This document shows positions 1-11,544 of a stretch of DNA of 11,544 bases, in pieces. The DNA comes from a virus (taxonomy: Monodnaviria > Loebvirae > Hofneiviricota > Faserviricetes > Tubulavirales > Inoviridae). The stretch lies in the IMG/VR virus record IMGVR_UViG_2541047905_000001. One strand, 5' to 3'. The translations under genes and the position numbers were made by a program. How positions within the stretch are numbered: position 1 is the stretch's first letter; each line of letters opens with the position of its first letter. The notes under the pieces are model-generated. The model was not told where the DNA came from. It did no database searches and saw only the letters and a program-made list of their open reading frames with translations.

Positions 1-327
1 TCATTTTTTCCAGAGGCGGTCGAACTCCGCCTTCGCAAAATAAGCGGAAGCCTGGCGAAGGATATCGTTACTGCGGCGCAGTTCACGATTTTCACGTTCC
101 AGCTCTTTCAGACGCTGACGTTCAGCGGTGGTGAGCCCTCCATCACCGCCCCCGGTATCCCGCTCATGCTGGCGAACCCAGACACGCAGAGTCTCCGGCG
201 TACAGCCAATCTTTGGAGCAATGGAACAAATTGTCGCCCATTGTGAGTCATATTCGCCCTGACTTTCCAGAACCATACGGACTGCCCGTTGACGGACTTC
301 AGGGGAAAAACGAGTATTTTTAGTCAT
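1..327 (-). CDS. IS3-family transposase OrfA (IS629/IS1203-like), 108 aa, HTH DNA-binding subunit
   Basis: Translation [61 protein letters not shown]...[36 protein letters not shown] matches my memory of IS629 OrfA. A leucine-zipper-like C-terminus and an A-rich slippery run near the 3-prime end (AAAAAAT near positions 4-10, minus strand) fit a programmed frameshift into orfB. Confidence 0.9.
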
Positions 328-381
328 CCTGTTTACCTCTTTCTCAGGAAGTTTAGTCTCCAGGATTCCCGGGGCGGTTCA
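1..381 (-). mobile_element. Partial IS629-like (IS3 family) insertion sequence: left end only, element continues past the window start
   Basis: Seen: complete orfA at 1-327 (minus). The minus-strand reading of 328-381 begins TGAACCGCCCCGGGAATCCTGGAGACTAAACTTCC, which I recall as the IS629/IS1203 terminal inverted repeat (IS3-family elements start 5-prime TG). orfB would lie beyond position 1. Confidence 0.85.
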
Positions 382-666
382 ATCAGCGATCTCAAACTGG
401 CAATGGGGCTTAACGCATCCAAAGGCAAAAAAACGGCAATCGATAAAATTTATCCGCGACATTTTTTGGCGACAGCAAAGGTGCTGAGATTCCCGGAAGT
501 GCAGATGCATGAAATCCTGAGTGACTTTGCCAGAATGATTCCAGCAGCACTGGATAACGTGAAGACTTCATTACCGACAGATTTTCCGGAGAACGTGGTG
601 ACGGCAGTTGAAAGCAATGTGTTGAGGTTGCATGGACGGTTAAGCCGAGAATACGGTAGTAAGTGA
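382..666 (+). pseudogene. Possible 3-prime fragment of a gene truncated by the IS629 insertion (alternatively a small ORF starting at ATG 403); function unknown
   Basis: The frame is open from the IS boundary (381/382) to the stop at 664-666 and the translation (…KIYPRHFLATAKVLRFPEVQMHEILSDFARMIPAALDNVKTSLPTDFPENVVTAVESNVLRLHGRLSREYGSK) looks protein-like. No convincing RBS precedes the internal ATG at 403. I do not recognise the family. Confidence 0.3.
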
Positions 667-742
667 GATATGGGGTTTGGTCATTGTTAATGAGCATGAC
701 AATCATGACCGCCAACGACTGGATTCTTCCTTGGTTTATATT

Positions 743-775
743 GGTGCGCATAATGTACGACTCGTTATGTTGAAA
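743..775 (+). other. dif-like XerC/XerD recombination site with an expanded central region; candidate prophage (IMEX) junction
   Basis: Seen: GGTGCGCATAA-TGTACGACTCG-TTATGTTGAAA. From memory, E. coli dif is GGTGCGCATAA-TGTATA-TTATGTTAAAT. The XerC arm is identical (11/11), the first four central bases match, the XerD arm matches 9/11, and the central region is 11 bp instead of 6. Confidence 0.55.
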
Positions 776-809
776 AGGCCGCTGCGAAAATCGAATCCCG
801 CAGCGGCCT
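776..809. terminator. Strong GC-rich hairpin (11-bp perfect stem, 12-nt loop) between convergent genes; probable bidirectional terminator
   Basis: Seen: AGGCCGCTGCG (776-786) pairs perfectly with CGCAGCGGCCT (799-809). It lies downstream of the minus-strand gene ending at 843 and downstream of the plus-strand ORF ending at 666. The U-tracts are weak on both strands (CTTTA on plus, TTTCAACA on minus). Confidence 0.5.
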
Positions 810-842
810 CTTTAGCATAACGTCATTGTGCGAACCAATTAT

Positions 843-1109
843 TTAGTCCTGCTGTCGACCAGGGGCATCATAACCTTGTCTTTTTCGCCATGCTTTTTCA
901 CCTCTCTCCCATATAACCGTGTCATTAGTTAGCTTTCTAAATTTCGCTAATACTTTTTTATCAATGGATAAATTTCCATTAGCATTCAAATATACGAAAG
1001 TATCGCCAAATAACTCTTTTATTTTATATACAACAGTTTCTTGATATAGCCAGTTTGTGTTTTCCAGCTCTGATTTCATCCATTGTGCAACATCATCTAC
1101 AGTAGCCAT
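843..1109 (-). CDS. Hypothetical 88-aa protein; downstream partner of the nuclease-like gene in an AT-rich two-gene cassette
   Basis: ORF with an AGGA-containing RBS (AAAAGGACATAT then ATG) 10 bp after the stop of the upstream gene, which indicates co-transcription. Soluble, charged, basic C-terminus (KAWRKRQGYDAPGRQQD). Family not recognised. Confidence 0.6.
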   Translation of the reverse strand: MATVDDVAQWMKSELENTNWLYQETVVYKIKELFGDTFVYLNANGNLSIDKKVLAKFRKLTNDTVIWERGEKAWRKRQGYDAPGRQQD

Positions 1110-1119
1110 ATATGTCCTT

Positions 1120-1914
1120 TTATTTTGGTGAGATTATTACTTTTACCGAAATTGAATTTGTACAACGCTCAAGGTCATTCTCCACACCAATTGGATTGGC
1201 AATTCTACCTTCAGGGTCATATACAAAACACACTAAAGTTTCGCAATCAGGATGCGTTTGATAATGAGCTATATCAACAATTAATTGCTCACCAACTTCT
1301 TTTTGCTTGAGATTTTTTCTCGTTTTCTTTAACTCGATAATGATTTTTTCATTCTTTAACAAGAAGTCAACTCGTGTTGAAGATCCTGCATAGCTTGGCG
1401 TATATTCTTCTGGTCTGACATCCTCGAAATGAATCTTCAAAAGAGCATGAAATAAATCCTGAACGTCATATTCGTCATTTATTTCAATGGTTTGTCTATT
1501 ATCGTGTCGTTGCTGTAGCTGTCTTGCAACCTTATGAAATTGATGGCAAATTAGTTCAACAAGAGCTACGGGATCATTTTTTGTCTCTATGAAATTCCCG
1601 TCAATTCCATATTCTTCAATCTCAGCAATCATAGACGTAAGAAGAGAATGTGCTTCATCTAAACCACTACAAAATGCGTTATCGAAAACATAATCTGGTG
1701 TATCACCAACAAATGCCATTAAAGAGTATCGAATTGAGCCAAATTCTTTTTTGTGATCTGACTCTTCACCAAATATTTTTGATATGGCGGTCTTAGTGTT
1801 TCTTTGCCATAAGTTAAAACTTGGGTTATTTCCTGTACTCCTTCGTTCATTTTGTATTGCTGGGATTTGCTCCCGTTGTCTTTTTAATATCTCGATAGCT
1901 TTTTCTGGCTTCAT
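1120..1914 (-). CDS. Hypothetical 264-aa protein with an alpha-helical N-terminal region and a C-terminal PD-(D/E)xK-type nuclease-like motif; candidate defence or abortive-infection effector
   Basis: Strong RBS (GAGGAAAGATA then ATG at 1914). The translation contains the motif order typical of the restriction-endonuclease-like fold: ...IHFEDVRPEE...STRVDFLLKNEKIIIELKKT... (candidate D183, E194, K196) followed by Q210...Y218. The coding sequence is conspicuously AT-rich compared with the flanking IS and phage DNA. The fold assignment is inferred from the motif, not from a search. Confidence 0.6.
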   Translation of the reverse strand: MKPEKAIEILKRQREQIPAIQNERRSTGNNPSFNLWQRNTKTAISKIFGEESDHKKEFGSIRYSLMAFVGDTPDYVFDNAFCSGLDEAHSLLTSMIAEIEEYGIDGNFIETKNDPVALVELICHQFHKVARQLQQRHDNRQTIEINDEYDVQDLFHALLKIHFEDVRPEEYTPSYAGSSTRVDFLLKNEKIIIELKKTRKNLKQKEVGEQLIVDIAHYQTHPDCETLVCFVYDPEGRIANPIGVENDLERCTNSISVKVIISPK

Positions 1915-1980
1915 TATCTTTCCTCAAGACTAAAAAATAACCACTCTGAACTTCACCGCTGATATATGGAGCAAAATTGC

Positions 1981-2403
1981 TTACCAATAATAAGAGTTTC
2001 TTCTGTGCCACCAATAAAGCAGACCGTATCCGACGATAAGAATACCGAAAAACATTAACGACATTCCCCAGCCAGTTCCGTACCACGAAACCATATCATC
2101 GAAAACCAACCCACCCATTTCACGTACTCCGGCAGCTTCCTTAAGAATTGGTTTGAATACCGGAATCAGAAGGGCGATCGCCAGTGGAGCACCCCAGCGA
2201 ACAAGGCCTGTTTCCATTTTGATCCCGAAAAAGATCCCCGCCCCAACAACAAGCAGCCAGACTATCAGGCCAGGCGCAGTTTCCAGTGCTGTTTGCCATT
2301 CAACATCGAAAGTTTTCATTAGCCAGGCAACAACTGCCAGACAGAAAGCAAATACGCCGACGACAACCAGTTCAACGCCGCTTGTTTCGTTATTTCTACT
2401 CAT
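1981..2403 (-). CDS. Hypothetical multi-pass inner-membrane protein, 140 aa
   Basis: Translation shows several hydrophobic segments (VELVVVGVFAFCLAVVAWL, GLIVWLLVVGAGIFFGI, APLAIALLIPVF, MSLMFFGILIVGYGLLYWW). Same strand as, and upstream of, the nuclease-like gene with a 66-bp gap. RBS AAAAGGA precedes the ATG. Confidence 0.6.
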   Translation of the reverse strand: MSRNNETSGVELVVVGVFAFCLAVVAWLMKTFDVEWQTALETAPGLIVWLLVVGAGIFFGIKMETGLVRWGAPLAIALLIPVFKPILKEAAGVREMGGLVFDDMVSWYGTGWGMSLMFFGILIVGYGLLYWWHRRNSYYW

Positions 2404-2445
2404 CCTTTTGATCCTTTTTTACTGTTCAAAATTCGCACAATAAAG

Positions 2446-2474
2446 AACGTGCAGTGTTGGTAATACTGCACGTT
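2446..2474. repeat. 10-bp perfect inverted repeat with 9-nt loop between the regulator and membrane-protein genes; candidate terminator or operator
   Basis: Seen: AACGTGCAGT (2446-2455), loop GTTGGTAAT, ACTGCACGTT (2465-2474). On the minus strand it is followed by CTTTATTG. Confidence 0.4.
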
Positions 2475-2502
2475 TGTCTCATTCCTGAGACTGTTAATCC
2501 TT

Positions 2503-2949
2503 TTACTCTTCTCCAGACACCGCTTTTTTCATAAACATTTTAGTACTGTAAGTGTATGAACTTAATGCAGAAACCTGCCTTGCGAGTGCCAGAATATCTT
2601 GTTTTTCCAGTGTCCTGATGTTCCACACGATGAAATTATGTGCGTTAGTGGTTTCTTCATCAGTATATCCATCCGCAGAAGTGATTAGCTTCCGCTCGGT
2701 AGCTTCTTCTTTAACATCAAGAGCATAGCCATAAGCTAAGGTGTTTAAGTCTGCACCCGTAATTTTAGCTATCTGAATGATGTCACTGAATTTAGGTTCA
2801 GTTTTGCCGGACGCTATCCTGACCAGCGTACTCACGCTAATGCCAGTCTTCTCGGCCAGTTCTTCATAAGTCGAGTGTTCCAGAATTACCTTTTTGATAC
2901 GTTCTGCTCTCTGTTTGTCCGCCATAACTTCATGCTCATTGTTGCCCAT
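2503..2949 (-). CDS. XRE-family helix-turn-helix transcriptional regulator, 148 aa; probable prophage repressor transcribed divergently from gII
   Basis: HTH signature in the N-terminal third (STYEELAEKTGISVSTLVRIASGKTEPKFSDIIQIAKITGADLNTLAYG). Its position and divergent orientation relative to the replication gene resemble repressors of filamentous prophages such as RstR of CTXphi. GGAG lies 9 nt upstream of the ATG at 2949; an alternative start at Met9 is possible. Confidence 0.75.
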   Translation of the reverse strand: MGNNEHEVMADKQRAERIKKVILEHSTYEELAEKTGISVSTLVRIASGKTEPKFSDIIQIAKITGADLNTLAYGYALDVKEEATERKLITSADGYTDEETTNAHNFIVWNIRTLEKQDILALARQVSALSSYTYSTKMFMKKAVSGEE

Positions 2950-3120
2950 CTACTTGGCTCCATCTTAACAGTGGTTTTTCAATAGTTAGATTTGATGCTC
3001 ATTTCTGACAATTTAAACATTGCAAATGTATTGACTGTCAGATCTGAGCATATTACATTGTGACCATTCAATCTGCTCACAAATGACTATTGACACATAT
3101 TTTGATGGGTGTGACTACTT
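2950..3120. promoter_or_regulatory. Divergent intergenic control region between the repressor and gII; probably holds the promoters, operators and the plus-strand origin
   Basis: 171-bp AT-rich spacer between divergent start codons. It contains TTGACT (3031-3036), several TGAC-containing half-sites, and a motif resembling the Ff gene-II nick site at 2964-2989. Exact -10/-35 assignments are not secure. Confidence 0.4.
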
Positions 3121-3711
3121 ATGATCGACTGGTTTACCGGAATCCTGCCTTGCACACACCGACCGTTACCGGCTGGTAGTGTCGTCAGCGTCGATGCTGA
3201 CGGTGCAGTGGAGTGGGAAACAGTAAAACGGTTGACCGTTCGCGGTTCGCATGAGTCCACAATGAAAGTAAGGTCTGTTGGATCTGATGGTGAAGGTAGG
3301 GCAACACATCTCTACATTGACGGTAATCCATCAAAGTTTTTGCAAGGTCACTCTGTTATCGGTTCCGACGATTTGCAAGGGTTGGTGTTAACAGCTTACG
3401 CCAGAATATTGGCATTACTGCATATTCCTCATGATCTACCATCCTATCGGCAGGTCATGGAAGGGCAATTTAAGATCTCGCGCATCGATATCAATTACAT
3501 GTATTCATTGTCAACATTAGAAAATGTCCGCGCATGGTTATATGCCGCAGAATTTAAAGCTAAAACTCGCCACGGTCGCGCCTGTGGTAAAGGTGGCACT
3601 GTTTACTTAGGGAAAAACTCCCGTCGTTGGAGCCTGAAATTTTATTCAAAATATGATGAGCATACATCTGGCAAAAAAGGGCACCAGATGGCAGTAATGC
3701 CAGTCAGTTAA
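3121..3711 (+). pseudogene. Filamentous-phage replication initiation protein (Ff gII-like), N-terminal fragment, interrupted by IS4 after codon 191
   Basis: Translation starts MID... and contains KFLQGHSVIGSDDL and ISRIDINY, matching the M13 pII segments KVLQGHNVFGTTDL and ISRIDATF as I recall them. Native coding sequence ends at 3694; the last five codons (VMPVS, stop) are read from IS4 sequence. Confidence 0.9.
3682..3694. repeat. Left copy of the 13-bp target-site duplication (CACCAGATGGCAG) made by IS4 insertion
   Basis: Identical 13-mer abuts both ends of the IS at 3682-3694 and 5121-5133. Confidence 0.85.
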
Positions 3712-5120
3712 GCAACTGACTGGCTCTTTTTCGGGGCTGTGGGGTATTTCCAGGGCCTCTCCTTTACCACTCTCGGGAAGGCCCTTTCCCTTCTTGTCGG
3801 TAATTTCACAAGTTGTCCCATACTTGCAAGATCGCGCATCAGCTCCGGTATACGTCCCGGTGAAGCGCCCTGCAATGTCATCAGCATTCTCATCACCATT
3901 CCGCATGATTCTGAGAAACTCAGTTGATTCGGCCAGTAACCTTTCAGATGTTCCGCCATTTTAATCATCTGATATCTCACCAGATTATAAGCCAGTAAGA
4001 CACCCCACAGCTCTTGCTCCACAAGCTCCGGCTTTTTACTTCTCAGCGTCAGCCTGCTCCGTTGCATCGTCTGTTTTATCTCCCTGTATCCCAGTTCGAT
4101 TTCCCAGCGATGACTGTACAGATCCCCCATTTCTCCTCCGGGGAAGCGCATGGCGTCCGTCATCGACGTCAGCAGATGGCAGACTTTTCCTTTGCGCGTC
4201 ACGGTCAGCAGGCGGGCAGTCACTTCATTTCCCAGTCCCGGCCACTTTTTTCGTGCCTGCGGGCTGGTTTTCAGCTTCACCAGATGATCGCCTTTACCCA
4301 GTTTTCTGATCTCTTCATATTGCGCTCCCTTTCTGAGAGGTATCATCCAGTGGCGGTGTTCTCCCGCCAGGCTCCAGGCATTTAACAGTCCCAGTGAGTA
4401 ATAACCTTTATCCATTAACGTCAGAGTGTTATCGCCGGTTTGTTCTATAAGTTGCTCAGCAAGCTCATTTTCGCTGTTCTTCATCGTGCCGAAGGCTGCA
4501 GCCGTCAGCAGATGGCTGGTCAGTTCCATCTGGCAGACCATTTTGACCTGCGGGTAGAGCGCCGGGTTCCCGGCATGTGTCTGGCGGGGGAAGGCTGCAT
4601 CGTTCTCTGGTGTATCCGGTGTGCGCCAGAACACACCATCGATGGCCAGCAGGGTCAGGCCGCACCAGTGCGGATGCGGCGTGGCGTTATGCCAGAGCTG
4701 CGCTGTTTTCGTGAACACGCGGCGGACAGCCTCACTTCCCAGGCGCTGGCGGGCCTGAATAACGGCACTGGGGGCAACGAAGGGGCGATTGCCCGGCAGC
4801 ATGATGTCCAGGCGATTCACAATCTGGTGAAGAGGTTCTTTACGCTCAAGCGCCATGCCAACAATACACCAGACCATCATTTCGAGGGGAAGACGGCGCT
4901 TGCGTAGCGTTACAGTACCTGATTCGGCAAGGCAACGAGAGATGAGTTCGGGGTCGAGGTAATCCCCCAGAGAAGTCAGTGGGTTACGCAGAGAATCGTA
5001 ACGGGATACCAGATCAAGAGCCTGTCCAATGTGCATAAAAAAATCCGGAAACAAGTGAGCGTTTCCGGATTCTTACACAGCCACTGGATCGGTCAACTGA
5101 TCCTTAACTGATCGGCATTA
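3695..5120 (-). mobile_element. Complete IS4 insertion sequence (1426 bp) inserted in gII
   Basis: 18-bp terminal inverted repeats TAATGCCAGTCAGTTAAG (3695-3712) and the reverse complement of 5103-5120 (TAATGCCGATCAGTTAAG), 16/18 identical. Single transposase ORF. The 1426-bp length matches my memory of IS4. Flanked by the 13-bp direct repeat. Confidence 0.95.
3708..5036 (-). CDS. insG: IS4 transposase, 442 aa, DDE family
   Basis: Translation from [70 protein letters not shown]... to ...[13 protein letters not shown] matches my memory of E. coli IS4 InsG. The ORF track begins six codons earlier (MFPDFF); I take Met7 as the true start. Confidence 0.95.
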
Positions 5121-5133
5121 CACCAGATGGCAG
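5121..5133. repeat. Right copy of the 13-bp IS4 target-site duplication
   Basis: CACCAGATGGCAG, identical to 3682-3694. Confidence 0.85.
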
Positions 5134-5297
5134 ACGAATTCGTTAAAGCTGGTTTACTGGACTGGTCAAAAGATAAATTACGCATTGAATTAACATTAAG
5201 AACAACTGAATTAATTGATTTGAATCTTACGCTTGGTAATAGCTGGAATATTGAGACGCCCAATAAATTATTCTCTGACTATGTAGGGAGAATAGAA

Positions 5298-5612
5298 ATG
5301 AATCAAAACACTATATTAACTGATGAAAAAATAATTAATCTCCCAAGAAAAATACAGTCTACATATTTATTGTGGAAGCAGGGCGCGAACATGAAAGAGA
5401 TGTTACCGAAACCTACATTCTACCGACACCGTAAAGAATTACTTTCTTTCGGAATAGATATTAACTTTTATTGTGAGTCACCGGATTCTAATAACGTTGT
5501 TCCGTTGGTTCGTACTCTTGAAGCCAAACCAGCCAAAATTCCATCATGGGTTTATGAGAAAGGTTTAATTTTCGATTATAACCGTATTTCACATGCCAGT
5601 AACTGGCATTAA
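5298..5612 (+). CDS. Possible gX-like protein (in-frame internal restart within the gII C-terminal region), 104 aa
   Basis: In-frame ATG at 5298 preceded by a strong Shine-Dalgarno sequence (GGGAGAA at 5286-5292). In Ff phages pX is the C-terminal roughly 111 aa of pII made from an internal start. Inferred by analogy. Confidence 0.4.
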   Translation: MNQNTILTDEKIINLPRKIQSTYLLWKQGANMKEMLPKPTFYRHRKELLSFGIDINFYCESPDSNNVVPLVRTLEAKPAKIPSWVYEKGLIFDYNRISHASNWH

Positions 5613-5623
5613 AGGAGAGTGAT

Positions 5624-5941
5624 ATGTCTAATTATGGTCTTTTTGTAAAAGGTAAAATGCTTGGTGCTCGCCAGCGTAATAAGGTCAATGGTCAGGGATA
5701 CTATAATGAAATTGGTGTTGGCTTAGAGATTCCTGATGGTTTTGGCGGCACTAAGCAAGACCAGATTATTATTCGTGTATCTCAGGCTCTTGTTAATGCC
5801 GGTGTAATGAATCAGGCAAATAATTTTATCGGTAAGTTAGTCCAGATACCTGTATATGTTCGCGTCTGGTCAATGGAGGGGAGGGAAGGAGTAACTTATA
5901 ACATTTCATCAGATGGCGGCATTACTGAAATAAAAGGCTGA
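5624..5941 (+). CDS. Probable ssDNA-binding protein (gV-like), 105 aa
   Basis: Small soluble ORF immediately after gII with an AGGAG RBS, at the position gV occupies in Ff-type genomes. Assigned by synteny and size, not by recognisable sequence similarity. Confidence 0.5.
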   Translation: MSNYGLFVKGKMLGARQRNKVNGQGYYNEIGVGLEIPDGFGGTKQDQIIIRVSQALVNAGVMNQANNFIGKLVQIPVYVRVWSMEGREGVTYNISSDGGITEIKG

Positions 5942-5943
5942 TT

Positions 5944-6195
5944 ATGGATACATCAGGTTTCGATATTCAGTTTGATAATCATATTCCTGAAAATGGTTAC
6001 CGTATTGAAGGTTATTTATGTAATGCGAACAATGCAAAAGAATGTCAGGCAATAATGGTACGTTCTGAACCATTTCATCAAATTGATTATTCTGCAATGG
6101 GAAATTACTGGACATTAGGTTTTGGCTCTGTCCTGCTGCTCTGGCTTTTTTCTGTAGGTGTGGGACAGGTAATAAAGATGGTTCGTACTGCTTGA
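5944..6195 (+). CDS. Small protein with a C-terminal transmembrane helix, 83 aa; possible minor virion protein at the gVII/gIX position
   Basis: Start overlaps the gV stop (TGATTATG). C-terminal hydrophobic segment YWTLGFGSVLLLWLFSVGVGQVI followed by KMVRTA. Assigned by position only. Confidence 0.45.
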   Translation: MDTSGFDIQFDNHIPENGYRIEGYLCNANNAKECQAIMVRSEPFHQIDYSAMGNYWTLGFGSVLLLWLFSVGVGQVIKMVRTA

Positions 6196-6229
6196 ATGCG
6201 AACCTTTAAAATGTAATGGAGATAGAGTT

Positions 6230-6463
6230 ATGTTTAAAAAAATCGTTAGTTTTCTGGCTGTACCTGCATTAATGGCTGTTTCTGGCGCGACTTTCGCTGC
6301 AGAAGGAGCGGCATCAAGTGGTGTTGATTTATCGCCGCTGACGAACAGCATTGATTTCAGTACAGTTCTGGTTGCGATTATGGCCGTTGCTGCTTCACTG
6401 GTAACACTTTATGCCGGTGTCGCTGGCGTTCGCTGGGTATTGCGTACCGTTAAATCCGCATAA
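6230..6463 (+). CDS. Major coat protein precursor (gVIII-like), 77 aa
   Basis: Classic architecture: signal peptide MFKKIVSFLAVPALMAVSGATFA, acidic mature N-terminus AEGAASSGVD, a hydrophobic helix, and a basic C-terminus RWVLRTVKSA. GGAG RBS 8 nt upstream. Confidence 0.8.
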   Translation: MFKKIVSFLAVPALMAVSGATFAAEGAASSGVDLSPLTNSIDFSTVLVAIMAVAASLVTLYAGVAGVRWVLRTVKSA

Positions 6464-6476
6464 ATTCATTATTCAT

Positions 6477-6500
6477 GGGCGATGCAATATCGCCCGTTTT
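6477..6500 (+). terminator. Rho-independent terminator after the major coat gene
   Basis: Hairpin GGGCGAT (6477-6483), loop GCAAT, ATCGCCC (6489-6495), followed by GTTTT. Ff phages have a strong terminator just after gVIII. Confidence 0.6.
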
Positions 6501-6527
6501 ACTTGAGGTTATTATGGAGATTGAATT

Positions 6528-11544: not shown

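Follow-up and report, generated by a model that had tools for sequence, protein, structure and literature searches.

The probable left junction of a CUS-1/Ypfphi-type filamentous prophage at Escherichia coli dif and its putative CTX-type attachment site

The window, that is, the whole 11,544-nt stretch of DNA that was analysed, opens with the end of an IS3-family insertion sequence on the − strand (1..381, with orfA at 1–327), recognized by the Pfam domain HTH_Tnp_1 and by the annotation of an IS3 family transposase in strain VR50. This element truncates the host gene hipA, of which a 3' fragment with the last ~94 codons and the stop codon is left on the + strand (382..666); homology to intact hipA begins at 382, and identity to hipA of strain H6 is 100% through the XerC arm of dif. 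In E. coli, hipA is the gene adjoining dif. The IS3-family end is outside the prophage and marks the left context only. On the far side of the same element, VR50 carries a truncated autotransporter gene and, judging from its sequence, hipB and most of hipA appear to be deleted in this strain.

To the right of hipA, a dif-like 33-mer (743–775), a hairpin and an inverted dif-like site, attP2, precede the phage genes. Beside attP2 there is a variable cargo segment on the − strand (843..2403; Pfam and PADLOC) that encodes a DUF6953 protein (843–1109), a 264-aa protein with a DpnII/MboI-type nuclease domain (1120–1914), and a 140-aa protein with no assigned function (1981–2403). The gene of a Cro/CI-type HTH repressor follows on the same strand (2503..2949; Pfam HTH_3), in a position that matches that of rstR in CTXphi (PMC4266046), and then, on the + strand, a replication initiator gene of the gII/X family (3121..5612; Pfam Phage_CRI and G2P_X_C), which is split by an IS4 element of 1426 bp with terminal repeats that begin with TAATGCC (3695–5120). 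The limits of IS4 were set by the Pfam domains Nterm_IS4 and DDE_Tnp_1 and by the breakpoints relative to the intact gene, and a 13-bp target duplication, CACCAGATGGCAG, borders it at 3682–3694 and 5121–5133. The inovirus core extends over 5624..10813 on the + strand, according to Pfam and to the RefSeq annotation of identical genes, and consists of an ssDNA-binding protein (5624–5941), small membrane and coat proteins (5944–6195 and 6230–6463), a pIII-like protein (6528–8240), a DUF2523 protein (8253–8540), Zot/pI (8544–9569), and the secretin pIV (9569–10813). Two small ORFs on the + strand (10902–11150 and 11296–11544), placed as YPO2280a/YPO2281 (PMC4266046), lie near the right phage end. 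The non-coding stretch between them (window 11143–11265) contains the hairpin GAATTTCGTACGCACGAAATTTC and a 26-nt stem-loop at ~11220–11263, with a fold z of −3.3, and these hairpins may represent a packaging signal or a replication origin.

The Pfam matches of the phage comprise Phage_CRI/G2P_X_C, G5P, coat B, DUF2523, Zot, and Secretin; Pfam detected neither an integrase nor a recombinase domain in any phage ORF of at least 77 aa, and the sole transposase belongs to IS4. The phage unit measures 9.5 kb, or 10.9 kb here with IS4, and it is present as a single copy in the genomes that are identical to the window. Because IS4 splits the replication gene, the prophage should be defective and unable to replicate. 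Moreover, by the logic of CTX, in which phage production needs a tandem array, a single copy with an interrupted replication gene is most likely a fixed, non-productive remnant. The IS4 insertion in the replication gene was found in none of the 5426 complete RefSeq E. coli genomes and is present in two other NCBI assemblies, and the complete cargo set occurs in only 24 of those 5426 genomes.

The 33-mer at 743–775 of the + strand, GGTGCGCATAATGTACGACTCGTTATGTTGAAA, can be parsed as GGTGCGCATAA-TGTACGACTCG-TTATGTTGAAA. When compared with dif as taken from the sequence of strain H6, just downstream of hipA (GGTGCGCATAATGTATATTATGTTAAAT), its XerC-binding arm GGTGCGCATAA (743..753, +) matches at 11/11 positions and its XerD-type arm TTATGTTGAAA (765..775, +) matches the dif arm TTATGTTAAAT at 9/11, while the central region TGTACGACTCG (754..764, +) shares its first 4 nt, TGTA, with the start of the dif centre TGTATA and measures 11 nt, against a spacer of 6 nt in dif. 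The first-pass annotation, made from the letters of this DNA, had described precisely such a dif-like site, with a perfect XerC arm, a XerD arm matching 9/11, and five extra central bases, and the letters of the window confirm it. A parse with a 6-bp centre was also considered and rejected, since it turns the XerD arm into ACTCGTTATGT, a poor match. In a scan for two arms separated by 11 nt that allowed up to 3 mismatches, 743–775 was the sole match in the window and 200 dinucleotide-preserving shuffles gave none, and a canonical dif is absent within the 11,544 nt, even when 3 mismatches or a variable spacer are allowed.

The canonical dif is found beyond the right edge. A look-up with the IS4-truncated Rep ORF located two assemblies, GCA_045573325.1 and GCA_000460555.1, that contain the entire window with 11544/11544 identity, and in both of them phage sequence runs for 142 nt past the right edge and is followed, 143 nt past the edge, by GGTGCGCATAATGTATATTATGTTAAAT at the window-equivalent positions 11687–11714, with phage DNA before it and catatctgagtgatgcg after it. 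VR50, which is 100% identical over window 1–3694, and MINF_1D have the same right end with dif. In strain H6, where the locus is empty, a plain dif stands between the same two flanks, ttggtttatatt on the left and catgtctgagtgatgcg on the right, the latter differing by one base from catatctgagtgatgcg of the lysogens. The presence of dif at the right end, together with an empty locus that has the same flanks, indicates precise insertion at dif. Thus, a canonical dif at the far end of the prophage and an empty dif locus in a related strain, the two things that the first-pass annotation had proposed to look for, are both there, and the intact dif lies at the other end of the element rather than elsewhere in the chromosome. 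The proposal of an attL-type junction of a Xer-integrated filamentous prophage gains support from the right-end dif, the empty locus, and the integrase-less inovirus genes, and the 33-mer very probably represents the attL formed by a filamentous prophage of the CUS-1/Ypfphi type, sited exactly at E. coli dif by hipA. The working dif of the chromosome is the one located ~10.9 kb to the right of the 33-mer. Among the 5426 complete E. coli genomes, 176 carry the full-length attP block, and 423 match a 221-nt probe of the hipA junction along 80% or more of its length; the latter number includes a transposon (IS1202-family) variant of the junction.

The strong hairpin that had been noted as abutting the site is real, with stems at 777–786 and 799–808 and a 12-nt loop. 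In the DNA fold, the tip hairpin (776..809, +) is formed by the pair A776/T809 and the stems GGCCGCTGCG/CGCAGCGGCC, and directly after it comes a second, inverted dif-like site that the earlier annotation had overlooked. This site, attP2 (810..836, −), reads GGTTCGCACAA TGACG TTATGCTAAAG, with arms that match at 9/11 and 9/11 and a 5-nt centre, and is separated from attP1, the phage site represented by the 33-mer, by 34 nt in the opposite orientation. As single-stranded DNA, the segment 740–839 is predicted to form one 100-nt hairpin of −31.2 kcal/mol (z = −6.7; equalled by 0/200 shuffles). The whole predicted attP(+) fold (740..839, +) consists of a XerC-arm duplex, an internal loop of 7 versus 1 nt, a XerD-arm duplex, and the G+C-rich tip hairpin, so that the XerC arms pair together and the XerD arms do likewise, two base pairs flank each arm within the centre, and seven bases of the long centre, the bulged middle 7 nt of attP1, lie opposite one base of the short centre. 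The minus strand reaches −29.1 kcal/mol as compared with −31.2 for the plus strand, and the folding energy does not discriminate the active strand. Rfam reported no family at threshold anywhere in the window. The modelled fold supports the view that the hairpin caps the attP1/attP2 inverted repeat and that both together form a CTX-type single-strand attachment site, and 740–839 should be annotated as one composite attachment site. Within the XerD-arm duplex, window 772 stands opposite 813 (XerD-arm position 8) as a G–T wobble in 11/11 variants, which might help to keep XerD inactive.

The arrangement of attP1, hairpin, and attP2 is shared by phages from Y. pestis, Brenneria, and Photorhabdus, by a second E. 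coli inovirus with unrelated cargo, and by IMG/VR contigs. In the 18 distinct sequences that have this layout, attP1 centres measure 10–11 nt and attP2 centres 5–6 nt, and the TGT at the start of the centre, which matches dif TGTATA, is invariant in 12 attP variants. When the 37-pair structure was laid over 11 variants, 94.6% of the cells were paired, compared with 30–53% when the partner was slid, and six pairs were altered on both sides; none of 500 shuffles reached the observed values. An independent consensus obtained with RNAalifold predicted 35 of the 37 pairs, and the Brenneria phage carries compensatory changes in 3 tip-stem pairs. The arm covariation could partly reflect that each site follows the host dif for the sake of protein binding, and not mutual pairing; attP1 and attP2 must both resemble the host dif and are, for that reason alone, complementary.

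The second E. coli inovirus (positions 14872–24230 of a locus, L005, from the chromosome of E. coli RIVM_C037166) has a replication protein of another kind (in its annotation, a replication initiation factor domain protein) and shares the attP architecture, with the site AGTGCGCATAA TGTGACACGCG TTATGTTGAAA and an inverted site with the centre TGGCG. It lies in tandem to the right of a transporter IS, which makes an array of dif-targeting elements by hipA. Two further sequences of the enterobacterial phage studied here (L009 and L011) are labelled as metagenome-assembled genomes of Aerococcus and Candidatus Nanosynbacter; these labels are probably binning errors, and L011 even includes the E. 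coli hipA-side flank.

Tandem copies reveal both the identity of the 33-mer and the point of exchange. In MINF_1D and in a Klebsiella plasmid, the phage is arranged in tandem, and the junction between copies is the identical 33-mer, preceded by phage DNA. Since the same 33-mer joins tandem copies with phage DNA on both sides, it is the attP1 of the phage and not a decayed host dif. The junction at dif described earlier stands, with the refinement that the 33-mer is one half of a composite attachment site to which the hairpin also belongs. The plasmid, NZ_CP132684.1 of Klebsiella pneumoniae (IncFIB/IncHI1B), holds two tandem copies at 2497–21532 of the locus L053 with the same cargo proteins, inserted in a plasmid dif-like site, AGTGCGCTTAA TGTACG TTATGTTAAAT. 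Its left junction consists of AGTGCGCTTAA, TGTACGACTCG, and TTATGTTGAAA, its middle junction of GGTGCGCATAA followed by the same phage centre and XerD arm, and its right junction of GGTGCGCATAA, the plasmid centre TGTACG, and TTATGTTAAAT. The left junction in Y. pestis has GGTGCACATAA as its XerC arm, as against GGTGCGCATAA between copies. In the left junction, the XerC arm therefore comes from the target, and in the regenerated site from the phage, which places the exchange at the XerC side. The compared sequences put the crossover between position 8 of the XerC arm and the start of the shared centre, where XerC cleaves, and in each of three different targets the chimeric junctions switch exactly at the arm/centre boundary. 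Host and phage arms are both GGTGCGCATAA in E. coli, where the origin of the XerC arm can consequently not be read from the junction itself; on the model of the targets with differing arms, the Klebsiella plasmid and Y. pestis, the XerC arm of attL in the prophage would be contributed by the host. Moreover, as two tandem copies sit in the dif-like site of NZ_CP132684.1, the E. coli/Yersinia phage also enters plasmid multimer-resolution sites and can travel on plasmids. The full-length attP block occurs in 14 PLSDB plasmids.

From the layout, the predicted fold, and the chimeric junctions, we infer a mechanism with a single-strand substrate, catalysis by XerC only, resolution by replication, and irreversibility; tandem arrays in relatives lend indirect support to the last three. 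The packaged strand of Ff and CTX phages is the strand that bears the virion and replication genes, and by extension the + strand of the window, on which all virion and replication genes lie, is taken as the packaged strand here. In this (+) single strand, attP1 and attP2 would anneal into the 100-nt hairpin, the stem of which would offer XerC and XerD arms at near-normal spacing, while the excess bases in the attP1 centre would loop out. Host XerC would swap one strand pair between the hairpin and dif at the XerC-arm/centre boundary, an exchange that could be stabilised by the common TGT(A), and replication would turn the pseudo-Holliday junction into an integrated prophage. The left product would then be the host XerC arm joined to the phage centre and XerD arm, followed by the hairpin and attP2, and the right product would be a regenerated canonical dif. 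Once in duplex form, the 11-bp-spaced site would no longer be a Xer substrate and integration is expected to be irreversible. According to a report on Ypfphi, superinfecting phage prefers the imperfect site between resident copies for its insertion (PMC4266046), and this counts against the mechanism, as the classical CTX model does not predict such an insertion.

That report would be more easily explained by an imperfect site that is active as a duplex, as in integration of the VGJphi type, in which the 33-mer alone, in the duplex replicative form, would recombine reversibly with dif via XerC, both junctions would stay Xer substrates, and attP2 and the hairpin would be irrelevant to integration. 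As in VGJphi, TGTA at the XerC side is all that the centre has in common with dif, and the crossover also maps to the XerC side. VGJ sites, however, are single and have a 7-bp centre (PMC3089051), whereas all variants of the present site have a centre of 10–11 bp, and an inverted partner is found at a constant distance from each of them. In addition, the attP1 of CTXphi, with its 12-bp centre, is reported to be unsuitable for Xer recombination as a duplex, and the literature places CUS-1 and Ypf under the CTX type (PMC4246890), so this type of integration has little chance of being the right one here.

The hairpin and the inverted site might instead constitute just a bidirectional terminator, with an incidental likeness to dif and with integration achieved, for example, by homologous recombination through the 15-nt identity with dif. 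The G+C-rich 10-bp stem, with T-rich sequence after it on both strands, is indeed placed directly downstream of the minus-strand cargo, and the tip hairpin may also serve as a terminator for these genes, although the consensus terminator scan did not report the hairpin at 777–808, its loop limit of 8 nt excluding a 12-nt loop. A role in attachment is compatible with a role in termination, so that a terminator would not displace the attachment site. Moreover, attP2 matches both dif arms at 9/11, in the correct order and spacing, and is kept across genera, while an incidental likeness accords poorly with chimeric junctions that, in three different targets, fall precisely on the arm/centre boundary. 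An exclusive terminator role thus appears still less probable than VGJphi-type integration.

Integration of the TLC/GGI type, in which a defective XerD arm goes with initial catalysis by XerD, aided by a phage activator or FtsK, could be suspected from the two positions at which the XerD arm departs from dif. Nevertheless, an arm that matches at 9/11 is not degenerate, the centre is dif-like for 4 nt only, the exchange falls on the XerC side in the junction chimeras, and no extra recombination-factor domain was found among the scanned ORFs, all of which makes this option highly improbable. Finally, that the 33-mer is a host dif damaged by a 5-bp insertion and two substitutions, or a chance match, as its resemblance to dif alone could suggest, is already refuted by the tandem junctions and the right-end dif, since the identical 33-mer, with phage DNA to either side, joins the tandem copies on the Klebsiella plasmid and in Y. 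pestis, an intact true dif stands at the other end, and no shuffle gave such a match.

The cargo segment next to the composite attachment site is hypervariable from ~841 to ~1980, between attP2 and the conserved 140-aa ORF. Related phages lose their homology ~5 bp past the XerC arm of attP2 and regain it at ~1976–1981 or further on, and in the relatives (L007, L010, L013, L018, L019, L021, L024, L027, L030, L034, L036, L039, L045, and L048) this slot holds at least a dozen unrelated minus-strand gene sets, some of them with defence-like domains. Examples are a CAP12/Pycsar-type TIR protein (L019/L036), a Fic/DOC protein (L045), and predicted membrane proteins, and several of the cargo sets match candidate anti-phage defence models. 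In the window, the N-terminus of the 264-aa protein matches the defence-candidate model PDC-S35 and its C-terminal DpnII/MboI-type nuclease domain also matches Aga_Helical-REase models; on these matches, the DUF6953/264-aa cargo (843–1914) may be a single-gene anti-phage system. A literature search on inovirus defence-cargo hotspots at dif returned nothing relevant.

A part of the attachment region is also found in transposons. Elements of the IS1202 family target the XerC arms of dif/pdif by means of a DDE transposase and with a 5-bp target duplication (PMC10132070; bioRxiv 10.1101/2022.12.17.520857). Like the phage, IS1202-family elements (ISKpn21-like transporter IS) are located beside XerC arms, and they contain a 76-nt segment homologous to window 766–841, which takes in the hairpin and attP2 along with part of the XerD arm; unlike the phage, they are transposons with their own DDE transposase and 5-bp target duplication, and no such element occurs in the window. 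Two such IS1202/ISNCY-family transporter IS, at 3946–6786 of a locus (L004) on the APEC plasmid NZ_CP126929.1 and at 12105–14871 of the RIVM_C037166 locus that harbours the second inovirus, lie, with a 5-bp duplication, immediately adjacent to the XerC arm of a dif-like site and carry the copy of 766–841 between one end and a passenger gene (STM4504 family or SIR2). The truncated 766–841 block was found in ~475 E. coli plasmid places and in 440 PLSDB plasmids, mostly conjugative, and IS1202-family copies with the block are also present at the E. coli chromosomal dif. The phage-like hairpin is not mentioned in the two publications on dif-targeting IS1202 elements cited above. It is conceivable, albeit doubtful, that the point 5 bp past the XerC arm of attP2 (~841) is a cargo-exchange point common to two kinds of dif-targeting elements. 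If the block does move or capture cargo, dif phages and dif-targeting transposons would trade defence genes via a common Xer-related module. The defence-like slot, the tandem phage on the Klebsiella plasmid, and the attP fragment in IS1202-family elements are worth a separate look. The window itself has little importance beyond correct annotation, since the junction, the composite site, and the CTX-type assignment are already described in the literature, but it offers a textbook-quality natural case of CTX-type Xer hijacking in E. coli, with junctions, empty site, and chimeric junctions available to compare.

The closest known relatives are Ypfphi and CUS-1. Over 350 aa, the replication protein shows 100% identity with its counterpart in the Y. 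pestis NCTC5923 prophage, the Y. pestis prophage has the same attP block without any difference, and window 2423–3200 is 99.5% identical to the Y. pestis locus; in the GenBank phage collection, a search with the phage core retrieved nothing similar. For Ypfphi, inverted XerC/XerD sites have been described along with an intact dif at the 3' end, tandem copies, and an imperfect dif at the junction between copies (PMC4266046), and the attP regions of CUS-1 and Ypfphi show features for direct single-strand integration, both phages being listed as CTX-type (PMC3089051, PMC4246890). The prophage shares with them the gene order (repressor, replication gene, ssb, coat, pIII-like, Zot, secretin, and two small ORFs by attR), the insertion at dif, which restores an intact dif at the 3' end, and, in relatives, the tandem arrays; the likeness to CUS-1 (E. 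coli O18:K1:H7) refers to its published layout. It differs in the attL-proximal cargo, here DUF6953 and a nuclease-domain protein, and in being a single, IS4-disrupted copy; the attL-proximal segment also differs between Ypfphi and CUS-1 (PMC4266046).

In CTXphi, attP1 reads AGTGCGTATTA TGTGGCGCGGCA TTATGTTGAGG, with a 12-nt centre, and attP2 reads AATGCGTATTA TACGCCA TTATGTTACGG, with a 7-nt centre; the inverted sites fold in the (+) strand, XerC exchanges one strand pair, replication completes integration, and the duplex sites are not substrates (PMC3089051, PMC4246890). The attachment region of the present phage resembles CTXphi attP(+) in the inverted arrangement of a long-centre attP1 (11 nt, against 12) and a short-centre attP2 (5 nt, against 7), in the location of the sites between the last phage gene and the repressor gene, and in the outcome, as an XerC-side exchange turns the long-centre site into the left junction and restores a functional dif on the right. 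Furthermore, the G at position 8 of the attP1 XerD arm (TTATGTTGAGG in CTXphi, TTATGTTGAAA here) opposes a T of attP2 in both systems, the CTXphi wobble being that of TTATGTTGAGG against TTATGTTACGG as quoted in PMC3089051. In contrast, the spacer is here a single 34-nt hairpin instead of ~90 nt that form a fork, the arms match the enterobacterial dif, the cargo is another one without cholera toxin, and the mechanism is one that we infer.

VGJphi is likewise a filamentous phage that inserts at dif with centre homology on the XerC side only, but it uses one 29-bp double-stranded site with a 7-bp centre, reversibly, whereas two inverted sites, the long one with a centre of 10–11 nt, are found here in place of a single duplex attP. 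The dif-like centre and degenerate XerD arm of the TLC/GGI type are also lacking, as the arm matches at 9/11 and the crossover is on the XerC side. A site at dif, inovirus genes with no integrase among them, two inverted sites, a predicted fold, and exchange on the XerC side are the features of the CTX type, and core genes and attP nearly identical to those of the Y. pestis prophage are those of the CUS-1/Ypfphi lineage. Thus, sequence comparison supports the assignment of the element to the CUS-1/Ypfphi lineage and to the CTX type.

Follow-up and report, generated by a model that had tools for sequence, protein, structure and literature searches.

A cassette of a filamentous prophage encoding a PD-(D/E)xK nuclease and a DUF6953 protein: a candidate self-contained defence module

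The DNA analyzed, hereafter the window, is a stretch of 11,544 nucleotides of inovirus origin (IMG/VR record IMGVR_UViG_2541047905_000001). It contains two neighboring genes on the minus strand. The first (1120..1914, minus strand; RefSeq WP_001527023.1) encodes a protein of 264 aa that matched Pfam family PF18742 (E=6.9e-59) and is annotated in RefSeq as 'PD-(D/E)XK nuclease domain-containing protein' or 'hypothetical protein'. The second (843..1109, minus strand; WP_001527024.1) encodes a protein of 88 aa that matched PF22266/DUF6953 (E=1.8e-28). Both ORFs were considered to be real genes rather than chance ORFs because of these Pfam matches and of the 3617 homologues of the nuclease. The genes are separated by a 10-bp spacer (1110..1119, minus strand) containing the Shine-Dalgarno-like motif of the DUF6953 gene (AAGGA), and a second such motif (GAGGA) was read upstream from the ATG codon of the nuclease gene. 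The two co-oriented ORFs, the short gap, and the ribosome binding sites described in a first-pass annotation of the sequence were therefore confirmed. The spacer is also of 10 bp in a Salmonella phage and of 16 bp in Pectobacterium, and the arrangement of the genes appears operon-like. The GC content of the cassette is 35.4%, versus 42% for the remainder of the phage and 50–65% for the IS elements, in agreement with the AT-richness initially reported.

An inverted repeat with 24-nt arms (763..822, minus strand) was detected by repeat search in conserved phage DNA, just downstream from the stop codon of the DUF6953 gene. The corresponding RNA is predicted to fold into a strong hairpin (–33.4 kcal/mol, z –6.4) followed by UUUUC. 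Transcription of the cargo probably terminates at this structure, which may also provide the stem of the single-stranded attP site. In our reading, sequences similar to the XerD arm of E. coli dif are found in the arms (TTATGTTGAAA and TTATGCTAAAG). A promoter scan of the cassette returned sites that were no more numerous than in shuffled sequence, and the cassette promoter was therefore not located. Searching the window against Rfam identified no RNA family.

The vehicle of the cassette carries genes for an RstR-like repressor, a pII-type replication protein, a G5P-like ssDNA-binding protein, a Zot-like assembly ATPase, and a secretin, as deduced from RefSeq annotations and Pfam matches, and it is integrated at dif. 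On the basis of this gene content, the vehicle, a filamentous prophage of E. coli, is a XerCD-integrating inovirus of the CUS-1/Ypfφ/CTXφ type; the CUS-1/Ypfφ phage family has been described previously (PMC4266046). The left end of the prophage is marked by a hybrid dif site (attL; 743..770, plus strand) located beside a hipA remnant. The sequence of this site, GGTGCGCATAATGTACGACTCGTTATGT, is identical to dif at 20 of 28 positions, including the complete XerC arm. In intact strains, hipBA adjoins the dif integration site. The prophages are arranged in tandem: the 9.5-kb phage unit is repeated, a cassette is present in each repeat, and the second copy starts at position 740 of the window. No DNA or protein match was found in the INPHARED phage collection.

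Comparison with phages that are otherwise 98% identical delineated the region that had been exchanged. Homology to the NU14 and ST131 MB1159 prophages ended at positions 838/846 and restarted at positions 1976/1981. Thus, the extent first proposed for the cassette (843 to 1914) holds for the genes, but the AT-rich variable DNA is instead a cargo slot of about 847..1975. In the NU14 and ST131 MB1159 phages, this slot is occupied by a gene for a 369-aa protein, or by genes for a 159-aa protein and a 91-aa zinc-ribbon protein. The 369-aa protein of NU14 (O18:K1 lineage) has no family match, and the only informative match among the cargo proteins of the sister phages was a partial match of the zinc ribbon to PDC-S64. 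The slot is therefore not established as a defence hot-spot. The adjacent gene (1981..2403, minus strand; phrog_4174), which encodes a 140-aa membrane protein, belongs to the phage backbone and lies outside the variable cassette, as it is 98% conserved in phages with different cargo. The gene for the RstR-like helix-turn-helix repressor (2503..2949, minus strand; Pfam HTH_3, E=1.6e-9, and a weak match to NCBIfam phage_RstR) is followed by its own terminator hairpin, an inverted repeat at 2446–2474. The phage backbone was found in 96 E. coli genomes, 24 of which contained the nuclease cassette, and the cassette has accompanied the phage to Salmonella and to a plasmid of Klebsiella. The tandem units, the swapped slot, and these additional copies support the early proposal of a cargo cassette that a filamentous prophage acquired horizontally. 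In Ypfφ and CUS-1, the attL-adjacent genes (YPO2271/YPO2272 and orf1/orf1a) are variable between phages and have no function in the literature (PMC4266046). They occupy the same position as the present cassette, flanked by the attachment site and the gene for the RstR-like repressor, but differ from it in gene content, since a recognizable nuclease and a DUF6953 protein are encoded here.

The C-terminal domain of the nuclease (residues 118–264; 1123..1563, minus strand) matched positions 2–150 of the 150 positions of the PF18742 profile with a score of 198.1 bits (cut-off, 27 bits). At E<=1, the only other Pfam match of the protein was a chance match to CENP-S. The α-β-β-β-α-β core fold of restriction endonucleases is present in this domain (AF2 model of the protein, pLDDT 85). 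The nuclease was also matched by the PADLOC model Aga_Helical-REase (E=1.3e-34). A profile of the nuclease matched EcbAgaN (PDB 23wq; E=4e-4) with residues D183, E194, and K196 aligned with the D-EVK motif, this match being limited to the catalytic core. PDB sequence searches with the single proteins gave almost no matches for either gene, and NCBIfam contained no family for the nuclease or the DUF6953 protein. The PF18742 and EcbAgaN matches bear out the PD-(D/E)xK fold that had been recognized by eye. Likewise, the D183...E194-x-K196 motif and the Q210...Y218 pair singled out at that stage are conserved: among 39 homologues, E148, D183, K196, and Y218 were invariant, and E194 (at least 90%) and Q210 were nearly so. 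Residues E148, D183, E194, and K196 form the candidate catalytic set. The possibility of a HEPN ribonuclease, raised by a loose Rx4-6H pattern (RQLQQRH), was rejected. The pattern is not a HEPN motif because it lies within the first helix of the nuclease domain (residues 115–135, overlapping the start of the Pfam match) and because its last position is variable (H or Y) among homologues; no match to a HEPN family was found.

The N-terminal domain was correctly predicted to be helical, but it consists of a four-helix bundle of about 105 residues (residues 1 to ~105; 1600..1914, minus strand) rather than of about 150. Residues F33, W36, R38, T40, and F48 of the bundle are invariant. The sequence of this domain changes more rapidly than that of the nuclease domain, and the bundle is a candidate regulatory or sensor domain. 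The bundle contains no recognizable ligand-binding or DNA-reading motif. In relatives of the nuclease, the N-terminus is swapped for a DUF2321 zinc ribbon, for versions of about 400 aa, or for the bundle of the IncX4 type. Residues 1–107 matched positions 1–103 of the 264 positions of PDC-S35 (E=3.6e-11), a single-gene phage-defence candidate of PADLOC that is of similar length (about 260 aa), whereas the 160 positions at the C-terminal end of the model were unmatched. From these alignments, PDC-S35 and the nuclease look like the same N-terminal module joined to different C-terminal domains. Use of the N-terminal domain alone as a query for alternative C-terminal effectors retrieved two fragments only. 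The swapped N-termini and the PDC-S35 match were counted as sensor-effector modularity. The nuclease domain shows an identity of about 68% between phyla, a level of conservation that is atypical for fast-evolving defence genes and counts against a role in defence.

The 88-aa DUF6953 protein is a stand-alone winged-helix protein. Proteins of this family are usually encoded away from the nuclease, and their most frequent neighbor is DUF2158. Fusions of DUF6953 to TIR or PIN-like effectors occur occasionally, and neighbors of 236 and 257 aa displayed weak matches to HEPN families of Pfam (E 0.02–0.3) together with an RxxxxH motif, so that their HEPN-like character is only a lead. Most DUF6953 genes have no toxin-like neighbor. 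Literature searches on DUF6953, PF22266, PDC-S35, and WP_001527023 returned no reports.

Homologues of the nuclease have a patchy distribution. Of 100,044 species representatives, about 400, some of them archaeal, contain one, and identities of about 50% are seen across bacteria, archaea, and CPR. They are also present in 25 further viral contigs and in 207 plasmids, 161 of which are conjugative. In conjugative plasmids of the IncX4 type, homologues with about 44% identity are backbone genes located in the maintenance region, with resolvase and partition genes on one side and hns, hha, and topB on the other. Many other homologues are chromosomal, without adjacent mobile-element genes. No neighbor was conserved across 80 species. 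The absence of a conserved neighbor was counted as single-gene behavior. The immediate neighbors of the homologues include PIN proteins (seven), GajA/OLD-type ATPases (five), GmrSD, PemK, integrases, a type I methyltransferase, and TrwB/C; only 1 of 150 immediate neighbors is an N6 methyltransferase, and many neighbors are housekeeping genes. These are raw counts, so that the association with defence islands is qualitative only.

The first-pass annotation presented the two genes as a pair. This held within Enterobacterales, where the pair recurs in a Salmonella inovirus, in an islet of Pectobacterium brasiliense, and as a remnant in Morganella in which the nuclease has decayed to 52 aa and the DUF6953 gene is intact. 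It did not hold more generally: DUF6953 was found near none of the nuclease homologues at 80 genome loci or in the 25 viral contigs, it was absent from the IncX4 plasmids, and only 2 of 80 metagenomic DUF6953 loci contained the nuclease, both being copies of the phage studied here. The closest nuclease outside phages, that of Pectobacterium polaris (85% identity), is solitary and occupies the same site as the P. brasiliense pair. As judged by these neighborhoods, the pairing is restricted to an enterobacterial sub-lineage.

By profile comparison, the DNA-cutting domain is homologous to an effector of known anti-phage systems (BPAN and Detocs), in keeping with the role in defence initially suggested for PD-(D/E)xK effectors. 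The effector of BPAN, bAgaN, is a Mn-dependent, non-specific, dimeric DNase that acts by abortive infection (PMC10620215). The present nuclease shares with bAgaN a homologous C-terminal REase-fold domain and the same plan, with a helical N-terminus and a nuclease C-terminus. It differs from bAgaN in that the PADLOC model PDLC02411 was matched only at positions 216–375 of 378 and in that its bundle of about 105 aa shares no homology with the N-terminal region of bAgaN, which is about 215 aa long. In BPAN, the gene of a catalytically inactive long-B Argonaute is adjacent; here there was none, since the window contains no ORF of such size and the VR50 and N10 annotations include no Argonaute within 12 kb. 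As the nuclease stands alone at this locus, its activation must differ from that of bAgaN. PF18742 is also an alternative effector domain of DtcC in Detocs (Rousset et al., bioRxiv 10.1101/2023.01.24.525353, Fig. S8), where it serves as a swappable output in variants of the system. In contrast to DtcC, the nuclease has a helical bundle at its N-terminus and no receiver domain, and its gene is not accompanied by those of the DtcA kinase and the DtcB buffer protein. Membership in BPAN or Detocs was rejected on the absence of the partner genes. As anticipated, no named system could be assigned, since none in PADLOC 2.0 covers the whole architecture of the nuclease. The PD-(D/E)xK toxin domains of CdiA-CT (PDB 4zqu and 4g6u) displayed 11–12% identity and no relationship at the sequence level; they also differ by cell-to-cell delivery and by CdiI immunity proteins, neither of which applies here. 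A precedent for a defence module carried by an inovirus is provided by the Pf filamentous prophages of Pseudomonas, in which the kinase-kinase-phosphatase module KKP is reported to guard the host against lytic phages (PMC11341870). KKP involves unrelated proteins and an unrelated mechanism, and additionally regulates the Pf prophage itself.

We propose, with a probability of about 0.5, that the cassette encodes a prophage-borne, self-contained defence nuclease and a facultative accessory protein. The model goes beyond the sequence data in that we infer that the cassette is expressed in the lysogen and confers defence, that the nuclease is autoinhibited, what triggers it and which substrates it accepts, as well as any part played by DUF6953. 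The cassette would be transcribed from the same strand as the phage repressor gene, with transcription ending at the conserved hairpin. In the lysogen, the N-terminal bundle would keep the nuclease inactive through autoinhibition or oligomerization until a signal of invasion, from a phage or another mobile element, frees the enzyme. The freed nuclease would degrade DNA in a metal-dependent and largely sequence-independent manner, like its relative bAgaN, and thereby protect the population of lysogens, and the prophage with it. DUF6953 would act as a nucleic acid-binding regulator or adaptor, and would be neither an obligatory partner nor an antitoxin.

Several properties of the cassette could also be accounted for by an addiction module, in which a nuclease toxin and a DUF6953 protein acting as antitoxin and autoregulator would stabilize the prophage. 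The genes form an operon-like pair with a 10-bp spacer, DUF6953 is a small winged-helix protein, as are many antitoxins, and the decay of the nuclease with retention of DUF6953 in Morganella is the order expected for toxin-antitoxin systems. The DUF6953 fusions to TIR or PIN-like toxic domains and the adjacent HEPN-like proteins are in line with this explanation, as is the instability of the Ypfφ episome, which is easily lost (PMC4266046). However, homologues of the nuclease lacking DUF6953 in genomes, viral contigs, IncX4 plasmids, and P. polaris retain the catalytic residues, and no antitoxin is therefore needed. Furthermore, DUF2158 rather than a toxin-like protein is the commonest partner of DUF6953, and the toxin-first gene order is atypical of type II systems. 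We consider an addiction module to be quite improbable. An obligate two-gene system, of this or another type, was rejected, since the neighborhoods in genomes, viral contigs, plasmids, and metagenomes give it no general support.

A solitary restriction-type enzyme would cut incoming DNA directly, recognizing particular sequences or states of modification, and would not act through abortive infection; unmethylated sites of the GATC type would be an example, host methylation being protective. Such an enzyme is suggested by the name of the PF18742 family, which refers to DpnII/MboI, by the lack of a toxicity-neutralizing partner in most genomes, and by neighbors such as the type I methyltransferase and GmrSD. 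This explanation is unlikely, since the true DpnII family, PF04556, was not matched at E<=1, no recognizable DNA-reading domain is present (the four-helix bundle is not one), the nearest characterized relative, bAgaN, is non-specific, and homologues occur in many phyla of differing methylation background. A classical restriction-modification system was rejected on the lack of a PF04556 match and of any methyltransferase annotated within 12 kb in VR50 and N10. The nuclease might instead serve mobile elements, in competition or exclusion between elements (rival inoviruses at dif, or plasmids) or in DNA processing or maintenance of the carrier. The location of the gene next to attP in the window, the recurrence of homologues in prophages and viral contigs, and their abundance on plasmids, most of them conjugative, are compatible with this function. 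In particular, the position of the homologues in the IncX4 backbone could reflect a function in the biology of plasmids rather than in defence. Since only 24 of the 96 E. coli carriers of the backbone contain the gene and the sister phages carry unrelated cargo, the nuclease gene is dispensable for the phage life cycle. Together with the many chromosomal homologues that have no mobile-element gene beside them, this makes a function in the service of the carrier improbable as well.

If the self-contained nuclease does protect lysogens, it would add a very widespread single-gene architecture to those known in defence, with 3617 homologues that extend to archaea and IncX4 plasmids. In this architecture, the effector domain known from Argonaute and Detocs systems would be reused under the control of a self-contained trigger of another kind. 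It would also follow that exchangeable defence cargo is carried on the attP side by small filamentous prophages of pathogenic E. coli, Salmonella, and Klebsiella, and this would suggest a specific hypothesis to account for the fitness benefit, so far unexplained, of CUS-1 and Ypfφ. Protection would, in addition, give a starting point for functional work on DUF6953 and DUF2158. If there is no phenotype, the cassette amounts to an annotated nuclease-domain gene of unknown role in a prophage of a known type.

A broader claim, which we regard as doubtful, combines two propositions: that the attP-proximal slot of the CUS-1/Ypfφ family is a hot-spot for conflict modules, and that DUF6953 is a winged-helix module associated with effectors that had not been recognized as such before. 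Swapping of modules in the slot would give a function to ORFs described as having 'no predicted function'. On this reading, DUF6953 would be a sensor, adaptor, or regulator, adjacent or fused to interchangeable effectors (PF18742 REase, HEPN-like, TIR, and PIN-like), often together with DUF2158, and the E. coli cassette would exemplify a new family of modular defence systems. The ORFs with 'no predicted function' are thought to underlie the fitness effects of CUS-1/Ypfφ prophages, a family known from ExPEC and plague bacilli.

The genes encoding the 264-aa nuclease (positions 1120-1914, minus strand, PF18742) and the 88-aa DUF6953 protein (843-1109, minus strand, PF22266) were identified as ORFs of the same orientation separated by 10 bp in the ORF listing of the window, and reading of the sequence revealed GAGGA and AAGGA ribosome-binding sequences a few bases upstream from their ATG codons. 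The two co-oriented ORFs with ribosome-binding sites described in the first-pass annotation were thus borne out, as was its claim that the cassette is more AT-rich than its surroundings: the GC content is 35.4% in the cassette versus 42% in the remaining phage, and sliding windows dip to 0.33-0.37 over positions 750-1950 versus 0.42-0.65 in the flanks on both sides. Pfam searches assigned nuclease residues 118-264 to PF18742 (REase_DpnII-MboI, E = 6.9e-59) and the partner to PF22266 (DUF6953, E = 1.8e-28). PHROGs contained full-length families for both proteins and for the neighboring 140-aa protein, all of them function-unknown families. Judged from sequence, both ORFs are real genes. Their domain families are already catalogued, and RefSeq already labels the 264-aa protein as a PD-(D/E)XK nuclease domain protein. 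PADLOC and literature searches revealed no named or tested system with the architecture of the nuclease, and literature searches returned nothing on DUF6953 or on PDC-S35, a PADLOC single-gene candidate.

An AlphaFold2 model of the nuclease, built from 39 homologues (pLDDT of 85), comprises an N-terminal bundle (helices 3-22, 31-48, 53-59, and 74-102) and, past a disordered linker, a C-terminal domain of the order helix-strand-strand-strand-helix-strand-helix-strand. In the family alignment, E148, D183, K196, Y218, and many nearby residues are invariant, and E194 and Q210 are nearly so. Comparison of the family profile with solved structures gave a single match, EcbAgaN (23wq, E = 4e-4), whose D-E-V-K motif aligned with D183, E194, and K196. 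The two proteins have matching REase domains with an aligned D-E-x-K motif, and the order of motifs initially read from the sequence (D...ExK followed by Q...Y) was right. The PADLOC model for the Argonaute-associated Helical-REase covers residues 97-263 of the nuclease (E = 1.3e-34). When the long-B Argonaute senses an invader, EcbAgaN, a dimeric non-specific DNase that depends on Mn, kills the cell (PMC10620215), and PF18742 is among the alternative effector domains of Detocs (bioRxiv 10.1101/2023.01.24.525353). The RQLQQRH stretch was rejected as a HEPN motif since its histidine position is variable and it sits in a helix of the nuclease domain.

The first-pass annotation asked whether the small partner travels with the nuclease. 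It does so within Enterobacterales, where the pairing recurs in the E. coli/Klebsiella phage, a Salmonella phage, Pectobacterium brasiliense, and Morganella, but not elsewhere: DUF6953 was present within 6 kb of a nuclease homologue in 0 of 80 species-representative loci, and the nuclease adjoined DUF6953 in 2 of 80 metagenomic loci, both from this same phage. Across both families as a whole, the two proteins do not constitute a system. The P. brasiliense pair forms a chromosomal islet (34% GC within flanks of 50% GC) in which the nuclease is only 58% and DUF6953 77% identical, with a spacer of 16 bp. In Morganella, DUF6953 is intact and the upstream nuclease gene is reduced to its last 52 codons (48% identical). 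At the site of the P. brasiliense islet, P. polaris harbors an 85%-identical nuclease without DUF6953, which indicates a genuine yet facultative linkage in this lineage. The two species carry different nuclease alleles at this site, which is bordered by SnoaL_2, DUF3811, LysR, and MCP genes (L130/L131 versus L093).

The nuclease family (3617 hits) retains 50-57% identity across Proteobacteria, Bacteroidota, Cyanobacteria, Firmicutes, Planctomycetota, Saccharibacteria, and archaea, implying horizontal transfer. No neighbor family occurred in more than 3 of the 80 species-representative loci, and the nuclease behaves as a single-gene, modular element. The 150 immediate neighbors of its homologues include PIN toxins (7), GajA/OLD-type ATPases of the AAA_21/AAA_15 families (5), GmrSD (2), PemK (2), integrases (2), a type I methyltransferase, and TrwB/TrwC, as well as ordinary metabolic genes; these raw counts, taken without a background rate, are suggestive of defense and mobile-element islands. 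Comparison of sequences points to an exchangeable N-terminal region. Other N-termini occur at about 30 loci, among them a DUF2321 zinc ribbon and forms of about 400 aa, and in the mosaic P. brasiliense protein the N-terminal bundle is IncX4-like and the nuclease domain phage-like. The bundle matches the first 103 positions of PDC-S35 and is less conserved than the nuclease domain (mean identity of 44.6% versus 67.6%). Homologues are present on 25 further IMG/VR viral contigs and on 207 PLSDB plasmids, 161 of which are conjugative. In IncX4-type conjugative plasmids, a homologue (about 44-47% identity) is a backbone gene located between resolvase/partition genes and hns-hha-topB. That of Citrobacter rodentium pCROD2 (263 aa, L096 4878-5669) has intact catalytic residues and no DUF6953 partner. 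The IncX4 homologue is sometimes mis-annotated as 'malate dehydrogenase'.

Longer members of the DUF6953 family include three clear fusions. In two of them DUF6953 sits at the C-terminus, behind a TIR_2 domain in P0239 (240 aa) and a PIN_8 PIN-like domain in P0344 (396 aa); the third is a DUF2158-DUF6953 fusion (P0254). Many other N-terminal extensions are acidic and of low complexity. TIR and PIN-like domains are classic conflict effectors. DUF2158 (about 50-70 aa, GDxVxLKSGGPxMTV motif) is the sole recurrent neighbor of DUF6953, lying immediately upstream in an operonic arrangement in 7 of 80 metagenomic loci (L144, L148, L152, L161, L175, L180, and L196). Further metagenomic neighbors were CAP12-type TIR proteins, a Cap15 receptor, PIN proteins, integrases, and housekeeping genes. 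Individual look-ups found DUF6953 beside GDPD, beside DAO, in a prophage, adjoining a CBASS operon, in an E. coli island with Abi_2, Mrr, a resolvase, and PemK, and on an IncF plasmid with RES toxins. In the latter two, DUF6953 genes of 73-74% identity adjoin genes for mutually homologous proteins of 236 and 257 aa (E = 4e-21; L092 6347-7057 and L097 3953-4726). The RxxxxH motif and weak HEPN matches of these proteins mark them as a possible alternative effector partner. These few cases raise the possibility that DUF6953 is an effector-associated module.

We consider, with a probability of about one half, that the cassette nuclease is a prophage-borne, self-contained defense nuclease with DUF6953 as an accessory. 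In this reading, the variable four-helix bundle at the N-terminus would keep the known defense effector domain joined to it inactive until infection, and DUF6953 would act as a nucleic-acid-binding regulator or adaptor. Carriage of a defense module by a filamentous prophage has a precedent in Pf phages, with their KKP module (PMC11341870). A toxin-antitoxin or addiction pair is very unlikely: the nuclease can do without DUF6953, as in P. polaris, and this speaks against an obligate antitoxin. The backbone location of the IncX4 homologues suggests a function in competition between mobile elements or in their maintenance, a reading that we nonetheless regard as doubtful, and it is similarly unlikely that the protein is a solitary restriction-type enzyme acting directly on foreign DNA.

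The defense nuclease proposed here is carried by a phage of the CUS-1/Ypfφ type. The chromosome of E. coli VR50 matches positions 700-2100 with 100% identity, and among 5426 complete E. coli genomes only 24 contain the full segment. In strains VR50 and N10, a CTXφ-like gene set (HTH repressor, pII/X replication protein, ssDNA-binding protein, small coat proteins, large adsorption protein, DUF2523, Zot, and secretin) directly adjoins hipBA. The E. coli dif site is located beside hipBA, and sequence alignment identified a hybrid dif (GGTGCGCATAATGTACGA...) at 743-770 on the plus strand. The C-terminal part of HipA is the only remnant of hipA (289-666), directly beside the prophage end; the gene is truncated by an IS3-family element (orfA, 1-327, minus strand), as in VR50. 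The N10 prophage is a tandem array of a 9.5-kb unit with which both cassette genes recur, indicating that the cassette belongs to the phage genome. The pII/X replication gene is split by an IS4-family element (gene parts and element at 3121-3711, 3708-5054, and 5127-5612) encoding a 448-aa transposase about 97% identical to that of E. coli IS4, so this prophage copy is probably replication-defective. The junction between the two is absent from every complete E. coli RefSeq genome, so the window does not derive from the RefSeq assembly of VR50 despite its identity to that strain over 700-2100.

The cassette occupies a defined variable slot. The backbone to the right of it (140-aa membrane gene and repressor) reaches at least 80% coverage in 96 genomes, versus 24 that have the cassette. 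In alignments with the prophages of NU14 and ST131 strain MB1159, 98% identity ends at 838/846 and restarts at 1976/1981. The slot contains a 369-aa gene in NU14 (L094 2784-3893) and genes for a 159-aa protein and a 91-aa zinc ribbon in MB1159 (L095 3223-3977). The 369-aa and 159-aa proteins had no informative family match; the zinc ribbon ('ECs_2282 family') partially matched PADLOC PDC-S64 (E = 4e-7). Ypfφ (YPO2271/2272) and CUS-1 (orf1/orf1a) also differ in two attL-adjacent ORFs without predicted function (PMC4266046). These few cases raise the possibility of an attP-proximal hot-spot for conflict cargo in CUS-1/Ypfφ phages.

Conserved DNA just downstream from the slot contains an inverted repeat with 24-nt arms (763-786/799-822), which as RNA folds at -33.4 kcal/mol (z of -6.4) and is followed by UUUUC; this hairpin is probably the terminator of the cargo transcript. 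The arms also resemble XerD half-sites, and the hairpin may therefore double as the stem of a single-stranded attP. The dif-like site at 743-770 (plus) and a second, inverted site recognized by eye only (GGTTCGCACAATGACGTTATGCTAAAG, about 810-836, minus) flank the hairpin, an arrangement reminiscent of CTXφ-type phages, in which the single-stranded attP is folded.

A CUS-1/Ypfφ-type phage of Salmonella enterica (L133) encodes a nuclease and a DUF6953 protein of 96% and 89% identity, plus an extra DUF2158 gene downstream (6321-6524). The putative g3p-like adsorption protein has 570 aa in this phage and in the window (6528-8240) versus 520 aa in E. coli RefSeq prophages, a difference that suggests an exchange of host-range modules among these phages. 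The phage of the window, its cassette identical, was also found as a tandem array on a Klebsiella pneumoniae IncFIB/IncHI1B plasmid (NZ_CP132684, L098 1-18792), indicating that it moves between genera and is able to use a site on a plasmid.

Follow-up and report, generated by a model that had tools for sequence, protein, structure and literature searches.

Background

Filamentous (and tailless) prophages of marine Vibrio have a defined hot spot for accessory genes that is enriched in defence and toxin-antitoxin (TA) genes (PMC11630473). In YpfPhi, two ORFs adjacent to attL are replaced by unrelated ORFs in CUS-1, an RstR-like repressor gene adjoins them, and the attL-adjacent ORFs of both phages are listed with no predicted function (PMC4266046). 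For the nuclease gene that we describe below, one known system to compare is AgaN, the autoinhibited nonspecific DNase of the long-B Argonaute BPAN systems, which causes abortive infection (PMC10620215, PMC13535254; PDB 23wq) and whose effector domain is PF18742 (PMC10620215, PMC13535254); the same domain is the effector in variants of Detocs (10.1101/2023.01.24.525353).

The locus studied here, found in the window (the whole stretch of 11,544 nucleotides that was analysed), belongs to the same phage group as YpfPhi and CUS-1 and occupies the same end of the prophage. We consider it reasonably probable that its block of four genes forms the arm on the lysogeny side of a filamentous prophage (CUS-1/Ypf-like) integrated at dif, composed of a backbone and of a cargo slot that holds a defence-type nuclease cassette. 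Beyond what the YpfPhi/CUS-1 review described, the variable part could be separated from the membrane gene, and about ten cargos could be catalogued, several of them tied to defence-type domains. As in the Vibrio hot spot (PMC11630473), we are dealing with small dif-integrating filamentous prophages that have one variable locus between conserved genes, with content that differs among close relatives and with many slot genes that lack annotation. Comparable hot spots having already been described in Vibrio filamentous prophages, the E. coli slot adds another of the same sort; it differs in its host (E. coli and other Enterobacterales), in its CUS-1/Ypf-like lineage and in its cargos, and it has been mapped to the nucleotide, between a conserved four-TM gene and the attP hairpin. 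Interchangeable anti-phage systems at fixed positions between conserved genes are also reported for P2 prophages and P4 satellites (Rousset et al. 2022). Our slot resembles those hot spots in its fixed position between conserved genes, and homologues of its nuclease occur in P4-like satellites (41% identical; locus L017) and other prophages, whereas the phage here is filamentous and integrates by host XerCD at dif, and the slot is much smaller, holding 0-1.3 kb.

Gene content of the locus

The features are given below by their positions in the window.

740-839, no strand assigned: left end of the backbone, consisting of a dif-like hybrid site, a GC-rich stem and an inverted second dif-like arm
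743-775, no strand assigned: dif-like hybrid site GGTGCGCATAATGTA..., part of the left end
776-809, no strand assigned: GC-rich stem between the two dif-like arms
812-839, no strand assigned: inverted second dif-like arm, part of the left end
840-1980, minus strand: cargo segment of 1141 bp (66-nt leader, nuclease gene, 10-nt spacer with an AAGGA ribosome-binding site, DUF6953 gene)
843-1109, minus strand: DUF6953 protein, 88 aa, winged-helix fold (PF22266, E 1.8e-28)
1120-1914, minus strand: nuclease, 264 aa (REase_DpnII-MboI PF18742, E 6.9e-59, residues 118-264)
1120-1563, minus strand: C-terminal PD-(D/E)XK REase domain of the nuclease (residues 118-264, with D183, E194 and K196)
1594-1914, minus strand: N-terminal helical domain of the nuclease (residues 1 to about 107, PADLOC PDC-S35)
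1981-2403, minus strand: 140-aa membrane protein with four predicted TM segments (phrog_4174, E 1.6e-85; hydropathy)
2446-2474, minus strand: inverted repeat with a perfect 10-bp stem and a 9-nt loop, then UCUUUAUU on the minus strand
2476-2491, minus strand: second small hairpin, GTCTCA-N4-TGAGAC, just past the regulator stop codon (RNA fold)
2503-2949, minus strand: Cro/CI-type HTH regulator, 148 aa (HTH_3, E 1.6e-09; phrog_3557, 'transcriptional regulator')
2950-3120, no strand assigned: divergent control region between the regulator and gII, with a 27-nt imperfect palindrome (2995-3051) and two promoter-like sites on the plus strand

The first-pass annotation had placed four minus-strand ORFs at 843-2949, and all four were found at exactly these positions, each matching a protein family. 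E. coli VR50 has 100% identity over 700-3120, and RefSeq gives the same four CDSs there. In VR50, IAL7250 and UTI89 the prophage sits directly after hipA, the gene next to the dif site of E. coli. With this position at the dif locus of the chromosome and with its dif-like junction, it is a XerCD/dif-integrating filamentous prophage (IMEX, CTX type). The window contained no Rfam families or tRNAs, and the cultured-phage collection had no match to the DNA, the nuclease or the membrane protein. The prophage in this window is crippled by an IS4-family insertion in gII.

Besides HTH_3 and phrog_3557, the regulator matches Phage_CI_repr (E 4.4e-04), and it stays below the threshold of the RstR-family model (NCBIfam NF041951; 19.7 bits against a cut-off of 80). 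Judged by these profiles, it is a generic HTH_3 protein of the Cro/CI type that occupies the RstR position. This backbone gene, divergent from gII, probably encodes the prophage repressor.

The cargo slot

The four genes had been proposed to form one accessory block between the dif-like junction and the phage core. Comparing related prophages, by which core was to be told from cargo, it can be seen that only half of the block is of that kind: the regulator and membrane genes belong to the conserved backbone, present in 22 of 22 full-length related loci, and the nuclease and DUF6953 genes are the variable part. The AT-rich composition of the cassette had been taken as a sign of later insertion. 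The contrast itself is real (35.3% GC, with a GC3 of 26-27%, against 42.3% in the regulator, 47.5% in the membrane gene and 42.2% in the phage core), but it is not unique, as the 3' part of gII (34.6%) and an 83-aa gene (37.3%) are comparably AT-rich. That the nuclease/small-partner cassette is later-acquired, replaceable cargo is borne out by the relatives, which carry other cassettes or nothing between the same flanks.

The gene content, the backbone/cargo split and the slot boundaries were obtained directly from these comparisons. Homology to the relatives stops exactly at 839/840 and 1980/1981, the breakpoints being the stop codon of the membrane gene and ATTGGTTCGCAC... of the attP region, and one locus (L043) has just 7 nt between the same flanks. 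Related prophages keep the regulator and membrane genes, as well as the hairpin of attP, at 88-100% identity. Across the 22 full-length IMG/VR loci there are at least ten slot states, one of them empty and at least eight of them cassettes other than nuclease/DUF6953, including an AbiJ-like protein, a TIR protein and several proteins without known function. The identical regulator protein, WP_000527682.1, is encoded in VR50, IAL7250 and UTI89, where it accompanies three different cargos; in UTI89, presumably an E. coli strain of the CUS-1 (O18:K1:H7) lineage, a 369-aa TM protein takes the place of the nuclease cassette. The slot is one defined locus with variable content and conserved flanks, i.e. 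an accessory hot spot of a filamentous prophage. Exchange of the cargo would probably proceed by homologous recombination between the conserved flanks.

Among 5426 complete E. coli genomes, the membrane gene occurs in 128 and the nuclease/DUF6953 cassette in 23; other cargos counted there are the AbiJ-like protein (18), a pair of a Zn-ribbon and a TM protein (28), the 369-aa TM protein (10) and the TIR protein (1). Three of the approximately ten cargo types match defence-type families, namely REase/AgaN-like, AbiJ_NTD4/PDC-S32 and TIR/PDC-S35 (the PADLOC 'PDC' families being candidates only): the AbiJ_NTD4 + DUF7014 cargo matches PDC-S32, and the CAP12/Pycsar-type TIR cargo matches PDC-S35. 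The Zn-ribbon cargo protein has a weak match to PDC-S64. Since most of the alternative cargos gave no defence-family match in the profile search, any description of the slot as a defence hot spot stands on these 3 of about 10 cargo types.

The membrane protein, whose topology had been singled out for checking, has four hydrophobic segments by hydropathy and no Pfam match, and its homologues were found only in Enterobacterales. It had been suggested to act with the nuclease-like cassette. We regard it as very improbable that all four genes, or the membrane protein and the cassette, form one system in which the membrane protein is the sensor or effector of the nuclease. The genes are indeed co-oriented and tightly spaced, with no terminator-like hairpin between the membrane gene and the nuclease gene, but in the 22 full-length loci the membrane gene is 88-100% identical while the cargos differ, it lies in an Ff-like filamentous prophage of Yersinia enterocolitica and persists as a lone relic in Mixta and Lonsdalea, and in Pectobacterium the cassette occurs without it. 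Because the same gene occurs with at least eight other, unrelated cargos and with the empty slot, the membrane protein is not the partner of the nuclease; a separate, putative function in immunity or exclusion is plausible.

The nuclease

The C-terminal half of the nuclease is a near-complete match to PF18742 (198.1 bits against a cut-off of 27; residues 118-264 on profile positions 2-150 of 150), and its catalytic motif is intact (RVD183FLL...IE194LK196K). From our reading of the motif, D183, E194 and K196 would be the catalytic triad; among 26 homologues drawn from several phyla, neither D183 nor K196 varies, and E194 is kept in at least 90%. The alignment has 53 invariant columns, catalytic residues included, across phyla at ~52-66% identity. 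In PADLOC, Aga_Helical-REase was matched by the C-terminal nuclease domain only (E 1.3e-34) and PDC-S35 by residues 1-107 only (E 3.6e-11; profile positions 1-103 of 264), and none of the named defence systems gave a full-length match. The predicted structure of the nuclease has a pLDDT of 82.8; a Foldseek search of the full model against the PDB returned only weak, mixed matches (E >= 0.05), and a direct sequence search of the PDB only a marginal one to AgaN. The literature under the names DUF6953, PDC-S35 and REase_DpnII-MboI yielded nothing.

As in AgaN, a helical N-domain precedes the C-terminal PD-(D/E)XK nuclease domain, and the nuclease domains of the two proteins are homologous. Unlike in BPAN, neither the window nor the VR50 annotation contains a long-B Argonaute gene, and the N-terminal domain is not the Ago-binding one of AgaN, as only positions 216-375 of 378 of the Aga_Helical-REase profile align. 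With an N-domain that is not of the AgaN type, the activator must therefore differ. The N-domain (residues 1-109) has 456 relatives. In a domain scan of 88 proteins, i.e. 87 homologues of at least 180 aa and the query, it was accompanied by CAP12/Pycsar TIR in 41, REase in 17, TIR_2 in 4, TIR (PF01582) in 2 and Hypoth_Ymh in 1. The nuclease thus shares its N-terminal helical domain with PDC-S35, TIR-bearing proteins being the largest group among the N-domain homologues scanned (41/88), and differs from it in having an REase effector in place of the CAP12/Pycsar-type TIR, the full-length PDC-S35 architecture being absent here. A common N-module with swapped effector domains is typical of immune proteins. 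These searches show directly how the domains are arranged, that the N-domain is modular and that the catalytic motif is conserved.

The Pfam family that is the best match, REase_DpnII-MboI, could be taken by its name to mean that the nuclease is a restriction-modification endonuclease (DpnII/MboI-like) or an orphan restriction enzyme. We consider this highly improbable: neither the block nor the prophage as a whole has a methyltransferase ORF or annotation, the sole methyltransferase-like match being DUF6953 with 13 bits (E 0.0098), the nuclease bears a sensor-like N-terminal domain that is common to TIR proteins, and its closest relatives in the defence libraries are the Argonaute-associated nonspecific nucleases.

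DUF6953 and its link to the nuclease

DUF6953 matches PF22266 with 98.9 bits (cut-off 27), its alignment has 15 invariant columns, its fold-search matches are generic winged-helix domains, and its sequence has no match in the PDB. Going by the modelled fold, the protein is probably nucleic-acid-binding. Its gene is adjacent to that of the nuclease, with a spacer of 10 nt and a probable translational coupling. Such an arrangement could be that of a toxin-antitoxin addiction pair which stabilises the prophage, with the nuclease as the toxin and DUF6953 as the DNA-binding antitoxin and autoregulator; inoviruses do carry TA modules (PMC12328805, PMC11630473). Consistent with such a pair, Pectobacterium brasiliense keeps the gene order and spacing though the N-terminal domain of its nuclease differs, and in Morganella and one Pectobacterium locus a nuclease remnant lies beside an intact DUF6953 gene, as expected when a toxin decays before its antitoxin. 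Against it, a word-index protein search found 3617 homologues of the nuclease family and only 91 of DUF6953, 18 other viral loci had no DUF6953 near their nuclease homologues, more than 35 DUF6953 loci outside Enterobacterales had no nuclease nearby, and Pectobacterium polaris has an intact nuclease (85% identical) and no DUF6953. Most homologues of either protein thus occur without the other. With neither gene obligatory for the other, we judge the addiction pair to be unlikely.

Two stronger roles for DUF6953 were considered and set aside. As an obligatory partner of the nuclease it does not fit the viral, genome and metagenome collections scanned, in which the pair is confined to a few Enterobacterales. 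As a Xer/dif-associated, XafT-like factor it was followed up at 25 orphan genes, near which there was one weak dif-like site (L049), the search having used the E. coli consensus and having limited power; the idea was also dropped because cargo variants without DUF6953 have the same attP. Most likely DUF6953 is an optional accessory, for instance a regulator or modulator, that the nuclease does not strictly require.

Proposed function and significance

The most likely interpretation of the nuclease is that of a self-contained abortive-infection or anti-mobile-element effector, expressed in lysogeny and carried as prophage cargo. The N-terminal helical module, which in other proteins is joined mostly to TIR domains of the NADase type, would hold the enzyme inactive until a trigger arrives, upon which the C-terminal PD-(D/E)XK DNase, homologous to the nuclease domain of AgaN, would degrade DNA; DUF6953 would be translated from the nuclease mRNA as an optional accessory. 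In the lysogen, the cassette is probably expressed by read-through from the repressor/membrane-gene transcript, which would end at the attP hairpin. The layout of the operon is compatible with such a transcript, having the AAGGA-bearing spacer between the cargo genes, no hairpin past the membrane gene and a strong stem with a U-tract past DUF6953. Since the promoter scan found no promoter-like site ahead of the cassette, and nothing convincing upstream of the membrane gene either, expression of the cassette is an assumption. What we infer is the defence function, what triggers it, how the cassette is regulated and how its transcript is built. One point against the defence reading is that a nonspecific DNase would also endanger the replicative form of the phage itself.

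The cassette could instead be a passenger, neutral or decaying, that serves no function at present. Its rarity (23/5426 genomes), the shortened remnants in other genera and the IS4-family insertion in gII that cripples this prophage would all fit such a passenger. On the other hand, the 23 genomes carry the two ORFs intact, at 99.3-100% identity, and the conservation of the nuclease columns and catalytic residues across phyla, together with that of DUF6953, is not what a passenger would be expected to show; we find this explanation rather improbable.

Taking the effector reading further, it can be hypothesized, tentatively and with less than even confidence, that the 264-aa protein belongs to an uncharacterised family of immune sensors that act as single proteins, and is the first of them to be armed with an REase; the family would be built from a shared N-terminal helical trigger domain and interchangeable TIR, REase or HEPN-like effectors, with DUF6953 as a dedicated winged-helix co-factor in Enterobacterales. 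The same hypothesis holds the slot of CUS-1/Ypf-like E. coli prophages to be an unexploited source of several new anti-phage genes, the candidates being the TM proteins in cargo types C, D and G together with the gene pairs in types F and J.

For a family of filamentous prophages found in pathogenic E. coli and reported from Yersinia pestis as well (PMC4266046), the nucleotide-exact map of the slot separates the phage's own lysogeny-side genes from the exchangeable ones, and it turns attL-adjacent ORFs without known function into testable defence candidates. The analysis also connects the PDC-S35/TIR candidates, by way of the common N-terminal module, with a nuclease family that is abundant (>3600 homologues) and uncharacterised. 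If the cargos protect against other phages, small prophages would contribute to the phage resistance of individual clinical E. coli strains, a point that matters for phage therapy, and the slot would be a compact place for finding new immune genes.

Folded structures at the left end and between the backbone genes

A real hairpin lies at 776-809, where it forms only the tip of a longer, imperfect inverted repeat whose arms (763-786 / 799-822) are 88% complementary. As single-stranded DNA, 740-839 folds with -31.2 kcal/mol (z -8.1; none of 200 shuffles folds as well), and the attP-region sequence is kept in every related locus that reaches that far, whichever the cargo. Considering its sequence, the region is a candidate in silico for a folded attP of the CTX type with two inverted dif-like sites. 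The hairpin had been seen as the boundary of the gene block; given its fold and conservation, it is primarily a predicted folded attP-type structure of a dif-integrating phage and not just a boundary. The minus-strand RNA of the stem also folds (z -7.3, with a U-tract), and since UUUU follows the stem on that strand, it can also serve as a terminator.

The inverted repeat between the regulator and the membrane gene is likewise real, with its perfect 10-bp core AACGTGCAGT/ACTGCACGTT inside 13-nt arms that are 92% complementary, and the RNA of this intergenic region folds with a z of -4.8 (none of 200 shuffles as good). A terminator or an operator had been proposed for it; the terminator half of the proposal fits a conserved, terminator- or attenuator-like element, and the operator half is disfavoured. 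The gII control region has no half-sites similar to those of the repeat, and relatives keep the repeat even with a differing 3' end of the regulator gene (with TTTTT after it in L045) or have other hairpins in its place (L042-L044). From its sequence features, we prefer to view the repeat as a candidate intrinsic terminator or attenuator. The second small hairpin at 2476-2491 is replaced by GTACCA...TGGTAC in two loci (L024, L035), with both sides changed and the pairing of the stem kept.

Prophage context and gene content

The filamentous prophage in the window lies directly downstream of hipA and carries gII, gV, small coat genes, a 570-aa gIII-like gene, a DUF2523 gene, zot and a secretin gene. 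The chromosome of uropathogenic E. coli VR50 matches the window at 100% identity over 1-3694 and at 99.96% over 5121-10694. Between the left junction and gII, on the strand opposite the phage genes, are the four ORFs reported in the first-pass annotation, and RefSeq annotates the same four CDSs:

843-1109, minus strand, DUF6953 gene (PF22266, E 1.8e-28)
1120-1914, minus strand, nuclease gene (REase_DpnII-MboI, PF18742, E 6.9e-59)
1981-2403, minus strand, membrane-protein gene (phrog_4174; four hydrophobic segments; no Pfam match)
2503-2949, minus strand, regulator gene (Cro/CI-type HTH_3; phrog_3557, 'transcriptional regulator')

No tRNAs or Rfam families were found in the window. Within window 1-700, an IS3-family element (orfA at 1-327) truncates hipA, the 3' remnant of which (ORF 289-666, annotated in VR50 as partial HipA) lies immediately left of the dif-like junction. 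A 1426-bp IS4-family element at 3695-5120, absent from VR50, is inserted in gII; its transposase (3708-5054) consists of Nterm_IS4 and DDE_Tnp_1, it is flanked by a 13-bp target duplication, CACCAGATGGCAG, at 3682-3694 and 5121-5133, and it interrupts the Phage_CRI domain of G2P between profile positions 191 and 192. With gII broken in this way, the window's prophage copy is probably replication-defective. VR50 has a tandem prophage array (L001:14540-16115), where copy 1 includes the four-gene arm, its gIII-like gene being truncated, and copy 2, joined directly to it, runs from the regulator onward with neither membrane gene nor cargo.

The hairpin noticed earlier at 776-809 exists, but it is only the GC-rich tip of an imperfect inverted repeat of greater length. 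As single-stranded DNA, 740-839 folds at -31.2 kcal/mol (z -8.1, 0/200 shuffles), with GGTGCGCATAATG... (the dif-like site, 743 onward) paired with ...CATTGTGCGAACC (to 837) and a bulge between. Two inverted dif-like sites, 743-775 and 812-839, surround the GC stem, and the central region, whose spacer is 11 nt long on one arm but ~5 nt on the opposite one, would give a bulge. In CTX-type phages, two inverted dif-like sites in the single-stranded phage DNA together make the substrate of XerCD, and we regard 740-839 as a candidate attP of this type. Integration at dif in the YpfPhi phage group depends on XerC (PMC4266046). The minus-strand RNA of the same stem (z -7.3) is followed by UUUU, and as RNA the stem can serve as a terminator for the leftward transcript.

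A slot with exchangeable cargo

Searching IMG/VR with the membrane protein gave 22 full-length prophage loci of 88-100% identity, and among these we found at least 10 states downstream of the membrane gene. In the junction alignment, homology to the relatives ends right after the membrane-gene TAA (window 1980/1981) and restarts at ATTGGTTCGCACAATGACG..., i.e. from window 839 leftwards, with the whole attP hairpin included; in an empty variant, L043, the two flanks are 7 nt apart. Because homology breaks at both junctions and an empty variant is at hand, the comparison firmly establishes 840-1980 (1141 bp) as the cargo, and the regulator, membrane gene and attP region as backbone. The four genes had been viewed together as an accessory block, which holds for the nuclease and DUF6953 as variable cargo but not for the regulator and membrane gene.

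Table. Slot contents among the related prophages, with counts among 5426 complete E. coli genomes where available
A: 309-aa protein; 18/5426
B: nuclease + DUF6953, the window's cassette; 23/5426 (whole block)
C: 91-aa zinc-ribbon protein + 159-aa TM protein; 28/5426
D: 155 aa + 123 aa
E: 110 aa
F: 98 aa + 262-aa TM protein
G: 369-374-aa TM protein; 10/5426
H: 368-aa protein; 1/5426
I: empty
J: 101 aa + 240-aa TM protein
Membrane gene, often in tandem copies: 128/5426

The cassette had been taken for a later insertion from its composition, and the contrast with the regulator and membrane genes is real (35.3% GC, with a GC3 of 26-27%, vs 42-47% in these neighbours). Two core genes are about as AT-rich as the cassette, and the later-insertion reading is carried by the relatives; on this evidence the cargo status is settled by comparison rather than by composition.

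Among the slot-mates are a TIR protein and an AbiJ_NTD4 + DUF7014 protein that matches the PADLOC candidate defence family PDC-S32 (NCBI name STM4504/CBY_0614), and family searches found no recognisable domains in most of the other cargos. Cargo proteins C2 (159 aa, L032:6727-7206), D1 (155 aa, L038:6535-7002) and G (369-374 aa, L039:6029-7153), none with a Pfam match, have a common N-terminal TM helix and a common motif, N-[KR]-G-x-x-x-A/E-K-N-[IV]-x-I-x-[FI]-P, which points to one membrane-anchored family recurring in the slot. Cargos F (L035:6561-7647) and J (L045:6444-7489) are both two-gene pairs, in which a ~100-aa protein precedes one of 240-262 aa whose N-half is soluble and whose C-terminal part has 3-4 TM segments; their proteins have no family match, and they may be pairs of a sensor and a membrane effector.

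Hot spots of this kind are already known, since the attL-adjacent ORFs differ between YpfPhi and CUS-1, where they have no predicted function (PMC4266046), marine Vibrio filamentous prophages have an accessory-gene hot spot enriched in defence genes (PMC11630473), and defence modules of the TA and kinase-phosphatase kinds occur in Pf phages (PMC12328805, PMC11341870). What is new here is the exact slot boundaries in this E. coli phage family with a catalogue of cargos, and the N-terminal domain that ties the nuclease family to PDC-S35/TIR candidates.

The cargo nuclease and DUF6953

The C-terminal domain of the nuclease (residues 118-264) has a PD-(D/E)XK fold with the motif D183...E194-x-K196, D183 and K196 being invariant and E194 nearly so across 26 homologues (52-85% identical, most 52-66%) that take in one Riemerella and one Paenibacillus protein. 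The family is large (3617 homologue matches), and its members also occur in other prophages and in P4-like satellites, beside the primase gene. The likeness to the Argonaute-associated 'Helical-REase' of PADLOC (E 1.3e-34) is confined to the nuclease part of that profile, and the sole PDB sequence match, a marginal one, is EcbAgaN. AgaN is a nonspecific DNase that is autoinhibited and, when activated, brings about abortive infection (PMC10620215, PMC13535254), and PF18742 serves as an alternative effector domain in Detocs (10.1101/2023.01.24.525353). A restriction-modification system was rejected because no methyltransferase is present in the prophage.

The N-terminal domain (residues 1-~107), predicted to be all-helical, matches the N-terminal part of PDC-S35, a candidate family in PADLOC (E 3.6e-11), and an exhaustive search with residues 1-109 gave 456 relatives. 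We scanned 87 of them, each at least 180 aa long, together with the query: a CAP12/Pycsar-type TIR domain was found in 41 of the 88, the REase domain in 17, TIR_2 in 4, TIR (PF01582) in 2 and Hypoth_Ymh in 1. A shared N-module with swappable toxic effector domains is the pattern of an immune sensor or regulator. The best reading would be that the cargo nuclease is a putative lysogen-expressed abortive-infection or anti-mobile-element enzyme, with DUF6953 as its putative, optional winged-helix accessory.

The main rival is that the nuclease and DUF6953 form a toxin-antitoxin pair, a view favoured by one Pectobacterium locus and by Morganella, where a nuclease remnant lies beside an intact DUF6953, but opposed by the lack of obligate co-occurrence. 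DUF6953 itself shows high conservation (15 invariant columns) and has a basic tail, WRKR...PGRQQ, at its C-terminus, and judging from its neighbourhoods its linkage to the nuclease is loose: none of 18 other viral loci has it near a nuclease homologue, outside Enterobacterales it occurs by itself, in unrelated surroundings, in 5 genome loci and >30 metagenome loci, and the intact nuclease of P. polaris (85% identical) has no DUF6953 with it. Among 25 orphan DUF6953 loci scanned, only one, in a gammaproteobacterial MAG, has a dif-like 28-mer (L049:5618-5645, 4 mismatches to E. coli dif), ~350 nt downstream of the gene.

The pair recurs only in Pectobacterium brasiliense, in the same order and with a 17-nt spacer. 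The REase domain of that nuclease (L058:5196-5984) is 79% identical to the window's, its N-terminal 116 residues are unrelated and give no PDC-S35 match, and nucleotide homology to 1120-1914 begins near 1527; by this alignment it is a natural domain swap at the linker. Since the Pectobacterium cassette is 520 nt from true dif and retains an attP-like hairpin, it is the relic of a similar dif-integrating element.

Membrane protein and regulator

It had been suggested that the membrane protein acts with the nuclease, a partnership we dismiss because its gene is found with every cargo and with the empty slot. As a small inner-membrane protein, presumably expressed in lysogeny beside the repressor, it would most simply be inferred to be a superinfection-exclusion or phage-maintenance factor. 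Its homologues (49 matches) are restricted to Enterobacterales. In Yersinia enterocolitica (L101:4388-6676) the gene, 74% identical, lies in the divergent arm of an Ff/If1-like prophage whose replication and coat module differ from the window's, with two small ORFs ahead of it replacing the 148-aa regulator and ORFs of 54, 105 and 257 aa after it; the membrane gene and downstream slot may be a module that passes from one lineage of filamentous phages to another. In Mixta (L103:5001-5411) and Lonsdalea (L105:5001-5423) it stands alone with no phage genes, in surroundings (DUF3811, glutaminase) that partly resemble the dif-containing Pectobacterium locus, and looks like a relic after prophage loss.

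The inverted repeat at 2446-2474, previously proposed as a terminator or an operator, is a perfect 10-bp stem followed by UCUUUAUU, with a second small hairpin (2476-2491) ahead of it on the transcript; the intergenic RNA folds with z -4.8. The large stem is unaltered in relatives, including those with a differing regulator 3' end, the small one changes on both sides with pairing kept (GTCTCA/TGAGAC to GTACCA/TGGTAC), and the more distant L042-L044 group has other hairpins at the corresponding position, so that structure is conserved rather than sequence. For this reason, and since the gII control region holds no similar half-sites, we take the repeat for a terminator or attenuator and reject the operator.

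VR50, IAL7250 and UTI89 have one and the same regulator protein, WP_000527682.1, each with a different cargo. In the regulator/gII divergent region, a 27-nt imperfect palindrome at 2995-3051 (ATGCTCATTTCTGACA...TGTCAGATCTGAGCAT), which overlaps a promoter-like site (3031-3059), is likely the repressor operator. The 3' ends of the regulator gene differ among related prophages (L024, L034, L035, L042-L045), as does the regulator-to-membrane intergenic region in L042-L044, which suggests several immunity alleles, like the RstR types of CTXphi.

Follow-up and report, generated by a model that had tools for sequence, protein, structure and literature searches.

An IS4 insertion in the replication gene gII of a CUS-1/YpfPhi-family prophage at the dif site of Escherichia coli

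The filamentous phages CUS-1, which resides in E. coli O18:K1:H7, and YpfPhi of Yersinia pestis are associated with a modest effect on fitness during infection. In the CTXPhi-type elements of Vibrio cholerae, virion production depends on the array structure and on a replication protein supplied in cis or in trans; according to the CTXPhi paradigm, the presence of only one copy, flanked by a hybrid dif and the true dif, is by itself enough to limit virion production. Gene II of the Ff phages (M13/f1/fd) contains a promoter that precedes gene X, and the products pX and pV restrain replication. The nucleophile of Ff pII is Tyr197, and the same source cites work on translational control in Ff (PMC5405960). 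Phages of the YpfPhi type are capable of superinfection and of forming tandem arrays, and the accessory open reading frames (ORFs) adjoining attL are variable within the CUS-1/YpfPhi group (PMC4266046). UPPhi and YpfPhi have only the gII/gV module in common (PMC7307601). Insertion sequences of the IS4 subgroup generate direct repeats of 10-13 bp and possess ends with the motif -AATR- (PMC2266710).

The locus described here lies within a stretch of 11,544 bp, which is called the window below. Its host element is a single-copy inovirus prophage of the CUS-1/YpfPhi family, which is located at dif, adjoins hipA and belongs to a VR50-like E. coli background. The gene gII of this prophage is split by an IS4 element (Table 1).

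Table 1 Features of the interrupted prophage in window coordinates
Feature	Position	Strand	Remarks
Hybrid dif-like site (attL) GGTGCGCATAATGTACGACTCGTTATGT	743-770	+	20/28 match to E. coli dif, first 15 bases identical
Putative plus-strand origin nick hairpin AACGTGCAGT-GTTGGTAAT-ACTGCACGTT	2445-2481	+	intact
Divergent HTH repressor gene (YPO2273/RstR-like)	2503-2949	-	Pfam HTH_3 and Phage_CI_repr
gII 5' fragment	3121-3711	+	codons 1-191 and 5 IS4-encoded residues (VMPVS); 196-aa product
Left target-site duplication copy CACCAGATGGCAG	3682-3694		gII codons 188-192
IS4	3695-5120	-	inverted repeats 3695-3712 and 5103-5120, 16/18 match
Terminator-like hairpin	3699-3724	+	11-bp stem, then TCTTTTT; just inside IS4, facing gII-promoter transcripts
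IS4 transposase gene	3708-5036	-	442 aa per public records; mechanical ORF reaches TTG at 5054
Right target-site duplication copy CACCAGATGGCAG	5121-5133		
gII 3' fragment	5134-5612	+	codons 192-350 and stop
gX-like nested gene	5285-5612	+	Shine-Dalgarno AGGGAG 5285-5290, ATG 5298, 104 aa
gV, ssDNA-binding protein	5624-5941	+	intact; Pfam Putative_G5P, E 1e-52; directly after gII

The split gII gene and its IS4 element

When IS4 and one copy of the 13-mer are removed, positions 3121-3694 are joined to 5134-5612 and an ORF of 1053 nt is obtained. It encodes 350 aa, in agreement with the original prediction of a single gII frame of about 350 aa after excision. Residues 1-231 of the restored protein belong to Phage_CRI (PF05144, E 1e-73) and residues 253-336 to G2P_X_C (PF05155, E 4e-34). 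Furthermore, it matches positions 1-406 of the 407 of the profile TIGR01629 (rep_II_X) with 259.6 bits; on this profile the two fragments occupy non-overlapping parts, the 5' fragment positions 1-200 and the 3' fragment positions 224-406. Both fragments align to one contiguous homologue. An intact gII is found over at least 80 % of its length in 104 of 5426 complete E. coli genomes, uninterrupted alleles with 99.7-99.9 % nucleotide identity being present in the best matches listed among them, and at the protein level the restored gII and gene II of Y. pestis YpfPhi are 100 % identical. A search of the phage collection with the restored DNA gave no matches, phage I2-2 being reached by protein search only, and a search against PDB chain sequences gave no meaningful match. 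The similarity to Ff pII, which had been predicted to be clear, is remote (23 % identity over 327 positions, E 2e-8).

The stop codon of the 5' fragment falls inside the IS4 inverted repeat. Its product consists of 191 authentic residues with the short IS4-encoded tail; in it the N-terminal G2P domain is short of its final ~40 residues, and the C-terminal (pX) domain is missing altogether. By alignment, this stump keeps a tyrosine, Tyr175 (SLKFYSKY), at the position of the Ff catalytic Tyr197, and the residue is also conserved in I2-2. In the 3' part, gene callers report an ORF of 161 aa that starts with an ATG at 5127 within the duplication; lacking a preceding Shine-Dalgarno sequence, this ATG is unlikely to be a functional start.

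The inserted element has a length of 1426 bp and carries its transposase on the minus strand. Element, coordinates and length are those of the original prediction, but the 18-bp inverted repeats given there are imperfect, since the ends TAATGCCAGTCAGTTAAG and, as reverse complement, TAATGCCGATCAGTTAAG are equal at only 16 of 18 positions. The predicted identical 13-mer on both sides was found as well: it occurs exactly twice in the window, each copy abutting IS4. About two chance pairs of 13-mer repeats are expected anywhere in 11.5 kb, and the chance probability of such a repeat exactly at both IS ends is about 4^-13. The empty site of the intact homologues contains a single copy, GGCAAAAAAGGGCACCAGATGGCAGACGAATTC. 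With about 1.4 kb, repeats of ~18 bp beginning with TAATG, a duplication within the range of 10-13 bp and a single DDE transposase, the element fits the IS4 subgroup, and its ends agree with the motif -AATR-. Over its 1426 bp it shows no nucleotide difference to three copies from other E. coli genomes (L004, L005, L007) and one difference to a fourth E. coli copy, the compared copies being annotated as IS4 or insG. The transposase possesses the Pfam domains Nterm_IS4 (E 3e-33) and DDE_Tnp_1 (E 3e-31) and reaches 299.5 bits with the NCBIfam equivalog transpos_IS4_1 (cut-off 115); the intact ORF and the intact ends suggest that this copy may be competent for transposition.

Downstream of IS4, the in-frame ATG at 5298 with its Shine-Dalgarno sequence, also part of the original prediction, corresponds to Met247 of pII, the motif AGGGAG lying 7 nt upstream. 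In alignments this methionine falls precisely on the start annotated for gene X of I2-2 (residue 247), and the M13 pX start, Met300, is three residues away. The ATG and the GGGAG are conserved in homologues with 85-100 % identity. Thus the translation signals for the pX-like product envisaged there are present, but its transcription is uncertain, because the hairpin in IS4 faces the gII transcripts and no convincing promoter was detected by consensus scan between IS4 and the ATG (5121-5298). Promoter and terminator calls rest here on consensus scans, which weak or non-sigma70 promoters could escape. Judged from these signals, actual production of pX from 5298 is doubtful. The hairpin would also be expected to exert a polar effect on the genes downstream: with transcripts from the gII promoter probably ending in IS4, pX, pV and the products of the coat genes are likely made in smaller amounts.

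The prophage and the distribution of the IS4 allele

The hybrid dif-like site at the left end of the prophage recurs in GN02323, where it joins tandem copies (L002:6622). Just beyond the end of the window lies the true dif (L008:18567, equal to window position 11687), and between both sites the source genome contains one copy of the prophage. The hairpin at 2445-2481 shows 92 % identity over 38 nt to the intergenic region of I2-2 (E 5e-7), folds together with its flank at -25.4 kcal/mol and precedes gII in all homologue loci that extend far enough in the upstream direction, even in relatives of 85-87 % identity. Its shape resembles the nick-site hairpin of Ff, and it is the putative plus-strand origin. 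The HTH repressor gene occupies the position of YPO2273 (PMC4266046). Leaving IS4 aside, 4 SNPs and 2 single-base intergenic indels separate the prophage from the copy in GN02323 (99.94 % identity), and all prophage ORFs have the annotated lengths. IS4 is the only disruptive lesion; putative origin hairpin, repressor, gV, coat genes, gI and gIV are otherwise intact. An Rfam scan of the whole window yielded no matches.

The whole 11,544-bp window is present with 100 % identity in two independent NCBI assemblies, GCA_000460555.1 (UMEA 3174-1) and GCA_045573325.1, one of which is a contig of 5.09 Mb. In addition, the exact 196-aa stump including the IS4-encoded tail was detected in 82 index blocks and on 49 contigs, among them contigs from gut metagenomes and SRA assemblies. 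Two Logan contigs (L012, L017) span the entire IS4 with both junctions. Around the insertion site the IS4-bearing contigs are at least 99.9 % identical. An IS4-interrupted gII was found in none of the 5426 complete E. coli genomes, about 2700 of which contain IS4 itself. The IS4 allele can be recognised only by the 196-aa stump that ends in VMPVS. The 161-aa ORF was rejected as a marker, for it is present on 120 contigs including Y. pestis CO92, most of which represent frameshifts without an IS.

Several records of the 161-aa ORF contain further fragmented phage genes, which fits assembly errors or other decay.

Two combinations of lesions bear on the history of the allele. On the metagenome contig L011 the gII::IS4 allele stands beside an intact hipA, and VR50 has hipA::IS629 with an intact gII. 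As these combinations differ, a history within a single lineage needs recombination, loss of a tandem copy, recurrent insertion or chimeric assembly. Another metagenome contig, L010, contains a UPPhi-like prophage directly upstream of the gII::IS4 prophage. This neighbour has an intact pII of 86 % identity and the same origin hairpin. The 12 mismatches of L010 were considered as a sign of an independent insertion in a diverged background; however, all of them lie at 1984-2117, and positions 2118-3747 are identical. Because the mismatches cluster at a module boundary, L010 is regarded as a mosaic or chimera and not as evidence for recurrence.

Consequences for the phage and alternative readings

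In all likelihood the insertion in gII is a case of ordinary decay, which left a dif prophage that is defective and in principle mobilisable by pII in trans. A canonical IS4 has transposed into gII codons 188-192 and duplicated 13 bp. The gene now encodes the 196-aa stump; no functional initiator would be made, and rolling-circle replication could not start from the phage's own origin. Disruption of YPO2274, the gII homologue of YpfPhi, leads to a complete loss of phage particle production (PMC4266046), and this result supports the original prediction that the prophage is unable to initiate its own replication. By analogy with the YPO2274 mutant, the phage is very probably unable to replicate unaided and a loss of infectious virions is expected. 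Since everything else is intact, we infer that a related pII supplied in trans would in principle mobilise the defective prophage. Some residual nicking by the stump, which keeps the putative catalytic tyrosine, is formally conceivable, and a second intact gII, on an episomal replicative form or in a UPPhi-like phage, could be present elsewhere in the source genome.

A more active role, in which the prophage is a helper-dependent satellite that is replicated and packaged whenever a co-resident or superinfecting relative provides pII, seems unlikely. The intact origin hairpin and the integrity of all other genes would permit it, and the L010 contig offers a pairing with a prophage that bears both an intact pII and the same hairpin. 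The gII/gV module common to UPPhi and YpfPhi (PMC7307601), the superinfection and tandem arrays known from YpfPhi-type phages (PMC4266046) and the presence of the allele beside both intact and IS-disrupted hipA point in the same direction. However, an episomal IS4-bearing copy was not seen, the only circular record found (L001) having an intact gII, and such a satellite would be handicapped by the extra 1.4 kb and by the polarity of IS4 on gV-gVIII. Moreover, L010 is a metagenome scaffold whose differences cluster at a module boundary and which is perhaps chimeric, and the allele is missing from all complete genomes as against 104 with the intact gene.

It is quite improbable that the same insertion arose repeatedly at a preferred IS4 target in gII. 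The target does resemble other IS4 sites in having an A-run, 3 nt and then the duplicated block; four other sites show an A-run, 3-4 nt, a 12-bp duplication starting with C(A/C)(C/G)C and then a T-rich stretch, and megablast matches to other IS4 copies continue into the flanks for about 20 nt. Three combinations were observed, namely hipA+/gII::IS4, hipA::IS629/gII+ and hipA::IS629/gII::IS4, and a fourth, hipA+/gII+, is presumed to exist. Yet none of the complete genomes has IS4 in gII, although 104 contain the intact gene and about 2700 contain IS4, and the near-identity of the IS4-bearing contigs around the site argues against repeated events. The four combinations are explained equally well by recombination or by the loss of a copy from a tandem array.

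Still less credence is given to the view that the disrupted prophage is kept because it is useful, free of the cost of virions and still acting through pX/pV, the repressor or accessory genes, for example by interference. The allele persists in many samples (the 82 index blocks), the other genes have not decayed further and the start of gX has been conserved; the restraint of replication by pX and pV in Ff would provide a means. A resident YpfPhi confers partial protection from superinfection (PMC4266046). On the other hand, the near-identity to intact copies indicates a recent insertion, so that little can be read from the absence of further decay; the terminator in IS4 and the missing promoter argue against good expression of pX/pV, and other decayed forms of the prophage with frameshifts or deletions are common, which fits neutral decay. 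A joint reading also appears quite improbable; according to it, the gII::IS4 prophage would persist and spread as a helper-dependent satellite of dif-integrating YpfPhi, CUS-1 or UPPhi types with the same gII/gV/origin module, or would be an interference element acting via residual pX, pV or repressor, with gII perhaps being a recurrent point of domestication through the semi-specific target choice of IS4.

The chance that faulty assembly or a chimeric join produced the insertion or the duplicated 13-mer is negligible: although assemblies from short reads are prone to breaks and false joins at IS copies and most contigs with the stump are shorter than 5 kb and end at IS4, the same junction recurs in two independent assemblies as well as in numerous contigs from metagenomes and SRA data, two Logan contigs cross the whole element, and a 13-bp duplication and a 1426-bp element are as expected of IS4.

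The preferred reading of ordinary decay leaves the understanding of IS4 and of inovirus replication unchanged. Its importance lies mainly in annotation and strain biology. In public records the 196-aa stump is a 'hypothetical protein' and the 161-aa ORF is filed as a complete replication protein of the II/X family; both misfiled ORFs are the halves of one gII split by IS4. Carriers, that is UMEA 3174-1 and its relatives, should make no CUS-1/YpfPhi-type virions alone. Since CUS-1 and YpfPhi are linked to fitness in infection, the replication competence of a given prophage copy can affect the interpretation of strain phenotypes.

Comparison with known phages and with IS4

The prophage is most similar to YpfPhi of Y. 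pestis. Besides the identical pII, the core from window position 2423 onward has 99.6-99.7 % nucleotide identity to Y. pestis NCTC5923 loci (99.66 % over 4748 bp and 99.6 % over 1244 bp), a comparison that excludes the middle of the assembly module. Sequence was compared with YpfPhi, and CUS-1 enters by the description of the group. Gene order and the mode of integration into dif, which leaves a hybrid site at the left end and an intact dif at the right end, are those of YpfPhi and CUS-1 (PMC4266046). In contrast, the accessory module near attL (843-2403), encoding a DUF6953 protein, a REase-like protein and a membrane protein, differs from that of YpfPhi, in whose loci window 842-2422 has no counterpart. 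Unlike YpfPhi and CUS-1, the prophage is present here in single copy instead of in tandem and its gII is split by IS4.

The nearest characterised phage is I2-2 (Lineavirus), whose pII shows 57.8 % identity over 98 % of the length. However, I2-2 does not integrate, has neither a dif site nor a repressor module, and the rest of its genome is dissimilar at the DNA level. With the Ff phages the prophage shares the Pfam and TIGRFAM family of pII, the pX nested in frame and the gV directly after. The Ff pII, by contrast, has 410 aa compared with 350 aa here, at 22.9 % identity over the 327 aligned positions, and the Ff origin lies between gIV and gII, whereas the putative origin here is found upstream of the divergent repressor gene. 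The defective or satellite elements of V. cholerae (CTXPhi prophages) likewise integrate at dif via the host XerCD. They differ in using a replication protein of the RstA family and in the absence of an IS, and for the prophage described here helper dependence is only what we infer. As for the insertion sequence, the element is the same in every respect as IS4 of E. coli (insG of K-12; IS4 family, IS4 subgroup), and its sole peculiarity in comparison to the known copies is that it sits in the gII gene of a filamentous prophage.

Insertion of IS4 into gII

The replication-initiator gene gII is split by a real IS4 insertion, and the original prediction is correct apart from the corrections made below. 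The window contains the 13-mer CACCAGATGGCAG at two places only, 3682-3694 and 5121-5133 (reading of 2900-5900 and a script check), and both copies abut a 1426-bp element at 3695-5120; an independent repeat finder returned the same direct and inverted repeats. About two chance pairs of 13-mers are expected anywhere in 11.5 kb, and a pair placed exactly at both IS termini is not due to chance. The transposase on the minus strand possesses the domains Nterm_IS4 and DDE_Tnp_1 and lies above the NCBIfam IS4 equivalog cut-off, and the element shows no nucleotide difference to IS4 in three other E. coli genomes. Furthermore, the empty site of intact homologues contains a single copy of the 13-mer, and a duplication of 13 bp falls inside the range of 10-13 bp of the IS4 subgroup (PMC2266710). 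An IS4 with a 13-bp target duplication, as predicted, is thus borne out. The terminal inverted repeats do have the expected length of 18 bp but are not perfect, since 16 of 18 positions match. Near-copies of the gII target sequence are found in the IS4 interior (4170-4184 and 4506-4520): CAGCAGATGGCAGAC agrees with the right flank of the insertion at 14 of 15 positions (post-hoc chance estimate about 0.002), and CAGCAGATGGCTGGT shows a weaker resemblance.

Joining of 3121-3694 and 5134-5612 gives an ORF of 1053 nt and 350 aa with full-length matches to Pfam Phage_CRI and G2P_X_C and to TIGR01629 (rep_II_X), whose profile positions 1-200 are covered by the 5' fragment and 224-406 by the 3' fragment. 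Of 5426 complete E. coli genomes, 104 carry restored gII without interruption as an annotated gene (at least 80 % of the length covered), with 99.7-99.9 % nucleotide identity among the best matches listed, and none of the 5426 contains an IS4-interrupted gII. The restored pII has the same sequence (100 % identity) as the gene II product of the two YpfPhi copies that lie in tandem in Y. pestis NCTC5923. One contiguous gene of about 350 aa, as expected after removal of the IS, is therefore confirmed by uninterrupted homologues to which both fragments align.

The insertion is located after gII codon 191, within a weak Rep_trans match (residues 148-216). The 5' fragment encodes a stump of 196 aa ending in five IS4-encoded residues, VMPVS. 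An assembly artefact at the IS4 junction is ruled out: the window matches GCA_000460555.1 (E. coli UMEA 3174-1) and a contig of 5.09 Mb in GCA_045573325.1 over its whole length at 100 % identity, the exact stump including VMPVS occurs in 82 index blocks of a public assembly collection and was seen on 49 contigs, and two Logan contigs span the entire IS4 with both junctions.

Consequences for replication and gX

The stump still contains Tyr175, the counterpart in the alignment of Ff pII Tyr197, which becomes covalently linked to the nicked strand (PMC5405960); missing are ~40 residues at the end of the N-terminal domain and the whole C-terminal domain. For this same member of the protein family, PMC4266046 reports from Chouikha et al. 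(2010) that phage particles were no longer produced after disruption of YPO2274, the replication gene of YpfPhi. Truncation and phenotype together argue that in the carrier strain the prophage has very likely lost autonomous rolling-circle replication, in line with the original prediction. A hairpin at 2445-2481 (AACGTGCAGT-GTTGGTAAT-ACTGCACGTT), annotated nowhere, shares 92 % identity with part of the I2-2 intergenic region, and all homologue loci in which the upstream region is included have it ahead of gII, typically at a distance of a few hundred bp. It is the best candidate for the plus-strand origin and a likely nick site. This candidate origin is intact in the window, and therefore the prophage could respond to pII supplied in trans.

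The otherwise intact prophage might be mobilised by related inoviruses, or interfere with them, an example being a UPPhi-like phage (UPPhi: PMC7307601). On the gut metagenome scaffold L010 (938-1990; 10001-10591) a UPPhi-like prophage with the same origin hairpin and an intact pII, 86 % identical to the restored pII, is located directly upstream of a gII::IS4 prophage, which is possibly a helper pairing or a chimeric scaffold.

The ATG at 5298 corresponds to Met247 of pII. In the alignment it falls precisely on residue 247 of I2-2, where gene X is annotated to start, and three residues separate it from the pX start of M13, Met300. Together with an upstream GGGAG it is kept in relatives with 85-100 % identity, the ATG also in I2-2, and the G2P_X_C domain begins six residues after Met247. 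Judged from these sequence features, this phage group very probably has a nested gX, whose translation signals are preserved downstream of IS4. However, the prediction that pX could still be made, which holds for start and SD, left out transcription. On the gII strand, IS4 comprises a hairpin with an 11-bp stem followed by TCTTTTT (3699-3724), and consensus scans of 5121-5298 revealed no good sigma70 promoter (best candidate 8 of 12 positions, 15-nt spacer). Thus IS4 likely has a polar effect on gX, gV and the coat genes, and pX production despite IS4 is possible but unsupported.

Prophage anatomy and history of the allele

From about 743 onward the window is a filamentous prophage.

Features of the prophage in window coordinates
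Feature	Position	Strand	Remark
Hybrid dif site	743		just downstream of the hipA remnant
Accessory module	843-2403	minus	attL-adjacent
HTH repressor	2503-2949	minus	
gII, then gV	gV 5624-5941		
Two small membrane/coat genes	6230-6463 (one)		this one Coat_B-like
gIII-like gene	ends 8240		
gVI-like DUF2523 gene			between gIII-like and Zot/pI genes
Zot/pI gene	8544-9569		
Secretin/pIV gene	9569-10813		
Two small ORFs			after the secretin/pIV gene

Because of the hybrid dif and a true dif 143 bp past the window end in the source genome, the prophage represents a single copy at dif. IS4 aside, four SNPs and two single-base indels between genes separate it from the copy in E. coli GN02323, and all ORFs have lengths as annotated; IS4 is therefore the sole disruptive lesion. 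The accessory module, which is absent from YpfPhi, consists of three genes and may be defence-related cargo of the filamentous phage. The products are a DUF6953 protein, a protein of 264 aa in which a REase_DpnII-MboI domain is recognised (Pfam E 7e-59; PADLOC Aga_Helical-REase E 1e-34), and a membrane protein of 140 aa. Directly 3' of the major coat gene a terminator-like hairpin with a T-run is present (6475-6497), much like the strong terminator that follows gVIII in Ff phages.

Window positions 1-666 contain the end of an IS3-family element (IS629-like orfA, 1-327, minus strand) inserted in hipA, whose 3' remnant is located at 382-666. In E. coli VR50, where gII is intact, the hipA::IS629 junction and left arm are the same (0 mismatches in 3694 bp), and a metagenome contig (L011) carries gII::IS4 beside intact hipA. 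Hence three of the four possible combinations are directly observed, and the fourth, hipA+/gII+, presumably exists. To account for them, either there has been recombination or a loss of copies in tandem arrays, or insertion has occurred repeatedly, or an assembly is chimeric. The VR50 locus (NZ_CP011134.1, 1684652-1691847) is a rearranged partial tandem of the prophage in which 3865 bp lie between two intact copies of gII, and a truncated gIII-like pseudogene is fused near a second repressor copy.

IS4 sites in unrelated genes of four other E. coli genomes resemble the gII site (3670-3694): an A-run is followed after 3-4 nt by a duplication of 12-13 bp that begins with C(A/C)(C/G)C, and a T-rich stretch lies downstream. 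The pattern fits the semi-specific IS4 target AAA-N20-TTT of the older literature. Nevertheless, the site is not a high-frequency hot spot, because 0 of the 104 intact-gII genomes have IS4 there. Other decayed forms of the prophage (frameshifted gII, structural-gene deletions) are common in public assemblies, and a known IS in a gene of a known prophage is ordinary prophage decay that adds little new. The 161-aa C-terminal gII ORF occurs in 201 index blocks, its source (L028-L037, including Y. pestis CO92 CP009973) being mostly gII split by a frameshift just downstream of an A6 run and not by IS4. In several of these records other phage genes are fragmented as well, pointing to indel errors of the assembly or to other decay.

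Relation to known filamentous phages

The same phage exists in GN02323 as a 9504-bp tandem repeat and in E. coli TUM14759 (NZ_CP128883.1) as a circular genome of 9565 bp with intact gII. The latter record, deposited as 'untypable plasmid', is presumably the replicative form. YpfPhi shows 99.6-99.7 % identity to the prophage from 2423 onward, whereas its attL-adjacent accessory module is a different one; a shared core with a differing module at this place is the pattern reported for the CUS-1/YpfPhi group (PMC4266046). The assignment to the pII family is secure. However, the 'clear similarity' to Ff pII claimed before applies to family membership and not to closeness: the resemblance to M13 pII is remote (22.9 % identity over 327 aligned positions, E 2e-8, pairwise), and the nearest characterised phage protein is the pII of I2-2 with 57.8 %.
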